DNA of 64,000 nt, taken from positions 64,001 to 128,000 of IMG/VR virus record IMGVR_UViG_3300034111_001103; one strand, given 5' to 3'. The position numbers and the translations under genes were made by a program. The stretch comes from a virus. How positions within the stretch are numbered: position 1 is the first letter of the stretch; each line of letters begins with the position of its first letter. The notes beneath the pieces are model-generated. The model saw only the letters and a program-made list of their open reading frames with translations, did no database searches and had not been told where the DNA came from. Shown one piece after another: positions 1-64,000 of this stretch.

Positions 1-32
1 TTTACATAAAAAAGTTATCAACATTTTATAAC

Positions 33-254
33 TTATTGATTTTCAAACACACTAGTTTCTATATAGAAATATTTAGGTTTTGATTTTTGATCTTCAGGAA
101 ACATTTTTAAGTACCAACCATTTTGTTTTAAATGGTTTTGTAACCAAAGATTTTTCATTACAATATTATACACTAATTCTACTTCATCTTCCCTACAACT
201 AAAACTAGAATATTGTTTATCCTCTTGTAAATCTTTAAATTCTGTTAATTTCAT
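33..254 (-). CDS. hypothetical protein
   Basis: 73-aa ORF, last in the co-oriented minus-strand block. Confidence 0.6.
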   Translation of the reverse strand: MKLTEFKDLQEDKQYSSFSCREDEVELVYNIVMKNLWLQNHLKQNGWYLKMFPEDQKSKPKYFYIETSVFENQ

Positions 255-279
255 ATTTTTGATTTTTAGTTATTTTTAG

Positions 280-351
280 TTTTCTCTTTAGGATTTGAAC
301 CTAAATTTCCTCAGTCAAAGTGAGGTATCCTGCCAATTAGATGAAGAGAAA
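280..351 (-). tRNA. tRNA-Gln (anticodon TTG)
   Basis: Minus strand folds as acceptor TTTCTCT/AGAGAAA, D-arm ATCT..GGAT, anticodon arm CCTCA-CT-TTG-AC-TGAGG, T-arm TTAGG-TTCAAAT-CCTAA; CCA not encoded. Confidence 0.9.
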
Positions 352-358
352 ATATATT

Positions 359-724
359 TTATTCAGAACAAAAACTTATTATTTTATAAAATCTAGTACC
401 TTTCTTTATAGTTACAGGATTACAACTATCTGTTAGTAATTTAAATCTATTAGGGTAAGCTACACAAAATATAGAAATTACAGGATTACTTTGATAAGTT
501 TCAAGTCTTTCTCCTGTTTTAAATACAAACCCATCTAAATAAAAAGTAGAACAATCTTCCACAGTAACATCTTCTAACACTTTATACCCTCCTAAATTTA
601 AATTTTCTATTTCTTCTTGTAATTTAGAGATTCTAATATCTAAATTTTTAATAGAATGTTCTAAAAGTTCTTCTTTAGTACAATTGCAATTTCTATCCCA
701 ACATCTTCCACAAGCTATTTTCAT
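359..724 (-). CDS. hypothetical protein with N-terminal Cys cluster (CxxC-x4-CxC)
   Basis: ORF track, operon-like spacing. Confidence 0.7.
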   Translation of the reverse strand: MKIACGRCWDRNCNCTKEELLEHSIKNLDIRISKLQEEIENLNLGGYKVLEDVTVEDCSTFYLDGFVFKTGERLETYQSNPVISIFCVAYPNRFKLLTDSCNPVTIKKGTRFYKIISFCSE

Positions 725-735
725 AATCTTATACT

Positions 736-1191
736 TTAATTTATATTTAATAATTCTTTAGTTATATATCTAAATTCATTAATACTTGGACATATACCAT
801 GATAAACAGGATAACTATTCCAACTGCTATTTTTTGTTATAACTATTGTTTTAAATCCAAATCTGTTACCATCCCCCGTTATTATTAGGGTAAAACTAAT
901 ACTATCTGTATTTTTAATATCATAAATAAAAGAATTAGAATCTTTAGAATATACCCAACCTTCAGATTCTATTTGTTCTTTAGTTAGGTAAAGTGTCCTA
1001 AACTCTGCATAACCATCATCATGAGCTATAACAATATCATCTAAATCTGGACAATAAACACCCTCTTCATCCTTTAACCTTGTATTTAAAGGTATAAATT
1101 CTTCAGAATACCCTCTACTCCAATTTACTTCACATTCATAGCCAATCCTAATATCTGTAATTTTAGGTGTATAGTATAATTCTTTTTCCAT
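736..1191 (-). CDS. hypothetical phage protein, paralog of 57103..57558
   Basis: Shared YY.P..D..G.E.E, LTKE.IE.EGWVY and G.C..IN.F..LLNI blocks. Confidence 0.8.
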   Translation of the reverse strand: MEKELYYTPKITDIRIGYECEVNWSRGYSEEFIPLNTRLKDEEGVYCPDLDDIVIAHDDGYAEFRTLYLTKEQIESEGWVYSKDSNSFIYDIKNTDSISFTLIITGDGNRFGFKTIVITKNSSWNSYPVYHGICPSINEFRYITKELLNIN

Positions 1192-1192
1192 A

Positions 1193-1564
1193 TTATATAA
1201 TACTTGTTAAGTTAAAGCTACAAAAACCTAATTCTCTAGCATCAAGAGAATCTCCATCAAAACCAGAAGTTTGAACCCTAAACATTTGTAACATATCTAC
1301 TTCTTTATTCATAAGTTTCAATACTATTTTATCTTTTAAAATTTCTTCAGGATTAGAGACAAACATTTTAAAATAACAATTATCCCCCACAATATCTATT
1401 TCTACTCTATCATATTTAATAATAACACCCTCTCTAAAATCTACCATAAAGGTTTTCTTCTTTATAAGATGGTTTAGTAAAAGTTCTAAATTTTCATTTA
1501 AGTTAGACTTAGGTTTTAAGTCAAACATAAAACTATCAAACTCTATTTTTCCTTGTAATATCAT
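1193..1564 (-). CDS. hypothetical protein
   Basis: ORF track, tight spacing. Confidence 0.7.
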   Translation of the reverse strand: MILQGKIEFDSFMFDLKPKSNLNENLELLLNHLIKKKTFMVDFREGVIIKYDRVEIDIVGDNCYFKMFVSNPEEILKDKIVLKLMNKEVDMLQMFRVQTSGFDGDSLDARELGFCSFNLTSII

Positions 1565-1569
1565 TTTCT

Positions 1570-1878
1570 TTATAATTTTATTGTTCCTATAATTAATTCA
1601 CTTACATAAATATCTGGATAATTGATTATATAATATGACCCACTTTTAAATCCATAGTAACCAATTATTACTTTATCTAAAACTTCTGTTTTAGAAAGAC
1701 CTTCATAGGAAAAAGAAGTATGAACTTTGCCATTAGAATCTACCACTTTATCCTTATAACTAATAGTTTTCCAAAATAATCCATATTTCTTCTCTTGTAA
1801 AAAATAAACCCTTTCCATTTTTTCAGTATTAGTATTAAACATATCTTGTATAATATACCTAATTTTAATTTTTTTCAT
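1570..1878 (-). CDS. hypothetical protein
   Basis: First ORF after the minus-strand promoter. Confidence 0.7.
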   Translation of the reverse strand: MKKIKIRYIIQDMFNTNTEKMERVYFLQEKKYGLFWKTISYKDKVVDSNGKVHTSFSYEGLSKTEVLDKVIIGYYGFKSGSYYIINYPDIYVSELIIGTIKL

Positions 1879-1912
1879 ATTAATTATGATTTTTATTTTA
1901 TATTTAAAACCC

Positions 1913-1944
1913 CAAAGATAATACTTTTATACTATATATACAAA
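1913..1944 (-). promoter_or_regulatory. Bacteroidota -33/-7 promoter
   Basis: Minus strand TTTG-N20-TATCTTTG matches the TTTG/TAnnTTTG consensus. Confidence 0.75.
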
Positions 1945-2172
1945 TATATTTATACTTTTCTTTGTTTTTATCCCCCTATACTTAGTTTTTATAAAAAGAG
2001 ACCCCCCCTACCCCATTTTACTTTTTTTTTGTTTTTTGAAAATGTTAAATGTGTAGGTGAATTGGAACCTGGTCACCATTACTACCCCTATTCAAAATTA
2101 GGGTTTGGGTATACCGCCTATGAATGTAGGGGATATTTGAATTTTTAAATAAATATTTAAATTTTAAACAAA

Positions 2173-2604
2173 ATGGCAACAGTTATTTTAAAAGGTGCAA
2201 GACTTAGTAATAATCCTGAAACTAAGACTATAGCAAATGAACAAGGAGTAAATGGATTAGTAAATGTTACTAGCAGTGGTAAACAGTTTTATCAAACAGA
2301 CGTGACATTGTTGAATGGATTAACACCTGTAAACAAAACTCACACAGTTTGGGCTGATGATAATGGAAAATTTCCAGTATCTGTAGCAGAGTACAATGAA
2401 ATGTACAAGGGAGAGAAAACACAAGGTAGACTTGTAAGATTTGATGAAATCCCAACATACGAGGTTGAGGGTAAAGAATTCAACCATGTAACATTACTTG
2501 TAATGGAGGGAGAATCTGAGAGTGCAGTGATTGCAGGTTGGATTAAGAGAAATGAAAGAGCAGAAACATCTGTAAATAGTATGAAAGTAGAAGTGGACAT
2601 GTAG
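2173..2604 (+). CDS. hypothetical early protein (beta-rich, possibly nucleic-acid binding)
   Basis: 143-aa ORF, first plus-strand gene, higher GC than its surroundings, followed by hairpins. Confidence 0.75.
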   Translation: MATVILKGARLSNNPETKTIANEQGVNGLVNVTSSGKQFYQTDVTLLNGLTPVNKTHTVWADDNGKFPVSVAEYNEMYKGEKTQGRLVRFDEIPTYEVEGKEFNHVTLLVMEGESESAVIAGWIKRNERAETSVNSMKVEVDM

Positions 2605-2632
2605 TCCACTTTCTCTTTCTTTTGAAAGTTAT

Positions 2633-2678
2633 CCTCTACAATACTATAGTAATATAGTGTTGTGGAGGGTATTTTTAT
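2633..2678 (+). terminator. intrinsic terminator with GTAA loop
   Basis: CCTCTACAATACTATA-GTAA-TATAGTGTTGTGGAGG followed by T-rich tail. Confidence 0.7.
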
Positions 2679-2689
2679 TAATGCATCAT

Positions 2690-2920
2690 AACTCTATTCC
2701 CAAGGTAGAGCAAGTTGTAATATAATAAAGCCATATCATATCCTATGCAGTATAGTAAAGTGTACACTTTATGATTCTGTTGGTTGAGGTTAATAAATTA
2801 TTACAACTTGAATGCAGAGGGATAAAACAAAAAACTTAATAACTTTCCAAGTTGTTGAGGACACCAGTTTCTTATACTATATACCAGGGGAATTGCGTAT
2901 AAGTTTTAGGTGTAAAACAC
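2690..2920 (+). ncRNA. putative structured non-coding RNA(s)
   Basis: 12-bp IR 2711-2722/2799-2810; second multi-stem hairpin 2853-2919 (TGTT/AACA, ACACC/GGTGT, CTTATAC/GTATAAG); no ORF. Confidence 0.45.
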
Positions 2921-2924
2921 AAAA

Positions 2925-2968
2925 AACCTACTCTTATTATTAATATATAGGAGTAGGTTAATTTTTTG
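2925..2968 (+). terminator. intrinsic terminator
   Basis: AACCTACTC...GAGTAGGTT stem then T-run. Confidence 0.6.
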
Positions 2969-3019
2969 TCTACTTTTACTTTATTTTTTTAAACTCAATA
3001 AACAAACAATTTAAAAATC

Positions 3020-3274
3020 ATGAAAACTATATTATTAGATGAATTTACAAATACAATAGCTGTAGCTTGTTCAGAAGAGCAATGTATAATTAATTATTTT
3101 GACACTGTAGAACATGCTCTTAAAATGTATTCTGATGCAATAATTGACTCTGATTTAGATAAAATTAATATTAGTATTGATAATAATTCTGTTATTATTA
3201 CACTTACTAATCAAAAATTAATCCTAAATAAAGAACAAGCTTATATTTTAAGAAGTGTTCTTGAATCTATTTAA
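3020..3274 (+). CDS. hypothetical protein
   Basis: ORF with A-rich leader. Confidence 0.7.
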   Translation: MKTILLDEFTNTIAVACSEEQCIINYFDTVEHALKMYSDAIIDSDLDKINISIDNNSVIITLTNQKLILNKEQAYILRSVLESI

Positions 3275-3514
3275 GTTTTTGAGTTTTAGGGGAGATAATA
3301 TCAAACCTAAACTCAATTATTTTTAAAGAACTCAATGTTTATAGGTTAAACAAAATGTAGTCATTTTAGGCTATTTTGAGGAAATAAATTGTTTTTCTCC
3401 TAGAGAAAAATTTACTTTTTACTCATTTTAGTCATATTTTGTTTAACTCTTTTTACATAACTAATTGATAATCAAGTATAGCATATTTTAGAGTATTAAA
3501 CAGTTTATATTTTG

Positions 3515-3589
3515 CTAAAAATATTAGCAATTTACTAAAAATATTAGTAAAATAGTTAGTTTTTTAGTTTAAAATGCTAAAAATATTAG
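3515..3589. repeat. three CTAAAAATATTAG direct repeats (iteron/operator-like)
   Basis: Copies at 3515-3527, 3535-3547 and 3577-3589. Confidence 0.7.
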
Positions 3590-3832
3590 TAGAGGAGTAC
3601 CAGGTTACCCTCTATCCTGTTTATCTACTTTAAAACTTTACTATAATACATAATAGTTTTACTATAGTGAAATAATATTTTATATTATGTTTGGTAGCAT
3701 TACTACTCTATATATTGTATTGATTATCAATACTTTATGTTCTTTTTACCCTAAAAATACACTATTTTAGCTAAATTTGCTATTATATGTTGTGTTAATA
3801 TTATTTATATATTATACCTATATATATATTTT

Positions 3833-4002
3833 CCCTTTTGTACTAGCTTATTCTCATAAAATAAGTAGTTGTAATATGTAACCTAGATATACTACTTAGG
3901 TGAATTACAAATAGGAGTAGAGTAAATAAGTCAATGTATCAAGAAGCAAGGCTTGAAGTAAATACTTTGATGGTATCTCTATTACAACTAAGTACAAAAG
4001 GG
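3833..4002 (+). ncRNA. putative structured non-coding RNA
   Basis: Nested IRs 3833-3844/3991-4002 (12 bp) and 3866-3876/3980-3990 (11 bp). Confidence 0.45.
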
Positions 4003-4259
4003 GTTAATTTTAATTTTAAATATATATATACTTCTGGGAGGAGTTATAAAACCTAAATTTTCAATATCATGAAAAACTTTATATTTCTTATCTTATTAAT
4101 AATAATATTCATAGTAATATTATTTCCTGTTATACTAGCATTTGCTGTAGGAAACTATTGGCTCATACTATTATATATTGTTTGGTGGATACCAGGACTT
4201 GTATTAGTAAACTTTTGTGTAGAATTATCTAAAAATCTTTAAACTTTAAAATAAAAAAA

Positions 4260-4451
4260 ATGAAAATATTACTTACTTTATTCCTATTATTCCATATATT
4301 ATATTTATCTATAGTATTAATGAATATATTCTTTATTTGGTTTTATAATACTATAGAAGAAACAAATAGTAGAAATGATAGTATAGATATTATAAACTAT
4401 CAAAAGGCTTTAAATCCAATTTATTTAATTCAAATTATAAAAAAATTTTAA
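4260..4451 (+). CDS. small membrane protein
   Basis: Hydrophobic N-terminal half; similar short hydrophobic ORFs start near 4069 and 4454. Confidence 0.6.
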   Translation: MKILLTLFLLFHILYLSIVLMNIFFIWFYNTIEETNSRNDSIDIINYQKALNPIYLIQIIKKF

Positions 4452-4660
4452 AAATGATAACATTATCTATATTACTAGGAATACTATATTTTTGTTCTGG
4501 ATATTATTTATTTAGAACTGAATTTAATAGTACAAATTTATATTATCCTGCTTATATGTTTTTTTGGGTAACAACAGTATGTATAGGATTTGGTATACTA
4601 TACTTAATAAGCATATATTTACCTTAAAAATCAATTATTAAAAATAAACTAAAAAAAAAA

Positions 4661-5077
4661 ATGAACAAAATACAAGCAAGAAATATGTTAGAAATAGTTG
4701 TAAAACATTTCTCTAAAAATCCTAAAGAATTAAGATGTTTATCTGCTAATGGTAATTGTAATTATTCTTATCAAAAAAATAAACCTAAGTCTTCAGGATG
4801 TGCAATAGGTATATTTTTACCTAATGATTTATGTTTAGAAATGGATGATTCTAGTAATACTGATATTAAAAGTATTCTTGATAATCCAGATTTATATAAA
4901 AAGTTACCAAAATGGATGCAAAGTATGGACAGTAGTTTTTTAGAAAAATTACAAATTTTACATGATGCCAATTATTATTGGACTAAAACTGACATATCTA
5001 AAGGAGGTAAAGAATGGGTTAATGATATTATTAATTCACATAATTTAGGTAAACCTATGTTTAGAGTTACTACTTAA
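4661..5077 (+). CDS. hypothetical phage protein (C.Y..CAIG..LQ.LHD type)
   Basis: Cys/His pattern typical of small phage proteins. Confidence 0.75.
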   Translation: MNKIQARNMLEIVVKHFSKNPKELRCLSANGNCNYSYQKNKPKSSGCAIGIFLPNDLCLEMDDSSNTDIKSILDNPDLYKKLPKWMQSMDSSFLEKLQILHDANYYWTKTDISKGGKEWVNDIINSHNLGKPMFRVTT

Positions 5078-5315
5078 AAAATCAATTATTTATAAACAAA
5101 TTTAAAAACAAAAAAAAATTAATAAAAATGAAAAGATCATATAACAAAAAAACAAACATTTGGAAATTCTCTCTATCTTGGACAATGTCTAAAATAATTG
5201 AATTTGTTAACAGACAAATAACTAAAGGAGCAAAACTAATAAAAGATTATACCTCTCAAAAAGGTAAAATATCTTTTGCTCTCCAATATTCTTAATTTTT
5301 TAAACTATAATTACA

Positions 5316-5513
5316 ATGGAATTAGAAGAAATAATAGAATTATTTTCTATAAATAAAGATAAATCTAAATTTATAGAGTATTTAAAAGAAATATATTTAA
5401 ATATATCAGATAATCAATTAGAACAAATTAATGAATTATTAAATATGTTTAATAAATTTAGAACTTATTCTACTGATGAATTGTTAGTAGATATTAAATC
5501 AATATTAAACTAA
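5316..5513 (+). CDS. hypothetical protein
   Basis: ORF track. Confidence 0.6.
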   Translation: MELEEIIELFSINKDKSKFIEYLKEIYLNISDNQLEQINELLNMFNKFRTYSTDELLVDIKSILN

Positions 5514-5524
5514 CTAAAAACACT

Positions 5525-6102
5525 TAAACATTTCTACTATACTTAAATGTATAAATTGTCAAACAAATAAAAATGTGATTAATTATAAAATAGCCAGTTA
5601 TAAGACAACATAAAGCTGTTGTATATGAAATAATTAGCTAATAAAGTAATATTTGCAAAAACTGTGATATAATTACAAATAGCCATTTGAGTTGTAACAA
5701 TTGTAGAAATGTTTATTTCTTTAAAAAAGTAATAAAATATTGTATTAGAGAGAAAGTTCTGGAAGCTCTAAATAAAGTTAATTCCAGGTTGTTTACTTAA
5801 ATTTTAAATGCTATAGGCTAATAAAATTAATAAGAAGAACTTATAAACAAACAATATTTTATTATCTTTAAAATTTTAGACAATTATTCTGTATATAATT
5901 TATAATTAAACAAATAATACTTGGTGATTTAACACCCTAATGGTCTGATTGCAAGGACTCCATGAACAGAGTCATGGAATATTATTAACATAATCCAAAA
6001 TGTTTACGTTTAATATAAATATACTAAATTACAGCTGAGAATACCTAGAGTAGCTGCTAGGAAGTAGTCCTATTTGGAAAGGATATATACAGATAATTGT
6101 CT
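5525..6102 (+). ncRNA. three consecutive stem-enclosed putative RNA domains
   Basis: IRs 5525-5537/5703-5715 (13 bp), 5730-5743/5851-5864 (14 bp), 5878-5897/6084-6102 (19 bp, one bulge). Confidence 0.5.
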
Positions 6103-6825
6103 TTTCTTTAAAAAATTAAAATAAATAAAATGTTTAAAAAAATAGAAACCATTTATCAAAAAAGAGTTAAAACTTATTTAGATGGGGACATTAAACATAC
6201 AGAAACTTATAGATTAAGTAAATATTACTTTCTTTTTATACTAATATATAGTAAAGAAGAAGTATTATCGCATAATTTATAAAAAATTTATGGGGGTGAA
6301 AGGTATAGATTGGACACAAAAGTTTAGAAATTAAGCAAGTGGTAGTATGATTACACTTTAAAAATTACATATAATCAATAAGTGCAGAGAAATCTGATTT
6401 TAGTTTTGAAGATGCAATGAATTTTGTATCTACAGAAGAGCTTGTAGTAGCTTAGTAACAGAATACTACAAATTGTTTTTTCTTATTTTTCTTAAAAAAT
6501 AAGATGGTGGTAGTCTAACCCTCTGTGGTTGGTCCCAATTCTTTATTGGAATCTAAAGTAGTAAGATAAACTTTGATTATCCTAAGCTTATAAATAAATT
6601 TCTTTATAATTGGCGTAACAAGACTTGGGTTTAAATTTGGACCCACATAATAGGGATATTATGTTAAAAATTGGATGAATTCAGGGAAAACTGTGTCAGA
6701 AATGATATGTCAATCCTGAGCCAAGTTAAGAATAAATTCTTAAAAGGTGCAACGACTACCTGAGTAGTAAATCTACTTAATAACAGGCAAGAGCTTCCAA
6801 CATCTAGAACAGATGATGATATAGT

Positions 6826-7395
6826 CTAATCTAAAGGGAAACCTTTAGTTAAATAATTTTTAGTTATTAATTTACACACTAATAAAGTTTCTTCATGTGA
6901 CATAGTATGTTTCATATAATTAATTGATTGAGAAACATATTGAATATTACCTTTTATGTAACCTAAAGAAGAATCAATTCTATCTAAAGAAGCTAAATGT
7001 ATTATATCTTTCTTTTTATTGATATGACTATTTAATATTAAAGATATTCCTGAGTATATACAAATACCATTTTGTATATCCCATTGTTCTTTTAAATCTT
7101 CTAATGTTAAATTACATTCTTTAAATCTACTTTTAGCACATTTTAAATAAAATTTAAATGGATTAAAAGATTTTAATTTATTTCTTTCTATAGTACTTAA
7201 TCTTGATTTTTCTTTAGAATCTTTAGATAATATAGTCTTTTCTACAAAATGTAACCCTGTACATTCTCTAGAACAAAAAGATTTTCTATTTAATCTAACA
7301 TTTCTTAAATATTCAGTTTCAGGTTTTTCATATGAATTACCACAATGATCACAATTAACTTTTATTAATCTTCGATTTTCTTTATATTTTTGCAT
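6826..7395 (-). CDS. intron-encoded HNH-like homing endonuclease (antisense to intron)
   Basis: CxxC..FCSxxC N-terminus; QNGICIYSG..SLDRIDSSLGY..GN..N beta-beta-alpha-metal-type motif. Confidence 0.8.
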   Translation of the reverse strand: MQKYKENRRLIKVNCDHCGNSYEKPETEYLRNVRLNRKSFCSRECTGLHFVEKTILSKDSKEKSRLSTIERNKLKSFNPFKFYLKCAKSRFKECNLTLEDLKEQWDIQNGICIYSGISLILNSHINKKKDIIHLASLDRIDSSLGYIKGNIQYVSQSINYMKHTMSHEETLLVCKLITKNYLTKGFPLD

Positions 7396-7398
7396 ATG

Positions 7399-7430
7399 TA
7401 AATATAATCAAAATTTAATTAATAAACAAA
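7399..7430 (-). promoter_or_regulatory. Bacteroidota-type promoter for the intron endonuclease
   Basis: Minus strand TTTG-N20-TATATTTA ending 3 nt before the ATG. Confidence 0.6.
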
Positions 7431-7513
7431 TTATTATTTAAAATTGCGAATCCCAACATCTCCACTTAACTAGTTGATTTATAATCAATTAGTGTTTTGT
7501 TTTTCATTTTTAT

Positions 7514-7547
7514 CCTCCTATTATAGTAATATAGTAGGGGGTTTTTA
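7514..7547 (+). terminator. terminator after tmRNA
   Basis: CCTCCTATTATA-GTAA-TATAGTAGGGGG then T-run. Confidence 0.75.
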
Positions 7548-7632
7548 ATGAAAAATATATTATTAAAATTTGTATTTTTTGCAAGTTTTAATGATTTAGT
7601 ATTATTTAACAATTTAAAAAATCTTAAAAAAA

Positions 7633-7884
7633 ATGAAACAAAAAACTTTTTACATAATCCTTTTAATAGGATTTTTATGTATAATGACTCTTATGTCATT
7701 TGCTTCTACAGATACTACTTATATAACTAAAGACTCTACATTAGTACTAAAAACTATTAATATAGAACTTTATAAAGAAAGAGTTCAAAATCCTAATAGT
7801 TTTGATAAATTATATATTTATCAAAGAAAAGATAGATTTGGTTATTATAAAGAATTTGTATTTTATAAAAAACTTAAAAATTAA
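7633..7884 (+). CDS. hypothetical exported/membrane protein
   Basis: Signal-peptide-like N-terminus. Confidence 0.65.
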   Translation: MKQKTFYIILLIGFLCIMTLMSFASTDTTYITKDSTLVLKTINIELYKERVQNPNSFDKLYIYQRKDRFGYYKEFVFYKKLKN

Positions 7885-7942
7885 AAAAATAAAACAATAG
7901 TTATTCTTAAACAATATTAAATTAAATTAAAAAACAAAAATT

Positions 7943-8449
7943 ATGGCAACTAAATCAACAAGTAAAAAAGGAACAACAACAGTAGCAACAGTAAACACTA
8001 CATCATTAGTAATTCCTAAAAACAGTCAAGAAGTATCTGTAACTATAGAACAATTAAAAACTCAATTAGCAATATTAAAAGGTGATAGAGAAGATTCTAT
8101 ATCTTTAGATATTAGTTATGATAATGGAGATAATATTAAAAACGTGAATACTGTAGGAAGACTTTTAGAAATATCTTCTGCATTACATACAAGAAATGAT
8201 TCTTATAATAGAGAAGTAGAAAGATATGGTCTACAAGACAAAAATATAGCTCCTTTTAAAGTAGCTAATAAAACAGTTTCTGAATGGGAAAAGATTATAG
8301 ATAAAGCAATTCATGAATTAATCAATAAAGTAAAAATTGAAAAAATTGAATCTGCTATTAAAAATCTTTCTAAACACCTCTCTGAAGAAGAAAGATTAGC
8401 TAATGATTTAAAATCAATAGCAGAATCTGTAACAGAATATATACAATAA
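7943..8449 (+). CDS. coiled-coil hypothetical protein
   Basis: Helical heptads; MATK..SKK N-terminus shared with 17433. Confidence 0.8.
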   Translation: MATKSTSKKGTTTVATVNTTSLVIPKNSQEVSVTIEQLKTQLAILKGDREDSISLDISYDNGDNIKNVNTVGRLLEISSALHTRNDSYNREVERYGLQDKNIAPFKVANKTVSEWEKIIDKAIHELINKVKIEKIESAIKNLSKHLSEEERLANDLKSIAESVTEYIQ

Positions 8450-8470
8450 TTTTTCATTTTTATAAAGTTT

Positions 8471-8516
8471 CCCTACTTAGTAAATTAAAAAAAGCTAAGT
8501 AGGGTTTTTTCTTTTT
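8471..8516 (+). terminator. intrinsic terminator
   Basis: CCCTACTTAG...CTAAGTAGGG followed by T7. Confidence 0.7.
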
Positions 8517-8540
8517 AAAATCAAAAAAAAACATAAAAAT

Positions 8541-8771
8541 ATGAAAAAAGAAAATTATGTATATACAGAAAAAGATATTTATGTAGGACTTCAATTTACT
8601 ACTGTTGATAATACTTATAAGATAACTAATATATATCCTTTTAAATTCATAAATACTGGAGATAATTATGAATTTTCTAGATATAGTATTAAAGAATGTT
8701 TGTATTATTTTAATAACAATGATTGGACTCCTATAATACCTAAACCTCAAAATATAGAGTTATGGATATAA
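8541..8771 (+). CDS. small protein ending IELWI
   Basis: ORF; end overlaps the next ATG. Confidence 0.75.
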   Translation: MKKENYVYTEKDIYVGLQFTTVDNTYKITNIYPFKFINTGDNYEFSRYSIKECLYYFNNNDWTPIIPKPQNIELWI

Positions 8772-9034
8772 CAAAACAAGAAGAAGAAACTACTATAGAA
8801 TTAGTAAAATCTTTAGTAGGAAAAGAAGTAAGTTGTACTTTATATTATAGATTTATAAAAAAAGGTAAAATTATTAAAGAAGGAGATAAATATTATATAT
8901 TACAAAATGTAGAAGATGGGAATTCAGCTAAAAATAAACAAAATTATAATTATTCTTGGCAAATAGATAAAAATAATTGTGACAGATTAATAAATCTTAA
9001 ACCTTTAACACAATCAATAGAATTATGGATATAA
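8762..9034 (+). CDS. small protein ending IELWI, paralog of 9025..9303
   Basis: G.I.KEGD..YILQN..DG...Y.YSW shared with the next ORF. Confidence 0.8.
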   Translation: MDITKQEEETTIELVKSLVGKEVSCTLYYRFIKKGKIIKEGDKYYILQNVEDGNSAKNKQNYNYSWQIDKNNCDRLINLKPLTQSIELWI

Positions 9035-9303
9035 CAGAAATAACAGATGATATGGTAAGTAAAAAGATTACTTGTTATATAGATGGTACTTTTATAGATG
9101 ATGGAGAAATTACTAAAGAAGGTGATAATTTTTATATACTACAAAATGAACAAGATGGGTTTGAAATAAAAAATAAAAAAGGTTATAAATATTCTTGGAC
9201 ATTAAAGGACGGTTCTCAAATTAAATTAAAAAGTGAATTTATTAATGTATCTCAAATAAAACTTAAAGAATCTTTAACAACTTCTATAGAACTTTGGATC
9301 TAA
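9025..9303 (+). CDS. small protein ending IELWI, paralog of 8762..9034
   Basis: Same shared block as the previous ORF. Confidence 0.8.
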   Translation: MDITEITDDMVSKKITCYIDGTFIDDGEITKEGDNFYILQNEQDGFEIKNKKGYKYSWTLKDGSQIKLKSEFINVSQIKLKESLTTSIELWI

Positions 9304-9341
9304 AGTAAAAAATTACAAATAAACAATTAAAAAAAATAAAA

Positions 9342-9575
9342 ATGAAAAAAAGATTAGTAATACACAACAACAAATCATATGTATTAGTATCAAGTACTCA
9401 AATACATAAACCTTCTGTTAGAGTAACAGTAAGTGAAGATTTTCCTATCTCTAAAAAAAGAGAATTAAATGCAACAAAAAAAGCAATTAGATATTTAAGT
9501 GTACTAAATAGTATACAAGATACTAACAAAAAAGCTATTTTTGATCATGAAAATAACCAAATATTAGTAAATTAA
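9342..9575 (+). CDS. hypothetical protein
   Basis: ORF track. Confidence 0.65.
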   Translation: MKKRLVIHNNKSYVLVSSTQIHKPSVRVTVSEDFPISKKRELNATKKAIRYLSVLNSIQDTNKKAIFDHENNQILVN

Positions 9576-9588
9576 ATTAATATACAAA

Positions 9589-9759
9589 ATGATCACAAAA
9601 ATTATATTAAAAGTAGTATTAGTTTTAATACTACTTTTTTTATGCAATTGGATATTTAATCATATAAACCCTTGGGTAGGAATATTTTCTGCAATAGGAT
9701 TATGTTTAGGTACTCAATACATATTTAAAAAAGAAATAAATCAAATATTAAACAATTAA
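9589..9759 (+). CDS. small two-helix membrane protein (56 aa, not in ORF track)
   Basis: MITKIILKVVLVLILLFLCNWIFNHINPWVGIFSAIGL..., directly upstream of the SPFH gene. Confidence 0.6.
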   Translation: MITKIILKVVLVLILLFLCNWIFNHINPWVGIFSAIGLCLGTQYIFKKEINQILNN

Positions 9760-9774
9760 AAAAAACAGAAAATT

Positions 9775-10581
9775 ATGAAGAATTTTAAATTATTAGCAAT
9801 TACATTATTATTAAGTACAATATTTTTATTTTCTTGTCAAAGAGTAGCTCCTAATTATGTAGGAGTTCTTATGGAAAATTATGGTAAAGCAGGAAAAGAT
9901 GATTTCTCTATAGTAAAAGGTAGAGTTTCTACTATGTTTTCTCCTGGTTCAGAATTATTTCAAGTACCTTTATGGGAACAAAGAGCTGATTTTGCAGATA
10001 AAGCTTTACATTTAAAAGCTTCTGACAATACAGAATTTAGTTCTAAACCTATTTATTCTTTTGTAGTTATAGAAAAAAGAGCTATAGATGTAGTATTTGA
10101 AAATAAACATTTAGGTTCTGGAGATGATTTTATGACTTCTTTAGAAGATAATATCTTAGAAACTAAGATTTACGATTTAATGAAAGAAGAATCTAGAAAA
10201 TATACTACAGATGAATTAATGGCTACTGGAGGTTCTTTAAAGTTTGAAGAAACTTTACAAAAGATTGTAGCTGAAGAATTTACAAAAAAAGGTCTAGAAT
10301 TAAAAACATTTTCTTGTCAATTAGAATTTTCTGATAAAGTAAAAGCTAAAATTGATAATAGAAATGAAGTAAATACTAATATTTCTGTATTAGATCAACA
10401 AATTTTAGAACAAAGAAAAAGAAATGAATTAGCTGAATTAGAAGCACAAGCTAATATTATAAGATCAAAAGGTATTACACCACAAATTATTCAAGAATGG
10501 GCAATTGATAAGTGGGATGGAAAGCTTCCTACAACAATTACAGGAAATTCATCAACAGTTATGAATATTCCTATTAAATAA
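9775..10581 (+). CDS. SPFH / band-7 family membrane protein
   Basis: Lipoprotein-like signal (LFSC), RV.PNYVGVL..NYG, coiled coil, C-terminal IDKWDGKLP. Confidence 0.85.
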   Translation: MKNFKLLAITLLLSTIFLFSCQRVAPNYVGVLMENYGKAGKDDFSIVKGRVSTMFSPGSELFQVPLWEQRADFADKALHLKASDNTEFSSKPIYSFVVIEKRAIDVVFENKHLGSGDDFMTSLEDNILETKIYDLMKEESRKYTTDELMATGGSLKFEETLQKIVAEEFTKKGLELKTFSCQLEFSDKVKAKIDNRNEVNTNISVLDQQILEQRKRNELAELEAQANIIRSKGITPQIIQEWAIDKWDGKLPTTITGNSSTVMNIPIK

Positions 10582-10606
10582 TTAAAAATTAAATAAAAAA
10601 AAAATT

Positions 10607-11023
10607 ATGAATAAAATATCACTAAAATCACTAATAGAAAATGGTACTATTGTATCTTTTTCTAGACTAAGACAAAACAGTTCTGAATATCACTATATTA
10701 CTTTTCTAAGTAAAGTAGGAGAACAAACAGTTTCTCAAAATATCTATTTCTCTAAAAATTCTAATGAAATAGTTAAAAATTATAAAATAGGAGATGATAT
10801 TACAAATCTACTAATTACTTCAGAAATAGTATCTACAACAAATGAAGCAGGAGAAGTAAGATATAAATTATCTTTAGTAGATGATACTAAAGAATACATC
10901 AATTCTTCTACACTACTAAGTATATTTGGTATTAAAGAAGATACTAAAGATTTTGACTTAACACACTTTAAAACTCAATTCTCAGCAAAACCTGCTCCTG
11001 TAGTAGCTAATGTTGGAGGATAA
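10607..11023 (+). CDS. hypothetical protein
   Basis: ORF followed by a terminator. Confidence 0.75.
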   Translation: MNKISLKSLIENGTIVSFSRLRQNSSEYHYITFLSKVGEQTVSQNIYFSKNSNEIVKNYKIGDDITNLLITSEIVSTTNEAGEVRYKLSLVDDTKEYINSSTLLSIFGIKEDTKDFDLTHFKTQFSAKPAPVVANVGG

Positions 11024-11057
11024 TAAATAAGTTGTTTTTTTTTTTCATTTTAGTAAG

Positions 11058-11083
11058 ACCTAGTAGTAAAATACTAGGTTTTG
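11058..11083 (+). terminator. intrinsic terminator
   Basis: ACCTAGTA-GTAAAA-TACTAGGT then TTT. Confidence 0.65.
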
Positions 11084-11104
11084 CTTATTAAAATATATAA
11101 AAAT

Positions 11105-11263
11105 ATGAAAACATTTGGATTATTTATGCTATTATTTATTACAACAGCTATGGTAGTTAAATTAACAATTCCTGGATATTCAGTAGGAGAAATTGGTATA
11201 CAAAGTACTTTATATGCTTATATTATGCAACAATATATGACTAAGAAAGACAATGATAACTGA
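11105..11263 (+). CDS. small membrane protein
   Basis: Likely start MKTFG; hydrophobic. Confidence 0.55.
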   Translation: MKTFGLFMLLFITTAMVVKLTIPGYSVGEIGIQSTLYAYIMQQYMTKKDNDN

Positions 11264-11483
11264 AGCACAAAAAGAAGCACAAGAATTATTTGATAAATTT
11301 AATAAAGAAGGTTTACATCAGATTTCTAGCATAATAAATAGAACTATTAGAAAACAAATGATTAAACAATGTGCAATTATATCAATAAATGAAACAATTA
11401 AATATGCTAAAACATTTGGAGATGTAACAGAATTAGATATTGTACATTATGAAGAAACTAAACAAGAAATAGAGAAATTATGA
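11253..11483 (+). CDS. hypothetical phage protein (A.EL..KF..KQCA..KQEIEKL family)
   Basis: Related short ORF at 54788..54958. Confidence 0.75.
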   Translation: MITEAQKEAQELFDKFNKEGLHQISSIINRTIRKQMIKQCAIISINETIKYAKTFGDVTELDIVHYEETKQEIEKL

Positions 11484-11523
11484 GAAATGTATACTTAATA
11501 GAAACAGATAAACCAAGTAGGTT

Positions 11524-11757
11524 ATGGGAAAATTATTAAATAGTTTAAATAAACAACTCAAATCAGAACATAAATCAGATGCGGAAGATTGTTTAAAAAT
11601 TTATAATCATTTAAAAGAAACTAATGATGGTAGAGTTTGGGAAAGTCAATGGAATAATTTAATATCTACAAATTTTGAAGGTACATATCCTAATTCTATT
11701 AGAATTTCAAAACCTAATTCCATAGGTAAAATATTTTTAAAAGGTTTAGATAAATAA
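11524..11757 (+). CDS. hypothetical protein
   Basis: ORF track. Confidence 0.65.
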   Translation: MGKLLNSLNKQLKSEHKSDAEDCLKIYNHLKETNDGRVWESQWNNLISTNFEGTYPNSIRISKPNSIGKIFLKGLDK

Positions 11758-11758
11758 A

Positions 11759-11790
11759 TTTGGTTTTGTAATTTATTTGTTGTATATTTG
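11759..11790 (+). promoter_or_regulatory. Bacteroidota -33/-7 promoter
   Basis: TTTG-N20-TATATTTG. Confidence 0.75.
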
Positions 11791-11811
11791 TAGGATAAAA
11801 TATATAACATT

Positions 11812-11949
11812 ATGATAAAAGAAAAAGACTTAACAATCAGGATTGAGTTTGAACTCAAAGAAAAACTACAACAAAAAGCTAAATCACTAGGTTTATCTAC
11901 TTCTGCTTATGTGAGAATGATAATTAAAAAGGAGATTGAGAATGAATAA
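11812..11949 (+). CDS. ribbon-helix-helix DNA-binding protein (45 aa, not in ORF track)
   Basis: MIKEKDLTIRIEFELKEKLQQKAKSLGLSTSAYVRMIIKKEIENE fits the CopG/Arc pattern. Confidence 0.75.
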   Translation: MIKEKDLTIRIEFELKEKLQQKAKSLGLSTSAYVRMIIKKEIENE

Positions 11950-12514
11950 TCAAGAAATATGGAAAGATATCATAGGTTATGAAATGTTTTATCAAGTTTC
12001 TAATTTTGAAAATGTTAGAAGTTTAGATAGAATAGTTAATAAACCTAATGGAATTTTTTATATAAGAAAAGGTAAGCTTTGTGTTCAATCTAAAAGCAAT
12101 CTTGGGTATATGACTGTTGGATTTACAGTTAACAATAAGAAAGTAAACAAGTATGTCCATAGATTAGTTGCAGAAGCTTTCATTATTAATAACAACAATT
12201 ATCCACAAGTAAACCATATAGATTGTAACAAAACCAATAATAGAATGGATAATCTTGAATGGTGTACTAATTCTCAAAATCATATTCACGCATCTAAAAA
12301 TGGATTAAACAAACTTCATTTACATAGAGTTGCATATTCAGGAGAAAAAAATGGTAGGTCATTATTAACTAAAGAACAAGTTTTAGAAATAAAACAAAAG
12401 TATATTCCTTATAAGTATTCTGCTAAAAAATTAGCTAAAGAGTATAATGTAAGTGAATCATGTATAACACATATTTTAAATAACACATCATGGAAAGAAA
12501 TATCTATAAAATAG
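11942..12514 (+). CDS. NUMOD4-HNH homing endonuclease
   Basis: EIWKDIIGYE..YQVSN..VRSLDR; VHRLVAEAFI..VNHIDCNKTNN..NLEW; C-terminal HTH. Confidence 0.9.
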   Translation: MNNQEIWKDIIGYEMFYQVSNFENVRSLDRIVNKPNGIFYIRKGKLCVQSKSNLGYMTVGFTVNNKKVNKYVHRLVAEAFIINNNNYPQVNHIDCNKTNNRMDNLEWCTNSQNHIHASKNGLNKLHLHRVAYSGEKNGRSLLTKEQVLEIKQKYIPYKYSAKKLAKEYNVSESCITHILNNTSWKEISIK

Positions 12515-13209
12515 GAAAAGAATTGTTTATCACTAATGATGAAGAAATTAAAGAAGGAGATTGGTTTATGTCAGACTTTAATAGTTTTCCAATACATAAT
12601 ATTAAAGAACTTTCAGAAAGAGAAGGAACTTTAAGTTGGGAACAAAAGGATTTAAAAAACAATCTTAAAATCATACTTACAACAGATGACTTGTTAATTA
12701 AAGATGGTGTACAAGCTATTGATGATGAGTTTTTAGAATGGTTTGTTAAAAATACCTGTTGTGAGTTTGTTAAAACTACAAATTATTTTGAAGAATTTGG
12801 AAAAATGGATTTAATAAAATACAAAATAATAATTCCAAAAGAAGAACCTAAACAAGAAGCAAGAGTTTTTGGTGGTAAAGATAATAAAATTTTTTGGATA
12901 GATAAACCTGTTCAAAAAGGACACCCTGACTATAAAGAAACACCTGAAGAAGCTGCGTTAAGATTATATCCGAAAATTATTACTGACCCTTACAATCCTT
13001 CTGAAGATTTATTAGAAGAAGAAAGAGATATTTTTGTCAATGGTGCTAAATGGCAACAAAAAAGAATGTATAGTGAGGAAGAAGTTGAGTCAATATGGAA
13101 ATTTGCTCTATATTTGGCAGAACAGCATGATAAATTTGGAACTAAAAATAAAAGTAATTTTATTAGAAAAGATGTAGAAGAATTTATTGAACAATTCAAA
13201 AAGAAATAA
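12490..13209 (+). CDS. hypothetical phage protein
   Basis: ITNDEEIKEGDW and KIILTTD.LIKDGVQAIDDEFLEWFVKN blocks typical of Bacteroidota phages. Confidence 0.8.
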   Translation: MERNIYKIGKELFITNDEEIKEGDWFMSDFNSFPIHNIKELSEREGTLSWEQKDLKNNLKIILTTDDLLIKDGVQAIDDEFLEWFVKNTCCEFVKTTNYFEEFGKMDLIKYKIIIPKEEPKQEARVFGGKDNKIFWIDKPVQKGHPDYKETPEEAALRLYPKIITDPYNPSEDLLEEERDIFVNGAKWQQKRMYSEEEVESIWKFALYLAEQHDKFGTKNKSNFIRKDVEEFIEQFKKK

Positions 13210-13210
13210 A

Positions 13211-13381
13211 ATGGAAATTATAATAATAACAATATTTGCATTAATTCTACTATATTATCATTACAAACCTTTTTTAGAAAAACAACAAAATGGGGATTGG
13301 TTACTATGGTATAATGATCATGAAAAAATAATATCTGGTAGAAAATATATTTTAATTAAAAAAAGACATAAATATGACTAA
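13211..13381 (+). CDS. small membrane-anchored protein
   Basis: Likely start MEIIII; hydrophobic N-terminus. Confidence 0.55.
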   Translation: MEIIIITIFALILLYYHYKPFLEKQQNGDWLLWYNDHEKIISGRKYILIKKRHKYD

Positions 13382-13678
13382 TTGGCTTATAAGAAATAAA
13401 GAATTATATACTAAATTCCTTTCAGATGAAGTATCTATAGAAGATATAAAGAAATTATATAATGAAAAAATATAAAATAACTTTTTTAATGATAAGTCAA
13501 GGACATTACTTTAAAAATGAAATAAAAGAAATTCAAGGAACTTTATATATTTCTGAAAATTATTATAGTATAATAGATGATAAAGGAAAAAGACATTTAT
13601 TTCCAATAAATAATATTTATATTGAAGAAATATAACTATATTTGTATTTTTAAAACACAAATAAAATAAACAAAAAAT

Positions 13679-14344
13679 ATGGCAGAATTTATAGCAATAG
13701 CAGGAATTAGTGGCAGTGGAAAATCAACAGCAATTCAATATTTAGATCCAAAAGAAACATATTTAATAAATGTTTCAGGTAAAAGATTACCTTTTAAAGG
13801 TAGTTCAAAACTATACAATACAGAAAATAAAAATTATTATGAACCTTTAAGTATAGAAGATACTATTAATAAAATTAAAGTAGTAGCAGAAAAAGCTCCT
13901 CATATTAAAGAATTAGTTATAGATGATAGTAATTATCTTCAAACTTTTAATATGATGTCTAAAGCAACAGAGACTGGTTATACTAAATTTACTCTTTTAG
14001 CTAGAGATATTGTAAAATTAATTCAAGAAGGGAAAAAACTAAGAGATGATTTAATTATTTATTATATTTCTCATATCGAAGATGTAAAAGACGGAGAAGA
14101 TATTGTTTCTTATAAATTAAAAACAATCGGAAAAATGCTTGATAATCAAGTAGTTATGGAAGGTTTATTTACTGTTATACTTTATACTAATGTAGAATGT
14201 AAAGGAGATGATTGTAAATATCAATTTATAACTAATAGATATGGTAAACTCTTAGCTAAAAGTCCTTCAGGAATGTTTAAAGACCTTAAAATAGATAATA
14301 ACTTAAAAATTGTATCTGATACTATTAGAGAATATTATAACTAA
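13679..14344 (+). CDS. P-loop AAA-type ATPase (crAss-like replication/recombination ATPase)
   Basis: GISGSGKST Walker A, LVIDD Walker B, AKSP.GMF. Confidence 0.85.
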   Translation: MAEFIAIAGISGSGKSTAIQYLDPKETYLINVSGKRLPFKGSSKLYNTENKNYYEPLSIEDTINKIKVVAEKAPHIKELVIDDSNYLQTFNMMSKATETGYTKFTLLARDIVKLIQEGKKLRDDLIIYYISHIEDVKDGEDIVSYKLKTIGKMLDNQVVMEGLFTVILYTNVECKGDDCKYQFITNRYGKLLAKSPSGMFKDLKIDNNLKIVSDTIREYYN

Positions 14345-14355
14345 AATAAAATAAT

Positions 14356-15369
14356 ATGAATATAGTAGAAAAAGTTAATTTAAAAGACCTTATAGAATCT
14401 AAATTAACTCATTTAGATCTTTATTCTTACTATATGCCTCATAGTTTTGAACTAAATAAGAATTGTTCAAATCCTTTTGTAACAAAAGATAAAAACCCTT
14501 CTTTTAGAGTATTCTATAAGGAGGGTTCTTATTTTCATAAAGCTTATAATAGTAGTCATAAAGGTACTATATATGATTTTCTTAAAGATTTATATAATAT
14601 ATCTTACAAAGAAGTATTAGATAAAATAGCTGAAGATTTTGGTTTAAAGGAAAAAACAGGTAAAAAGTATGAAAAAATTATTACTGAATTACCTAAAATA
14701 GAAATAAGAGAATCTATTTTACCAAATATTAAAGCTATATCTAAGAACTTTCAGAAAGAACATATTGATTACCTGGCACAATTTGCCTTAACTTTAGATA
14801 GTTTAAACTCTGTAAAAGATACAGAAATTTTAGCATTATCTAAATTTTGGATAAATAACAATCTTTATTCTTTAGATAAAGAAGAAGTAGGTTTTATCTA
14901 CTATTGTACAGATATAAACAAAGTAAAAATATATCTTCCTCAAAGAGATAAAGGTAAAAGATTTTATTCTTGCTTACCTTTTACTTATATACATGGTAAA
15001 GAATCTTTTAAATGTGTAAATGATCAAAAACACAAGAAAGGTATCTTAACAAAGTCTATAAAAGATGCTTTGGTGCTTTCTAAATATATTCAATATCCAA
15101 TAGGAGTAGTACAAGCAGAAAATCCTACTTCTATAACACAAGAAGATATAGAATTTTTTAATGAAAATGTTGAAGAAATGTTTATATCTTGGGATTCTGA
15201 TGGACCTGGGGTAAAAAATTGTAAAGAATTAACCTCAAAATTAGGTTGGAATTATATAAATCCTCCTAAAAGATATTTACCAAACATAAAAGATTGGGCA
15301 GATCTTCAGAAGGAAATAGGAGAAAAAGCTCTTTTAAATGAATTCAAAAAGAAAAAATTAATTTTATAA
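14356..15369 (+). CDS. DNA primase
   Basis: NPF..D.NPSF zinc-finger-like region; TOPRIM TKSIKD, WDSDGPG, KDWAD. Confidence 0.85.
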   Translation: MNIVEKVNLKDLIESKLTHLDLYSYYMPHSFELNKNCSNPFVTKDKNPSFRVFYKEGSYFHKAYNSSHKGTIYDFLKDLYNISYKEVLDKIAEDFGLKEKTGKKYEKIITELPKIEIRESILPNIKAISKNFQKEHIDYLAQFALTLDSLNSVKDTEILALSKFWINNNLYSLDKEEVGFIYYCTDINKVKIYLPQRDKGKRFYSCLPFTYIHGKESFKCVNDQKHKKGILTKSIKDALVLSKYIQYPIGVVQAENPTSITQEDIEFFNENVEEMFISWDSDGPGVKNCKELTSKLGWNYINPPKRYLPNIKDWADLQKEIGEKALLNEFKKKKLIL

Positions 15370-15384
15370 CAAAATAAAAACAAA

Positions 15385-17427
15385 ATGAAAGAAAATGAAG
15401 AAATATTAAAAATAACAGATTTAGTAAAAAATGAAATTTACTATTTTGAATCTAATGTAAAATGGATTTTAAGATTTGATAGTTTAACAGAAGAAAATAT
15501 ATTAGTTAATGGTTCTATTTCTGAAAGTTTGTATTATGGAGAAAAAGAAGCGTTTTGGGGGCAGCTTAATGATGCTAAAAATATAAGAAAAGCTACAAAA
15601 AAAGAAATTTATTGGTTTTTAGAATGCGAAAAATTAAATAAGTTTATCAAATATGAAGAAGCAATGAAAACTTTTATAGAAGAATCAGAATTATATGATA
15701 TAAGTAAATTAACTCCTTATCCTAGAGGATATAATGATTTAAAAAGAGGAGATAAAGCTATTTATATAAGTCATGATAAAACTTCTAATAATTGTAAAAA
15801 ATATATACCTTTAGGTAGTATAGTAACTATTAAAGAAAATGGTAGTAATATTCCTATAATTTCATATGATAAATATCCTGAAGCAATTTTTTGTTGTAAT
15901 ACTTATAATTTAGCTCCTATACCAGAAAAACAAAAAGAAAATACTTCTTTAGTAGGTAGATATTTAAAAGCTTTAGTAGATGATGCTCAAAGTACAACTT
16001 TTAAAAAAGGTACATATGTAGAAATAATTGAAAAAATTAATGATAATCAATATAATTTAAAAGGATATTGGACTTATACTATTAATAATAGTACAGCTGA
16101 CAATTGGCAATTAATGCCTGAAGGATTTAATCCTGAAGAAATTAAAGTAGATAGTGTTCCTGAATATGTAGAATACATTGAAACTCAATATAAAGGGCAA
16201 ATTGTTAAAGTTGAAAATTGGGGTTCAGCAAGTTATTGTAAAGTAATATTTCATGATGGTAATAAAGAACAACCTTTTAAATATTTAGTTAAAAAATCTT
16301 CTAAAGCAGAATACGATTTACAAAATAAACCTAAAGAAATGAAAAAAGTAGAAGATTTAGTATATCCTGATGTAATAGAATTAGAATCTCAAGAACAATT
16401 AGATAAGATTTTAAAATATAATCCTAGATTATATAAAAGTTTTAAAAGATATATGTTATTTGGAGAAAAAGATGCGAAAATAGGTTGGGGTACTTCTACT
16501 AGTTATAGTGATATATTTTATAACAATTACAAATTTTCAGATATTATATTTCCAGAAGAAACTACAAAACAATATGATTATGAAGTAGTACATTGTACAA
16601 CACAAGAAGAGTGGGATTTTGCTTGTGATAAATATAATAAAGGTATTTATGTAAAAGAACAATTTGTAAAATATGGTTATAATACTTTTGTGATGTCTAA
16701 TTTTAGTGGATGGAATAAAAAAGAATTTTTTTTAAGTGATCCTCTTTATAATAAAAGTCTCAAAATCTACACTTTCAAAGAATATTGTGATAAATTTGGA
16801 TATACACCTGATTTTATAGAAAAAGAAGAAAAATGGATTCCTAAAGTAGGAGAATGGATTGTAGCCTTAGAAACAATAGGAGATTTAATTACTAAAAATA
16901 AGGTTTATCAATTGAAAAAACTAGATCAATTTGGAATGTGGCATTTATGTGATGATGGTACAACAAATGGTTATGATAGTTCTAAATATAGATTAGCTTT
17001 TCCACATGAAATACTTAATAATCAACAAAATGATCAAACTATAGATATAGGAGATACAGTTAATACTTCTGATGGTAATGGTATTGTTATAGGTATTAAT
17101 ACTAGAAACATGTATTTAGTTAAAGGGGCTAGGAAAATACATCATGGTTTTCCCCAATATAATACTTTAATAAAAGGAAATTTTAGTGATAAAGAAGATA
17201 GTTATTATTATGACTTAGACCAATTAACTTTAGTTAAAAAAGCTAATAAATCTAATATTGATATTGTCAGAGAAACAAAAATATTATCTATAAACACTAA
17301 TTTACCTCTTAAAAAAACAATAGTAGAGTTTGAAATTTATGATCAAAATATTAGTCTTAAAAAAGATACAATTATAGAATTAGATACAAATTTATTAAAA
17401 AACATTAAAAAACCAATTAAATTTTAA
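15385..17427 (+). CDS. large mosaic hypothetical protein
   Basis: 680 aa that appear to be a string of short modules. Confidence 0.8.
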   Translation: MKENEEILKITDLVKNEIYYFESNVKWILRFDSLTEENILVNGSISESLYYGEKEAFWGQLNDAKNIRKATKKEIYWFLECEKLNKFIKYEEAMKTFIEESELYDISKLTPYPRGYNDLKRGDKAIYISHDKTSNNCKKYIPLGSIVTIKENGSNIPIISYDKYPEAIFCCNTYNLAPIPEKQKENTSLVGRYLKALVDDAQSTTFKKGTYVEIIEKINDNQYNLKGYWTYTINNSTADNWQLMPEGFNPEEIKVDSVPEYVEYIETQYKGQIVKVENWGSASYCKVIFHDGNKEQPFKYLVKKSSKAEYDLQNKPKEMKKVEDLVYPDVIELESQEQLDKILKYNPRLYKSFKRYMLFGEKDAKIGWGTSTSYSDIFYNNYKFSDIIFPEETTKQYDYEVVHCTTQEEWDFACDKYNKGIYVKEQFVKYGYNTFVMSNFSGWNKKEFFLSDPLYNKSLKIYTFKEYCDKFGYTPDFIEKEEKWIPKVGEWIVALETIGDLITKNKVYQLKKLDQFGMWHLCDDGTTNGYDSSKYRLAFPHEILNNQQNDQTIDIGDTVNTSDGNGIVIGINTRNMYLVKGARKIHHGFPQYNTLIKGNFSDKEDSYYYDLDQLTLVKKANKSNIDIVRETKILSINTNLPLKKTIVEFEIYDQNISLKKDTIIELDTNLLKNIKKPIKF

Positions 17428-17432
17428 ACATT

Positions 17433-17909
17433 ATGGCAACTAAAAGAAATTCAAGTAAAAAAGTAACAGTAAACACAAATTCATCATCAAACAAAAATCA
17501 AAATCAAAACACAATGGGAGCAACAACAAAAGTATCAAACTTTACAAGTAAAGTATTAGCAGAATTTAACAAATCTGACAAAGAAAAACAAATGGAATCT
17601 GTAGAAGATTTTAGACTTCATGCTATTATTGAAACAGAAAGTGTTATAGGATCATTAAAAACAAATGCTATTCCTTCTTTAGAATTAGACCTTAAAAAAG
17701 CAGAAAGAACTTTAGAAAGTGCTGAAAAAACTTATGAAAAATGTAGATATTCTACAGCATATTCTTATCAAGAGTATTTAGAAGCAAGAAAATATGCTTT
17801 AGGTTCTATTAGAGATGCAAAAAACACTATTAATGACATTAATAGTAAAATTGAGAATCAAAAAGCTCAATTAGCTATGTATCAAGAAATTTTAGCAGAT
17901 CTATCTTAA
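17433..17909 (+). CDS. coiled-coil hypothetical protein
   Basis: Long heptad helices. Confidence 0.8.
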   Translation: MATKRNSSKKVTVNTNSSSNKNQNQNTMGATTKVSNFTSKVLAEFNKSDKEKQMESVEDFRLHAIIETESVIGSLKTNAIPSLELDLKKAERTLESAEKTYEKCRYSTAYSYQEYLEARKYALGSIRDAKNTINDINSKIENQKAQLAMYQEILADLS

Positions 17910-17932
17910 TATTTTAAGATTTTAAGTATAAA

Positions 17933-17970
17933 AGTCCTAGTATAGTAAAATATACTAGGACTTATTTTTT
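17933..17970 (+). terminator. intrinsic terminator
   Basis: AGTCCTAGTATA-GTAAAA-TATACTAGGACT then T-rich tail. Confidence 0.7.
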
Positions 17971-17986
17971 CATTAAAACAAACAAA

Positions 17987-18571
17987 ATGATAAAATTATA
18001 TAAAGTAAACAATAAAGAAATAGGTATGCAAAAATTAACTTTTATAGAGTTAATCTTAATAAATATACCTATATCTATAGTACTTTTCTTATTATTTATA
18101 GCAATAGGTTCTTCAAACCCTAAAATAATAACTAAAACAACAACAAACACTACAATAATACATGATACTTTACAACAATTAGTTGTGCTCAGATCAGGTC
18201 TTACAGAAATAACCCTAGATAGAAATAAAAATATAGCTAAATTTTGCTATAATCCAGGTAATATAAGACCAGGAAATAAACAAATAGATGCTTTAGCAAT
18301 AGGCACAATAAGCTCTATAAATGGAGAATTTTTATACTTTCCCAGTGAAGAACAAGGATTTAAAGCTCTTGAAATTCTTCTACAAACTAAATATGCAGAA
18401 AATACTATACAAGAATGTATACAAAAATATGCTCCTCCTTGTGAAAACAATACCTCTAAATATATACAAGATATTTGTAACAAACTAAAAAAACCTTCTA
18501 CTACTAAGATAAAAGACTTAGATATTAAAAAACTATCTAAAGAAATAGCTATTATAGAAGGGTATTATTAA
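17987..18571 (+). CDS. membrane-anchored lysozyme-like (putative peptidoglycan hydrolase) protein
   Basis: N-terminal TM helix; NPGNIR..F.S.E.G..AL..KY..TI..I.KYAPP.ENNT..YI. Confidence 0.7.
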   Translation: MIKLYKVNNKEIGMQKLTFIELILINIPISIVLFLLFIAIGSSNPKIITKTTTNTTIIHDTLQQLVVLRSGLTEITLDRNKNIAKFCYNPGNIRPGNKQIDALAIGTISSINGEFLYFPSEEQGFKALEILLQTKYAENTIQECIQKYAPPCENNTSKYIQDICNKLKKPSTTKIKDLDIKKLSKEIAIIEGYY

Positions 18572-18591
18572 TAAAAATAAAACTTATAAAA

Positions 18592-18960
18592 ATGGAAAAA
18601 TACTTTTTATCTTATGATTTAGCTTCAGAAATAGAAAAATTAGGATTTAATGAATCTTGTTTAGGTAGATGGGTAATTGTTACAGAATGGGAAAACCCTA
18701 CAGGAGAAATTATATTTCAATTGGGAAGAGAAAAAGACAATAACAATACTACTAGATTTCAATATATAGCACCACTTTATCAACAAGTAATAGATTGGTT
18801 TGAAAAAGAACATAATATATTCATAGGTAGAACTTGTTATGATGATGGTAAAACTCCTAAAAGATGGGTATATCATGTAGATAGTTATTATGTACAAGAA
18901 CAATTTTATGATGGGGCTATAAGATATGCAATAGATAAAATTAAAAATACACAATTATGA
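18592..18960 (+). CDS. hypothetical phage protein
   Basis: LGFNE.C..APLYQQV.DWF motif. Confidence 0.75.
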   Translation: MEKYFLSYDLASEIEKLGFNESCLGRWVIVTEWENPTGEIIFQLGREKDNNNTTRFQYIAPLYQQVIDWFEKEHNIFIGRTCYDDGKTPKRWVYHVDSYYVQEQFYDGAIRYAIDKIKNTQL

Positions 18961-19205
18961 ATTATTTAGTAATAAAAGATGATACAATAATACAAGTTTG
19001 TACTTCTGTAGAAGATTTATTAGAATATCTAGAAGTAAATGTTACTGATAAAGGAATTGTAAAAATTGGTAATAATAATTTACCTACTACTTATAATATG
19101 AAAGAATATACTAAAGAAGAAATAATATCAGATATTATAAAATATAAATTAAAAACTATAGAATCTGTGTTAAAAATTGGTATTTATAAATTAGAAAGAA
19201 TATAA
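18957..19205 (+). CDS. hypothetical protein
   Basis: ORF with ATGA overlap. Confidence 0.65.
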   Translation: MNYLVIKDDTIIQVCTSVEDLLEYLEVNVTDKGIVKIGNNNLPTTYNMKEYTKEEIISDIIKYKLKTIESVLKIGIYKLERI

Positions 19206-19210
19206 AAATT

Positions 19211-19501
19211 ATGATAGATATAAATAAAGAAGCAGAAGAATATGCTAAACAATTTGATTATCCTGAAGATTCTGCTCCATCAACTTGTTTTATAGCAGGA
19301 GCAAACTCAAAATATGTAAAAGAACAAATAATACAAGCTAAAATAGATGTATTAGATAATTGTTTAGCTGATATGTATCTTTATTCTAGTTTTGAAAATG
19401 GATTTGAACAATATTCTGATGCTTATTATAATTTAGAAAATTCATATAAAAAAAGTTTAAATAAACTTAGAGAAGAATTAAAACAATTACAAGATGTATA
19501 A
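19211..19501 (+). CDS. hypothetical protein
   Basis: ORF track. Confidence 0.65.
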   Translation: MIDINKEAEEYAKQFDYPEDSAPSTCFIAGANSKYVKEQIIQAKIDVLDNCLADMYLYSSFENGFEQYSDAYYNLENSYKKSLNKLREELKQLQDV

Positions 19502-19742
19502 AGACAAATATATAACATCAGAAAAACTAGAAGGTACATTTAGACAAGATTTACCAATAGGTAATTTTTTAATACAAGGTTATTGTAGATTTGGTATAGA
19601 AGTAGGAAAGCCTATAGATTTATTTAGTCATCTTATAAAAGGAGTTAGACCAGATTGTTGGACTTCTATAGTTAAAGAAATAAATGGAGATATTATTAAG
19701 ACAGAAAATAGTATTTATAAGATTACAATAAAAGAAAAATAA
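19494..19742 (+). CDS. hypothetical protein
   Basis: TS.V.EI....IKTENSIY motif. Confidence 0.65.
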   Translation: MYKDKYITSEKLEGTFRQDLPIGNFLIQGYCRFGIEVGKPIDLFSHLIKGVRPDCWTSIVKEINGDIIKTENSIYKITIKEK

Positions 19743-19743
19743 A

Positions 19744-20328
19744 ATGACACAAAAAATTAGTAGAGTTAATCTCAAAGTCATCTATGACAATGTTTGTCAA
19801 GATTGGAAAAATATAATAACTGATATGTTATTATGGAATGTAGAAAGTTCTATAGAAATAGAAGAAGAAACTATCTTAAAAGGATATAATCAAGCAAATT
19901 CTGAACAAAAAATATTATTAGAAAAATACTTTAAAATAAACACACCTAAAGACTTAACAAAAACATTAAAAACTTGGAAAGATGTGTTAAAATATGCTAA
20001 AGAAAAAGGATATAACTTTAAGTTACCTTATTCTGAAAAAACTCAAGTAAAAGAAGAAATATCTTTAAATGCTTTATGTAAAATACATTTATTAGCTAAA
20101 GTATTTAATGAAGATTGGACAGCAAATTTTAAAGACTCAACTCAATACAAATATTATCCTTGGTTTGAAAGAAAAAGTTCTGGGTGGGTCTTTAGTGTTG
20201 TTTATTATCGGGCTTCTGTTTCTTCTAGTGGCTGGGGTGCTCTTTCATACTTTAAAAGTTCAGAAATAGTAAATTATATCGGTAACAATAAAGAATTTGT
20301 AAATATTTATAATGAATATTTACAATAA
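19744..20328 (+). CDS. DGR target protein 1
   Basis: Contains VR1 near the C-terminus; paralog of 21454..21948. Confidence 0.9.
   Translation: MTQKISRVNLKVIYDNVCQDWKNIITDMLLWNVESSIEIEEETILKGYNQANSEQKILLEKYFKINTPKDLTKTLKTWKDVLKYAKEKGYNFKLPYSEKTQVKEEISLNALCKIHLLAKVFNEDWTANFKDSTQYKYYPWFERKSSGWVFSVVYYRASVSSSGWGALSYFKSSEIVNYIGNNKEFVNIYNEYLQ
20178..20249 (+). repeat. variable repeat VR1
   Basis: Aligns to TR1 with 17 mismatches, all at TR adenines, plus a 3-nt insertion. Confidence 0.93.
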
Positions 20329-20347
20329 AGTTAATTATTTTATATTA

Positions 20348-20416
20348 TTCTAGGTAGGTCTTTAATGATGTTAATTATCAGAATTCTAATTCTAATAGCT
20401 AGAGTACTCTAACATA
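20348..20416 (+). repeat. template repeat TR1
   Basis: Intergenic, AAT-rich, 23 adenines; enclosed by a 13-bp IR 20328-20340/20431-20443. Confidence 0.93.
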
Positions 20417-20519
20417 TTTTGTATTTAAAGAAATAATTAACTTATCCTATAGGATAAAAATCAAGAAATATTTTAAAAAGTGTTTGGTAGGTCTATTCTC
20501 GAAGAACATTTAAATTAAT

Positions 20520-21470
20520 ATGAAAAGAATAGGAAATTTATACAATCAAATATGTGATAGAAATAATATAGAATTAGCTATAAAAAATTCACAAAAAAGT
20601 AAGAAGAAAAATAAGAATGTTATAGAATTTAACAAAAATTATGAAAATAATTTAGAAATTTTAATAAATTTACTAAAAGAAGAAAAATATGTTATTTCAG
20701 ACTATAAAATAAAATATATTAAAGATGGAAATAAAATAAGGGAGTTAAAGATACTCCCTTATTTTCCAGATAGAATTATACAACATTGTATATTAAATAT
20801 AATATCTTTTACGTTATTAAAAACTTTTCCTACTAATACTTATTCAGCAATTAAAAATAGAGGTATACATAAGTGTTTGTACAAGTTAAAAAGTATAATA
20901 AATAAGTATGACTATTGTTTAAAACTGGATATTAAAAAATATTATGAAAATATAGATAATGACATATTAAAATCTTTTCTTTTAAAAAAATTTAAAGATA
21001 AACAATTATTAGATTTACTTTTTCATATAATAGACAAAGAAAAGGGATGTGTAATTGGCTCTTATTTGTCACAATGGTTTGGTAATTTTTATTTATCTTA
21101 TTTTATACACTATTTAAATGATAAAAAAGATATTAAAGTTTTAGTTTATATGGATGATATTGTTATATTAGGTAATAGTAAACAATTATTGTATGATTTA
21201 AAGTTAGAAATAATAGAATATTTAAGAACTAAACTAAAGTTAGAATTAAGTAATCATCAAGTATTTTCTCTTACACAAGGTATAGATTTTTTAGGCTACA
21301 AAACATTTAAAACACACATTTTAATAAGGAAAAGAATAAAATTAAATTTTATTAAAATGATTAAAACAAATTATAATGAAAAGTCAATTAATAGTTATTT
21401 AGGTTGGCTTTGCCACGGAAATACATTAAATTTACAACAAAAATACATTAAAAATGCAAAAAACAATTAA
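20520..21470 (+). CDS. DGR reverse transcriptase
   Basis: DRIIQH, LKLDIKKYY, IGSYLSQ (DGR-type GxxxSQ), YMDD, GIDFLGY. Confidence 0.95.
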   Translation: MKRIGNLYNQICDRNNIELAIKNSQKSKKKNKNVIEFNKNYENNLEILINLLKEEKYVISDYKIKYIKDGNKIRELKILPYFPDRIIQHCILNIISFTLLKTFPTNTYSAIKNRGIHKCLYKLKSIINKYDYCLKLDIKKYYENIDNDILKSFLLKKFKDKQLLDLLFHIIDKEKGCVIGSYLSQWFGNFYLSYFIHYLNDKKDIKVLVYMDDIVILGNSKQLLYDLKLEIIEYLRTKLKLELSNHQVFSLTQGIDFLGYKTFKTHILIRKRIKLNFIKMIKTNYNEKSINSYLGWLCHGNTLNLQQKYIKNAKNN

Positions 21471-21948
21471 TTTAACAAAAAAAGAAGCTATTAAATTTTA
21501 TAATAGTGCACAAGATCAAGGATTTAAAGATTTATTAGAAACAAATTTTGGTAAAGATTTCTGGAAACAAGAAATTACAGATTTAGTATATGATTTAGAT
21601 TCTTTAAAAGAATATTGTAAAAATAACAATATATCTTTTTCTTTACCTTATCTTTGTGATACTCAAGATAGTTTAGAAAAAACATTAAATGCTACTTACA
21701 TATTAGCAAAAGTTGCTAAAATATATAATAAAGGAACTATTTTAAATTGGAAAAACAATAATGAATACAAGTATTTACCTTATTTATATTTTTCTGGTGG
21801 TTCTGGGGTTGCTGCTGGTGTTTCTTTTTATTGGGATTCTGATTTGTTTGCTTCTTATTGTTTGTACTATAAAAACTCAAATTTAAGCACAAAATCTTAT
21901 AATAACTTTAAAAAATATTGGGAAGATTATTGGGGAGTAGAACAATAA
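21454..21948 (+). CDS. DGR target protein 2
   Basis: Contains VR2; LPY..LNA..AK.YN..NW.N..EYKY.PY shared with target 1. Confidence 0.9.
   Translation: MQKTINLTKKEAIKFYNSAQDQGFKDLLETNFGKDFWKQEITDLVYDLDSLKEYCKNNNISFSLPYLCDTQDSLEKTLNATYILAKVAKIYNKGTILNWKNNNEYKYLPYLYFSGGSGVAAGVSFYWDSDLFASYCLYYKNSNLSTKSYNNFKKYWEDYWGVEQ
21790..21868 (+). repeat. variable repeat VR2
   Basis: Aligns to TR2 with 18 adenine mismatches, one C>T and a 3-nt insertion. Confidence 0.93.
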
Positions 21949-21971
21949 TATAAAAAAGAGATAAATAAATA

Positions 21972-22047
21972 TTTTCTAGTAGTTCTAGGGTTACTAATGA
22001 TTCTAATAATTGGAATTCTAATTTGAATACTCCTAATTGTTTAAACT
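21972..22047 (+). repeat. template repeat TR2
   Basis: Intergenic, 23 adenines; enclosed by an 11-bp IR 21959-21969/22067-22077. Confidence 0.93.
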
Positions 22048-22182
22048 TAATTATAATACAAACAATTTTATTTATCTTAACCTATTGGTTAAAAAAACAA
22101 GCAAAATCTTAAAACAAATCCCTTAGTACCTTTAGTGTGGAAAAGGGATTTTTTAATTAAGTACAAAAATATAAAGTAAAAT

Positions 22183-22368
22183 ATGGAATTACCAATATTA
22201 ATACCTACAATATATGTAGATACTCCAGAACATAAAAAAACTATTCAATATGGGAAATATTTAGTAGTAAGAAAAGATGGTAAAACTCACTTAGAAACAT
22301 TTAATGGAACTGGATGGGCTTATAATCATAATACTATTATAGCTTATTATTTACCTAAAATTAATTAA
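22183..22368 (+). CDS. hypothetical protein
   Basis: ORF track. Confidence 0.65.
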   Translation: MELPILIPTIYVDTPEHKKTIQYGKYLVVRKDGKTHLETFNGTGWAYNHNTIIAYYLPKIN

Positions 22369-22527
22369 AAATGAATTATTTAGATACATTAAAACAAAAA
22401 AAATCAATAGATACAGAGTATGAAACTCAAAAAGAGTTATTATTACAACAAATAACTAACATAAATACTCTATATAGTAAATATAATGGAGATTTTTTAA
22501 AAGAATTAAGTCAATTTACTAAAGATT

Positions 22528-23217
22528 ATGAAGAAAGAAGAAAAATTAAATTGGGACAACTTCTCACTGAAATTTCATCCAACTTGGAGAAACAAAATGA
22601 AAAAAATAGTGGAAAGCCCTCAATTATTTCAGATATTCCAAGAACTGAAGAAGCAATCTAGCCAAGGAAACAAATTATATCCTCAAAGTAAAGATATATT
22701 TGAATTTTTAAATTTTGATATATCTAAACTAAAAGTATTAATCTTAGGAGATATTCCTCATACCTATAGTAATGGGATATGGTTAGATTGTAGTAATAAC
22801 ACAATAGTTTCTAAAGATTTAGAATATTTTTATAATAATATAGAAAAAGATCTTTATAACCTAGATTTTAACTATGATAGAAACAATAAAAGTTTAGAAT
22901 ATCTTAAGGAACAAGGGGTTATATTATCTTCTTGTTCTTTAGTATCTAATAATATAGAACTTTTTAAGCTTTTTTGGAAGTTAATGTTTGAAGAAATCTT
23001 TAACACACAAGCAGGTTTACATATTATAGCTGTAGGAAAAGAAGCTCAAAAAATATTAGTAGAGAACTCAGAACCTTTTATACACTATACTTATTACCTA
23101 GAATCTTGGGATAAAACTCTAGAATATCCTAAATTTAATACTTTTTCTATTATAAATAAACTATTAGAAAAAGATAATGGTAAAGAATTTACAATACAAT
23201 GGCTAAAAACAATTTAA
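22528..23217 (+). CDS. uracil-DNA glycosylase-fold protein, catalytic motifs degenerate
   Basis: W..LYP..DIF, LKVLILGDIPH (cf. VKVVILGQDPY), L..QGVIL, terminal IQW; no HPS motif. Confidence 0.7.
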   Translation: MKKEEKLNWDNFSLKFHPTWRNKMKKIVESPQLFQIFQELKKQSSQGNKLYPQSKDIFEFLNFDISKLKVLILGDIPHTYSNGIWLDCSNNTIVSKDLEYFYNNIEKDLYNLDFNYDRNNKSLEYLKEQGVILSSCSLVSNNIELFKLFWKLMFEEIFNTQAGLHIIAVGKEAQKILVENSEPFIHYTYYLESWDKTLEYPKFNTFSIINKLLEKDNGKEFTIQWLKTI

Positions 23218-23388
23218 AACATCTATTATTAATACCTTGTATAATATTTATAACTCTAATAATGAAAGATTTGACAAATATTCCTTTAGTAAGAGATTGG
23301 TTATATTTTATATTATTAGAGTTTTTCTTACAAGTATATTATAATAGAATAGTAAAAGAAGATTTATAAATAATAAAATAAATAAAAA

Positions 23389-23694
23389 ATGAAACAAGTA
23401 AATATAAAAAAACAAAAAATAGTATTAACAGGATATTTATTTAATATATTACCTGGAATTTTAATAACAGATGATCATAAAGAACAATTTGAGTATCATT
23501 TTGAAAAAAAAGATATATTAGATATTATACTAGATAATATTTCTGACTATAACAGTAAAAAAACAGTAACTTTAGATAAGTTGACAAATCAAGAAATTAA
23601 CAAAGCTGTTTATATTTGTCAACAAATAGTTCAAGATGTAGACTATGCTAACAATTTATTTGCTTTGAGTAAAAAATATAGAGGTTTATTATAA
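23389..23694 (+). CDS. hypothetical protein
   Basis: ORF track. Confidence 0.7.
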   Translation: MKQVNIKKQKIVLTGYLFNILPGILITDDHKEQFEYHFEKKDILDIILDNISDYNSKKTVTLDKLTNQEINKAVYICQQIVQDVDYANNLFALSKKYRGLL

Positions 23695-24245
23695 TGAAAA
23701 CTATATTTTCAGATAAATCAAAGATAATTGACCTTTGGATAGAACAAAAACAAGATTTTGCTGGGACTCCTTTAAGTGTAATAACAGATAGTAGTATAAA
23801 ACAAAGAAGATTATTCTTTAAAGGAGATACTATTTATAGTTATAGAGAATCTTATCCTTTAGCTAGATTATTAGGAGATAAGATATATTTAAGAGAGGAA
23901 AATTATAGTAGAACAACAAGTAAACAAAAACTTTGTATACAAAGTAGGGCTTTAAAATATAATAAAAAAATAATATTTTCAGATGATTTGAAAAATGAAA
24001 ATATTAAAGATAAAAAATTACAAATTGCTTTAGAAAAATTATTAAAAGCTAGACTTTGGAAAGATTATTATATTTATGCTATTTCTAATTTAATAGCAAA
24101 TAATGAAAATAATCTTATAACTAAATCTAAATTTCCTTTATTATTTGATGAAAAACATGAAAAAGTAAAACAAATGTTATTTTCTCAAGATAATGAAACA
24201 GTTAATTTAGCAATAAAAATTATAAAACAAGAAAAACTAATATAA
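23694..24245 (+). CDS. hypothetical protein with C-terminal SxDxE motif
   Basis: IYSY..YSRTTSKQ phage motif; MLFSQDNETVNLAIKII. Confidence 0.75.
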   Translation: MKTIFSDKSKIIDLWIEQKQDFAGTPLSVITDSSIKQRRLFFKGDTIYSYRESYPLARLLGDKIYLREENYSRTTSKQKLCIQSRALKYNKKIIFSDDLKNENIKDKKLQIALEKLLKARLWKDYYIYAISNLIANNENNLITKSKFPLLFDEKHEKVKQMLFSQDNETVNLAIKIIKQEKLI

Positions 24246-24246
24246 T

Positions 24247-24504
24247 ATGTATGCAATAAAAGTAAAAAATAAAGATTTATATTTAAATCTTGATAGTCTA
24301 ATAGGATATTTTATATCTTCTTATCCTTATATAGCTTCTAAAAAACAAATAACAGATATTTTTTTAAATATTAATTCTGAAAAACCTTATTACGAAATTA
24401 ATTCTAATACAGAAGAATTAAGTTTTGAAGATGATATAAAAAATTATATATTAGAAAATATTGAAGATTTAGAAATTAAAGAAATAAAAATAGAATTAAT
24501 ATGA
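24247..24504 (+). CDS. hypothetical protein
   Basis: ORF track. Confidence 0.6.
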   Translation: MYAIKVKNKDLYLNLDSLIGYFISSYPYIASKKQITDIFLNINSEKPYYEINSNTEELSFEDDIKNYILENIEDLEIKEIKIELI

Positions 24505-24608
24505 CAAAATCAAATGAAAAAGAAGCTATCTCGTATTAAATAACAGAAATGTAGGATACTATCAACAAAAATAGTATTTTTGAGGATAATAATCAACAAT
24601 AATAAAAT

Positions 24609-24678
24609 AGTCAGGTGGCGTAAGGGAAACGCAGTCTCCACAAAGAAAGAAAGCAGGTTTGAATCCTTGTCCTGACTA
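24609..24678 (+). pseudogene. tRNA-like element with degenerate anticodon arm
   Basis: Acceptor AGTCAGG/CCTGACT, D-stem GCGT/ACGC, GGTTTGAATCC T-loop; no canonical anticodon stem. Confidence 0.6.
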
Positions 24679-24692
24679 CAAAAAATAAAAAA

Positions 24693-25058
24693 ATGATAAT
24701 ATTTAAATTTACACTATATACTTTAATTCTTAGTTATAGTCCTTGTGATGTATTTAAACATTTTAATGTAACTGAAATGCATGGTCTTAATTTAGTTGAT
24801 TGTGAAAAATACAATAACACTAATGAAGATGCTTATATAGCAGGTTTTTGTAATGTATCTCCTATTGATGGTAAACCATTTGTGTTTATAAATTTAAGTA
24901 GATGTAATAATGATGTTGAAACAACAGCATTAGTATTTCATGAGATGATGCATCTTTCAGGTATAAAATATAATGATGAATGGTTATCTAATGAAGAAAA
25001 TATGATAACATTTGCAGAAAATGAAACATATAAAGTTGTTAAACTAATTAAAAAATAA
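24693..25058 (+). CDS. putative zinc metalloprotease
   Basis: HEMMH (HExxH) plus downstream EE. Confidence 0.65.
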   Translation: MIIFKFTLYTLILSYSPCDVFKHFNVTEMHGLNLVDCEKYNNTNEDAYIAGFCNVSPIDGKPFVFINLSRCNNDVETTALVFHEMMHLSGIKYNDEWLSNEENMITFAENETYKVVKLIKK

Positions 25059-25061
25059 TAA

Positions 25062-25199
25062 AATGGAAAAATTTTAATTTTTAATTCTATTTCAGAAGCT
25101 TCTAAAATTTTAAATATTAACATTAGTAATATTTCTAGAATAGCAAAAGGAGAAAGAAAAACTAGTAAAAAATTAAATATGACATTTCAATTTATATAA
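25062..25199 (+). pseudogene. NUMOD1 remnant of a homing endonuclease
   Basis: Startless frame NGKILIFNSISEASKILNINISNISRIAKGERKT..FQFI*. Confidence 0.6.
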
Positions 25200-25218
25200 A
25201 TTATAAAAAAAAAAGAAT

Positions 25219-25611
25219 ATGAACCCACATTTGCATTCAAAATCCTCTGTAAAGCGTTGGGGAGGAAAAATAGAAGACTACATAGAATTACATAAATTTT
25301 TAGATAGTCCAAAATCTTGTATGAATAATAATACTTCTAGGATGTTAACACACAATACTTGGTTTATTTATGAAGTTATTCCTAGAGTATTTGGTTATAA
25401 TATAATAAACTCAGAAGGAAAATCTGTAGATACTGTAGATATAGCTATGTTACATGTGAGTGAAGACTTTAGACATAAATTTATACCTACTCCACAAGAT
25501 TATTTAAAAAATATGAAAATACAATCTTGGATGAATAATGGAGTAAAAGATATTGATAATCCTGATTCAATAGAATTAGCTAAAAAAGTAATAGAAAAAT
25601 GGAAAAATTAA
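25219..25611 (+). CDS. conserved phage protein (DUF6915-like)
   Basis: P..H..SS..RWGG..DY..LH.F.DS.K..HV.ED..IPT..DY. Confidence 0.75.
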   Translation: MNPHLHSKSSVKRWGGKIEDYIELHKFLDSPKSCMNNNTSRMLTHNTWFIYEVIPRVFGYNIINSEGKSVDTVDIAMLHVSEDFRHKFIPTPQDYLKNMKIQSWMNNGVKDIDNPDSIELAKKVIEKWKN

Positions 25612-25728
25612 TAAAAATTAAAAGATGGAATGGTTATTAGTAAAAATAAATAATGAAATAGATGTTATTTGGAATTGGGAAGTGTATAATATTAATTTAA
25701 AATGGAAATCTTGTAAAATAATTAAAAA

Positions 25729-26340
25729 ATGGAAGAATTAATAAAAGAATGGTTAGATAAAAAAATAGATAGAGCAGAATTTGAGTTTAGTTGTGGGGGA
25801 GATTCTATGAATAATATTTCTTTAATCTTCTTTGATAAAGAAAATAAAGAGGTTATTATGAGTGATGAAAGCAGAGAAACCCTAGATGATAATATTTATG
25901 AAAATGTAGAATTTTATGAAGACTCTGATGGACATTATCAAGGAGAATTTGGAAAAGTTTTAATTGAATTTGATGAAGAAGAAAATGAATTTAATTACAG
26001 TAAAAGTGCTACAGAAGAATGGTCAGAGTCTTTTACTGATATTATAAAATTAGAAATAACTCCAGAACTACATAAATTCTGTAAAGAGTATGTACTTGAA
26101 ATATCAGGAGAGTCTGATTTTTTAGATATTGAATATGCTAAAGATTTTTACATTAATTCAGAAAAATGTAAAATGCTTGAAGATATTCAAGAAATTATTA
26201 ATGAAGCTATTGATAATCATGAACCAGAAAATACATTAGCAGGAGAATTAGAAGATTATGTAAATATGTCTAACTTTGCAACTATTGATAACAATAAAAT
26301 AAAATTTAACTATGACTATGGAAAAACAGTTTATAATTAA
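25729..26340 (+). CDS. acidic conserved phage protein (DUF6878-like)
   Basis: FSCGGDSM motif. Confidence 0.7.
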   Translation: MEELIKEWLDKKIDRAEFEFSCGGDSMNNISLIFFDKENKEVIMSDESRETLDDNIYENVEFYEDSDGHYQGEFGKVLIEFDEEENEFNYSKSATEEWSESFTDIIKLEITPELHKFCKEYVLEISGESDFLDIEYAKDFYINSEKCKMLEDIQEIINEAIDNHEPENTLAGELEDYVNMSNFATIDNNKIKFNYDYGKTVYN

Positions 26341-26614
26341 ACATGATAAATACAGCCTTAAACAAGGAATAAGATTCTTAAAAACCACTGTAACAAACAA
26401 TTATGATGAATTACCAGAGTATTTTAAAGATGAAGAAGTTAAAAATAGTTGGGATTTATATGAAGGTATACCTTTAAAACTGTATCAAATGACTCAATCT
26501 AAAGATGAAGAAACTTTAGAATTAGCTATAGAATTATTAAGAAAAGCTGATATTAAATTTACATATAGAAAAAACCATTTTGGACCAAATAAAATAGAAT
26601 TATGGAACAATTAA
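26312..26614 (+). CDS. hypothetical protein with SxDxE motif and IELW tail
   Basis: MTQSKDEETLELAIELL; ends IELWNN overlapping the next ATG. Confidence 0.7.
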   Translation: MTMEKQFIIKHDKYSLKQGIRFLKTTVTNNYDELPEYFKDEEVKNSWDLYEGIPLKLYQMTQSKDEETLELAIELLRKADIKFTYRKNHFGPNKIELWNN

Positions 26615-28974
26615 AAATTAAAAATGATACTACAAAGCTACAACAACTTTTAGGATCTAAATTATATTCAGATAAATATAGTTTTATATCAGAAGCTTTA
26701 CAAAATAGTACTGATGCTATGCGTAAAATAGGTAAACAAGAAGAAAACTTTGATATAGGTATAAAACAAGTAGATTCTGATTTTTATTTTTATATAAGAG
26801 ATTATGGTTGTAGTTTTGATAGTATAGAAGAATTTAAAAGATTAGTAGGTACTCTTTTAGAGTCTAGTAAGACTCAAAGTAAAGATAGTACTGAAAATCA
26901 AGAGCTAGGAAAGTATGGGATAGGATCCATTAGTTTTAGTGCATATCAAAAAAGCTGTAATTATATAGTATATAAAAATGGGAAAGGGTTTAAAGCTAGA
27001 CTAGAAGAAGTTGAAAACAAAGGTTTATTTATAAAATGTGAAGATTATTTTGAAAGTGATGAGCCTCAAGGAGTTTACTTTGAATTAATAATTGATAAAT
27101 ATGATTTAACTACATTTTATGACAAACTAATAGAAAAATCTAAATATTTTCAAAATATTAGATTCAAATTTGATTTAAGTTTTATTAATTCTCAAAAATA
27201 TATAAAAGAAGAATTATTAGAAATTAACGACAAATTTGCAATATATAAGTCAGATGACTTTCAATTTAGTACTTTAAATCAAGATAAATACTTACATATT
27301 TGTTTAGATCAATATAGTTATCCTATTAAATGGGAAGAATTAGGTATAGATAAAATTTCAATGCCTATAGCATTAAGATTTAACTTAAATGATTTTGAAA
27401 CTAATCCTACAAGAGAAGTAATTACTATAGAAAAAGATTATAAGGATAAAGTATTAAATAAAATTAAAAAAGTAGCTGATTGGTTTTACAATAAATATAA
27501 TGAAGAAAATCCTGTAAAAGAATGTACTAATATGTTTAATTTTAGAGATTCTATAGATAACTTAAGAGATGTTATAAAAATAGGAGAAAATACTTTTTAT
27601 ATTAATAACTTAAAAGCACATACTGATATTATTTTAAATAAACCTGTTTATAAAGAATATTCTTATACAGATATTAATAATTTTAGTAATTTTATGTCAC
27701 AAACCTGGAGTATGCATTATACTTTAAAATATAGTCTAAAGCATAATGTGTTGGCGAGAAATGGTTTTAGTAGATATTCAGAAAATAATAATATTTTTAT
27801 GGGTAAATCTTTAAAAAGAGTAGAACAAGAATATTATAAATCTTTAGGAGAACTTTTTAAATTTTATAATAAATCTGAAGTAATTTATCATAAATTATAT
27901 GAAGAAATTATAGATGAAGTTGGAAATATTACTTATAAATCAAGAATATGTTTTTTAAATTATGTAGGTAAATCTATGGAGAAATATCTTGAAGATGAGG
28001 TTTTAAAAGCATATGTAGATACTGAATATGATAAATTTATGAAACTAAAGGAAGAATTTGAAACTTTATGTTTTAAAAATATTGAAATTCCTAAAGAATT
28101 CTTAGATAAAGCTAAAGTTGTAAAAGAGTCTAAACCTAAAGTAGTTAAAAACAATGACCAAATAATACTTAAATATCCTAGAAAACCACAAAAATGGATT
28201 AGTTGGAATGCAATTTGGGAAGATACAGCTGTAAATATATTAGATTTAAGAAAATTACCTAAGTTACATATCTATGGTTTAGAAAGTCAAAGAAGAAAAC
28301 TAGAATTTATATTTACAAATCTTAAAAACAGAATTAACAATTTAGAACTTATAATGGTATCAGAAAAAACAAAGAAAATGATAGAACAAGAAAATCCACA
28401 TAATTTTATTTATATAGAAGATTTAAAATCTAGATTAGATTTAATGAGTAAATATGTAACAGCTAATTATATCAGAATTAATTTAGAAAAACATAAAGAA
28501 GTAGTAAATCATACTAATATTAAAATCATAAAAGAACATATTTCTACTAAAATAGGAGATGATTTGTTACATTTAATGAATTTTTTACAAAAATATAATA
28601 ATGAAAAGTTATTTGAATATCCTTCTGAAGATCAAGTACATTTCTTAGAAGAAATCTTCAATCTTTTTAAAGATAATCCTAAATTATATCATCAAGAATA
28701 TATTGATTTATTCAATAGATTAGATAAAAACTTAGAAAAATTAGATTTTGTTCCTTTATTTACTCAACAATTGTATTATTTAGATAGACAAGATATGAAA
28801 TTAGATTATACAAGAGCACAAATTGCTTTAAAAACTATGAGAGATTTATGTAAATATAAACAATTAAGGATGGATTGGGGATATTATGTATTAGATAAAG
28901 TACAAGAAGTTATTACTCCAGTAGAAGAAGAATTAAAAATTGATATTTTAGAAGAAACAGAAAATTTTGCATAA
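26602..28974 (+). CDS. rIIA-like protein with N-terminal Hsp90/GHKL ATPase domain
   Basis: LYSD..SEALQNSTDA, IRDYG, LGKYGIGS, NPTRE. Confidence 0.85.
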   Translation: MEQLKIKNDTTKLQQLLGSKLYSDKYSFISEALQNSTDAMRKIGKQEENFDIGIKQVDSDFYFYIRDYGCSFDSIEEFKRLVGTLLESSKTQSKDSTENQELGKYGIGSISFSAYQKSCNYIVYKNGKGFKARLEEVENKGLFIKCEDYFESDEPQGVYFELIIDKYDLTTFYDKLIEKSKYFQNIRFKFDLSFINSQKYIKEELLEINDKFAIYKSDDFQFSTLNQDKYLHICLDQYSYPIKWEELGIDKISMPIALRFNLNDFETNPTREVITIEKDYKDKVLNKIKKVADWFYNKYNEENPVKECTNMFNFRDSIDNLRDVIKIGENTFYINNLKAHTDIILNKPVYKEYSYTDINNFSNFMSQTWSMHYTLKYSLKHNVLARNGFSRYSENNNIFMGKSLKRVEQEYYKSLGELFKFYNKSEVIYHKLYEEIIDEVGNITYKSRICFLNYVGKSMEKYLEDEVLKAYVDTEYDKFMKLKEEFETLCFKNIEIPKEFLDKAKVVKESKPKVVKNNDQIILKYPRKPQKWISWNAIWEDTAVNILDLRKLPKLHIYGLESQRRKLEFIFTNLKNRINNLELIMVSEKTKKMIEQENPHNFIYIEDLKSRLDLMSKYVTANYIRINLEKHKEVVNHTNIKIIKEHISTKIGDDLLHLMNFLQKYNNEKLFEYPSEDQVHFLEEIFNLFKDNPKLYHQEYIDLFNRLDKNLEKLDFVPLFTQQLYYLDRQDMKLDYTRAQIALKTMRDLCKYKQLRMDWGYYVLDKVQEVITPVEEELKIDILEETENFA

Positions 28975-29249
28975 TGTTAGAAGAAAAAGAAGAAAAAGAA
29001 CCTATAAAAAATGAATTATTGGAGCAATTGATTAATTCTGAAATAGAAGAAAATAAAGAATTTGGGAGTCTACTTTTGAATTCTGAAAATATTCCTCAAG
29101 AAGAAAGAGAAGTCTATATAAATCAATTGCTTAAAAAATTCTTAAGTAGTAATAACTTAAATATATCTATACAAGTATTAGAAAATGTTATAAATGCAAG
29201 AAATAATTTAAACATTAATTATGCTAAAAACAAAATAAAGAAAATATGA
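28974..29249 (+). CDS. hypothetical protein (SxDxE-like motif)
   Basis: LINSEIEENKEFGSLLL. Confidence 0.65.
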   Translation: MLEEKEEKEPIKNELLEQLINSEIEENKEFGSLLLNSENIPQEEREVYINQLLKKFLSSNNLNISIQVLENVINARNNLNINYAKNKIKKI

Positions 29250-29887
29250 TAAAACAATATAAACCAGGAGATACTTTACTAAAAGTTGATTATGATAATA
29301 TAAAAAATAAACTAAACAATCTTCCAAAAAGTTCTACTTTAGAAGAAGGAAAAACTGTATATTTTAATAAAGCTGTACAAACTTCTAGAACAGAATTTAA
29401 AAAACAATATCCTACTAATAAAATAGTACATGATCTTTCAAAAGCTAATTATTATATAACTAATAGTTTACCTTATATAACTTATTATTTTGAAAATGGT
29501 TTACAAGTAGTTGCAACTCTTATAATATCTAATGATAGTTGGAGATCAAAAGAATCTTTAAATAATCTTAATTTAGCATGTATTTTAGCTAATACGCCAG
29601 AACTCAAATTTATTTTTCCAGAAAATATTAAATTTAAATCTTCTAATACTGATTTACCTGAAGAAATGATTGAAAGAATAACATTAATGTTAAAATCTTC
29701 AGATCAAGAAACATTTAATTTAGGTTGGACTATATTATGGGAATATGATCATAGTTTAAATAGAGATAAATTTTTAGTTATTTTAGCTAATTCTCATCCT
29801 ATGTCTTATTATAGGAGAAAAAAGTCTAGAATTATAGAACAAAAATTAAAAATATTAAAAACATTTTATCCAAATAAAAACTTTTAA
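29246..29887 (+). CDS. hypothetical protein with SxDxE motif
   Basis: MLKSSDQETFNLGWTIL. Confidence 0.75.
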   Translation: MIKQYKPGDTLLKVDYDNIKNKLNNLPKSSTLEEGKTVYFNKAVQTSRTEFKKQYPTNKIVHDLSKANYYITNSLPYITYYFENGLQVVATLIISNDSWRSKESLNNLNLACILANTPELKFIFPENIKFKSSNTDLPEEMIERITLMLKSSDQETFNLGWTILWEYDHSLNRDKFLVILANSHPMSYYRRKKSRIIEQKLKILKTFYPNKNF

Positions 29888-29897
29888 ATAAAAAAAT

Positions 29898-31094
29898 ATG
29901 ATAAATACAGAATTAAAACCTTCAGAAGTAGTAGAATTATTAAAATATGTAATTCCTCAAAACATAAAATTAGCAGAAAAAGGACATCATCCAGTTGCTT
30001 ATAATATAATAGGAGAACCTGGTATTTCTAAATCAGCTGTAGTAGATCAAACAGCTAGAGAATTAAACACTCATCATTATATATCATTAAATCTTTCAAT
30101 GGCTGAAGTAGGTGATTTAATTGGATTTCCTATAACACAATACAAAGTTTGTAAAAATGAAGAATGTTTGTGGATAGGAGATAAATTATTAAATGATTAT
30201 ATTTTACAAGGTTATCATGCTAATGGAGAAAGTAGAATGAGTTATGCTAAACCTGAATGGTTAGTTGGAAAAGAAGATAAACCTGTAATATTAAATTTAG
30301 ATGATTTTTCCAGATGCTCTCCTATGATGATGAATGCTTGTATGCAATTAATTGTAGCTCAAGAAACAATTTCTTGGACATTACCAAAAGGTAGTACTGT
30401 AATTTGTACTTCTAATCCTGATGATGGGGATGAAAGTTTTTCAGTTACAACAATGGATGAAGCTCAAAAAACTCGCTATATCCCTATAAGAATGAAAGCT
30501 AGTGTAGAAGATTGGGCATTAAACTTTGCAGAAAAAGCTGAAATAGGAAGTCCTTTTATAAATTTTCTTTTAAAAAATCCTGAAATAATAGAAGGGTCTA
30601 ATGTAGATGCTGATGGTAATCATTGTAAAAAAGGAAATTTAAGAATTTGGACTAAATTTTTCCAAGCTTCAGAAGGATTATGTAATAATTTATCTGATAA
30701 TTGGAAGATAGTCTTTAATTTAGGACAAAATGCTGTTCCTCAAGAACATCTATTAATGTTAAATAAGTTCATAGAAGATAAATTAGACAAATTATCTACT
30801 CCAGAACAATTATTAAAGATGAAACCAGAAGATGCTTTAAAAGACTTAAAAACTTGTATTGGTGAAGGTTCTAAGAAAAGAATAGATATTTCTTCCATAA
30901 TGAGTAGAAGAGTTATGAATTATGTGTTAGTAAACCATAAAAATTTCACTAAAGATATGATAAATAATTATGCTGAAATTATGGAATCTGAATATATGAG
31001 TCCTGATCTTGTTTTACTTTCAGTTAAGAAAACTACTAAGTTATTTCCAGAGTTGATCAAGCGAGAAAAATTAATTAAAATATTAACTACTTAA
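29898..31094 (+). CDS. MoxR-like AAA+ ATPase
   Basis: GEPGISKS, EVGDLIGFP, LNLDDFSR, TSNP, MDEAQKTR. Confidence 0.88.
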   Translation: MINTELKPSEVVELLKYVIPQNIKLAEKGHHPVAYNIIGEPGISKSAVVDQTARELNTHHYISLNLSMAEVGDLIGFPITQYKVCKNEECLWIGDKLLNDYILQGYHANGESRMSYAKPEWLVGKEDKPVILNLDDFSRCSPMMMNACMQLIVAQETISWTLPKGSTVICTSNPDDGDESFSVTTMDEAQKTRYIPIRMKASVEDWALNFAEKAEIGSPFINFLLKNPEIIEGSNVDADGNHCKKGNLRIWTKFFQASEGLCNNLSDNWKIVFNLGQNAVPQEHLLMLNKFIEDKLDKLSTPEQLLKMKPEDALKDLKTCIGEGSKKRIDISSIMSRRVMNYVLVNHKNFTKDMINNYAEIMESEYMSPDLVLLSVKKTTKLFPELIKREKLIKILTT

Positions 31095-31107
31095 TAATAA
31101 TAATAAT

Positions 31108-31145
31108 AAAAGTGGTATATTTGTAAAAGAGTATACCACTTTTTA
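31108..31145 (+). terminator. hairpin terminator overlapping a TATATTTG -7 box
   Basis: AAAGTGGTATA...TATACCACTTT followed by T-run. Confidence 0.55.
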
Positions 31146-31157
31146 AATTTTATAATT

Positions 31158-31451
31158 ATGATAGAAGAAAAATGGGCACAAGAATTTCAATATTTATATT
31201 CAGATGATACAGAAATAGTTTGTTTATATTTAAATATAATTTATGAAAAATATGGTAAAGATGTTTTAATAGACTATTTTAAAGCAAAAGAAGATATGGA
31301 TAGGTTATTTTATGCTTATGGTGATCCTACAACTAATACTTTAATAGCAATATCAACAAATTTTAAACCTACTTTTTATTTTTTATTTGAAAATAATAGA
31401 TTTATTTCTAGATCTGAACAATTGAAAAATAATAAAAATCTTATAATATGA
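31158..31451 (+). CDS. SxDxE-family small protein
   Basis: YLYSDDTEIVCLYLNIIYEKYG. Confidence 0.75.
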   Translation: MIEEKWAQEFQYLYSDDTEIVCLYLNIIYEKYGKDVLIDYFKAKEDMDRLFYAYGDPTTNTLIAISTNFKPTFYFLFENNRFISRSEQLKNNKNLII

Positions 31452-31696
31452 CATTAAAAAAAGCATTAGAAGGGGATGATTTAGATATTATAAATCTTTA
31501 TTTACAAATAGTATATCAAAATGAAGGTTTAGGAGCTGTTACTAAAGCTTTTGAAGGAACAAAAAAGTATTCATTTTATGAGTTAAATGGTATACTTACT
31601 TTATTAAGATGTAATGCTTTTTATGAAAATATGTGGTTAAAAGATCCAACTAAATCCATTTTAATAGAACTTAATAATAATGATGACAATGATTAA
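31448..31696 (+). CDS. SxDxE-family small protein
   Basis: ALEGDDLDIINLYLQIVYQNEG. Confidence 0.75.
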   Translation: MTLKKALEGDDLDIINLYLQIVYQNEGLGAVTKAFEGTKKYSFYELNGILTLLRCNAFYENMWLKDPTKSILIELNNNDDND

Positions 31697-31946
31697 AGAA
31701 TTACAAAATCTATTTAAATTTGTAAAATCTAAAGATAGAGAAATATCAGAATTATATTTAAAATTAGTATTAGATAAGTATAAAATTGATATAGTTGAAG
31801 ATTATGTTTTTAGATATGAACCTAATATTATAATAACAAACCATTTAATACCTCAAGTAAAATCTATTACTATAAGATTATTTGCTACCCCAAATTATTA
31901 TTATGAATATGATACGAAGATAAAAGAATTTTTAAATTCTCGTTAA
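31680..31946 (+). CDS. SxDxE-family small protein
   Basis: FVKSKDREISELYLKLVLDKY. Confidence 0.75.
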   Translation: MMTMIKELQNLFKFVKSKDREISELYLKLVLDKYKIDIVEDYVFRYEPNIIITNHLIPQVKSITIRLFATPNYYYEYDTKIKEFLNSR

Positions 31947-31959
31947 ACCCTTTAAAGAA

Positions 31960-32250
31960 ATGAAAAAAGAAGATTACTTAGAAAGTGATGATATAGAAAT
32001 AGCTACTTTATATGCTAATATTATATATCAAGAAAAAGGGTTAATAAATTTACAAAAACTATTACATGATAAAAATAAATATATAGTGAATGTTGAAAAA
32101 CTTAATATTACTGGTAAAGTAAAATTAGTTGTAATATGGCAAAATATAGTAAGTAAAATAATAATAGACCAAACTGAAAAACAACTAAAATATACTACTA
32201 AAGAATTTAATGATTTAATATTAAAAACAATAATTAAAAATGGAATATAA
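31960..32250 (+). CDS. SxDxE-family small protein
   Basis: YLESDDIEIATLYANIIYQEKG. Confidence 0.75.
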   Translation: MKKEDYLESDDIEIATLYANIIYQEKGLINLQKLLHDKNKYIVNVEKLNITGKVKLVVIWQNIVSKIIIDQTEKQLKYTTKEFNDLILKTIIKNGI

Positions 32251-34888
32251 AAAACAAGAAAAAGAATTACAAAATATAATATTTACTATTATAAATAATT
32301 CTAAATTAGTATTTTTTGGATTATTTTTAACTGAAGTTGGTAAGTTTTTTGATAAAAGAATACAAACAGCATGTTTAGCCAAACATCCAAATGCTAAAAT
32401 ACCTGTAATGTTATTTAATCCTGATTTTTGGGATACATTAACTGAAAAACAAAGAATATTCTTAGTTTTACATGAAACAGACCACTTAATTTCTCAGGCT
32501 TTCTTATTCTGTAAAGAATTTGGATTAGAACATCCTTTAGATAATATAGCTTTAGATCTTACTATCAATTCTAGATTAGTAAACAATTATCAAAATGAAT
32601 TAGAATTTATAGAAGGAGGAATGCTACCTAAGATTTTTCCTGAATTAAAGTTAGAAGAAGAAAAAGATAGTCTTTATTATTATAATAAGCTTAAAGAAGC
32701 TAAAGACAATAAGCAAAAATCTAAAGAGAAAGGAGAAGATAGTCAAGCAGGTGAACCTGGCAATGGTAATGGTACTTCTGGAGATAAAAACTTAGATGAT
32801 TTGTTAGATAATCAAGAAAAAATAGATAATCACTCCCAATGGTCAGAGCTTACAGAAGGTATGTCAGACCTAGAAAAAGAAGTTCTTAAAAGAGATATTA
32901 TGAGTAGATTAGATAAAATATCTGAAGAAGTAACTAAGCAAAATGGTACTATACCAAAACATTTAAAAGGACAACTAAACAAAATAACTAAAATAAAAGA
33001 AGTAGTTAATTGGAAATCTTTATTTAGAAAGTTTATTGGTTCTACTATATCTTCTGAAATACTATCAAATAGAAAAAGACCTAGTAAAAGATTTGAAGAA
33101 AATCCTTCTACTAAACATAAATTTAAAGTAAGAGGTGTATTTTTATCTGATTAAAAATTGGCATGGTTTTTGTGTTTTATATGTGGAACTATTTCTCATT
33201 AAGACTAACAAAAATTAAAAATGATTAAAAAAAAAATATGGACAAAAGAAGAAGAAGAACTTCTTAAAAAATTGATAATTGATAAAAAAACAACTGTTAA
33301 ACAATTAGAAAGTATTTTTAGCACTTTAAAATCAAACATTTATAGTAAAATAAAAAGATTAAATTTATCTTTTACAGATTATTCTTTATTAAAAAATAAA
33401 AATTATCTTATAAAAGATGATATTATAACTGATTATAAAAATGGTTTAAATTGCTATCAAATAGCTAAAAAATACAAGACAACAAACACTTCTGTTGCAA
33501 AAATATTAAAATTAAATAATATTAAAATCATACCTTATCATTTAAAAAGTGCTAAAAAATATGATTTTAATGAAAACTATTTTGATTTAATAGACACAAA
33601 AGAAAAAGCTTATTGGCTTGGATTAATATATGCTGACGGAAATATATCAAAAAATTCTTTAAGAATATCTTTAAAAATATCAGATATTGATATTTTAAAA
33701 AAATTTAAAGATTGTATAGAATACACAGGAGATATAAAAATAAGTCGGAAAAAAGATAACATTATTTATGGTAAAAATTGCAATTTTGAAGATACTGCAA
33801 CTATAAATATTTACTCAAAGCATATTTTTAATACAATACAAAAGTGGGGAGTTGTTCCTAACAAAACACATTTATTAACTTTTCCAAGTTTTTTAAAAAA
33901 AGAATTAATTAAAAGTTTTATGTTAGGATATTTTGATGGAGATGGTGGAGTGAGTTTAACAAAAAGAACAGGTGAAATTAACATTAGTATTATAGGAACG
34001 GAAATATTTATTTTAGAATATCAAAACATATTAATAAAAGAGTTAGATTTTAAAAAAACTAAACTATATGAAAGATATCCTGAAAGAAATACAAATACTA
34101 GAAATTTTAATTACGGTGGAAATAAACAATTATCAAGATTTATAGAATGGTTATATAAAGATGAACCATTATTTTTGTCCAGAAAATACAATAAATTAAT
34201 CAACAATGTCAAGAGTCCTGTAAAAAAGTAATTTTTTATAAGTATGTAGTGAATTGACTGGAAACCCCTTAGAGCTTTGTACACTCTCACAAACAGTAAT
34301 GTTTTGTGTATAGTAAAAGAGACAAAGATTGGGCAATCAGCAGCCAAGTATCCTAATTAAAGGATAAAGGTTCAACGACTATTCCAGTGATGGAAGTACA
34401 CTCAAGTGAGTGGAAGTGCTACACACCCTTATGAAAGGGTGATGATATAGTCTAATCTTATAGGAAACTATAAGCAGTTTAATAAACGAATATAAATTAA
34501 CGACTTATATTGAATACAAATGTCAAGTGGTTCAGTTAGTAATCAAGATTTAGAAAGATGTAATGCTGAATTATATAATGTTTGGAAAGCTGGAGGAAAT
34601 ATAGATTATGCTAGTTGGGATGCAGAAGTAGAACCTACTAAAAAATATGATGGTAAATTAGAAATTACAAGAACTAAATGTGGTGGCACAGATTTAAATT
34701 GTGCTTTAATAGAGACAAACAACAATTATAGACAAAAAGGTTGGAATTTTGCTATTATAACAACTGATGGATATATACCTGCTATTACTGTAAAAACTAA
34801 AATTCCTACTATGATTATTATAACTGAAGGAGGTTCCACAAGTTTTAATAATCCTTATAATTATAAAATAGTTAAAATTAATAAATAA
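32240..34888 (+). CDS. metallopeptidase-like + VWA protein (DUF2201 type), spliced: exon 1 32240-33151, exon 2 34523-34888
   Basis: HETDH, NIALDLTIN; splicing gives FLSD|SSGS (MIDAS DxSxS), then GGTD and TDGY. Confidence 0.88.
33152..34522 (+). mobile_element. group I intron with LAGLIDADG ORF
   Basis: Exon 1 ends in T and intron ends in G; core GAATTGACTGGAAA, AATCAGCAGCCAAG, TTCAACGACTA, GATATAGTCTA at about 34245-34460. Confidence 0.88.
33221..34231 (+). CDS. LAGLIDADG homing endonuclease with N-terminal HTH
   Basis: AYWLGLIYADGN and FMLGYFDGDGGV motifs. Confidence 0.9.
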   Translation: MIKKKIWTKEEEELLKKLIIDKKTTVKQLESIFSTLKSNIYSKIKRLNLSFTDYSLLKNKNYLIKDDIITDYKNGLNCYQIAKKYKTTNTSVAKILKLNNIKIIPYHLKSAKKYDFNENYFDLIDTKEKAYWLGLIYADGNISKNSLRISLKISDIDILKKFKDCIEYTGDIKISRKKDNIIYGKNCNFEDTATINIYSKHIFNTIQKWGVVPNKTHLLTFPSFLKKELIKSFMLGYFDGDGGVSLTKRTGEINISIIGTEIFILEYQNILIKELDFKKTKLYERYPERNTNTRNFNYGGNKQLSRFIEWLYKDEPLFLSRKYNKLINNVKSPVKK

Positions 34889-35205
34889 TGGAAAGAAGTA
34901 ACACATTTTATAGAAAAATAGGAAGGAAATATGTAGAAACGATAGATTGTACTAATCTTGGAGAAGGATTATGGTTAATTACAAATAAACCTTCTAGTAA
35001 AGAAACAAATAACATACTTTATGCTGTAAAGACTCATGATATACAAAATGTAGGTAAATTTGCTGATTTTTATAATGCACATAAAGATAAATTACAAGAT
35101 TTAATAAAAGTAGAATATGATAAATTTTTTAATACTGACAAATCATTTAGTATTTCAGACCTGGTAAATTGTATTATTTCAGCTTTAAGTAAAGTAAAAG
35201 ATTAA
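34888..35205 (+). CDS. hypothetical protein
   Basis: YRKIGRKYV..GLWL. Confidence 0.7.
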   Translation: MERSNTFYRKIGRKYVETIDCTNLGEGLWLITNKPSSKETNNILYAVKTHDIQNVGKFADFYNAHKDKLQDLIKVEYDKFFNTDKSFSISDLVNCIISALSKVKD

Positions 35206-35391
35206 AAATATGAAAAAAATAATAATTTTAGATTTCAGTACAACAGAAGTACATGTATTTCCTTATGATGAAAATGTATGGGACAATGCAGAAGATTTTT
35301 TTGATAGTGATTATTGTATAGAAAAAGGAATAAAAGAAACAAATTGTCAATACATGGTTGTAGAGGATTTAAATATACAAATACATTAAAT

Positions 35392-35907
35392 ATGATAACA
35401 CTTAATTATGATGATTGGTTTGAAAAGTATAAACCAATTAAAAATACAATAACAAAGAATTCCTCTTATGGTGGGACTATGTTTGAAACTTTTGGAGATG
35501 ATTTAGATTTTATTAAATCTCAACTTAATAATCAAATTTGGACATTATTATCTGTAGAAGATGAAGAATTTTGGATTATTCCAGGTTTTCATTGGGTTAA
35601 TAGAATGGGGTGTTTTGTTACAGAAATACCTTGGGAATTAAAAAACATACAAGTAAATGATAATGAAATGTGTACTATTGAAGAAGCTATTGAACATTGT
35701 ATAGTATTTGCAAGTAAAGAATTTGGTATAGAATTAAATTGGAATGATGTAAATAAACATTTTCAAAAAAACTTAGATATTACATTTAACAATGAAATGA
35801 CTATAGGTAGAGCTAAATATACTGCAATAGCTTATTATGAAGATAGTTTAAACAAAGAAATGAAAGAATTTGAAGATAAAATACATGATTATTACTCACA
35901 ATTATGA
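35392..35907 (+). CDS. hypothetical phage protein
   Basis: Likely start MITLNY; FETFG..IWT..GFHWVNRMG..TE.PW. Confidence 0.75.
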   Translation: MITLNYDDWFEKYKPIKNTITKNSSYGGTMFETFGDDLDFIKSQLNNQIWTLLSVEDEEFWIIPGFHWVNRMGCFVTEIPWELKNIQVNDNEMCTIEEAIEHCIVFASKEFGIELNWNDVNKHFQKNLDITFNNEMTIGRAKYTAIAYYEDSLNKEMKEFEDKIHDYYSQL

Positions 35908-36992
35908 TGACTAAAAAAGATATAGTACAACAAGATATTAAAAAAACTATTATAGCTAATAACTTTAAAGGTATTGTGTTGGCAAGTATGAGGGTAGGAA
36001 AATGTAGAGTAATTTTAGAATCTATTAAAAAATTAGATATTGAAAATCCTAAAGTATTAATATTATATCCTTTTGTAGATATAAAAATCTCTTGGGAAGA
36101 TGAATGTAAAATTTTAAATTATTATCCTAATATTACTTATAGTACATTTATATCTATAGAAAAAGTAAAAGATTTAGATTTTGACATTATAATAGCAGAT
36201 GAGGCTCACAATCTTGTTGTAGAAACTCAATTACCTATTGTAAATCAATTGGTTAATAAAACTAAACACATTCTTTTAATTTCAGGTACTTATAACACAG
36301 AAACCTTAAATACATTAAAATTTAACACAGGATTAGATTTAATAGTTAATTATTCTACAGAACAAGCTATAAAAGATGAATTAATAATTGATTATCAAAT
36401 ATTTATACATCAATATGATTTAGATGCTACTACTATAAAAGAATTTGGTAAAAGTAAGAAATGGAAATCTACTGATTATAGAGAGTTAAAAAGATTAACA
36501 AATAAAATAGCTACTTCTCAATTTGAAAAAGAAAAGTTTTTTCATACTTTAAATAGGATGAGATTTATTAATTCTTGTGATTCTTTAGTAAATTGTGTAA
36601 ATAATTGGATTAAAAACAATCAAGATAAAAGATTTCTTTTGTTTACTGGAGATGAAAATGTAGGAAAAAGATATAATTTACCTATGTTTAATTCTAAATC
36701 TAAGGATAATAGTGTGTTAGAAGATTTTCAAAATGAAACTATAAATCAATTATGTCTTATAAGAAAAGGAAGTATAGGTAAAACATATAGAAACCTTAGA
36801 ATAATTCTTTTAACAGCTATTAATAGTAATGGAGAAAACCTTCAACAGCAAATTGGAAGATCACTTTTAGATGATACTGAAGATGCAGAAATACATATTT
36901 TTGTATCTTCAGAACCTTTTCAGCAAAAGTGGTTAATGTCAAGTTTGCAAAACATTCCTAAAAATAAAATAAAATATATAAATGAACAATAA
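35904..36992 (+). CDS. superfamily 2 (DEAH) helicase
   Basis: RVGK, IADEAH, SGT, QQIGR. Confidence 0.85.
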   Translation: MMTKKDIVQQDIKKTIIANNFKGIVLASMRVGKCRVILESIKKLDIENPKVLILYPFVDIKISWEDECKILNYYPNITYSTFISIEKVKDLDFDIIIADEAHNLVVETQLPIVNQLVNKTKHILLISGTYNTETLNTLKFNTGLDLIVNYSTEQAIKDELIIDYQIFIHQYDLDATTIKEFGKSKKWKSTDYRELKRLTNKIATSQFEKEKFFHTLNRMRFINSCDSLVNCVNNWIKNNQDKRFLLFTGDENVGKRYNLPMFNSKSKDNSVLEDFQNETINQLCLIRKGSIGKTYRNLRIILLTAINSNGENLQQQIGRSLLDDTEDAEIHIFVSSEPFQQKWLMSSLQNIPKNKIKYINEQ

Positions 36993-37203
36993 AATAATAT
37001 TAATAGAAAGTCAACCTTCATTAACTATAAACTATTATCCTGGAAGTATAACATTAGAAGGTAAAGATTTTTACTTTGAAGTAAGAGAAGAAAGTGATGG
37101 ATTAGGATTTTTTGAAATTGTAGTTGTTTGGGCAGATCAAAAACCTATAAATTCTACAGAAATAGAAAGTGAAATAATAGAAATATTTACAAAAGGAAGA
37201 TAA
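36982..37203 (+). CDS. hypothetical protein
   Basis: ORF track. Confidence 0.6.
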   Translation: MNNKIILIESQPSLTINYYPGSITLEGKDFYFEVREESDGLGFFEIVVVWADQKPINSTEIESEIIEIFTKGR

Positions 37204-37451
37204 TGGGAGAAAATAAAGCATATATCAATCTATTACAATCTATAGATTGGACAGATTATACAAAAGCACAAGCAGGTTATGTAGATTTATGTATTGTGTT
37301 GAGAATAGAACTAGAAAAGATTAAAGATTCTTTTTTAATGGAAGGTAAACCTAAAGAAGAAAAATTTATAAATACTTTAGAACAAGTAATGTCATTATTA
37401 TCTTTGTTAGATGAAGAAAAATTAGATAAAGTATTAGCAAATGATATATAA
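37203..37451 (+). CDS. hypothetical protein
   Basis: ORF track. Confidence 0.6.
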   Translation: MGENKAYINLLQSIDWTDYTKAQAGYVDLCIVLRIELEKIKDSFLMEGKPKEEKFINTLEQVMSLLSLLDEEKLDKVLANDI

Positions 37452-38115
37452 AAAATATACTATAGAAATACCTAACTATATAACCCATATTGAATTATCT
37501 AAAGCTAGAAGACCTAAATATTATAAAGTTACAGAAGAAGATAAAATACCTAAGAAACATAAAAAATTAGGTATTACTTATGATAAAAAAGGTATGGCTT
37601 TAGATAGTAATGGAGAGAAAATAGTTAAAAATACTAGAGTAGCAGGTACACCTAAATTATGGAAGATTAATTCCCAGGATTTATATTCTGGGAATCTTCA
37701 TCATCATTCTAGAGCTAAAATAATGGTAGAATTACATAAATACTTTGTAGATGTAGTGACTAAAAATTTACTTAAATCTTTGAAAGACAATAAAATAGAA
37801 CTAGAAGAAGGACAAAAATTAGCTTTCTACTATACTTTTGAAGGTTCTTTAAGTAAAAATAAAAGTGATTTAGGAAACAAAGCTTATCTTTATGATAAAG
37901 CTTTTCAAGATACTATTACTCAAAGAGATCTTTCTAATACTAAACAACAAAATGTACATAAAATACCTATAATACAAGATGATTCTTTAGGTTATGTATA
38001 TAACATTAACTTCAACTTTATAGAGAAAGAAGAAGAAAAATTAATTATTAATATCTATATTTGTGATAAAGAATTTAATATTACAGATTTAATAGATAAA
38101 ACATTTAAATTATGA
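37441..38115 (+). CDS. putative RusA-like Holliday junction resolvase
   Basis: DLGN..Y.KAFQD..IQDDS acidic pattern. Confidence 0.6.
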   Translation: MIYKKYTIEIPNYITHIELSKARRPKYYKVTEEDKIPKKHKKLGITYDKKGMALDSNGEKIVKNTRVAGTPKLWKINSQDLYSGNLHHHSRAKIMVELHKYFVDVVTKNLLKSLKDNKIELEEGQKLAFYYTFEGSLSKNKSDLGNKAYLYDKAFQDTITQRDLSNTKQQNVHKIPIIQDDSLGYVYNINFNFIEKEEEKLIINIYICDKEFNITDLIDKTFKL

Positions 38116-38274
38116 ATAAATTAAAAAAATTACTTAAAGAAAACTTTGGAGATTTATGTTATTTAGGAGAAAACGAAACTATAATATACTATAAAGAAGG
38201 TATAGATTTAAAGGAACTTTCTAAAGTAATTAAAGGTTATAATGTAGGTATACAATTAAATTTATTATAAGTAA

Positions 38275-40290
38275 ATGGCAAATTATATTATCACAAAAGA
38301 CCAGAATTTTTTTCAGAAAATAGGAGATTATAATTATTGTAATCTTGAAGATATGATACTACCTGATACTATTGCATATGATAGTGAAACTACTTCATTA
38401 AAACCTATATTAGGAAATATATTTGCTACACAAATAGGTACAGGAGAAAATAATTATCTTATACATTGTTATGATAATAATTATGAACCTAAAGATGTAA
38501 TACCTTATTTAGAGGGTAAAACATTAATAGGTCATAATTTATTATTTGATTTAGGATTTTTATATAAATATGGGTTTTATCCTACCAGTACTAAAGATAC
38601 TTTTATAGCTTCTAAGTTATTATATAATGGTATTATGGAATATAGACATGATTTTGGTGCTGTATTTTATAGAGAATTAGGTATTATTTATGATAAAACA
38701 GAGCAAAAAAATATACATTCTGTTAAATTATCAACTCAAACAAGTATTCAATATTGTTTCAATGATGTAGATAGATTAATAGAATTACATAATTTTTTGG
38801 AAAATAAACTTTATCAACAAGGCTATAAAGAAACATATGATTTACATTGTAAACATATTCAAGCTTTAGCTTATATAGAACAATGTGGCGTTCCTTTATC
38901 TGAAAAAGCTTGGTTATCTAAAGTAGAAAAAGATAAAGAAGTTAAAAAAGAAAAAGAATTACAAGTTATTGAATATATTTATAATAACTTACCTCAATTT
39001 AGAGATAATCAAATAGATATGTTTGATACTTCTAAAAGATTAAAAATATCTATATCTTCAGCTAAACAAATGATTGATGTGTTTAAAGAACTAAAAATTA
39101 ATATAATTACTTCTGAAGGAAAAGAAAGTATAGGAGAGGATATTATTAATAAATCATCTCATGAATTTGTTAAAATATGGTTAGAATATCAATCTGCTTC
39201 TCATGATGTATCTACTTTTGGTCAAAATATATTAGATAAAGTAATACAAGGAAGAATTTACAGCACCTATAATCCTATTTTAGATACTGCTAGGATTTCT
39301 ACCAGAAGAGGAGATATTAATACACTTAATCTTCCTGCTAATCAAAGAACTAGAGAATGTATAGAAGCTAAAGAAGGTTTTCAAATGATTGTATCTGATT
39401 ATGCTGGACAAGAAAATATAGTAGGTGCTGACATATCTGGAGATGAAATGATGATAGCTTCTGTAGTACAAGATTTAGATTTACATTGTGCTTTTGCTAG
39501 AGTATTATATCCTGAAGAATTACAAGATTTAAGTGATGAAGAGATTATTAAAGACCATAAATCTAAAAGAAACTCAGCTAAAGCTCCAAGATTTTTATTT
39601 GCTTATGGTGGTAATGCATTTACTTTACATCAAAATGAAGGCATTCCTATAGAAAGAGCACAACAAATAGAAAATTCTTTTAAAGAATTACATTCAGGTT
39701 TATATGAAACAGGTAATAAAAAATTACAAGAAGCTACTAAATTAGGATATATTGAATCTGCTTTAGGATTTAAATTACATTTACCTTATTATAAAGAATA
39801 TAAAGAATTAGAAACTAAAATACAAGCTATTACTAAAGATAATTGGGATTTATATAAAATAGGTAAAAAAGAGTATAAAGCTCAATTTAAAGCTAAAGAG
39901 GATAAAAAAGAATATACTATTTTAAATCAAATAGCTTATAATTATTATTATAATAATAAAAGTAAAATATCTAAATTTTTTAAACTAAAATCTCAATATA
40001 TGAGATTATGTTTAAATAATCCTGTACAAGCTACTTCTGCTCATCAAACCAAACAAGCTACTATAGCTTTATTTAATTTTATTAAAAAAAATAATCATAT
40101 AGGTAAAGCTAAAATAGTATTAGTAGTTCATGATGAAATAGTTATGGAAGTAGAAGATAATTTAACAGAATTATATAAACAAAAATTAGGAGAAATTATG
40201 GTTACAGAGGGTAATAAATTTATTAAAAACCCTATATTAACCATAAAAGCAGATGCAAATGTTGGTAAAAACTGGTATTTAGCTAAATAG
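38275..40290 (+). CDS. polA: DNA polymerase family A with 3'-5' exonuclease
   Basis: YDSET, GHNLLFD, SDYAGQE, R..AK...F...YGG, VHDE. Confidence 0.95.
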   Translation: MANYIITKDQNFFQKIGDYNYCNLEDMILPDTIAYDSETTSLKPILGNIFATQIGTGENNYLIHCYDNNYEPKDVIPYLEGKTLIGHNLLFDLGFLYKYGFYPTSTKDTFIASKLLYNGIMEYRHDFGAVFYRELGIIYDKTEQKNIHSVKLSTQTSIQYCFNDVDRLIELHNFLENKLYQQGYKETYDLHCKHIQALAYIEQCGVPLSEKAWLSKVEKDKEVKKEKELQVIEYIYNNLPQFRDNQIDMFDTSKRLKISISSAKQMIDVFKELKINIITSEGKESIGEDIINKSSHEFVKIWLEYQSASHDVSTFGQNILDKVIQGRIYSTYNPILDTARISTRRGDINTLNLPANQRTRECIEAKEGFQMIVSDYAGQENIVGADISGDEMMIASVVQDLDLHCAFARVLYPEELQDLSDEEIIKDHKSKRNSAKAPRFLFAYGGNAFTLHQNEGIPIERAQQIENSFKELHSGLYETGNKKLQEATKLGYIESALGFKLHLPYYKEYKELETKIQAITKDNWDLYKIGKKEYKAQFKAKEDKKEYTILNQIAYNYYYNNKSKISKFFKLKSQYMRLCLNNPVQATSAHQTKQATIALFNFIKKNNHIGKAKIVLVVHDEIVMEVEDNLTELYKQKLGEIMVTEGNKFIKNPILTIKADANVGKNWYLAK

Positions 40291-40312
40291 ATAAAAACAA
40301 ACAAATATAATT

Positions 40313-41089
40313 ATGGCAAAAATAGAAATGGATATATCAGAATATGATATAATGAGAGAAAATAAGACATTGTTAGAGAAGTCTTTAGAAAATGAAAGAT
40401 TGTTACAGAAAGATATTGAAAAACTACAAGAAGAAAAAATAAAAGCATTAGAAGATGCTAAAATGAAAGTAGTTAAAATTACAAAAACTGAAAAAAGAGA
40501 AGTTTTATATAATCATTGTGATGAATATAGTGCTTATCAAAAATTATGTACTTTTTTAGGTTTAAATGTGAAAGATAATACACATTTTTTAAGAAGTAGA
40601 GTACATTATCAAGATTTAATAGAGACTTTTTTTGTTAAAAATGAATATTTTACTCCTACTACAGAAGAAATAACTTTACATGGTTTAGATGAAATTAAAG
40701 TTGAAATTAGAGAAAATCTTAGGAAGGAATTGAATAAAGAAATTCAAAACAAATTAGACAAAGCAGAAAAAACTCTATTAGAACATACTAAACTATTAGA
40801 ATCTAATCAAAAATTAATGTCTGATAATGCTGATTTATTTAAATATAATGAAAGTTTGTTAAAAGAAAGACAAAAATTACAATCTCAATTAGAAATTCAA
40901 AAAGAAACTATAACTAAAGAATTGACAGAATCTATTACTAAAGAAGAGTATAAAAAAGTAGAAAAAGAAATAACTGAAGGTCAAATAGCTATTAAAATAG
41001 TTAGTAAGATAAAAGAGATATTAGGGGATGGTTATAGATTATTTAATAAATCTGATTTATTAGATAAAATTATAAATTTAACAAAATAA
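40313..41089 (+). CDS. coiled-coil hypothetical protein
   Basis: ORF track. Confidence 0.75.
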   Translation: MAKIEMDISEYDIMRENKTLLEKSLENERLLQKDIEKLQEEKIKALEDAKMKVVKITKTEKREVLYNHCDEYSAYQKLCTFLGLNVKDNTHFLRSRVHYQDLIETFFVKNEYFTPTTEEITLHGLDEIKVEIRENLRKELNKEIQNKLDKAEKTLLEHTKLLESNQKLMSDNADLFKYNESLLKERQKLQSQLEIQKETITKELTESITKEEYKKVEKEITEGQIAIKIVSKIKEILGDGYRLFNKSDLLDKIINLTK

Positions 41090-41159
41090 AATTTTTATAT
41101 TCACTATATTATATTATATTTACACATTATTAAACAAAAAAAAATTAAATTAAAAAAGT

Positions 41160-42143
41160 ATGAATTTACCACAAAGAGAACAGACAAACACAGAAAAGAA
41201 ATTATATGTAGGGTATGGAGAATCTACATTAGTAGGAATTAATCCTACAAAAGAAGAACTTATGACATTATTAGGCATAGATAATGAAGAAACTATTGCT
41301 AAATTTAAAGATCCTGAATATACAGGAGAAACTACAGAAGGAGATAAATACTTCAGATTAGCTTTTTATGTTAGAAATACAAGAACAGAACAAATAGATC
41401 AATTGAGTTTTCAAGTAACAGACAAAGAAAGAGTATCTAAAGAAGGTAAACCAGAATGGGTTAATCAATTGGGAGCTAATCAATGGGCTATAACAGAAGA
41501 TGAATTATGGGATAATTTTAAATCTTTTAGTAAAGTATTAAGTTGGAAAAATGTAGATGGTAGTGTTACAGAAAAATATAATGCTGGAGCTAAACCAGAA
41601 AAAGTAGATAATTTAGGAGATAAAGTATTTAGAAAAGCTTTAGAAGGAGAAGTTGCTGTATATAGCTTTATGATTAATATGTTTAATTTAGATATATATA
41701 GTCAAGATTTAAATCTTTTATTAGATATACCTACTATGCTAAAAGGAAACTTTAAATCACTAAGAAAGACTCTAATGGACATCAGATTTGATGTTAGTGG
41801 AAATGAAAAAACTGTAGTATGTTCTTATGGAGTTAAGTTGAAAGATGATGGAACTCCTGTACAAACTGTTTATAACAGAGCATTTTTACCTGGATATATG
41901 TTTAAAAATGTAAAAGCTTATAATCTAGACCCTACTAAATTAGCTTCTTTAGTACAAGTTAAAGAAGCTAAATCTAGAAAAATTACTCCAGTAGAAACAT
42001 TTTTAATAGACACTATGGATGAAATAAATGGATTTAGAAAAAGTAGCTATTTCTTACCACAGGAAATAGATATTTATGACTCTTCAAAAAACTTTTTAGC
42101 TTCTGGAGCAGTTGTAGCTAGTAGTACAAGTGATGATTATTAG
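41160..42143 (+). CDS. putative ssDNA-binding / replication protein
   Basis: INPT.EEL motif, acidic C-terminal tail (SDDY), position between Pol and helicase. Confidence 0.55.
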   Translation: MNLPQREQTNTEKKLYVGYGESTLVGINPTKEELMTLLGIDNEETIAKFKDPEYTGETTEGDKYFRLAFYVRNTRTEQIDQLSFQVTDKERVSKEGKPEWVNQLGANQWAITEDELWDNFKSFSKVLSWKNVDGSVTEKYNAGAKPEKVDNLGDKVFRKALEGEVAVYSFMINMFNLDIYSQDLNLLLDIPTMLKGNFKSLRKTLMDIRFDVSGNEKTVVCSYGVKLKDDGTPVQTVYNRAFLPGYMFKNVKAYNLDPTKLASLVQVKEAKSRKITPVETFLIDTMDEINGFRKSSYFLPQEIDIYDSSKNFLASGAVVASSTSDDY

Positions 42144-42167
42144 TAAATAAATTATATTAAGTCTTAG

Positions 42168-42207
42168 ACCCTCTTATATAATTTAAAAAGTATAAGAGGG
42201 TTTTTTA
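42168..42207 (+). terminator. intrinsic terminator
   Basis: ACCCTCTTATA...TATAAGAGGGT then T-run. Confidence 0.7.
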
Positions 42208-42235
42208 ATAATTATAATTAAAAAAAAACAAAACT

Positions 42236-42829
42236 ATGTACAACTTAGAAACTTTATTAAAAATAAAAGAACTAGGTTTATCTGTAAGGTATTATCTTCT
42301 ATTAAAATTAGTAGAAGATAATGCTCTTTTTAACTTTAGAGAAGAATATTTAGATATTATAGTAGGTATGAAAACTGAAGGTTTTCTAACAAATACTGAA
42401 GAATTAACTACTAAAGGTTATGAAATTTTAAAGGAAATAGAAGGTAAAAATGATACAAAAGGTATTAATTATCCTCTTTTACATAAAAAACTTCAAGATG
42501 AATTGTTTAAACTTACAGGAGAAAGACAATATAGAGTAGATGGTAAATATTCTTTTTTTCCAAATTTAAAAGATTTCACAGATAAACTTAAAAAAGTAGT
42601 TCTAAAATATAAACTAAAAGACTACAATAAAATAGAAACTATACTCTTAAATCACATAAGAAAAGCTGTAAAAGCTAATTTTAAATATATTCCTCTCTTA
42701 GGATACTATATAAGTAAAGATAGTAAGAGTATGTTAGTAGATGATTATGAGAATTATGATGGAAAAGAAAATACAACTATTCAAGCTAATCACAATACAA
42801 GTACACCAATAAACACATTTGATATATAA
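42236..42829 (+). CDS. hypothetical protein (winged-helix-like, possible helicase loader/initiator)
   Basis: LTTKG wing-like motif; coupled to the DnaB gene. Confidence 0.6.
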   Translation: MYNLETLLKIKELGLSVRYYLLLKLVEDNALFNFREEYLDIIVGMKTEGFLTNTEELTTKGYEILKEIEGKNDTKGINYPLLHKKLQDELFKLTGERQYRVDGKYSFFPNLKDFTDKLKKVVLKYKLKDYNKIETILLNHIRKAVKANFKYIPLLGYYISKDSKSMLVDDYENYDGKENTTIQANHNTSTPINTFDI

Positions 42830-43962
42830 TGATAGATTATTTTGATGATTTAGAGAAAGAAATAACAGAAGGATTAAATAAAGAACTTATTTCAATGGGT
42901 TTTGATAGATTAAATTATCATATAGGGTTAAGAAAAGCTACTTATTACCTAATAGGAGGTTTTACAGGTTCAGGAAAAACTACATTTTTAGATGATGCTT
43001 TTGTATTAAATCCTTATGAGTTTGTTTTATCTCCTAAAAATACTAAAGGATTGAAGTTAAAAATCTTCTATTTTTCTATGGAAAGAAGAAAAAACTACAA
43101 AATAGCTAAATGGATAAGTAGAAAAATATTTACTGATACAGGTCAAATTATATCTGTAAATAAGATTTTAGGTTGGGTTTCTAAAGAAAATAAATTAACT
43201 GCTGAAGAACTAGAAATAGTAAAATCTTACAAAGATTATATAAATACTATGTTAAATAATGTAGTTACTATTATAGAAAATCCTCAAAATCCTATGGGTA
43301 TTAAAAAAACTATAGATGCTTATGCTGAAGCTAATGGTAAAAAAGTAAAAATAGATGAACATAATTATAAATATATCCCTAATGACCCTAATGAGCATGT
43401 TATAGTAATTTATGACCATATTGGTTTACAAAAGAAAGAAACCAGAAGTTATCCTAATGGAGATAAAGTTAGATTATCCTCTAAAAAAGAAATTATAGAT
43501 CAATCTTCAGAAGATGCTAGAAAATTTAGAGATGTTTATGGTTATACTATAGTAAAAATATCTCAATTTAACAGAGATATATCTAACCCTATAAGATTAA
43601 AAAATGGAGATGTAGAACCTATGTTAGAGGACTTTAAAGATTCTGCATCAACACAAGAAGATAGTGAGGTATGTATAGCTTTATTTGATCCAATGAGATA
43701 TAAAATACCTGACCCTATTGGTTATAATTTAGAAAAATTAAGAAACTCTTATGGTAATAAAATGTATAGAAGTATTAAAATATTAAAGAATAGTTATGGC
43801 TCAGATGATGTCAGAATTGGACTTGCCTTTAATCCAGTAGTGGGAATCTTCAAAGAAATGCCTAAAGTTCAAGATACTACTGAAGAAACTTATAAATCTA
43901 TTATAGATAATACTTACTTTACACAAAGAAAATTAACACCTTTAAAAGAATTAAAACTATAA
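42829..43962 (+). CDS. dnaB: DnaB-like replicative helicase
   Basis: GFTGSGKT, FSME, YDHIGL, SQFNR, DFKDS. Confidence 0.9.
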   Translation: MIDYFDDLEKEITEGLNKELISMGFDRLNYHIGLRKATYYLIGGFTGSGKTTFLDDAFVLNPYEFVLSPKNTKGLKLKIFYFSMERRKNYKIAKWISRKIFTDTGQIISVNKILGWVSKENKLTAEELEIVKSYKDYINTMLNNVVTIIENPQNPMGIKKTIDAYAEANGKKVKIDEHNYKYIPNDPNEHVIVIYDHIGLQKKETRSYPNGDKVRLSSKKEIIDQSSEDARKFRDVYGYTIVKISQFNRDISNPIRLKNGDVEPMLEDFKDSASTQEDSEVCIALFDPMRYKIPDPIGYNLEKLRNSYGNKMYRSIKILKNSYGSDDVRIGLAFNPVVGIFKEMPKVQDTTEETYKSIIDNTYFTQRKLTPLKELKL

Positions 43963-44831
43963 TGCAATTAGAACTTAAATATCAAAAGACTAAAACTCTT
44001 AATATTAAAGAGAATGGTAGGTCATCTGACTGGGTAACCCCCAATTTTATTATGGGATGCAATGCTGGATGTTCTAATAGTTATTGTTATACTAGAAGAT
44101 TTGGAAGAAAATATATTTATATTAATACTAATGTAGATGAAATATTAGAATCAATAAGACAACATTCTTTAAAATTAGGTACTAAAATCCCTAATCAAAC
44201 AGATTTAAAGTATTGGACTTTTGATGTGGGATGTGATGTAGATCTTAATTATCATTGGAAAGATTATAATTGGGATAAAGTATTAAAGTTTTTTACAGAA
44301 ACTCCTAATATTAAAGCTACTTTTGCTACTAAATTTGTTAATAATCAATTACTACCTTATGGTAATGAAAAACTAAGAATTAGATATAGTTTAATGCCTC
44401 AACATATGTCTGATATTTTAGAACCTAAAACTTTTAAAATAGAGAAAAGGATTGAAGCTATTAATAAATTTATAGAGCATGGTTGGGATGTACATATTAA
44501 TTTTAGTCCTATTGTATATACTAATACTTGGAAAAAAGATTATGAAGAATTATTTAAACTAATAGATCAGAAAGTATTATATAAAGATAAAGTAGCTTGT
44601 GAAGTTATATTTTTAACTCATAATCAAAACTTACATAATATTAATTTAGAACAAAATGCTATAGAAATAGAAAACCTACTTTGGAAACCAGAAATACAAG
44701 AAACTAAAATATCTCAATATGGAGGAGAAAATATTAGGTATCAATGGGAGTTTAAAAATCAATTAATTAATGAATTTAAAGAATTACATAATAATATCAT
44801 ACCTTGGTGTAATATTAGGTATATTTTTTAA
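43962..44831 (+). CDS. spore photoproduct lyase-like radical SAM protein
   Basis: GCNAGCSNSYCY, FATK, RIRYSLMPQ, RIEAIN, VHINFSP. Confidence 0.8.
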   Translation: MQLELKYQKTKTLNIKENGRSSDWVTPNFIMGCNAGCSNSYCYTRRFGRKYIYINTNVDEILESIRQHSLKLGTKIPNQTDLKYWTFDVGCDVDLNYHWKDYNWDKVLKFFTETPNIKATFATKFVNNQLLPYGNEKLRIRYSLMPQHMSDILEPKTFKIEKRIEAINKFIEHGWDVHINFSPIVYTNTWKKDYEELFKLIDQKVLYKDKVACEVIFLTHNQNLHNINLEQNAIEIENLLWKPEIQETKISQYGGENIRYQWEFKNQLINEFKELHNNIIPWCNIRYIF

Positions 44832-44852
44832 AATAAAAACATAAAAACTATT

Positions 44853-45152
44853 ATGATACAAACAACAGATCAATTATTTAACTATTATAAAGAACATGTT
44901 GCTTTAACAGAAGGACATTACGCTTATTTAATAGATAAAGAAGATTTTAAAGAAGCATTAAAAAAATTTGCTACTTTACATGTTGAAAAAGCATTAGAAC
45001 AAGCATTTTTAAATAGTGAAATGAGAGTTTCAGAAAATGATACAAATGAAACACCTGGTTTTACTAATAATTATGATGATGGTTATGTAACTATTACAGT
45101 AAGTAAAGATTCTATTTTAAATGCTTATAATATAGAAGAAAATATAAAATAA
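44853..45152 (+). CDS. hypothetical phage protein
   Basis: FA.LHVE.AL..KDSILNAY..ENIK family. Confidence 0.75.
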   Translation: MIQTTDQLFNYYKEHVALTEGHYAYLIDKEDFKEALKKFATLHVEKALEQAFLNSEMRVSENDTNETPGFTNNYDDGYVTITVSKDSILNAYNIEENIK

Positions 45153-45682
45153 TGAAAGATAAATATACAATAGGTAATTATTATAAAATCCCTTGTATAG
45201 AATATAAAGAAGTTTATAATAGATTAGAGCAAGTAAAGTTATATGAGTTAAATATAGGTTATCCTACATATAAAAAATTTGAATATATTTATTATTTACC
45301 TGTTACTTCAGAAAAACCTCATAGTGATAGAGAAAATGGACAAAATTACTTACATTATCATGTAGATTATAGATTTGAATTTGGAGAAAAAAGTAAACAT
45401 TATTTATTTGAAGATAGTAATATTAGATTAGAACATACTAAAAATACTAAAATAGTCTATATGATGATGAAATGTATAAAAAAATCTAATGAATTTACCA
45501 CTCCTGTAAGTTATATAAAAAACTCTAAACTAAAACATAAATGTATAATAAAAGGTAAATGTCCTCACAGAGGTCAAAACTTAACTTTAGAACCTGATAT
45601 TAATGGAGTAATAACTTGTCCTAATCATGGTTTACAATTTGATGCTATAACTAAACAATTAATAACAAATAATGATAAATAA
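45152..45682 (+). CDS. protein with C-terminal Rieske-type motif
   Basis: CPH-x16-CPNH. Confidence 0.65.
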   Translation: MKDKYTIGNYYKIPCIEYKEVYNRLEQVKLYELNIGYPTYKKFEYIYYLPVTSEKPHSDRENGQNYLHYHVDYRFEFGEKSKHYLFEDSNIRLEHTKNTKIVYMMMKCIKKSNEFTTPVSYIKNSKLKHKCIIKGKCPHRGQNLTLEPDINGVITCPNHGLQFDAITKQLITNNDK

Positions 45683-45890
45683 CAAAGATTTACCAGGAAC
45701 AAATAGTGAAACTTTTAAAATTAGATTTACTGAAGATTGGTTTCAAAAAAGTGAAACAGGTATATACAATACTCATAAATTACTAATACTAGAAATACCT
45801 CATAAAAAATGGTATAAACAATTATTACAATTTATTAGTTTTGGACTATATGAAGCTCCTATTCAATACAAAGTAATACAAATTAAATAA
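45672..45890 (+). CDS. hypothetical protein
   Basis: ORF track. Confidence 0.6.
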   Translation: MINNKDLPGTNSETFKIRFTEDWFQKSETGIYNTHKLLILEIPHKKWYKQLLQFISFGLYEAPIQYKVIQIK

Positions 45891-45897
45891 AATAAAA

Positions 45898-46737
45898 ATG
45901 AATTTAGTAACAAAAAGTAATAATGATTATATAGAACCTATTCCACATGACAATAATATTAATAGTATTATAAGTGATTTTAATGTGAAAGAGGAAAAAG
46001 TAGTTGTATTTGATGCTGATAGCTTACCTTTTATTTGTAGTTATCAGCCTAAAAATGATGAATTTGGTAATCCTACAGAATATTATACTAAAAAAAATGG
46101 GGGTTTTGATATAGCTGAAGGTATTTTAAATGAGAAATTATTAGGAATTTTTAACAAAATAGAAGAATATTTTACTATAAAAACCATTTATTTATGTGTA
46201 AAAGGTAATAATAATCCTAGAAAACAATGGTTAAGTTCTTATAAAACTCATAGACCAGAAACTCCAGAAATAGTTAACTATTTGCACAATATTCTTATAG
46301 AAAAACATAATGCTTTTATAGCTCCTATAGGAGAAGCTGATGATGCAATTAAAACATTAGTAGATACTTTAGGAGATAATGCTTTAATTTGTGGAATAGA
46401 CAAAGATTTATTAACTATTTCTGGATACCATTACAACTATTCTAAAGATTTTTATCAATATATTGATGAAAAAACAGCTAATTATAACTTTTGGACCCAA
46501 GTATTGATAGGAGATAGTACAGATTTTGAAAATCTAAGCCCAAAAATAGGTAAAAAATATGCAGAAAAAGTATTAGATATAGATATGACTGAAGAAGAAT
46601 ATAAAGAAGCTGTATATAATGGGTTTTTAAAAGCTTGGAAAGGAAATGTTGATTTAGCTAAAGAAAAGATGGAATTATCTTATAAATTAGTTAAATTATG
46701 GAATTTTAAAGAATTAGAAAATGTTGAAAATAAATAA
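45898..46737 (+). CDS. 5'-3' exonuclease (T7 gp6 / RNase H-like)
   Basis: DADS, YK..R, EADD, DKDL, GDSTD..IG.K.A. Confidence 0.9.
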   Translation: MNLVTKSNNDYIEPIPHDNNINSIISDFNVKEEKVVVFDADSLPFICSYQPKNDEFGNPTEYYTKKNGGFDIAEGILNEKLLGIFNKIEEYFTIKTIYLCVKGNNNPRKQWLSSYKTHRPETPEIVNYLHNILIEKHNAFIAPIGEADDAIKTLVDTLGDNALICGIDKDLLTISGYHYNYSKDFYQYIDEKTANYNFWTQVLIGDSTDFENLSPKIGKKYAEKVLDIDMTEEEYKEAVYNGFLKAWKGNVDLAKEKMELSYKLVKLWNFKELENVENK

Positions 46738-46740
46738 AAT

Positions 46741-47037
46741 ATGGAAAAACAAGAGCAAATAGATGTAATAATTGCACATCACATGGAGCTAATTAATAAA
46801 TTAGAACATGAAAAAGCTTTACTAGATTATAATATTATTAAGTCATTTAAAACAATGAATCAAGATAATATAGCCTTAATTTCTTATGAATTTTATGATT
46901 ATATGGATAAACAAATGAAAATATGTGATAAAATTAATGAAAAATATAAATATATGACAAAAGAAGTATATGAGCTGAATGAAGTTGATTTAAGATTAAT
47001 GAATAAAAATATTGATAATTATAATAAAAGTAAATAA
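46741..47037 (+). CDS. hypothetical protein
   Basis: ORF track. Confidence 0.65.
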   Translation: MEKQEQIDVIIAHHMELINKLEHEKALLDYNIIKSFKTMNQDNIALISYEFYDYMDKQMKICDKINEKYKYMTKEVYELNEVDLRLMNKNIDNYNKSK

Positions 47038-47040
47038 AAT

Positions 47041-47487
47041 ATGAAATTAAGTAAAAAACCTACAGATTGGATTATAGCTACAGCAAATAATAATGATGAT
47101 TACTTTGTAAGTGACTTTATTATAATAAATGCAAAACAATGTATAGACTTTAAAGAAAGAATTATACCTATACTAGAAAATAATGGATTAAAAGGAGAAT
47201 ATTCTGAGCATGGAGTAATTATGTTTGAATTCTTTGACTCTAGTAATGAATATTACCCTATCATAAATGATTTTTTAGAAAATAATGAAGAAGGTTGGTC
47301 TTATATAGAATTAACAGATAAAGAATTTGAAGAAATACAAGAAAATTGTGTTATACTAGATAGTTGTGAAAATGAACTTAGAGTAGATTGTACTATTACT
47401 GGTATAGATAGAAGTGGATTTTCTTTTAAATCTTATGGAAAGTATTGTGGTACAGAACTTTATGCAAATTTACCTTTAAATATATAA
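47041..47487 (+). CDS. hypothetical protein
   Basis: ORF track. Confidence 0.7.
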   Translation: MKLSKKPTDWIIATANNNDDYFVSDFIIINAKQCIDFKERIIPILENNGLKGEYSEHGVIMFEFFDSSNEYYPIINDFLENNEEGWSYIELTDKEFEEIQENCVILDSCENELRVDCTITGIDRSGFSFKSYGKYCGTELYANLPLNI

Positions 47488-47513
47488 AATAATATTAGAT
47501 AAGAACCTTATAA

Positions 47514-47545
47514 TTTGGAATTATAAGGTTTAAGTCTTATATTTG
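47514..47545 (+). promoter_or_regulatory. Bacteroidota -33/-7 promoter overlapping a hairpin
   Basis: TTTG-N20-TATATTTG; -33 box lies in the loop of AACCTTATAAT/ATTATAAGGTT. Confidence 0.7.
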
Positions 47546-47566
47546 AAACTTAATTAAAAGAAAAAT

Positions 47567-47920
47567 ATGGAAGAAAAAATTAATTATTATTTAGTTTTAG
47601 AACAACAAACTCATTTTAATGGACATGGAGAACCTGAAGAAGGAAAACTCACTAAATTTATAACTACTAATAAATTATATGAGCAATTAATTGGTAAAGA
47701 AGGTGTTATGTTTTATGAAAATCCTGTAGAATCTTTTATAGAAGATTCTGTTTTTGTAAATATAGATAAACATTTTAGAAGTTTATTTGCTTTTCCTGAA
47801 GATAAACAAGCTCAAGATAGTTACCATTGCATTATGTATAGTTATGAAGTTAGTATTGTTTCTAAAGAAATGGCTGAAAAATTAACAGAAATTATTAAAT
47901 CTTATAAGAATATTAATTAA
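47567..47920 (+). CDS. hypothetical protein
   Basis: ORF track. Confidence 0.7.
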   Translation: MEEKINYYLVLEQQTHFNGHGEPEEGKLTKFITTNKLYEQLIGKEGVMFYENPVESFIEDSVFVNIDKHFRSLFAFPEDKQAQDSYHCIMYSYEVSIVSKEMAEKLTEIIKSYKNIN

Positions 47921-48114
47921 ATATGAATCAAAATCTAGAAGTAGGAAACTTAGAGTTAATAAAGTGGAAAGATAAACATGATATCCTTTTAGAAGAAATA
48001 TCTAATCTTTGGAAAGATATAAAAGATGCTATAGAAAGTAAAAACTTAAGGTTATTAGAAGAAAAGTTGAAGGATAGTGTAGAATTTATAAAAGAATAAA
48101 TTAAATAAAAAAAT

Positions 48115-49152
48115 ATGGCAAAAGAAGTAAAAAAAGAACAAAATATTGATGGTTTTCAATCAGAAATTGAAAAATTATTTGGGAAAGGAAGTATTATAAC
48201 AGCAAATGAAGAAATTCCTCCTGGAGATATTATTCCTTTAACCAGTTTAACATTATGTAATGCTTTGGGTAAAGGAGGATTTGCTAAAAATAAAATTATA
48301 GAAATTATTGGTTGGGAAAGTGCAGGAAAAAGTACTCTATCTTGTGATGCTATAGCAAATGATCAAAAAACATATGGAGATAATTGTCTTTTAATAGATA
48401 AAGAAAATAGTTTTGATAAATTTTATGCTGAAAGATTAGGAGTAAATTTAGATAAACTACAATTAGCCTATCCTAATTCTTTAGAAGATTGTTATAGTTT
48501 AATAGAAAAAGCACTAGACTCTAGACTTTTTGGTTTAATTGTAGTAGATTCTTTAACTTCTTTTCAACCTCAAGCAAGTTTAGATAATCCTGGAGGTGCT
48601 ATGGGTAAAGAAGCTAGAATTAATTCTGATAGAATGAGAATGGTTAATGATAAAGTTAGAAACTCTAATTGTTGTGTAGTATTTATTAATCAAATTAGAG
48701 AGAAGATAGGGATATTATTTGGAAGTCCAGAAACTACATCAGGAGGTAACGCATTAAAATTTTATGCTCATGTTAGAATTATGATTAGAAGAAAAGAAAT
48801 AAAAGCTGAAAATCAAACTAATACTATGCACTTTAAAATCATTAAAAATAAATTAGCTCCTCCTATGAAAGAAGCAGAAACTACTATTATTTGGGGTAAA
48901 GGTTTTGATAAAGAAAGTGAAATATTTTATTTAGCTAAAGATTTTGAAATTATTAAAAAACATGGTAAAAAAGTTACTTATAATGGGGAAATATTTGAAT
49001 TAAGTGATAAAGATGCTATGGATGAATATTATGCCTATTTAGATGAAAATCCTGACATTAAAAAAGAAATAGTAGATAAAGTGTTAGATAGATTAAATAA
49101 CCCAATAACAACAGAAGAAAATGGACAAATTAGTGAGGAAAAAGTACTTTAA
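48115..49152 (+). CDS. recA: RecA recombinase
   Basis: GWESAGKST, VVDS, FINQIREKIG..FGSPETTSGGNALKFYA, KNKLAPP. Confidence 0.95.
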   Translation: MAKEVKKEQNIDGFQSEIEKLFGKGSIITANEEIPPGDIIPLTSLTLCNALGKGGFAKNKIIEIIGWESAGKSTLSCDAIANDQKTYGDNCLLIDKENSFDKFYAERLGVNLDKLQLAYPNSLEDCYSLIEKALDSRLFGLIVVDSLTSFQPQASLDNPGGAMGKEARINSDRMRMVNDKVRNSNCCVVFINQIREKIGILFGSPETTSGGNALKFYAHVRIMIRRKEIKAENQTNTMHFKIIKNKLAPPMKEAETTIIWGKGFDKESEIFYLAKDFEIIKKHGKKVTYNGEIFELSDKDAMDEYYAYLDENPDIKKEIVDKVLDRLNNPITTEENGQISEEKVL

Positions 49153-49360
49153 TGACTTAATAAATTTAAATGGTTCTAAAAATATGTTTAATTTTGGTTA
49201 CTTTAAAAATATAAGTTATAATGATAATGAATTTAGAAGATTATGCAACTATGTTAATCAAAAGTTTAGAGATATAGGAACTTTTTTAGATAAAGAAGAT
49301 GTTAATGATATAGAATTATTAAAAGAATCTAGAGAACAGGGATTAGAAAAAGAAGATTAG
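49121..49360 (+). CDS. hypothetical protein
   Basis: ORF track. Confidence 0.55.
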   Translation: MDKLVRKKYFNDLINLNGSKNMFNFGYFKNISYNDNEFRRLCNYVNQKFRDIGTFLDKEDVNDIELLKESREQGLEKED

Positions 49361-49367
49361 AAAATAT

Positions 49368-49973
49368 ATGATAGAAGAAAGAAAAAAAGTAAATTTACAT
49401 AGTCTTAGATATAATCTGGCTACTAAATACTTGATAAATACCTTAGATATTAATTCTAAAGGGGTTACTTTTAAGTTATTGAAAGAATTAGGATTTGTTA
49501 ATGCTTATCTTATAGATGTTGGATATGATCATAAAGTATCTGATACTTTAACTTTAATATTTTCTATTCCTAACTCTTTCAAAGATAATTTCTTTAACTT
49601 TATTAAAGAGTTAGAAAAAGATGTACCTAATTATCTTTTACATTATGAAATAGATATTAATACTTATGGGGTTCTTTTTAAAATATCTGAAAAATATAAA
49701 TATATAATACCTTTATTTTTAGAGGGTAAATATTCTAAATTTGGTAAAGGATATGCTGATTTTTTTAAAGAAGTTAGTGGAGGAAAAGTTAACTATTTAT
49801 CACAATATAAGATTATCCTAAAAGACAAGGATTATCAATATGCTTTAGAAAATAAAATAGGAGCAGATATAGGAGAACTAGATGATAGAGAATTAGATAG
49901 TTCTCCTGATGAAAAAGATTATATATTTGATTATGAACAACTTATAAAAGAACAAGAAAATGCAAGTAGATAA
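49368..49973 (+). CDS. hypothetical phage protein
   Basis: GFVNAYL.D..F.EGKYSK motif. Confidence 0.75.
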   Translation: MIEERKKVNLHSLRYNLATKYLINTLDINSKGVTFKLLKELGFVNAYLIDVGYDHKVSDTLTLIFSIPNSFKDNFFNFIKELEKDVPNYLLHYEIDINTYGVLFKISEKYKYIIPLFLEGKYSKFGKGYADFFKEVSGGKVNYLSQYKIILKDKDYQYALENKIGADIGELDDRELDSSPDEKDYIFDYEQLIKEQENASR

Positions 49974-50631
49974 CAAAGAAAACTTAATACTAAACATTAA
50001 TAATAAGACACAACTATATTCTGAACAAGAAGTTAAAAAAGCTTTAGAAGAATATGAAAAAAACAAAATAGCTACTAGTCAGGTTAGTTTTTGTGCTAAT
50101 CATGATAGAGATACTCAAGAAGCTATTAATGAATATTATAAAGCTCCTGAACAAGTAGTTTGGGATGCTAGACCTGGTATTAAAATGAGTAATGCTTACT
50201 TTCCAACAGCAATTCCAACAGCAAATTGGATAACTACACATACAGCAGAAAGAATTAAAACAGACCCTGTTGTAGAAGCTGTAAAACATGACAAAGATAA
50301 AGTTAAAATGGAATTGTTACCTCCTTATAGTTTAGAAAAGATTGCTAAAGTATTTACTTTTGGAGCTAATAAATATGAAGATTGGAATTATCTTAAAGGA
50401 GATGGGTTAAAATTAAGTAGAGTTTATGGTTCTTGTTTAAGACATTTAAATTCCTGGTATAAAGGAGAAGAATTAGATCCTGAAACAGGAGAAAATCATT
50501 TAATTCATGCAGGATGTTGTATTATTATGCTCATAGAACTAATAAATGCTAAAAACAATGATGATAGACCTAAACATTATGTAAAAGATAATAAAATAAG
50601 TAATTTATTAAATGTACATGAAATGGATTAA
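49960..50631 (+). CDS. dATP/dGTP diphosphohydrolase-like protein (DUF5664 type)
   Basis: K.D..K..LLP..V.TFGA.KY..NY..RHL..GE..DPETG..HL.HA. Confidence 0.85.
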   Translation: MQVDNKENLILNINNKTQLYSEQEVKKALEEYEKNKIATSQVSFCANHDRDTQEAINEYYKAPEQVVWDARPGIKMSNAYFPTAIPTANWITTHTAERIKTDPVVEAVKHDKDKVKMELLPPYSLEKIAKVFTFGANKYEDWNYLKGDGLKLSRVYGSCLRHLNSWYKGEELDPETGENHLIHAGCCIIMLIELINAKNNDDRPKHYVKDNKISNLLNVHEMD

Positions 50632-50634
50632 AAA

Positions 50635-51315
50635 ATGGAAAAAATACAAGTTATAAGTGATACACATGGATTTCACAATCAAGTATTTATACAAGATAAT
50701 GTAGATTGTATTATACATTGTGGAGATAGTACTAATTATTATGATATTTATCATAATCAACCAGAATTTGATGATTTTATTAGTTGGTATTCTACTATAA
50801 ATGTAGAACATAAAATTTTAATACCAGGCAATCATGATTCATGGAGTATGAAAAAATATAATATTGATAAAGTAAAAAGTTTAGGTATTATCTATTTAGA
50901 ACATGAATATTATAAATTAGAAGGTTTAAAGATATTTGGTTCTCCTTATACTCCTACATTTGGAAATTGGCATCATATGAAAGATAGAGCTAAATTATTT
51001 AGATATTGGGAAGAATTAGAAGAAAATATAGATATTCTTATAACTCATGGACCTCCTTATGGTATTTTAGATTTATCAGAAAACAGAGATGGTCAATTAG
51101 AAAATTGTGGAGATAAAGCTCTTTTTAAGAAAATATTAAAAGTACAACCTAAATATCATTGCTTTGGTCATATTCACAACAATAATAATTGTTATAATCA
51201 AGGTACTAGAACTATTCAAGGTTGTAAAACTACTTTTATAAATTGTTCTATGGTAGAAGATGGTAAATTTAGTAAAGGTTTAATAAATAATGGATTAATA
51301 ATTAATTTAAAATAG
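50635..51315 (+). CDS. calcineurin-like metallophosphoesterase
   Basis: SDTH, HCGD, GNHD, THGPP, GHIH. Confidence 0.9.
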   Translation: MEKIQVISDTHGFHNQVFIQDNVDCIIHCGDSTNYYDIYHNQPEFDDFISWYSTINVEHKILIPGNHDSWSMKKYNIDKVKSLGIIYLEHEYYKLEGLKIFGSPYTPTFGNWHHMKDRAKLFRYWEELEENIDILITHGPPYGILDLSENRDGQLENCGDKALFKKILKVQPKYHCFGHIHNNNNCYNQGTRTIQGCKTTFINCSMVEDGKFSKGLINNGLIINLK

Positions 51316-51318
51316 AAT

Positions 51319-51777
51319 ATGAAAGTAAAAATAAAGAAACTACACAAAGATGCAGTAATACCTAAATATGCTAAACCTGGAGATGCTGGAATGGATTTAA
51401 CTGCTATAGAAATTAGTTATGATAATAATGGAAATATAGTTTATAGAACAGGATTATCTTTTGAAATACCTGCTGGGTTTTTTATGATGCTTGTACCAAG
51501 AAGCTCTAATTCTAAAACAAATTTAATGCTCACTAATCATTGTGGAATAGTTGATTCTGGATATAGAGGAGAAGTAATGTTTAAATATAAACCTTATAAA
51601 TGGAATGATAATTCCCAAGAATCTTTTTTAGAAATGGTAAAATTTGAAACTTATAAAATAGGGGATAGAGTAGGTCAAGGAATTATACTTCCTTATCCTC
51701 AAATAGAATTTGAAGAAGTAGAAGAATTATCTGTAACTGAAAGAAACACAGGAGGGTATGGTAGCAGTGGTGCTTAG
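51319..51777 (+). CDS. dut: trimeric dUTPase
   Basis: AGMDL, PRSS, GIVDSGYRGE, RNTGGYGSSG. Confidence 0.95.
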   Translation: MKVKIKKLHKDAVIPKYAKPGDAGMDLTAIEISYDNNGNIVYRTGLSFEIPAGFFMMLVPRSSNSKTNLMLTNHCGIVDSGYRGEVMFKYKPYKWNDNSQESFLEMVKFETYKIGDRVGQGIILPYPQIEFEEVEELSVTERNTGGYGSSGA

Positions 51778-51875
51778 TTACATAAAACAATTATTACCTA
51801 AAAAAGTAATAATTACAAATCAAAATTTAAAAAAATTAGAAATATTATATAACAAAGAAATAAATAAATTAAGGT

Positions 51876-53618
51876 ATGGTAAAAAAAGTATTTAGGACAG
51901 ATTTTAGTGAAAGTATATTCAATTTTAAGTATAAGCATGAAAATGCTGAAACTTGGGAAGAATTAAGTAGAACTTTAATAGAAGATGTTTGTAGAGAATA
52001 TTTATCTAAAGAAGAAAAAGAAGAACTTATAGAAATGCATAGCAATATGGAATTTATTGCTGGAGGTAGATACTTATATTATGCAGGAAGAATTAATAAA
52101 TTTTTTAATAATTGTTATCTATTAAAAAGTTTAGAAGATTCTAGAGAAGATTGGGCTGATTTATCTTGGAGAGCTGAAAGCTGTTTAATGACTGGAGGAG
52201 GTATAGGTAATGATTATTCTATTTATAGAAGTAAAAATACACCTATTAAAAGAACAGGAGGTAAAGCTTCAGGTCCTATTTCTAAAATGAAAATGATTAA
52301 TGAAATAGGAAGAGAAGTAATGCAAGGGGGTAGTAGAAGAAGTGCTATATATGCTTCTTTAAACTGGAAACATAGTGATGCTGGGGAATTTTTACATTGT
52401 AAAGATTGGAAATCTATTCCTGTAGCAGGAGCTTTTGATGAAAATGGAAATCAATTATCTGTAGGAGACTTAAAAGAAAAAGATTTTAATTATCCTGCTC
52501 CTTTAGATATGACTAACATATCTTTAAATTATGATAATAAATTCTTAGAAGAAATATATGATAAAACTTTTGAAGAATTATTACAAATTTATAAAGAAGG
52601 AGGTAAAAATGCTATTTTTAATTTACCTATTATTAAAATTCCTATTACTTTTTTAGAAAATTGTAGACAAGCTTTAAAAACAGGGGAACCTGGAATGAGT
52701 TTTAATTTTTTTGAAAAAGTATTAGAGACCCTCAGAAATGCATGTTGTGAAGTAACAAGTGAAGATGATAGTGATGTTTGTAATTTAGCTAGTATTAATA
52801 TGTCTAGAATAACTACTAAAGAAAGATTTGAAAGAGTTTGTTATTTAGTAGGTAAATTTTTACTTTGTGGTACTATGGTAGCAGAATTACCTTATCAAAA
52901 AGTAATAGATGTTAGAGAAAAAAATAGAAGATTAGGTATGGGATTAATGGGTGTACATGAATGGTTACTACAAAGAAATAGTGGATATGAAGTAACTCCA
53001 GAATTACATAGTTGGTTAACTGTTTATAAAGAACAATCAGAAGTTGGAGCTAATGAATTAGCTATTAAATTAAATATAAATAAACCTGTTGCTTATAGAG
53101 CTATTGCTCCTACTGGGACTATAGGTATTATGGCAGGAACTACTACAGGTATTGAACCTTTATTTGCTGTAGCTTATAAAAGAAGATATTTAAAAGGACA
53201 AAAAGAATGGCATTATCAATATGTAATAGATGGTACAGCTAAACTTTTAATTAAAGAATATGGAATAGATCCTTATAAAATAGAAACAGCTTTAAGTCTA
53301 GCTAATGATTATGAAAGAAGAATTAAATTTCAAGCTGATATTCAAGATTATGTAGATATGGCAATTTCATCTACAATTAATCTCCCTAAATGGGGTACTT
53401 CATTAAATAATGATACTAAAGTAGATGATTTTGCTCATGTACTAGCTAAATATGCAATTAGATTAAGAGGTTTTACTTGTTATCCTGATGGAAGTAGAGG
53501 TGGTCAACCTTTAACTATTGTAGATTATAAAGAAGCTATTTCTCAAGAAGGGCAAGAATTTAAAGAAGAATTCTTTGATGTCTGTGACCTGACTAAAGGG
53601 GGAACTTGTGGTATTTAA
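51876..53618 (+). CDS. nrdJ: class II (B12-dependent) ribonucleotide reductase
   Basis: NCY, GGSRRSA, NACCE, CNL, APTGT, C-terminal Cys pair; no R2 subunit gene nearby. Confidence 0.85.
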   Translation: MVKKVFRTDFSESIFNFKYKHENAETWEELSRTLIEDVCREYLSKEEKEELIEMHSNMEFIAGGRYLYYAGRINKFFNNCYLLKSLEDSREDWADLSWRAESCLMTGGGIGNDYSIYRSKNTPIKRTGGKASGPISKMKMINEIGREVMQGGSRRSAIYASLNWKHSDAGEFLHCKDWKSIPVAGAFDENGNQLSVGDLKEKDFNYPAPLDMTNISLNYDNKFLEEIYDKTFEELLQIYKEGGKNAIFNLPIIKIPITFLENCRQALKTGEPGMSFNFFEKVLETLRNACCEVTSEDDSDVCNLASINMSRITTKERFERVCYLVGKFLLCGTMVAELPYQKVIDVREKNRRLGMGLMGVHEWLLQRNSGYEVTPELHSWLTVYKEQSEVGANELAIKLNINKPVAYRAIAPTGTIGIMAGTTTGIEPLFAVAYKRRYLKGQKEWHYQYVIDGTAKLLIKEYGIDPYKIETALSLANDYERRIKFQADIQDYVDMAISSTINLPKWGTSLNNDTKVDDFAHVLAKYAIRLRGFTCYPDGSRGGQPLTIVDYKEAISQEGQEFKEEFFDVCDLTKGGTCGI

Positions 53619-53636
53619 ATTAAATAAATAAATATA

Positions 53637-53942
53637 GTGATATTAACAGAAAAAGAAATAAGAGATCTTTTATCTAAAGATTTTAAACAAGTAAAGAAAA
53701 CTTCTTCAGGAGAAATATTTAATCAATATACTTATGATGAAAAAGAATGTTTAAATCTTATAGAGAGTTATATTTATGAAAGAAAAGGTCAGAAGATAGG
53801 GGATATTCAATCCCCTTCTTTTGCTCTTAAACAACATGGACAATTAGGAGGATTAGTTGCTCAACAAAGATATAACAAAATGGAAATAGCTTTTGATAAA
53901 GCTTTACAATTTTATAATGAAAAATATAATAAATATGGCTAA
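53637..53942 (+). CDS. hypothetical protein
   Basis: ORF track. Confidence 0.6.
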   Translation: MILTEKEIRDLLSKDFKQVKKTSSGEIFNQYTYDEKECLNLIESYIYERKGQKIGDIQSPSFALKQHGQLGGLVAQQRYNKMEIAFDKALQFYNEKYNKYG

Positions 53943-54132
53943 AAAAAATCAATTAGAAGTAAAAGTATATACTATTTTAGAGGAATGTGTAGAAAGTGGT
54001 ATTAATTGGGGTTTCTTGAAAGCTTTTAAACATGATGATGATCCTTCTGAAGATAAAATAAAAGAAGAAATATTAAGGGCTATTATGTTATCTATTAGTG
54101 AAAAGTTTAATTTTCCTGAATTTAATGATTAG
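53935..54132 (+). CDS. hypothetical protein
   Basis: Likely start MAKK; ILEECVE.GI..G..KAFKH.D.P. Confidence 0.65.
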   Translation: MAKKNQLEVKVYTILEECVESGINWGFLKAFKHDDDPSEDKIKEEILRAIMLSISEKFNFPEFND

Positions 54133-54583
54133 GAAAAAAAAGACCTGTTTATCTTGTAATACTGAACAATTTATTTTTTCTAAAAATAGGTGCAAATCAT
54201 GTGCTTCTAAAGAAGATAGTAAACCTATTAAAAAAGTATCTACTAAACAAACAGAAAAGAATAAAGATAAAGCTTTAAAAACTAAAGAGTTACATTCTTG
54301 GTTTTTAACTTTATTTGATAAACTGAAAGAAAAAGATGATAAAGGTTATTTTGTAAGATGTTTTGAAACAAGTTTTAAAATGTATGAAGATAATTATAAA
54401 TTTAACAGTTGTATATATTCACATTATTTACCTAAAAGTACATACCCACAATATGCTTTAGAAGAATGGAATATAGAATTAGTTACTCCAGATACACACA
54501 GTCAATGGGAGCAAGATCATACAAAATGCCCTAAAATGTATAAGAAATACTTGGAATTAAAAGAAAAAGTATTATATTTGTAA
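54125..54583 (+). CDS. NinG/HNH-like zinc nuclease-related protein
   Basis: CxxC..CxxC; SH.LPK..YP..WNI..H. Confidence 0.6.
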   Translation: MIRKKKTCLSCNTEQFIFSKNRCKSCASKEDSKPIKKVSTKQTEKNKDKALKTKELHSWFLTLFDKLKEKDDKGYFVRCFETSFKMYEDNYKFNSCIYSHYLPKSTYPQYALEEWNIELVTPDTHSQWEQDHTKCPKMYKKYLELKEKVLYL

Positions 54584-54594
54584 ATAAATAATAT

Positions 54595-54801
54595 ATGGTA
54601 ACAAGTCAAATTAAATATAAAAACTTTGTAAAAGGTAGTAAAAATACTTTAGCAGGTAAAGAAATGGAAGCTAAAATAGTAGATAAAATAGAAATAGAAG
54701 GTACTACTCATTATTTAGTACAAAATAATAAAGGAGAATTAATTATTATTCTACCTAATCAATTAACTAAAATAGTAAATACAAAAAATGTTAACACCTA
54801 A
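54595..54801 (+). CDS. hypothetical protein
   Basis: ORF after a TATATTTG box at 54573. Confidence 0.6.
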   Translation: MVTSQIKYKNFVKGSKNTLAGKEMEAKIVDKIEIEGTTHYLVQNNKGELIIILPNQLTKIVNTKNVNT

Positions 54802-54950
54802 GAAACAAGCAGAAGAATTAGTAAGAGATTTTGGTAATATAGGTTTAGCTTTATTGTGTGTTAGATATATATTAAGATCTACTGGAATAACTCATGTTTA
54901 TGATTATTGGATAGAAATAAGAGAAGAATTATTAAAATTAAAAAAAGATA

Positions 54951-56663
54951 ATGAATAAAATAAAAATATTAGCTATAATGGGAGATAATAATCTAAGTGC
55001 TTCTAAGTATCATAGATTATATCTTCCTTTAACAGCCTTAGAAGGTAAAGTAATCAAAGTAGAAGAAGAAGATAAAGAGATAAATGTAGATTTTATAGAT
55101 ACTTTTAATCCTCCTTTAGAAATATTAGAAAAGTATAATATTATTTGGAATAATTTTTCTTGTAATATTCCTAATACTATTATAGGACTTTTACAAAGTA
55201 AAGGTATTATCTTTATAGAAGATGTAGATGATTATTGGGAATTACCTAAAAAGAGCATAATGGTTCCTATAGTAGGTAGAAGTTATGATAATGTACCTAT
55301 TCTTTCTAGTTTAAGTGATGTTACTATTTGTGCTACTGGTACTTTAGGAGTTAGTGTTATTCCTTATAGTAACAATATTTCTATATCCAACAATGATTTA
55401 CCTATAGGAGAAGGACAATTTACTGTAAGAGATAATATTAAAGAAGGAGAAAAGATAGTCATAGGAGTAATAGGTTCTGTATCACATCTTCCTGATTATC
55501 AAAGTATTGCTAATGTTATTAAAAGGATTACTTTAAATAAAGAGATAAAAGAAAAATGTAAATTTGTTATAGCTGGATATGTAGAAAAAGATAAAAATTG
55601 GGATAAAATTGTAGCTATCTTTAGTCAAAATGGATTTGAAGTAGAATTAAGAAATTCTTTACCTTTAGAGAATTATATGGAAGCTTATAAAGGAATTAAT
55701 ATTGTGTTAGCTCCTTTAAGTGATGTAGAATTTAATAGGAAAAAATCGGCTTTAAAGGCTCTTGAGTGCTCTTTATGGAACATTCCTATGATAAGTAACC
55801 TAATGTATGCTGATAAAGAATTTAATGGTGTTATAGTAGCTAAAACTGATAAATCTTGGATAGAAACTATTAGATACCTAATACAAGATGATAACTATGT
55901 AGAAATAGGTAAAAGATTAGGAGAAGTTAACAGAAACTTATCTAATTTTGAAGGTAGAATAGAAAACTTAAGATTATTGGTAGAAGCTAGTATGAATAAA
56001 AAACTAGTATCTGATTTAGAAACTTTAGATATGTATTCTATTAAATATAGGGAAGATCAAAATACTGAATATCAAAGTTATTTAAATCAAAATAAAGAGA
56101 CTTCTTGGAGGTTTGAGTATAATCCCTTGATGAATATAGTACCTAAAGTAGAAAAAGAATATGTAGGAGTATTAAGTTGGAGATTTCTTCAGAAAACAGG
56201 TTTAGCTAAGAATTTACTTTATAATATGATTAAACCTTCTTTAAAAGAAGGCAATGTAGATATGATTAATTTATCTCCTAGAAAATGGTTAAGTGGTAAA
56301 GAATATATGGAGTTTAGTGAAAAACAACATCCTGGACTTGAAAACTTATTAAAATTAATATGTTTAAAATTAGGAGTTATTTATAACCCTAATCCTAAAA
56401 ATATAGTTTACTCTAATTTTTTCATTCTAAAAACTTCTATTTACAAAGAATATGTAGAAGAATGGATTAAACCTGCTTTAGCTTGTTTAGAAGGGGAATA
56501 TTGGACTTTAGCCAACAAAGATGCTAATTATATAGGAGGATTATCTAAAGAAGATTTAAAACTACATACAGGCTTAGATTATTACAATATGATTACTTTT
56601 GTATTAGAAAGATTAATTCTTCAATTTATAGAAACTAAAAAATTAAAAGTAAAAAATGTCTAA
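54951..56663 (+). CDS. GT-B glycosyltransferase fused to a second C-terminal domain
   Basis: DVDDYW, IG.IGS.SH..D, LAPL..FN..KS.LK.LE; C-terminal YSNFFI..FVLER. Confidence 0.8.
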   Translation: MNKIKILAIMGDNNLSASKYHRLYLPLTALEGKVIKVEEEDKEINVDFIDTFNPPLEILEKYNIIWNNFSCNIPNTIIGLLQSKGIIFIEDVDDYWELPKKSIMVPIVGRSYDNVPILSSLSDVTICATGTLGVSVIPYSNNISISNNDLPIGEGQFTVRDNIKEGEKIVIGVIGSVSHLPDYQSIANVIKRITLNKEIKEKCKFVIAGYVEKDKNWDKIVAIFSQNGFEVELRNSLPLENYMEAYKGINIVLAPLSDVEFNRKKSALKALECSLWNIPMISNLMYADKEFNGVIVAKTDKSWIETIRYLIQDDNYVEIGKRLGEVNRNLSNFEGRIENLRLLVEASMNKKLVSDLETLDMYSIKYREDQNTEYQSYLNQNKETSWRFEYNPLMNIVPKVEKEYVGVLSWRFLQKTGLAKNLLYNMIKPSLKEGNVDMINLSPRKWLSGKEYMEFSEKQHPGLENLLKLICLKLGVIYNPNPKNIVYSNFFILKTSIYKEYVEEWIKPALACLEGEYWTLANKDANYIGGLSKEDLKLHTGLDYYNMITFVLERLILQFIETKKLKVKNV

Positions 56664-57096
56664 ACCATTAAGTAGGGAATTTTTGTTGGAAAGAGGTAAA
56701 TGTTGCAAAAATTCTTGTAAAAATTGCCCCTGGGGTTTTGGTAAAAGATTAATAGATCGAATAACAAATTTACAATTAGAGCAAAATTTACTTATGTCAA
56801 AAGTAGATGATTTAATAAATAAAACTAAAAATATGAATAAAAAAAAATATAATTACTCTAGTTATTGTTTAGGGAGTTCAATATCAATAAACAATAAGAA
56901 GTTAAATCATTTAGATTCTTCTCAAGATAACTCATTATTACTACAAGAAACTGAAAAATTATTTAATAAATTACTATTAAAACATGGTTCATTTGAACTT
57001 TATAAAACATTATTACAAGCATATGGAGAATATGAATCTACAGAAGTCTGTGAACAATGTGGTAATTATGATGAAATTATTAATTTAGAAATATAA
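56656..57096 (+). CDS. Cys-rich hypothetical protein
   Basis: LLERGKCC..SC.NCPW N-terminus; C-terminal CxxC. Confidence 0.6.
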   Translation: MSKPLSREFLLERGKCCKNSCKNCPWGFGKRLIDRITNLQLEQNLLMSKVDDLINKTKNMNKKKYNYSSYCLGSSISINNKKLNHLDSSQDNSLLLQETEKLFNKLLLKHGSFELYKTLLQAYGEYESTEVCEQCGNYDEIINLEI

Positions 57097-57102
57097 TAAA
57101 AT

Positions 57103-57558
57103 ATGAATACAGAAGAAAAATACTATGTACCTGATAGAGAAGATTTTAAAGAAGGTTTTGAATATGAAAAACTTTATAATACATACAGTCCTCCAGATTT
57201 TAAATTAACATCTAGTAATTGGCTTAAAGAGACTTTTGATGATTTTACTTCAGAAGAAAATTATCTTTTCAATAGACAACTTATGGATAATAATATAAGA
57301 GTACCTTTTCTAACAAAAGAAGATATTGAAAAAGAAGGTTGGGTATATAATGGTAAATCTATAGATTTATGGTTTTATAAAGAAGGAGAATTTGAAAGAA
57401 CTTCTTATACTGTTTATAAAGTGACATTACATTATAATTTAGAAGATAAATGGTTACTTATTTATTTAAAAGATAATGGAGAAGATGTATTAATATTTCA
57501 AGGTAAGTGTAGATGTATAAATGATTTTAAAACTGTTTGTAAACTATTAAATATATAA
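57103..57558 (+). CDS. hypothetical phage protein, paralog of 736..1191
   Basis: Shared motif blocks with 736..1191. Confidence 0.8.
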   Translation: MNTEEKYYVPDREDFKEGFEYEKLYNTYSPPDFKLTSSNWLKETFDDFTSEENYLFNRQLMDNNIRVPFLTKEDIEKEGWVYNGKSIDLWFYKEGEFERTSYTVYKVTLHYNLEDKWLLIYLKDNGEDVLIFQGKCRCINDFKTVCKLLNI

Positions 57559-57561
57559 AAT

Positions 57562-58254
57562 ATGAATAATATACAAATTTTTGTTATCACATATAACGAG
57601 GAATATATGTTACCTTTCTTTATAAAATGGTATAGAGATAGATTTCCTGATTGTAAAATAGTTGTCTATGATAATATGTCAACAGATAACACAGTACAAA
57701 TAGCTAAAGATAATAATTGTGAAGTGATACTTTATGATACTAATAATCAACTTTCAGACAGTAAATACTTAGAAATAAAGAATAATTGTTGGAAAAATGC
57801 TACAACAGATTGGGTATTAGTGTGTGATGTAGATGAACTATTAGACATTAAACCAGAAGATTTAAATACAGATCAAACATTATTTAAATCTAAAGGTTAT
57901 AATATGTGTAATGTAAATAATGTTGAAGATATATTAACTATTAAACATGGAATAGAAGCTGTACAATATGATAAAATATTATGTTTTAATAAATTATACA
58001 TTAAGGAGATAAACTATACTCCAGGTTGTCATTCTTGTAATCCTATAGGGGATGTTATATATACTTCTAAAAGACCTAAACTATTACATATGAAGTTTAT
58101 GAATGAAGATTTGTTGGTAGAAAAATATAAATCTTATGCTAGTAGACTTTCAGAAGAAAATTTAAAGCAAAATTGGGGTTATCATTACAAATCTGAAGAA
58201 GAAAATATCAAAAGAGATTATCAAAATCACCTTAAACAAGCAAAATTAATATGA
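57562..58254 (+). CDS. family 2 (GT-A) glycosyltransferase
   Basis: YNEE, YDNMSTDNT, WVLVCDVDE. Confidence 0.88.
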   Translation: MNNIQIFVITYNEEYMLPFFIKWYRDRFPDCKIVVYDNMSTDNTVQIAKDNNCEVILYDTNNQLSDSKYLEIKNNCWKNATTDWVLVCDVDELLDIKPEDLNTDQTLFKSKGYNMCNVNNVEDILTIKHGIEAVQYDKILCFNKLYIKEINYTPGCHSCNPIGDVIYTSKRPKLLHMKFMNEDLLVEKYKSYASRLSEENLKQNWGYHYKSEEENIKRDYQNHLKQAKLI

Positions 58255-58823
58255 TAAAACATAACTATAAAGAAATAGAAGGTTGGTTTAATATGGAAGA
58301 CCAATACTTAGAATTATTAGAAAATACTCCAGAAGGAGGAATATTTGTAGAATTAGGAGCTTATAAAGGAAAAAGTACTTCTTTTATAGTAACTGAAATG
58401 GTTAATAGAGGTAAAGACATAAAATTTTTTACAATAGATACTTTTTTAGGAGATAGTGGTTCTACAGATCAAAAAGAAATAGAAGCTTATAAACAAGTAA
58501 ACATTTCTAAAATGTATGAAGAATTTAAAGAAAATACTGAACATTTAGAAGATAAATTTACAGTAATTAAAGACTATTCTTGGGAAGCTGCTAGATTATT
58601 TGAAGATAATAGTATAGATGTTTGTTTTTTAGATGCCAGTCATGCAGAAAATTCAGTTTTTTTAGATCTTCAAGTATGGTATCCAAAAATTAAAAATAAT
58701 GGTATTTTAGCTGGACATGATTATTATGCTTGGACAGGCGTTCAAAATGCTTTTAAAAAATATTTTAAAAAAAATCCAGACAAAATTGAAAACGATTGCT
58801 GGTTTATTAAAATAATTAAATAA
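58251..58823 (+). CDS. class I SAM methyltransferase (Methyltransf_24-like)
   Basis: VELGAYKGKST, IDTF.G, FLDASH, GILAGHDY. Confidence 0.88.
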   Translation: MIKHNYKEIEGWFNMEDQYLELLENTPEGGIFVELGAYKGKSTSFIVTEMVNRGKDIKFFTIDTFLGDSGSTDQKEIEAYKQVNISKMYEEFKENTEHLEDKFTVIKDYSWEAARLFEDNSIDVCFLDASHAENSVFLDLQVWYPKIKNNGILAGHDYYAWTGVQNAFKKYFKKNPDKIENDCWFIKIIK

Positions 58824-58834
58824 TAAGTTAATTC

Positions 58835-60082
58835 ATGGATAAAATTTGTGGAATTTATAAAATAACTAGTCCTTCTAATAGAGTATATATTGGACAATCT
58901 AGAAATTACAATAAAAGAATAAATGGATATAAAAAATATAATTGTAAGGGACAACCAAAATTATATAATTCTTTAAAAAAATATGGTTTTAAAAATCATA
59001 TAGTTGAATTAGTTCATGAATTAACTTTAGATATTGATCAAAAAGATTTAAATTATTGGGAACTTTTTTATTATAATAAATATAAAAATGAAGGTTTTCA
59101 TTTATTAAATTTAAGAGAATGTGGTGCTAATGGTAAATTTTCAGAAGAATCTCGATTAAAAATGAGCATTTCTGGTAAAAATAAAATAATAACAGAAGAA
59201 CATAAAAGAAATATGGGGTTAGCTCAAAAAGGCAGAAAACATACTGAAGAAACTAAAAAGAAAATGAGTGCCTGGCAAAAAGGAACTATTTTAGGTACAG
59301 GTAAACCTATTTTAAAACTTGATTTAAATATGAATTTAATAAAAGAATATGCTTCTGTAACTCATGCTCAAAGAGAAGAAAATATACCAAAACAAAATAT
59401 AACAGAATGTTGTAAGAAAAATTTACAAAAATTAAAAACAAAAATTAGAAATAAAACAAATAAATTTACATGTAGAGGGTTTATTTGGGAATATAAAAAC
59501 AAAGATAATATGAAAGAAATAAGTGAAACAGGTTATTGGAATGGAGAAACAGCTCATATTCATCATGTACATTGTAAAGAACTAAGTAAATGGATATGTG
59601 AGTTTTTAGAAGAAAATGTAGGTCTAGATTGTCCTATAAGAGATCTGGCATGTGGATTGGGGAATTATCTTAGAGATTTAGATAATGAAGGTTTTATAAA
59701 TTTAGCAGGATTTGAAGCTGATCTTCCAAAACATAAAGTATTTGATAATATTTTACAACAAGATTTAACTATACCTTTTACTATATCTCCTAAAGGAGTA
59801 GTTATAAGTCTTGAATGTGGAGAACATATTAATCAAATATATATGGATAAATATATAGACAATATATGTAATAATTGTAATAATTATCTTATTATGTCTT
59901 GGGCTATAAGAGGGCAAGAAGGATTTGGTCATGTTAATTGTCTTGACAATCATGAAGTTATACCATTAATAGAAGAAAAGGGTTTTAAATTAATGGAAAA
60001 AGAAACAGAGGAAGTTAGAAATATAGATCTTTCAGAAGCTCCTTGGTTTAAGAATACATTATTAATATTTAAAAAAGTATAG
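58835..60082 (+). CDS. GIY-YIG homing endonuclease in frame with a SAM methyltransferase (internal start at 59510)
   Basis: GIYKIT..YIGQS, NUMOD3/NUMOD1 repeats; then DLACGLGNY, SLECGEHI, GQEGFGHVNC. Confidence 0.85.
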   Translation: MDKICGIYKITSPSNRVYIGQSRNYNKRINGYKKYNCKGQPKLYNSLKKYGFKNHIVELVHELTLDIDQKDLNYWELFYYNKYKNEGFHLLNLRECGANGKFSEESRLKMSISGKNKIITEEHKRNMGLAQKGRKHTEETKKKMSAWQKGTILGTGKPILKLDLNMNLIKEYASVTHAQREENIPKQNITECCKKNLQKLKTKIRNKTNKFTCRGFIWEYKNKDNMKEISETGYWNGETAHIHHVHCKELSKWICEFLEENVGLDCPIRDLACGLGNYLRDLDNEGFINLAGFEADLPKHKVFDNILQQDLTIPFTISPKGVVISLECGEHINQIYMDKYIDNICNNCNNYLIMSWAIRGQEGFGHVNCLDNHEVIPLIEEKGFKLMEKETEEVRNIDLSEAPWFKNTLLIFKKV

Positions 60083-60084
60083 AT

Positions 60085-60297
60085 ATGAAAGAAAATATAG
60101 TTTTAAAAATAACATTTAAAGAAGATTTATTAAAACAAAATGATTATGAAATAATGTACACTAAGGGTAATATTGATAAACTTAAATTACCTAAACTTGA
60201 TAAAACAATGGTATATTATTTAAAAGATATGTCAGAATTTCCTGAAGTTATAGGTTATTTTAACTTAGATGAAATAGAAAGTATTCAATTTAAATAA
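60085..60297 (+). CDS. hypothetical protein
   Basis: Last plus-strand ORF. Confidence 0.6.
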   Translation: MKENIVLKITFKEDLLKQNDYEIMYTKGNIDKLKLPKLDKTMVYYLKDMSEFPEVIGYFNLDEIESIQFK

Positions 60298-60308
60298 TAC
60301 AAAAAAAC

Positions 60309-60344
60309 AAAAGACCTACTAAATTAATAGTAGGTCTTTTTTTT
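60309..60344. terminator. bidirectional terminator between convergent blocks
   Basis: AAAAGACCTACTA...TAGTAGGTCTTTT with A- and T-runs on either side. Confidence 0.8.
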
Positions 60345-60397
60345 CATTAACATTAAAATTACAGCAAAACATGAAAAGTATTAAAACAAAAAAGTTA

Positions 60398-60694
60398 TTA
60401 TTTCTGAATATTATTTCTAGTGAAGAATTCTTCTTTTAGGGTTTTATCTTCGTTAAGATCTGAAGCAGTATAGAGTAATAGATTTTTCTCTTCTATATTT
60501 CTATCTTTTATAGCATTTATGATAGCTACTGGTTCTTCAAATATTTGAAGAAAGTGTTGTAAAGCCATAAATTCTCTAGGTTGTAATGTGATTAGTTTAT
60601 CTGTAGTTACATATCCTATTGGAGCTTCATTTAAGATTTGTGGTATATCTTGTATGTCATTTGTTAAAATATCAGGATTATCTGTTGGTGTCAT
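60398..60694 (-). CDS. hypothetical protein
   Basis: ORF with upstream TTTG-N20-TACTTTTA (60757-60726). Confidence 0.7.
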   Translation of the reverse strand: MTPTDNPDILTNDIQDIPQILNEAPIGYVTTDKLITLQPREFMALQHFLQIFEEPVAIINAIKDRNIEEKNLLLYTASDLNEDKTLKEEFFTRNNIQK

Positions 60695-60763
60695 ATATTT
60701 TTTGTTTTAATTGTTTAATAATTTGTAAAAGTAATAATAAAAATTGATATAACCAAATTTATT

Positions 60764-63700
60764 TTATTGTATTTTTGGTCTACGAGCATCTAATAGTTTT
60801 CTATAACTAGGAGATATTTGTTTTACTATTTTATTTATACCTTTTGCTGGAGTAGCATTTAATTGTTTATCTATAACTCTATTTGTTTTTAAAGCTTCAT
60901 CATCTCCTGTTAAAGTAAAATATGTTTCTTTTAGAGGAGCATATATATAAGAATCTATTAAATTCCAGGCAGTTCCTATGGTTGGAATAGGTCCTTGTAA
61001 AAGCATTATTTTTAATTGTTCAGGGTTAAACACAAAAGATTGCTCTCTAAGGGATCTTGTAAGAACTACTATTACTATATCTAAAGTAGTACGATAGGTA
61101 TCTTTTTCTTTGTTATCATCATCATCTCCTCCTACTATAAAAGGTAATATAAATTTAGCTAGTAAAAATAGAGTTAAAAGAGACTTTGCTTCTTTTAAAG
61201 AATTTTCATATTGTCTAACATAAAATCTAATAAATTCAGCTTCAGTTACTTTAAGATTTTTAGATGTTTTTTTGAAAAACTCTACTTGCATTACTTTATA
61301 TCTTTCTTTAGCTATATCTTCTAAGGTTATAGTATTGTTTTTATTGACACTTTTTCTAACTATTTCTGGTAATACGGAACTCATATTATGAAATACTAGG
61401 AAAGGTATATGTTTTCCATAACTAGCAAATAATAAATCAAGGGATAATCTCATTCTACCCCATTCTAATAAATTAGTGTTTTTGTTAACATTAAAAGGTT
61501 CTAACCTTGTAGCTATAGTCTCTCCTAACCATTTTTTATGTTGAGTTACAAACTTAGCCCACCATTTAGTCATAAAAGTATTAATATCTTGTTCACTGTA
61601 GTTACCTAGAGTTTTAGCTATAGTATCTTCTATGATGGAAGTTAGGAGGATATTATTTTTAGCATCTAAATTTAAAGAGTTAGTACTCACTAAATTATAA
61701 AGACTATTTGTTTTTTTATACTCTTTTATTTCTTTATCTATCTTTTTAGCTAATTTAATTCTTTCTTCTTTAGGTAAATTATACCTATCTGGGTATTTAT
61801 TGTTTATAAAATCTTCTACAGAGATAATATTATTATTTTCATCTACAGTAGTACCATAGTATATACTAGCTATAATTTTACTTTGTATAATATGATCTCC
61901 AGCAGAATAAAGGAATAAAGAAGCTTTTGTTACATTTATATATCTTTTTTCAGTAGTTTTATACTTATTAGTGGTATATACTTGATCAGACATTTCTACA
62001 AAAGGATTAAACATTTTATTCAGTTTTGTAAAGTTTTTTACATTTACAGCTGTGTTTTTATCTTTTATAGCAGGTAATATGCTATTTTGAAAATCACTAC
62101 TATTATAATAAGTATTATTTGTTAAGGTAGAGTTAGTTAAACCTGCCACTAAATTGGTTAGAGGAGCTGTGTAAGTAAAACCTAAGTTAACTTGAGTAGT
62201 TAAACTATACAACCAATTAACAATATTTATTAATGCCCCTTTAGGAGCTAATTTATCATTATATAAATAATAATCAATATGTCTATTTAAGTCTCTAAGA
62301 GTACCTTTATCTCCTTCAGTTATACCTAATTTTTTATTATCATCATAATAAGGCATACCACTATCATCTAAAGGTAAAGTAATATTTCCTTTAGAATTAT
62401 CTGTGTTTATCTCTTTTGTTTTGTTGTTTTCTACTATAGAAAGTAATTGAAATCTAGATTCATATTCTTTTAGTATTTTATACTCAATTACATGATGACC
62501 AAATACTGAGAATATATAAAATAAATCTTTGGAAAGACTCATATCATATAATACTTTTTCTTTGTTATATCTTTCTTGATATGCTTCTGGAGATTCTAAA
62601 GGTTTTCTCTTAAGGAAAAAAGTATTGTTATATTTACTTCTAATTTTCTTTTTATCTTTGTTAGTAAAAGGATCTGATATATTTTGAGAAGAATAAGTAT
62701 TAGTTAAAAATCTATCATAAAAAGCATAGAATTTACTTAAAATATAGTTTTTAAATAAACCAGCTTTTAGGTAAGTAAATATTTTAAAAGAATCATTTTT
62801 AACTTCTGGAAGATTGTTTAAAGATTCTATCATACCTGAATCTTTAGCATCTGTTAAAATATCTTGTAATTGATTGTAAAAATCAAAAACTTCTTTATTT
62901 TCAGGTTTTAATAATTCTCTATATTCATCACTTATCCATTTATCTTCATTAATTGTTTGAAATAATAATTCATTTTTATTAAAACCAGATGTTTGTAATG
63001 CTTTTGGATTAGTAAAAATATTATGTCTATATTCCCATTCTTCTAGTTTTTTTGCTTGTATATCTGCATTTTCAAAAGGATCTGCATCAAAAATATAATT
63101 ATCTACTACTTCTTTATAAGCTTTGTAAGCTTCTTCATAAAGTTGAACATATTTTTTAATATCATAATTTTCTTTGATAAAGGGAGTTATATAAGCTCTA
63201 TATTCTTTTGAAATTTGAGTTATTCTTTCTTTAGAACTTAATTGAATAGATACACCTTTAATAATATCTCTATGTTTTTTAATAGCTTCTTCTTTCTTAT
63301 CAAAAAGAGTTTGAAAATATTCTTTTTTATATTTATAGATTAGTCTTCTATTTACTTTATCATATACTTTAGAATAAACACCTTCTAAGTTAGTTTTATT
63401 GGTTTTTACCCAAGATTGTAAACCAACCATTAATTTTTCCATTTTACTATCAAAAGATTGTACTTCTTGCTCTTTTAAATAGTTAATCATTTTTTGTAAT
63501 CTAGTAAACATTTGTAAAGATAATTCTGGTCTAGAATATAAACTATAAGAATTAATCATTGTAGAAGATTTTACATCTATATCAGAAACATTATCATCCA
63601 TTCCTAATATTGTACCTACTTGATTCATAGTTTTAGTAACAGCTACTGTTAATTTTTCTTCACTTATAGTAATTTTAGCTTTTACACTATTTATACTTTT

Positions 63701-64000
63701 AACCAATTCAGGAGACATATCTTTATGAATAGTTTCTAATTCTCCTAATGTAGGAAAAACTTTTAAGAAAGAACTTAAGAAATTATGATTTTCATACATT
63801 TTATCAAAATATAACCTAAGTTCTTGTTGTTGTTCTGGAATTAAATCTGATAAATTTTTATTATCTTTTAAGAAAGAAAAAGTTTTTTTAGATAATTCAT
63901 TTATATTAAATAATTCATCTTCAAATACAGTTATTAGTAGATTAGTAGTTTTTTTACTTCTTAATTCTTGTATTGTTTTATCAGTTCTTTGAATTTGATC
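60764..64000 (-). CDS. 3' part of a giant protein, probably virion-associated/ejected
   Basis: Frame stays open from 63799 to the window edge; helical, hydrophobic stretch before GDDDD near the C-terminus, as in large crAss-like internal virion proteins. Confidence 0.7.
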   Translation of the reverse strand, partial: DQIQRTDKTIQELRSKKTTNLLITVFEDELFNINELSKKTFSFLKDNKNLSDLIPEQQQELRLYFDKMYENHNFLSSFLKVFPTLGELETIHKDMSPELVKSINSVKAKITISEEKLTVAVTKTMNQVGTILGMDDNVSDIDVKSSTMINSYSLYSRPELSLQMFTRLQKMINYLKEQEVQSFDSKMEKLMVGLQSWVKTNKTNLEGVYSKVYDKVNRRLIYKYKKEYFQTLFDKKEEAIKKHRDIIKGVSIQLSSKERITQISKEYRAYITPFIKENYDIKKYVQLYEEAYKAYKEVVDNYIFDADPFENADIQAKKLEEWEYRHNIFTNPKALQTSGFNKNELLFQTINEDKWISDEYRELLKPENKEVFDFYNQLQDILTDAKDSGMIESLNNLPEVKNDSFKIFTYLKAGLFKNYILSKFYAFYDRFLTNTYSSQNISDPFTNKDKKKIRSKYNNTFFLKRKPLESPEAYQERYNKEKVLYDMSLSKDLFYIFSVFGHHVIEYKILKEYESRFQLLSIVENNKTKEINTDNSKGNITLPLDDSGMPYYDDNKKLGITEGDKGTLRDLNRHIDYYLYNDKLAPKGALINIVNWLYSLTTQVNLGFTYTAPLTNLVAGLTNSTLTNNTYYNSSDFQNSILPAIKDKNTAVNVKNFTKLNKMFNPFVEMSDQVYTTNKYKTTEKRYINVTKASLFLYSAGDHIIQSKIIASIYYGTTVDENNNIISVEDFINNKYPDRYNLPKEERIKLAKKIDKEIKEYKKTNSLYNLVSTNSLNLDAKNNILLTSIIEDTIAKTLGNYSEQDINTFMTKWWAKFVTQHKKWLGETIATRLEPFNVNKNTNLLEWGRMRLSLDLLFASYGKHIPFLVFHNMSSVLPEIVRKSVNKNNTITLEDIAKERYKVMQVEFFKKTSKNLKVTEAEFIRFYVRQYENSLKEAKSLLTLFLLAKFILPFIVGGDDDDNKEKDTYRTTLDIVIVVLTRSLREQSFVFNPEQLKIMLLQGPIPTIGTAWNLIDSYIYAPLKETYFTLTGDDEALKTNRVIDKQLNATPAKGINKIVKQISPSYRKLLDARRPKIQ

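Follow-up and report, generated by a model that had tools for sequence, protein, structure and literature searches.

A freshwater phage DGR locus with one reverse transcriptase gene and two template–target pairs

Organization of the locus and its repeat pairs

The locus described here belongs to a freshwater phage genome of 168,934 bp (~169 kb), which is very AT-rich and complete, as judged by its direct terminal repeats and a CheckV value of 100%. The window, by which the whole analysed stretch of 64,000 nucleotides is meant, is a part of this genome, and coordinates refer to it unless the genome is named. On the + strand, the list of open reading frames (ORFs) and the repeats between them give the order target1-TR1-RT-target2-TR2, in which a single reverse transcriptase (RT) gene is accompanied by two target genes, each carrying a variable repeat (VR), and by two template repeats (TRs). 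An earlier note on this DNA had described the same order with each TR just behind its own target, and the ORF coordinates agree, the distance from target stop to TR start being 20 nt for target 1 and 24 nt for target 2. Both targets are situated in a neighbourhood of replication genes. The features are listed below.

19744..20328, + strand: target gene 1, an ORF of 194 aa with no recognised family, paralog of target 2
20178..20249, + strand: VR1, variable repeat of 72 nt, target 1 residues ~146-169
20348..20416, + strand: TR1, template repeat of module 1, 69 nt, non-coding
20417..20519, + strand: Sp1, RNA scaffold spacer from TR1 to the RT start, with hairpin 1 at 20442-20457 and hairpin 2 at 20480-20509
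20520..21470, + strand: RT, DGR-type reverse transcriptase of 316 aa
21454..21948, + strand: target gene 2, an ORF of 164 aa whose start overlaps the RT 3' end by 17 nt
21790..21868, + strand: VR2, variable repeat in target 2, 79 nt
21972..22047, + strand: TR2, template repeat of module 2, 76 nt
22048..22167, + strand: Sp2, second scaffold copy, with hairpin 1 at 22077-22092 and hairpin 2 at 22116-22151, followed by a T-run

The mismatch counts first claimed for the two pairs are exact. VR1 departs from TR1 at 17 of 23 template adenines and at no other base, and VR2 departs from TR2 at 18 of 23 template adenines and at one further position, a C>T change; both pairs together thus place 35 of 36 mismatches on template adenines. 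An AT-rich genome, in which A accounts for ~1/3 of the template bases, might be thought to produce such a bias by chance among ordinary duplications or gene-conversion tracts. At that base frequency, the probability of finding 17/17 and 18/19 mismatches on A is by our own arithmetic ~1e-8 in each case. Furthermore, an adenine-tolerant diagonal scan of the template region 19000-23500 against the whole genome, on both strands, returned these two pairs and no other in 169 kb, the same adenine bias of VR/TR mismatches is found again in every relative, and a DGR-type RT adjoins the repeats. Duplication or gene conversion with a fortuitous adenine bias is contradicted by all of these observations and merits almost no credence. 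As a separate observation, which the earlier note did not include, each VR also contains a 3-nt insertion and is one codon longer than its own TR.

The two templates are themselves distinct, with 17 non-adenine differences and an indel between TR1 and TR2, and TR1 aligns poorly with VR2, as does TR2 with VR1. Cross-templating is therefore incompatible with the observed VRs, as had been proposed from the divergence of the TRs, and the 17 non-adenine differences rule out a single TR as the source of both. Both VRs occupy the last quarter of their target ORFs, and the codons AAT, AGT and ACT are abundant in the TRs, in keeping with template adenines mostly at codon positions 1-2. TR1 is unusual in that it contains two in-frame TAG triplets where VR1 reads TGG. 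Homology between VR and TR stops within a few nucleotides of the last variable adenine. Neither a canonical GC-rich IMH nor a conserved post-VR hairpin was found after either VR by criteria that derive from GC-rich systems and may not suit an AT-rich genome.

The reverse transcriptase and the RNA scaffolds

The RT matches RVT_1 (E 1.2e-14) and phrog_1423 (E 8.5e-90), and contains the sequences IGSYLSQ (residue 179) and YMDD (residue 210), which correspond to the DGR-type motifs [I/L/V]GxxxSQ and YxDD. Its best solved relative is 8ub7_A, to which it matches over the full length (E 3.1e-25); the 328 residues of this structure presumably fit bRT. Annotated phage DGR RTs, including those of crAss-like phages, are 38-44% identical to it, and the tblastn matches include RTs of Bordetella phages. 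Only one RVT_1 match is present in the genome. A second RT elsewhere, for which a whole-genome search had been recommended, is ruled out by this single match in a genome that is bounded by direct terminal repeats and 100% complete; the count applies to the complete genome of the window, the relatives discussed below being contigs. A search of the entire genome for the accessory protein Avd (PF05635) found nothing at E<=1, and the small ORFs neighbouring the locus are without a Pfam match, yet a very divergent helical accessory protein may have escaped these searches.

Directly 3' of each TR, alignment and consensus folding identify a two-hairpin scaffold of ~100 nt. Within the alignment 95.4% of cells are paired and 8 of the 14 pairs show compensatory change, a degree of pairing that was equalled by none of 500 shuffles (0/500) and compares with 39-57% in slid controls. 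A covariance model built on this scaffold has exactly two matches in the genome, at 20417-20525 (E 1.4e-16) and 22052-22167 (E 1e-17), with the next best at E 0.27; together with the whole-genome diagonal scan, this search rules out that the genome contains a third template or a third scaffold. The loop of hairpin 2 and an A-rich linker are invariant in Sp1 and Sp2, and Sp2 retains every invariant scaffold position. In relatives with a single template, which stood outside the building of the model, the same model matches the spacer between TR and RT. No Rfam family matches the region 19500-22400. A scan for promoters and terminators returned 30 promoter-like sites against 30.1 expected in AT-rich DNA, and no terminator under its loop rule; hairpin 2 of Sp2 is followed directly by a T-run and thus looks like a terminator.

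A survey of RT homologs for the two-TR layout, which had also been suggested, found that it recurs across the clade. The layout target1-TR1-RT-target2-TR2, with modules on both sides of the RT, recurs in phage lineages from ~55% to 100% RT identity, and a flanking layout is kept in every relative examined at RT identity of at least 53%. It is accompanied by adenine-only pairs in L011, L013, L014, L015 and L017, and is also kept in L185, where the downstream pair has 4 non-adenine mismatches. L184 even possesses three modules with a scaffold of its own on each, and the closest single-module relative seen is L186, at 51% RT identity; one, two or three module copies are thus seen among the relatives. 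These data bear on the proposition that the locus is a juxtaposition of two separate DGRs, one of which lost its RT or uses that of the host or a co-infecting phage, rather than a locus built for one enzyme. In favour of this proposition, the modules of L017 and L184, which are more distant, follow a shuffled order. It is nonetheless very improbable, as the complete phage genome encodes one RT, the modules abut this RT on both sides with target 2 overlapping its stop by 17 nt, the layout is conserved as described, and both scaffolds are of the family that adjoins this RT clade in single-template relatives. From the persistence of the two-module layout across the clade, it is almost certain that the two paralogous proteins are rewritten by one and the same enzyme, each from a different template.

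Evolution and present activity of the two modules

Over longer timescales, the VRs of both modules have changed with their templates. Non-adenine changes of a TR are matched by the cognate VR in 146 of 155 cells for module 1 and in 119 of 125 cells for module 2 (six lineages), and the downstream pairs of the relatives remain nearly free of other changes, with adenine/non-adenine mismatches of 19/1, 20/0, 16/1, 15/0, 15/0 and 18/0. Since each VR follows its own diverging TR and the pairs stay adenine-only, template-to-target transfer must have taken place repeatedly in both modules. The upstream and downstream targets form separate orthologous clades in the tree (support 97/99 and 100/99), from which the duplication of the target is seen to be old. 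In L185, an IS605 element is inserted between TR2 and its scaffold, and only that pair has decayed to the 4 non-adenine mismatches noted above, compared with 0 in the upstream pair. This lineage resembles a natural knock-out, and suggests that the scaffold must stay adjoining its template.

Recent variation differs between the modules. Among nine near-identical genomes, 14 of 14 substitution-variable columns of VR1 fall on adenines of TR1. Neither TR1 nor Sp1 shows any change in these genomes, and 5/951 nt of the RT are variable. At least seven VR1 peptide alleles exist among near-identical genomes, with differences confined to residues 151-165. VR1 is accordingly subject to adenine-restricted allelic variation in nature. 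VR2 is represented by two alleles on 25 contigs (identical target 2 proteins on 10 and 15 contigs); these alleles differ at 12 columns, 10 of which are at TR2 adenines, and the two lineages are ~5% divergent in the flanking target 2 gene as well. Within each of these two close lineages VR2 is static, while VR1 varies among the genomes. That VR1 differs between genomes with identical VR2 supports the proposal that the two targets are diversified independently. The lineage of the window itself has a fixed VR1 too, on 12 contigs, which together with the 3-nt insertions in both VRs means that neither VR was recently overwritten by a cDNA of the same length as its TR. From these allele counts, VR2 appears to turn over far more slowly than VR1, and module 2 may be rarely used or currently off.

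It could be argued from this contrast that module 1 alone, with the canonical order target1-TR1-Sp1-RT, is in use today, and that module 2, a duplicate either silenced not long ago or now used very weakly, owes its adenine pattern to earlier activity. The two VR2 alleles on 25 contigs against at least seven of VR1 are in keeping with such a history, as are the one non-adenine VR2/TR2 mismatch in each lineage and the insertion in the VR2 of the window, which is still not overwritten. The long-term record speaks against it: VR2 has followed the non-adenine changes of TR2 in six lineages, the downstream pairs of the relatives are clean (0-1 non-adenine mismatches), and the disrupted module of L185 has already accumulated more such mismatches than any intact module. 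Every invariant scaffold position is also intact in Sp2, and the downstream targets have persisted as a clade throughout the family. That module 1 alone is in use is thus considered unlikely.

The preferred reading, to which we assign a probability of roughly 0.8, is that the locus is a DGR with one RT and two complete paralogous cassettes, each composed of a target, a TR and a two-hairpin scaffold. The proposal of the earlier note that a single RT serves two template RNAs is supported in this respect by the presence of one RT, the common scaffold, the conserved layout and VRs that track their TRs, all of which are properties of the sequences. Under the two-cassette reading, the locus would be transcribed in the + direction, with transcription ending at hairpin 2 of Sp2 and its T-run. 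The RT, without Avd, would recognise the scaffold common to both templates, prime in or beside it, and copy the adjoining TR into cDNA with misincorporation opposite adenines. The cDNA would then replace only the homologous VR, such that TR1 would rewrite target 1 and TR2 would rewrite target 2 independently of one another.

Both DGR biology and the directed-evolution tools based on DGRs assume one RT with one template RNA. The present clade provides natural evolutionary evidence that one small RT, without Avd, can work with two or three templates if each carries the same ~100-nt scaffold, and its comparison delimits this scaffold to two hairpins whose loop and linker contain invariant bases. 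The requirements that a template RNA must satisfy for acceptance by a DGR RT thereby become directly testable, and the layout points to a compact multiplex design.

Known DGRs and the target proteins

To treat one TR per RT as the rule is an overstatement, as multi-TR DGRs have already been reported in PMC6642488 and PMC12386605. The two-template locus is best regarded as a well-supported variant of the DGR, multi-TR examples of which have been reported computationally. In the MetaCSST survey, a single TR is stated for 216 of the 271 DGRs that have several VRs, leaving ~55 with more than one, and Stenotrophomonas sp. SKA14 is listed with two TRs and six VRs (PMC6642488). Those loci resemble the present one in having several templates in one locus, each with its own VRs, but they are cellular and have DUF1566-type targets (PMC6642488). 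The survey is a computational listing without a test for a single RT, scaffold analysis or a test of concerted evolution, and it makes no mention of a flanking target-TR-RT-target-TR order (PMC6642488). The portions consulted of Wu 2018 (PMC5758913), Roux 2021 (PMC8144416) and Paul 2015 (PMC4372165) contain no discussion of multi-TR loci that we could find.

The DGR of Bordetella phage BPP-1 (mtd-VR, avd, TR, Sp, brt) shares with this locus the adenine-specific transfer from TR to VR, a 3'-terminal VR in the target gene, a TR followed by a structured spacer beside the RT, and an RT with the [I/L/V]GxxxSQ and YxDD motifs. It has one template-plus-scaffold module, whereas two are present here, one of them downstream of the RT. 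The phage locus also differs from BPP-1 in its lack of Avd, its short VRs and TRs (69-79 nt), the absence of a visible GC-rich IMH, and targets of 164-194 aa with no detectable C-type-lectin fold. The DGRs of crAss-like phages are likewise phage-borne, with RTs of 38-44% identity to the present one, and most of them are also without Avd (PMC12386605). A single RT with more than one TR beside it has been described for Lera, a Zeta crAss-like phage with TR1-TR3, and for ct1yV3 (PMC12386605). In Lera, only the TR1-VR1 pair is adenine-only, TR2 and TR3 having 3 and 10 other substitutions and being read as former pairs (PMC12386605); by contrast, both pairs of the present locus are clean and co-evolving. 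Lera also has Avd, which was not found here. The targets of crAss-like DGRs are tail-fibre proteins, unlike the small proteins encoded here among replication genes.

The two targets are paralogs with 32% identity (E 8e-11), and homologs of target 2 are hypervariable in the VR region only. Target 1 matches phrog_11581, a family of unknown function, and searches of Pfam, NCBIfam and PHROGs gave no function for either target. The AF2 model of target 1 has a pLDDT of 85. Searches with the target fold gave no Foldseek match in the PDB at E<=0.001 and a best VIA-align Z of 4.7, and fold and feature searches of the Atlas returned viral hypothetical proteins only, none of them informative. The targets make up a new small-protein family of phages, without a recognised fold. 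Candidate roles are the binding of a receptor and an intracellular counter-defence function.

Structure modelling predicts a heterodimer of target 1 and target 2, with the two variable loops adjoining the predicted interface; such pairing would let the loops form one joint surface. The suggestion in the earlier note that diversity is combinatorial if the two proteins act together gains model-level support from this predicted complex. A tentative extension, somewhat doubtful at present, is that the system is built of portable cassettes, each with target, template and RT-docking RNA, which can undergo duplication or shuffling around a single Avd-less RT, and that the phage used a duplication to make a heterodimer, with loops rewritten from two templates, out of a binding protein that was homodimeric. 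Were this the case, the repertoire would be multiplied in the manner of antibody heavy and light chains. The theoretical peptide variants of the two targets amount to ~3e11 x 1.6e13.

Two template pairs around one reverse transcriptase

The locus comprises two target modules arranged about a single reverse transcriptase (RT) gene.

Features of the locus (window coordinates; genes from the ORF map)
19744-20328: target 1, 194 aa
20178-20249: variable repeat VR1
20348-20416: template repeat TR1
20417-20519: scaffold RNA copy Sp1
20520-21470: RT, 316 aa
21454-21948: target 2, 164 aa, overlapping the end of RT by 17 nt
21790-21868: variable repeat VR2
21972-22047: template repeat TR2
22048-22167: scaffold RNA copy Sp2

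The gene order of target 1, RT and target 2 read in the earlier note matches the ORF map, and its mismatch counts were reproduced exactly by a one-gap alignment of each pair. VR1 is altered at 17 of the 23 adenines of TR1 and at no other base, and VR2 at 18 of the 23 adenines of TR2 along with one C>T change. With 35 of 36 mismatches on A in templates that are roughly one-third A, the adenine bias of both pairs is far beyond chance (about 1e-8 per pair by our own arithmetic). When the region was compared with both strands of the whole genome in an adenine-tolerant scan, no TR/VR pairs besides these two came up, and the presence of two pairs around one RT is confirmed. The claim that TR1 and TR2 are too divergent to cross-template also holds, as 17 non-adenine differences and an indel separate them, such that neither could have written the VR of the other module. 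No second RT was found in the complete IMG/VR source record (168,934 bp, direct terminal repeats, 100% estimated completeness), of which the window spans bases 64001-128000; the only RVT_1 match there is the RT of this locus.

The RT carries the motifs IGSYLSQ and YMDD, matches phrog_1423 (E 8.5e-90) and is 38-44% identical to the RTs of crAss-like phages, with Bordetella phage records also among its matches. Its best solved relative, 8ub7_A, aligns over nearly the full length (E 3.1e-25). The accessory protein Avd (PF05635) has no match in the genome; Avd is not universal, and the other defining features tested all place the locus among DGRs. The genes nearby are those of replication, encoding a primase-like protein, a helicase, an RNR and a family A DNA polymerase, the nearest named relatives of which are from crAss-like phages (27-28% identity).

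Each VR exceeds its TR by one codon, a difference absent from the earlier note. These extra codons lie at 20217-20219 in VR1 and within 21810-21821 in VR2 in the window lineage, and L006 and L010 share them. Of the remaining VR1 alleles, some are shorter by a codon and others longer at a different site (target 1 protein alleles P0123/P0177, 192 aa; P0124, 194 aa). Each extra codon can be taken as an additional copy of the adjacent template codon with adenine mutations of its own, as where the single GAT of TR2 faces GGT GTT, and the extra codons suggest that the RT may slip on the AAT/TCT-repetitive template. TR1 additionally holds two in-frame TAG triplets (20354-20356 and 20398-20400), present also in L011, L013 and L184, at which VR1 reads TGG (Trp); the TR1 of L014 has TGG instead. 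A faithful copy of TR1 would therefore yield a stop codon, and the near-invariant Trp would arise only via A>G; Leu was seen once in its place. Typical TRs avoid codons able to mutate to stops, which makes the design of TR1 unusual. A single nucleotide inserted into an A run at 19806, close to where target 1 begins, leaves two otherwise identical contigs, L006 and L010, with a called ORF of just 181 aa (P0173, P0174).

The RNA scaffold of each template

The approximately 100 nt 3' of TR1, extending to the RT ATG, are homologous to the approximately 100 nt 3' of TR2. Alignment of both copies with the corresponding regions of five relatives gives a fold of two hairpins with an A-rich linker between them, in which 95.4% of cells are paired, compared with only 39-57% in slid controls. 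Compensatory changes occur in 8 of the 14 pairs, the observed covariation was reached by none of 500 shuffles, and the linker and the loop bases of hairpin 2 are without variation in either copy. Across the whole genome, a covariance model from this alignment finds exactly the two copies (20417-20525, E 1.4e-16; 22052-22167, E 1e-17), the third-best match having an E of 0.27. The model also matches the TR-RT spacer of single-template relatives left out of its building (L051, L002, L049, L097, L054, L039, L146, L131 and L138), which argues that the scaffold is the element of this RT family that resembles Sp, the spacer RNA beside RT in known DGRs. In the window, it has been duplicated along with template and target. 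Hairpin 2 of Sp2 is GC-richer and followed by a T-run, and so may double as an operon terminator.

In the relative L185 (4518-6142), an IS200/IS605 element (Y1_Tnp and a TnpB-like OrfB) lies between TR2 and the scaffold, adjoining hairpin 1. Within the locus, only the split TR2/VR2 pair has non-adenine mismatches (4); the upstream pair, which is intact, has 0. The insertion is probably a natural knock-out of module 2, the downstream module.

Layout and turnover of the modules among relatives

The closer relatives, from 99 down to 60% RT identity, were found through exact-protein look-ups. The two-TR layout described in the earlier note recurs among RT homologs at 99, 84, 83, 77, 60, 56 and 55% identity to the window RT, with modules flanking the RT in all eight loci at 99% and in the lineages from 84 to 60%. 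Both pairs are adenine-only in all of these closer relatives; adenine/non-adenine mismatches in their upstream and downstream pairs are 17/0 and 19/1, 19/0 and 20/0, 11/0 and 16/1, and 19/0 and 15/0.

More distant relatives (RT identity to the window; modules)
L017: 56%; two modules
L185: 55%; two modules
L184: 53%; three modules, a scaffold in each (16/0, 18/0, 19/0)
L186: 51%; downstream module only

On its 89-kb contig, L184 (2388-5262) has one RT with one target-TR-scaffold module upstream and two downstream, all pairs being adenine-only. Among 142 further loci (41-56% RT identity), one TR was present in 132, none was detected in 8 and two were present in 2, namely L017 and, in a different order, L046. 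The latter (490-2881; RT 43% identical) has both target-TR modules upstream of RT (15/1, 14/1) and no match to the scaffold model at the locus, and looks to be an unrelated two-TR DGR. In several relatives (L018, L020 and L021), a single TR serves two or three tandem VRs, the usual multi-target solution, unlike the template duplication seen in the clade to which the window belongs.

The upstream targets of the window, L003, L011, L013, L014 and L185 form one clade in the target tree (97/99), and their downstream targets, with that of L015, a separate one (100/99); the duplication is thus older than these lineages, with both copies kept. The modules of L017 and L184 are shuffled. In L015 (2798-3300), the upstream target is broken by a TGA at a conserved Trp codon and a frameshift in an A9 run, and its VR/TR pair is clean (19/0) despite the interruption; it could be a pseudogene on which rewriting continues, the assembly could be wrong, or this phage may read TGA as Trp.

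Where TRs differ at non-adenine positions across six lineages, the VR mostly has the base of its own TR: 146 of 155 cells agree in module 1, the upstream module, and 119 of 125 in module 2. Such tracking requires that each TR was copied into its VR repeatedly once the lineages had diverged, and the comparative evidence supports the proposal that a single RT would serve the two templates. Recent variation was compared among nine near-identical genomes, where TR1 and Sp1 do not vary, RT has 5 variable positions in 951 nt, and 14 of 14 variable VR1 columns are at TR1 adenines. At least seven VR1 peptide alleles (90% protein clusters) differ only in residues 151-165. VR2 has only two alleles, one carried by 10 contigs and the other by 15; 10 of their 12 differing columns are at adenines, but the lineages carrying them are about 5% divergent over all of target2-TR2-Sp2. 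Given two VR2 alleles against at least seven for VR1, module 2 clearly turns over much more slowly than module 1. VR1 is also fixed in the window's own lineage (12 contigs). The two closest lineages differ by about 5% over target2-TR2-Sp2 (21650-22160) and by at most 0.6% over target 1, TR1, Sp1 and RT (19744-21649), which suggests a recombination breakpoint near 21650 at which the downstream module may have been exchanged.

Known multi-template systems and the target proteins

A computational listing implies that about 55 of 271 multi-VR DGRs have more than one TR (PMC6642488). The Zeta crAss-like phage Lera likewise has more than one TR per locus, of which only TR1-VR1 is clean (PMC12386605), whereas the window locus has two clean pairs (17/0; 18/1). 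One RT with several templates is thus not in itself a novel type of system. The novelty lies in how good the case is and in its form: a phage genome that is complete and has one RT adjoined by modules on both sides, a defined and covarying scaffold for each template, vertical retention across a clade with concerted evolution of both modules, a module copy number of 1-3 among relatives, and a new target family predicted to pair.

Targets 1 and 2 are paralogs (32% identical) to which Pfam and NCBIfam searches assigned no family. AF2 models target 1 (pLDDT 85) as helical, with a beta hairpin and with the VR as a low-confidence loop, and fold searches with the model gave no informative match. Prediction of the target 1-target 2 complex scored 0.68, against 0.01 for the best control; among solved complexes 58 of 80 reach that mark, and among mismatched pairs 2 of 110. 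This supports, without showing, that target 1 binds target 2, and because the chains are paralogs the predicted pairing may reflect a homodimer interface of the family. At least 85% of contacts agree among three runs (partner pLDDT of at least 76), and the predicted interface follows a long conserved helix, with VR residues taking part from both target 1 (160-167) and target 2 (134-137).

Follow-up and report, generated by a model that had tools for sequence, protein, structure and literature searches.

How could a single reverse transcriptase (RT) serve two template repeats (TRs) that lie on opposite sides of its gene? This question is raised by a diversity-generating retroelement (DGR) locus in a 64,000-nucleotide stretch of phage DNA (positions 64,001 to 128,000 of IMG/VR record IMGVR_UViG_3300034111_001103), which we call the window and whose coordinates are used throughout. 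The source phage genome is recorded as complete at 168,934 bp, has direct terminal repeats and contains 24% G+C. All genes of the DGR locus are on the + strand, as are the elements described below. Target gene 1 (19744..20328; 194 aa; phrog_11581, from the ORF list and a PHROG match) is followed by the gene for the DGR RT (20520..21470; 316 aa; RVT_1, phrog_1423) and then by target gene 2 (21454..21948; 164 aa; phrog_11581), a paralog of target gene 1. The RT contains the motif IGSYLSQ, which we take to be a DGR signature.

Each TR is in a non-coding stretch immediately downstream of its target gene. TR1 (20348..20416) was located by alignment with its variable repeat (VR1) and by a genome-wide scan for A-biased repeats; VR1 is at approximately 20178-20246, near the 3' end of target gene 1. 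TR2 (21972..22047) was located by TR/VR alignment, and VR2 is at approximately 21790-21865, near the 3' end of target gene 2. In both pairs the mismatches are almost exclusively at TR adenines. An RT together with TR/VR pairs that differ at TR adenines identifies the locus as a DGR. Both VRs exceed their TRs by one codon (a 3-nt indel in VR2/TR2), so neither is a straightforward copy of its current TR. The whole-genome scan revealed no A-biased repeat beyond the two TR/VR pairs, and we found no homolog of Avd (PF05635) across the entire 169-kb genome. A compact DGR lacking Avd is not stated in the literature that we compared.

Paired elements around the two templates

The original prediction held that both templates sit in the same RNA scaffold. 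We found a common layout for the two cassettes: a duplex of 12-14 bp around the TR (P1), an abutting 5-bp hairpin (P2), a run of adenosines (A-run), a linker, and a final hairpin (P3).

The arms of P1 are at 20328..20341 and 20430..20443 in cassette 1 (P1a) and at 21958..21969 and 22067..22078 in cassette 2 (P1b). The first base of the P1a 5' arm is also the last base of the target gene 1 stop codon. The pairings originally proposed (20328-20340 with 20431-20443, and 21959-21969 with 22067-22077) are indeed perfect complements at those coordinates. When P1a and P1b are placed in register, one G-C pair is the same in both and four A-T/T-A double swaps lie around it. A long A/T stem like P1, taken alone, is near the level expected by chance: the genome contains 24 inverted repeats of at least 11 bp with loops of 70-140 nt, compared to about 17 in Markov shuffles. 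The significance of P1 therefore comes from its placement around both TRs and from its covariation in homologs. Homology between TR and VR starts 2-7 nt past the 5' arm of P1, where it would be predicted to start if cDNA synthesis were halted by the duplex.

P2a (20442..20457; UAUCC-UAUA-GGAUA) abuts P1, and its counterpart in cassette 2 is P2b (22077..22092; UAACC-UAUU-GGUUA). Both are perfect complements where they had been predicted, and the predicted T-A to A-T swap between them is genuine. P2 is followed by the A-run and single-stranded linker, at 20458..20477 (AAAAUCAAG...) in cassette 1 and at 22093..22115 (AAAAAACAAG...) in cassette 2. The two copies are ~80% identical over the stretch that runs from the 3' arm of P1 to the linker and includes both. 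The linker had been described as A-rich and ending in CAAG. The A-run (A5-A7 in the window) held up as a general feature, and its A columns are invariant or nearly so in the 80 sequences of the alignment described below (A3). CAAG did not, as it is specific to the window lineage; the wider family has YAAC.

The final hairpins are P3a (20478..20511), with an 8-bp outer stem, and P3b (22116..22151), with a 9-bp outer stem followed by U6 (22152-22157). Of the six stems originally listed, five are perfect complements, including P3b. The sixth, P3a, is where it was predicted to be, although its arms (AGTGTTT/GAACATT) are not Watson-Crick complements and pair only with two G-U wobbles. Because of these wobbles, P3a can pair only in + strand RNA. 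The outer stems of the two copies are unrelated (AAGUGUUU/GAACAUUU compared to AAAUCCCUU/AAGGGAUUU), and both enclose RGTA and GAA, as originally described, with 11 nt between them (20486-20503 and 22125-22142). This core consists of GGUA (20486-20489), the 11-nt inner element (20490-20500) and GAA (20501-20503) in P3a, and of AGUA (22125-22128), the inner element (22129-22139) and GAA (22140-22142) in P3b. Within the inner element, positions 1 and 11 and positions 2 and 9 form G-C pairs in copy 1 and C-G pairs in copy 2, with U10 bulged. We counted these pairs across 12 cleanly parsed 11-nt elements (mis-parsed rows, L101_b and L087_up among them, were excluded). The 1-11 pair was G-C in five, C-G in four, A-U in two and U-A in one, and the 2-9 pair was C-G in seven and G-C in five, with the bulged U. 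All of the 80 sequences have GUA, and GAA is conserved at 90% or more. As originally suggested, the core resembles in sequence signature the sarcin-ricin (loop E, bulged-G) motif, in which AGUA faces GAA between two helices; copy 2 has AGUA/GAA and copy 1 has GGUA/GAA.

Minimum-free-energy folds recovered P1, P2 and P3 in both cassettes. In neither cassette did the overall folding energy stand out from expectation (z = -0.70 and -1.56), and the fold is thus not supported on thermodynamic grounds alone. The fold of cassette 1 also contained a 3-bp hairpin (20412-14/20420-22) that is not kept in relatives. We looked for a template:primer duplex or a priming adenosine and found no convincing one, only weak, unconserved options. 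Positions 20415-20420 might alternatively pair with 20430-20435.

Conservation in close relatives and in the wider RT family

Both cassettes are kept, with the same gene order, in four close relatives (L083, L085, L086 and L087) whose RTs are 60-84% identical to that of the window. In ungapped TR/VR pairs from these loci (both pairs of L085 and L087, and the upstream pairs of L083 and L086) all mismatches are at TR adenines; in the downstream pairs of L083 and L086, 76% and 83% of the mismatches are. Among phages of the window lineage both scaffolds are 80-93% identical, compared to 69-74% identity at RT third-codon positions, which indicates purifying selection on both scaffolds.

We aligned 19 cassettes from ten AT-rich loci. 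P1 was present in 19 of 19, always with a G-C pair at a distance of two nucleotides from P2. In the window this pair is G20330-C20441 of P1a. The remaining P1 positions flip between A-U and U-A yet stay paired. Overall, 87% of cells were paired, compared to 33-60% when the partners were slid, in an alignment that was fitted to the model and is hence biased towards it. In the broader set of loci, the P1 duplex was found in 66 of 78 at z below -2, with the 5' arm 91-126 nt upstream.

The window RT has thousands of homologs. A scan of viral contigs with a single protein yielded one locus only. We therefore used an alignment as the query, and the comparison set consisted of 80 IMG/VR loci that were fetched, with RTs 43-56% identical to that of the window. 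P2, the A-run and P3 lie immediately 5' of the RT gene in approximately 75 of these 80 relatives. In the family layout, ...ACCYU precedes a GCC-loop-GGC hairpin and AAAAAA, and a linker then leads to a hairpin that contains GGUA, an inner hairpin and GAA. In a MAFFT alignment of the 80 cassettes (A3), 90% of cells were paired, compared to 41-50% with slid partners. The covariation score was 0.62 (at most 0.145 with slid partners), and there were double changes at 13 of 14 pairs. Changes from U-A to U-G, which are compatible with pairing on the + strand only, were frequent, affecting 27 sequences at one P3 pair and 22 at another. Thus, the prediction that the stems are maintained by compensatory changes is borne out across homologous loci by heavy covariation in P1, P2 and P3.

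Motifs found near RT genes have been described previously as RT-1 to RT-19 (Weinberg et al. 2017; PMC5737381), and in that report the link to DGRs was made only for RT-10, now Rfam Phage_DGR (PMC5737381). Like the window cassettes, RT-17 (and the related RT-3 and RT-14) has a P2 hairpin, an A-run, and a P3 with a GGUA...GAA internal loop. The RT-17 RNA is just 5' of a DGR-type RT gene, as is copy 1. The Rfam model of RT-17 differs from the window cassettes in that it lacks the P1 that brackets the TR. Five of 20 loci tested (L001, L005, L007, L033 and L053) passed the gathering score of RT-17 (RF03020; 40.4 bits), with 41-45 bits. At gathering thresholds there was no Rfam match within the window. 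Copy 1 scored 18.8 bits against RT-17, below the 40.4-bit threshold, and aligned over its full length with RT-17, RT-14 and RT-3 at only 14-20 bits; copy 2 had no match to the RT-17 or other RT-x motifs of Rfam at E up to 10. The window copies do have the order of the RT-17 consensus: a short hairpin, an A-rich spacer, and a hairpin with a UGGUAG/UCGAA internal loop. In A3 they share columns and covariation with true members of the family. Copy 1 is also in an RT-17-type location, ending 9 nt before the RT ATG; copy 2 lies 3' of the RT gene and target gene 2.

We searched the 3.5-kb locus with a covariance model (R2) from which the window lineage had been left out. With filters off, the two window scaffolds ranked first and second, at 19.9 and 17.6 bits, and the next match was at 8.8. 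With default filters, R2 missed copy 1 and gave a probable false positive inside an ORF (13239-13328). The 25.4-bit match inside an ORF indicates that a score under roughly 30 bits lacks specificity genome-wide in this 24% GC phage. By homology, the window scaffolds are best described as divergent members of the RT-17-type family, and the fold itself is not new.

Proposed mechanism and alternative explanations

The order of P1, P2, A-run, linker and P3 in the window is the same as that of the RNA elements of the BPP-1 DGR, whose RT-Avd-RNA particle was solved by cryo-EM (Handa et al., bioRxiv 10.1101/2023.10.23.563531). In the cPRT-Stop of BPP-1, sequence upstream of the TR is paired with the spacer to form a duplex, which is accompanied by a short stem-loop and by adenosines in A-minor contact with G-C pairs (10.1101/2023.10.23.563531). 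Restoring the pairing of the disrupted duplex did not bring about rescue in BPP-1. The RNA further contains a Thumb Ring, which is single-stranded, and two stem-loops, one that binds the RT and has interior loops and one that binds Avd (10.1101/2023.10.23.563531). Duplexes that bracket the TR were reported in 207 of 278 DGRs (Handa et al., bioRxiv 10.1101/2023.10.23.563531). The conserved G-C pair of the window P1 is placed like the A-minor receptors of BPP-1, which are G-C pairs at the stem-loop end of the duplex.

The two systems also differ. The spacing from the TR to the 3' strand of the duplex is only about 14 nt in the window, compared to about 58 nt in BPP-1. BPP-1 has Avd and an Avd-binding stem-loop, whereas the phage analyzed here has no Avd and the stem-loop is absent from the window cassettes. 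BPP-1 has one TR and this phage has two, and the two RTs are 30% identical over 71% of their length. There was no sequence-level match between BPP-1 Sp (Rfam Phage_DGR) and our family model. Phage_DGR (RF03022), against which BPP-1 itself scores 104.7 bits, did not match any part of the window at E up to 10. The mechanistic mapping from BPP-1 is therefore by architecture only.

Our preferred reading, to which we assign a probability of about 85%, is that both stretches are non-coding RNAs of an Avd-less phage DGR, each with its TR inside a protein-binding scaffold. Each cassette would be transcribed with the TR looped out between the P1 arms. The single 316-aa RT would bind each RNA separately, acting in cis for TR1, and would serve TR2 either in trans or from a read-through transcript. 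By analogy to BPP-1, P1, P2 and the following adenosines could form a 'cPRT Stop' unit in which the conserved G-C pair of P1, at its P2 end, receives the adenosines through A-minor contacts. The unit would be required for cDNA synthesis and would end synthesis just before the duplex. The A-rich linker may wrap the RT thumb, and P3, with its invariant GUA/GAA internal loop, is a candidate for the RT-binding stem-loop. The RT would thus hold P3 and the linker, and P1, P2 and the A-run would position the template. The adenine-mutagenized cDNA of each TR would then replace the VR of the adjacent target gene. The original prediction had taken the conserved elements to be the structure for RT recognition and priming. 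Covariation, conservation and modularity support a scaffold of this kind and its element order matches that of BPP-1, with RT binding and priming suggested by the analogy. The finding is real, and it mostly confirms a published mechanism, as a conserved RNA scaffold around DGR templates had already been described.

We considered alternatives in which one or both scaffolds do something else. Cassette 2 might be a decaying duplicate whose scaffold is alike by descent, with P3b (9 bp and U6) acting as the intrinsic terminator of an operon of the RT gene and target gene 2. UUUUUU directly follows P3b, and both the failure of copy 2 to match any Rfam RT-x motif and the 3-nt indel between VR2 and TR2 could be signs of decay. 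However, TR2 and VR2 are kept in relatives, with mismatches mostly or wholly at A, and scaffold 2 is 84-92% identical, compared to the 69-74% at RT third-codon positions. The downstream cassettes also carry compensatory changes (U-A to C-G in L086, and a C to U change in L085 that yields U-G). The downstream cassettes of L004, L087 and L102 have no U-run, and because of this lack of conservation we rejected termination as the main function of P3b. A simple terminator scan found nothing, which is due to the 18-nt loop of P3b. We regard decay combined with termination as improbable.

A role of P2-P3 as a cis-regulatory 5' leader of the RT mRNA, affecting translation or stability, rather than as an RT-binding part of the template RNA, would fit its location in most relatives, where 10-25 nt separate its end from the RT start codon and a conserved AAAGCAAAGG resembling a ribosome-binding site comes after it. 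Yet second and third copies are found downstream of the RT gene or 2 kb upstream of it, next to a TR and not to the RT start, and P1 physically joins the P2-P3 element to the TR. This makes a leader function very unlikely, somewhat more so than decay of cassette 2. Least probable of all is that the inverted repeats act as DNA, either as cruciforms or as signals for recombination or target recognition like the hairpin beside the BPP-1 VR. P1, P2 and P3b are perfect Watson-Crick inverted repeats and could form on either strand, but P3a needs its two G-U pairs, and the U-A to U-G changes seen across the family would be C-A mismatches on the other strand. In addition, the elements flank the TR and not the VR.

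Number and position of cassettes

We found exactly two cassettes in the phage genome. The search for further cassettes, which the original prediction had raised, revealed no third one in the whole genome; the next-best R1 matches were at most 24 bits. Other DGRs with several TR/VR pairs for one RT gene have been described, including the crAss case, in which the extra pairs were judged possibly inactive, and the parts of that literature compared here describe no RNA scaffold for extra TRs. In contrast to the crAss case, the window and its relatives have a complete, covarying scaffold for each TR, and most of the TR/VR pairs in the relatives are A-directed only. A full scaffold on every TR of multi-TR loci, and the presence of one to three units in relatives, are not stated in the literature that we compared.

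These results add to the published mechanism a link between RT-17-type RNAs and Avd-less DGRs, the presence of a separate scaffold for each TR, and the spread of the cassette as a module. They tie an orphan class of Rfam motifs (RT-17 type) to DGR templates, and they extend the DGR RNA architecture derived from cryo-EM to a large clade of Avd-less phage DGRs. A full scaffold for each extra TR is the signature expected if templates are selected by recognition of the scaffold and not by proximity to the RT gene. We slightly favor the further idea that the target gene, a 12-bp clamp, the TR and a scaffold of about 85 nt make up a self-sufficient, duplicable module that is recognized in trans by the minimal, Avd-independent 316-aa RT. 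Such a DGR would be naturally multiplexed, with one enzyme running two or three independent channels of diversification, and the clamp and scaffold would suffice to turn any sequence into a template. With its compact RT and short scaffold, the system is a candidate for a minimal tool in engineered, multiplexed targeted mutagenesis.

The original prediction of a portable cassette under selection at both templates is supported by the covariation, by the cassettes kept in relatives, and by variation in cassette number and position. Relatives have from one to three cassettes, located 5' or 3' of the RT gene, and such variation would be expected if the unit is modular. Three target-TR-scaffold units are present in L102. 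Two units are found in L101 and L045/L046, where both precede the RT gene, and also in L004 and the window lineage, where the RT gene lies between them. A single unit is present in L100 and in most other loci.

Avd and the space for its RNA hairpin

The accessory protein Avd (PF05635) of the BPP-1 DGR binds an RNA hairpin between the template repeat (TR) and the P1 duplex. We found no PF05635 protein in the whole 169-kb phage genome. We also found that the interval from TR to P1 was too short for an Avd-binding hairpin in the 80 related loci. Because both the protein and the space for its hairpin were missing in these respective sets, we suggest that DGRs across the whole clade may function independently of Avd.

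The scaffold in other phages and a probable false match in the window

A related 89-kb phage contig (L102) contained one RT gene surrounded by three target-TR-scaffold cassettes (2849-3022, 4431-4593 and 5079-5256), each with an A-biased TR/VR pair. The same scaffold was found 5' of the RT in the annotated crAss-like phage cr52_1 (NC_055888; locus L104, 2397-2491), where the neighbouring tail protein is annotated as resembling the major tropism determinant. This copy scored 42.9 bits with our scaffold covariance model R1 and 33.7 bits, below threshold, with RT-17 (Rfam RF03020).

The independent scaffold model, built without the window's lineage, gave a 25.4-bit match at window positions 13239-13328 (+ strand). 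This match lies within a coding ORF and is probably a false positive arising from A/T-rich unpaired columns.

Sequences flanking the RT gene and the template repeats

Most of the related loci L003-L082 carry a conserved AAAGCAAAGG on the 3' side of P3, within the last 25 nt ahead of the RT start codon. The window's lineage lacks it. This element may be a ribosome-binding site or an additional RNA element.

Alignment of each TR with its VR indicated that both window VRs are longer by exactly one codon (20217-20219 and 21810-21812). The TR/VR alignments of the close relatives L085-L087 were gap-free (for L086, the upstream pair). The extra codon could be a product of slippage or may reflect divergence of TR and VR after the last homing event.

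UAUUUU (20415-20420), at the 3' end of TR1, may pair with GAAAUA (20430-20435), with which the P1 3' arm begins. Judging from the sequence, this putative pairing would form in place of P1 and might serve as a switch or as the template:primer duplex.

Follow-up and report, generated by a model that had tools for sequence, protein, structure and literature searches.

A phage helical-hairpin module genomically tied to a MoxR/zincin-VWA gene pair of the N4 gp24/gp25 type

The CbbQ-CbbO and RavA-ViaA systems follow a common adaptor logic of MoxR ATPases and VWA proteins, and Kaur et al., in 2020, reportedly described the VMAP ternary systems as MoxR-VWA pairs with a variable third component. The phage locus analysed here resembles these systems in combining an ATPase, a VWA adaptor and a third, lineage-specific protein that is plausibly the source of target specificity, but differs in that its third component, marked by a helical hairpin, represents a new family, that a zincin peptidase forms part of the VWA protein and that the system is phage-restricted. 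The yeh locus of E. coli (WGR protein YehF, DUF4132 protein YehI, MoxR YehL and VWA YehP) likewise links a WGR protein to a MoxR-VWA pair, as do loci L078 and L079, in which the hairpin is attached to a WGR domain; the likeness is nevertheless limited to gene content, the hairpin model having found no match among the Yeh proteins of E. coli. In phages, N4 genes 24 and 25, encoding a MoxR AAA+ ATPase and a metallopeptidase-vWA protein, are core middle genes of the N4-like group (PMC4193335), and Iyer et al. 2021 (PMC7824862) recorded the pair in group 2.2 jumbo phages as well. Published descriptions of this pair make no reference to the hairpin, to a third subunit of BRCT-like/ARM-like type or to swarms of small carrier genes; the phage studied here has, in addition, a GHKL ATPase in the module.

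The window, by which we mean the whole 64,000-nucleotide stretch analysed (positions 64,001 to 128,000 of IMG/VR record IMGVR_UViG_3300034111_001103), belongs to a 168,934-bp genome, and the parts of the locus described below lie on its + strand. As in the N4-type pair, the two enzymes match PHROG 1297 and PHROG 1314, respectively, and their genes are adjacent and set among replication genes. The first encodes a 398-aa MoxR-like AAA+ ATPase of the N4 gp24 type (29898..31094; PHROG 1297, E 7.5e-27) with 1641 homologues at E<=1e-5, the Walker A (G39/G42/K45) and Walker B (D135/D136) residues being invariant in alignment A1. The second, of the gp25 type, joins a DUF2201_N domain with HExxH to a DUF2201 VWA domain with a MIDAS, shows tblastn matches to the gp25-type genes of N4-like phages, and is split by a group I intron (33152..34522; Rfam RF00028, 87.5 bits, E 1.5e-22; boundaries good to approximately 4 nt). 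Exon 1 (32240..33151; PF13203 DUF2201_N, E 1.4e-8; PHROG 1314, E 6.9e-47) stops inside the MIDAS motif, after ...FLSD, and exon 2 (34523..34888; PF09967 DUF2201 VWA-like, E 1e-4) runs from SSGSVS to the end of the protein, 99% identical to residues 305-425 of the L002 orthologue. Within the intron lie an ORF for a LAGLIDADG homing endonuclease (33221-34231; PF14528 LAGLIDADG_3, E 8e-10) and the ribozyme core (34198-34474). The insertion is missing from the orthologues of loci L002-L009, and intact 425-aa orthologues, such as that of L002, align over both exons. Zincin residues H78/E79/H82 and MIDAS residues D304/S306/S308/T360/D386 are invariant; with the MoxR, HExxH and MIDAS motifs all intact, the identities given to these enzymes in the first-pass annotation stand.

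That annotation had also quoted eight peptides sharing an S-x-D-x-E-x3-L motif, and all eight were located in + strand ORFs, the positions listed for them being ORF starts. The motif Ser codons fall at 24183, 26498, 29696, 31200, 31472, 31728 and 31984, with the eighth copy inside ORF 28974-29249. A six-frame scan of the genome, in which only frames of at least 50 codons were counted, returned six strict matches, all between 24183 and 31984, a 7.8-kb stretch around the MoxR gene. Two further copies there are looser, one of them (GDDLD, 31472) retrieved by a relaxed pattern as the seventh copy, and four copies do sit between the MoxR and zincin-VWA genes. A genome of 23% G+C makes peptides rich in K, N, I, L, E and D common, and the motif is similar to the generic ARM consensus, so that a compositional accident, or a ubiquitous HEAT-like helix cap, might be suspected. 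Against this, shuffled controls gave a mean of 1.3 strict matches and reached six in 1 of 500 shuffles, the extended motif pattern occurred four times where 0.08 were expected, six random sites would fall within <=7.8 kb with a chance of approximately 1e-6, and the non-coding frames of approximately 1.2 Mb of related loci contained zero matches. Furthermore, a motif-only profile retrieved just 506 protein clusters (50% identity) among 1.84e9 proteins, nearly always with one copy per protein, rarely two, and no tandem arrays. On these grounds an explanation by chance or by a generic cap is scarcely credible and was rejected; by genome scan and shuffles, the motif is not equally common across the genome as a generic helix cap. 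Clustering of the motif around the MoxR gene is genuine and well beyond chance. At third-codon positions the eight motif segments were 52% alike versus 45% expected from composition, and the motif is therefore conserved as protein rather than as a DNA repeat.

In AF2 models the S-x-D lies in the turn between two helices, in accordance with the helix-turn-helix first proposed, and the motif comprises the turn and flanks of a hairpin of approximately 25-40 residues with the consensus h..ML.S.D.E[T/N]..L[A/G]..[I/L]L. The S and D at the helix N-cap are explicable by structure alone, a point that counts against a docking role. In sequence, the closest PDB relatives are 4rv1 and 4hxt (E 0.002 and 0.008), both consensus-designed armadillo repeats, and it is a single armadillo repeat that the hairpin most resembles: the H2-turn-H3 part of such repeats has the same hydrophobic-LL-x-S-x-D-x-E...A..aL pattern at the helix-turn-helix junction, a conserved Asn follows the motif in long hub proteins (see below) as in ARM helix 3, and the C-terminal domain of the hub aligns with ARM/HEAT segments. 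Unlike the tandem array of ARM proteins, however, the hairpin occurs as one or two units per protein, and the structural Z for the hub domain is only approximately 5. For helical repeats, structural matches at this level fall within noise. No significant match of the hairpin proteins to the Pfam Arm/HEAT families was obtained, and the hairpin is a previously undescribed, phage-restricted protein module without a Pfam family. It is also found fused, at either terminus, to unrelated domains (WGR, PD-(D/E)XK and BRCT-like), and is duplicated in some carriers outside this phage.

Two carriers flank the gene for a 790-aa GHKL (Hsp90/MutL/MORC-type) ATPase (26602..28974), whose distant full-length homologues carry PF13589 and PF02518 and which gave weak phmmer matches to the N-domains of TRAP1, Grp94 and Hsp82 (E approximately 0.01), in keeping with the Hsp90-like identity originally suggested. 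This gene is kept beside the module in the nearer clade only (L008-L012). Upstream, a 100-aa hairpin protein (26312..26614; motif Ser codon 26498; 30.0 bits with the motif HMM) is encoded by a gene that overlaps the GHKL gene start, and its orthologues in L008 and L009 are likewise upstream of the GHKL gene. A 91-aa protein (28974..29249), previously graded the weakest copy, falls under the motif HMM threshold and represents a conserved variant, S-[D/E]-x-x-E-N-x2-h-G-x2-L-L, with the acidic residue shifted one position earlier; six orthologues (alignment A8) all retain S22, E26, G31, L34 and L35, and its gene always followed the GHKL gene across the loci compared.

Next to the MoxR gene is the universal carrier, the hub, which measures 213 aa here (29246..29887) and 330-470 aa elsewhere. 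Its AF2 model (pLDDT 83.5) combines a BRCT-like N-terminal domain (residues 32-132; Z 5.2/4.7 with BRCT domains, VIA) with an armadillo/HEAT-like C-terminal helical domain (residues 133-213; Z approximately 5.5 with HEAT/ARM pieces, VIA), the motif forming the first hairpin of the latter (helix 139-150, turn S151-S152-D153, helix 154-164). BFVD matches were uncharacterised phage proteins of 360-396 aa (prob 1.00), and hhalign linked the hub to a 330-420-aa MoxR-adjacent family (P 97.9%, E 4e-13); the hub represents the short version of a 330-470-aa protein that accompanies MoxR genes of this clade at 57 of 64 viral loci. Within the hub family, conservation of 90% or more is confined to motif columns (M148 and S151 in alignment A3; S, D and N in A5). 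The 183-aa hairpin protein (23694..24245; Ser codon 24183; 30.6 bits with the motif HMM) is a truncated hub paralog that terminates right after the hairpin. It is collinear with the 351-aa MoxR-adjacent protein of locus L012 (24% over 193 aa, E 8e-7), and in L008 its orthologue directly adjoins a 211-aa hub.

Because ARM repeats normally need tandem arrays, one repeat per protein might mean that single repeats of several polypeptides stack in trans into a composite superhelix scaffolding the GHKL, MoxR, VWA-peptidase and DNA-binding modules as a single assembly. Armadillo fragments are known from protein design to self-assemble, the 183-aa protein has nothing left for packing after its hairpin, and every large enzyme gene has its own hairpin-bearing neighbour. 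We consider such an arrangement improbable, as many phages possess one or two hairpin proteins only, and the models of the 213-aa and 96-aa proteins show the hairpin packed on helices of its own chain.

The remaining four carriers are small proteins encoded between the MoxR and VWA genes, and their family membership is based on synteny and paralogy, all four scoring poorly with the canonical motif HMM. Paralog 1 (97 aa, 31158..31451) combines a hairpin at its N-terminus with a tail rich in beta structure; it matches paralogs 3 and 4 by blastp (E 2e-4 and 9e-5) and shares synteny with small genes of L008 that have the canonical motif. Paralog 3 (88 aa, 31680..31946) has the strict motif at 31728. 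Paralog 2 (82 aa, 31448..31696), with the GDDLD variant in its N-terminal hairpin, matches paralog 4 (blastp E 1e-5) and has a C-terminal tail that is a copy of residues 547-562, the C-terminal peptide, of the major capsid protein (MCP, identified through PHROG 35737/11589; 81% over 16 aa); 13 of 15 residues are identical, with six synonymous codon differences. Paralog 4 (96 aa, 31960..32250) overlaps the zincin-VWA gene start and was modelled (AF2, pLDDT 74) as helix 3-8, turn S9-D10-D11 and helices 12-26 and 28-38, followed by strands. Its tail is replaced in near-identical phages: the first 24 residues are identical in L002-L007 and the remainder has diverged, DNA identity over 32007-32280 being 52-67% versus 97% overall. 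In these small proteins the hairpin is retained whilst the tails turn over quickly.

In many loci small hairpin genes reach into the VWA gene or lie directly against it, and the S and D are the sole near-invariant motif columns. By analogy with CbbO and integrin I-domains, which hold on to an acidic target residue, the Asp of the exposed turn could serve as an acidic ligand for the metal ion of the invariant VWA MIDAS, through which the VWA-peptidase would pick up interchangeable hairpin proteins. This seems unlikely, however, given that the models put the Asp at the helix 2 N-cap, a structurally favoured position for this residue, that one hub subgroup has E, Q or S in its place, and that the hub adjoins MoxR rather than VWA.

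Across phages, 64 viral loci with this MoxR clade had 1.5 kb or more of sequence flanking the MoxR gene on either side; 57 of them contained a motif match of at least 18 bits, each of these 57 having one within 2.5 kb of MoxR, and all 94 such matches in the scanned loci were on the coding (+) strand. Much of this linkage comes from the hub family, so the 57 loci are not independent events. Gene order is variable: the hub may lie on either side of MoxR, and the small carriers precede, separate or follow the pair; linkage persists through several such rearrangements to approximately 32-35% MoxR identity. Three motif-only clusters, chosen for odd architecture without reference to MoxR, all adjoined DUF2201_N/DUF2201 and a MoxR homologue. 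The tie to the pair shows both in the locus survey and in the motif-only retrieval. In five complete relatives the best motif match was MoxR-adjacent in each. Two good copies in one complete relative are located 15 and 67 kb away from MoxR. The N4-like phage Presley has the pair, but the motif was not found there, so the pair does not need it. Outside phages, the MoxR clade appeared in only four MAG contigs among 185,579 species genomes. From the 57 of 64 loci and the motif-only clusters, the genomic tie between the hairpin and one clade of the N4 gp24/gp25-type pair is well supported.

The eight carriers (one on each side of the GHKL gene, two hub paralogs and four small proteins encoded between MoxR and VWA) were said to look largely unrelated apart from the motif, which holds only in part, failing for the collinear 183-aa and 213-aa paralogs and for the four small genes (blastp E 1e-5 to 2e-4). 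With several carriers paralogous, local duplication explains part of the clustering; the hairpin spread to eight genes in this lineage by tandem duplication and domain shuffling. Paralogy might even suffice, the hairpin being the best-conserved element of a locally duplicating family whose proteins act singly, without shared docking, for example as small host-takeover or anti-defence proteins expressed with the middle genes, and whose copies remain near MoxR because tandem duplicates stay where they arose. A copy number of 1 to 7 or more among relatives, tail turnover as fast as in arms-race genes and the commonness of S/D at N-caps accord with this, as does the lack of any fusion of the hairpin to MoxR, VWA-peptidase or GHKL protein among the 150 best representatives. 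We nonetheless regard it as somewhat doubtful, since non-homologous scaffolds bear the hairpin at either terminus (WGR, PD-(D/E)XK, and the two GHKL-flanking proteins of 100 and 91 aa), the tie to the pair withstands rearrangement and divergence, and no part of the hub is more conserved than the motif.

The hairpin adjoins the same pair in hundreds of uncultured phages and so, on genomic context, probably marks accessory subunits of the MoxR/VWA-peptidase pair. Taken as a whole, the best explanation, to which we assign a probability of roughly 0.5, is that the hairpin is a protein-protein assembly module bringing carriers with differing second domains to the ATPase/protease. In this phage these domains would be BRCT-like and in others WGR, PD-(D/E)XK nuclease or duplicated hairpins; the fast-evolving beta tails, including the one that may mimic the C-terminus of the capsid protein, would also count among them. 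Docking could take place on MoxR, the VWA protein or the ARM-like domain of the hub, and the carriers would then be interchangeable adaptors, regulators or pseudo-substrates. Given the replication-gene setting and the DNA-related partner domains, the machine may act on nucleoprotein or replication complexes, a role at least as plausible as one in virion assembly.

The module lies on a single phage contig of 168,934 bp with a G+C content of approximately 23%, and its genes are densely packed and all encoded on the plus strand. Two giant ORFs of about 4700 and 3140 aa (genome 134213-148366 and 124764-134195, minus strand) are located downstream and partly outside the window. The first-pass annotation had described eight proteins sharing an S-x-D-x-E-x3-L motif around genes for a MoxR ATPase and a VWA protein, and all of the peptides it quoted were present in the window. 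When the entire genome was translated in six frames and ORFs of 50 codons or more were searched, S.D.E...L matched strictly six times, always within window positions 24183-31984, and a relaxed pattern recovered the GDDLD copy at 31472. It also gave three other matches, two of them in one open frame of 4728 codons and the third in a minus-strand frame at 24677, none with the rest of the consensus. Shuffling of ORF residues yielded a mean of 1.3 strict matches, with six reached in 1 of 500 shuffles, an extended motif pattern was observed four times against 0.08 expected, and the probability of six random sites spanning 7.8 kb or less was about 1e-6. Scan and shuffles thus confirmed that a shared motif is clustered near the MoxR and VWA genes. 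The eighth copy, considered the weakest and found in a 91-aa protein, is no chance match but a diverged form of the motif, since S, E, G and LL keep their spacing in its orthologues, where the acidic residue precedes its usual position by one. Across the eight motif segments the third-codon positions were no more alike than composition predicts, which argues that conservation of the motif has been selected in the protein, and on the same grounds a DNA repeat was ruled out.

The eight proteins bearing the motif, here termed carriers, had been thought largely unrelated outside it, but they belong to four families. Family A contains a 213-aa carrier (window 29246..29887), referred to as the hub, which is a shortened version of a family of 330-470-aa proteins (hhalign probability 97.9%, E 4e-13), and a 183-aa protein (23694), its collinear paralog, which terminates directly after the motif-bearing hairpin. 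In one comparison locus, L008, counterparts of the 183-aa and 213-aa proteins are adjacent to one another, upstream of MoxR. Family B consists of the four small genes at 31158-32250 (small paralogs 1-4), which are paralogous across their first ~40 residues and have canonical-motif small genes as positional counterparts in loci L008, L009 and L091. The 100-aa protein of family C (26312) overlaps the start of the gene for a 790-aa protein (26602..28974), and is found in the same place in L008 and L009, whilst the 91-aa protein of family D follows that gene in every case. Columns of the hub family conserved at 90% or more were found only inside the motif. Hub residues 32-132 showed a weak resemblance to BRCT domains (VIA Z 5.2 to MCPH1, 4.7 to XRCC1, then 4.6 and 4.5), and the Pfam BRCT and BRCT_2 models gave E values of 0.001-0.005 for the homologue in L019 and 7e-4 for a single representative, none of which reached the gathering score.

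The MoxR protein (29898..31094) is an AAA+ ATPase of PHROG 1297 (E 7.5e-27), in which the Walker A residues G39, G42 and K45 and the Walker B residues D135 and D136 are invariant. The VWA protein (PHROG 1314, E 6.9e-47) consists of an N-terminal zincin domain, DUF2201_N (PF13203), and a C-terminal VWA-like domain, DUF2201 (PF09967), with invariant HExxH and MIDAS (D-x-S-x-S...T...D) motifs. Comparison by tblastn with genes of Schitoviridae that bear an N4-like gp25 annotation gave 21-25% identity in alignments spanning 64-98% of the length, and the two enzymes are assigned as a MoxR and zincin-VWA pair of the N4 gp24/gp25 type. This zincin-VWA family carries the label 'HNH endonuclease' in PHROG 1314 and in many RefSeq phage records, probably through a propagated annotation error. 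In N4, genes 24 and 25 belong to the core set of middle genes and have no known function (PMC4193335), and a MoxR and peptidase-vWA pair in jumbo phages has been proposed to act in virion assembly and processing (Iyer et al. 2021; PMC7824862); the hairpin is absent from the descriptions in both papers. Unlike the window phage, the N4-like phage Presley lacks the hairpin. The 790-aa protein gave Hsp90-family N-domain matches (E about 0.01) and itself fell below the Pfam threshold, its full-length relatives (24-26% identity) carry PF13589/PF02518, and it is classed as a GHKL ATPase, the gene for which accompanies the module in the nearer clade only.

The zincin-VWA gene (exons 32240..33151 and 34523..34888) is interrupted in the window by a group I intron (33152-34522) harbouring a LAGLIDADG homing endonuclease ORF (33221-34231) and a ribozyme core (34198-34474). 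It splits the gene exactly within the MIDAS motif, between FLSD and SSGS, and production of an intact protein requires splicing. In the close relatives L002-L009 the gene is uninterrupted and encodes 417-425 aa; locus L010, from a 115-kb relative, has the same insertion as the window, with an endonuclease that is 95% identical. The MoxR gene of L010 (10001-11505) is itself interrupted by about 300 bp, leaving ORFs of 72 and 326 aa, and an Rfam search of this locus found no intron in either the interrupted MoxR gene or the VWA-gene insertion.

A total of 1641 MoxR homologues were found, and an IMG/VR scan with MoxR identified at least 560 loci, 80 of which were retrieved. Flanks of 1.5 kb or more on each side of MoxR were available in 64 loci. 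Of these, 57 contained a hairpin match of at least 18 bits, and all 57 had one within 2.5 kb of MoxR; across the 64 loci, 73 of the 81 matches lay within that distance. The minus strand of the scanned loci gave no match of at least 18 bits. Gene order was found to vary with divergence. Near relatives have GHKL, 91 aa, (183 aa), 213 aa, MoxR, small carriers and VWA, and in L009 and L091 the small carriers either follow the VWA gene or lie between it and MoxR. The order in L011 and L012 is VWA, MoxR and hub, whilst distant relatives encode a small protein with an N-terminal hairpin, followed by VWA, MoxR and a long hub. The main rival explanation, that the clustering reflects local duplication only and the hairpin is just the best-conserved structural element of the family, is argued against, though not decisively, by a linkage to the pair that withstands these rearrangements, and by the presence of the hairpin on non-homologous scaffolds as well.

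A motif-only profile retrieved 506 clusters at E<=1e-3 from 1.84e9 representative proteins, mostly long hubs with the motif around residues ~200-280. Three matches of odd architecture were chosen and their contigs inspected, and all three adjoin DUF2201_N/DUF2201 and a MoxR homologue: a 700-aa hub with a fused PD-(D/E)XK nuclease domain (L089:6001-8103), a 141-aa protein whose gene overlaps the VWA gene, and a 187-aa protein with two hairpins, with a phage ClpS and a number of additional hairpin genes next to it. In some other carriers a WGR domain precedes the hairpin. The L089 contig also encodes a second, unrelated MoxR-VWA pair (bpMoxR, PF20030, and VWA) 4 kb downstream of the 700-aa hub. 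A phage ClpS, an N-degron adaptor (PF02617, E 2.6e-16), is encoded at L091:3771-4064 amid hairpin mini-genes between VWA and MoxR, the MoxR of this locus being 52% identical to that of the window. The best hairpin match was adjacent to MoxR in all five complete related genomes, and in one of these a further two good copies lay 15 and 67 kb from MoxR. No fusion of the hairpin to MoxR, VWA-peptidase or GHKL was found in the best 150 of the 506 clusters. A search of 185,579 species genomes with the MoxR alignment returned four MAG contigs, and the MoxR clade is essentially phage-only. The E. coli yeh operon, in which WGR, MoxR and VWA are linked, was considered as a cellular counterpart, yet the hairpin has no match among its proteins. 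The linkage that the first-pass annotation had noticed therefore stands, and the hairpin can be regarded as conserved and portable, a module carried on diverse scaffolds and linked to the MoxR/VWA pair; the docking tag it had envisaged goes a step beyond these observations.

The relatives provided a longer and cleaner consensus, h..ML.S.D.E[T/N]..L[A/G]..[I/L]L. In an AF2 model of the 213-aa hub (39-sequence alignment, pLDDT 83.5), the turn S151-S152-D153 is predicted to join helices 139-150 and 154-164, with another three helices after them. For small paralog 4 the modelled order is a short helix, S9-D10-D11 as the turn, two helices of greater length, and strands. When 46 motif segments were combined into a profile and compared with PDB sequences, consensus-designed armadillo repeat proteins ranked first (4rv1, 4hxt) and a STAM1 core helix next, the former at E 0.002-0.008, attained only through summed weak repeats. 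The C-terminal domain of the hub model aligned weakly with HEAT/ARM pieces (Z about 5.5), and the VIA scores of Z 5.0-5.5 to STAG2, AP adaptors, CRM1 and designed ARM proteins are in the noise range for helical proteins. A Foldseek search of the hub model against PDB gave nothing at E<=0.001, VIA of the small-paralog model nothing above Z 4.0, and the Pfam Arm/HEAT models no significant match (best HEAT_2, E 0.19). ARM/HEAT proteins form a tandem solenoid array, whereas hairpin proteins have a single unit and occasionally two: among the best 150 matches, 146 had one stretch and four had two, and each window carrier has one. Given the weak structural scores, the absence of a significant Pfam match and the one unit per protein, we refer to an armadillo-repeat-like hairpin and not to a member of the ARM family, and even this likeness of the motif to a single such hairpin is tentative. 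A DNA-binding helix-turn-helix was rejected, as the profiles matched no HTH family and the motif is acidic and hydrophobic, without a basic recognition helix.

The window phage and L002-type phages are 97% identical over a 6.6-kb region. Relative to L002, divergence is concentrated in a hotspot (window 31611-32280; 52-88% DNA identity) that affects nothing but the C-terminal tails of paralogs 2-4, and in paralog 4 the tail is wholly substituted, whilst the hairpin heads of these paralogs are identical or nearly so in L002-type phages. The C-terminus of paralog 2 (window 31631-31675) copies the C-terminal peptide of the major capsid protein (genome 52215-53912, minus strand, locus L093) at 13 of 15 residues, with the core WLKDPTKSIL, and six synonymous codon differences between the two indicate that the match is maintained at the protein level. 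The L008 orthologue of paralog 2 retains a related tail. Both the hotspot and the capsid-tail copy are compatible with the tails being interchangeable specificity parts.

The hairpin may allow the carriers to assemble with either the ATPase/protease or the hub, and the carriers could be adaptors, regulators or pseudo-substrates of the ATPase/protease, with MoxR, the VWA MIDAS site and the hub as candidate docking partners. Co-folding was conducted for one protein pair, small paralog 4 and the zincin-VWA protein, the latter supplied with Mg and Zn, and its score of 0.01, obtained without controls, carries no weight either way. Neighbours of the module in the window include a helicase, a DGR reverse transcriptase and a DUF6915 protein (25219-25611; PF21866, E 9e-33) that is also near the module in L008, L009 and L090; relatives have AAA_24 and Toprim genes, and Presley an exonuclease and DNA polymerase. 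Such neighbours, and partner domains of BRCT-like, WGR and nuclease type, make replication or nucleoprotein targets at least as likely as capsid assembly. In its fullest form, our reading is that the hairpin would be a portable plug through which the phage MoxR and zincin-VWA, with GHKL in this clade, recruit changeable adaptors or pseudo-substrates, either by the invariant Asp binding the MIDAS metal or by single armadillo repeats stacking across chains into a composite solenoid; we consider this unlikely as a whole, at a probability of roughly 15%.

The enzyme pair has been reported before but not characterised. Apparently undescribed are the hairpin family, the swarm of small carriers and, as a near-universal third gene, the BRCT-like/ARM-like hub, and no description of the motif was found in the literature on MoxR/WGR/vWA/DUF4132, on DUF2201 with phage or on crAss with MoxR. 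No named family was found in Pfam or PHROGs for any hairpin protein, and at least 506 hairpin clusters without annotation in either merit a family definition. The MoxR and zincin-VWA pair is core in N4-like phages and present too in rV5-like, jumbo and crAss-like phages, and a hairpin that marks accessory proteins supplies candidate partners for it and permits specific binding experiments. Its targets are now testable, with the BRCT-like, WGR and PD-(D/E)XK domains and the genome position indicating DNA or replication, and the capsid-tail mimic indicating virion proteins. If the plug were to prove true, these phages would encode a programmable remodelling and proteolysis machine, the specificity of which evolves through tail swaps of mini-proteins, with a mimic of the capsid C-terminus already among them.
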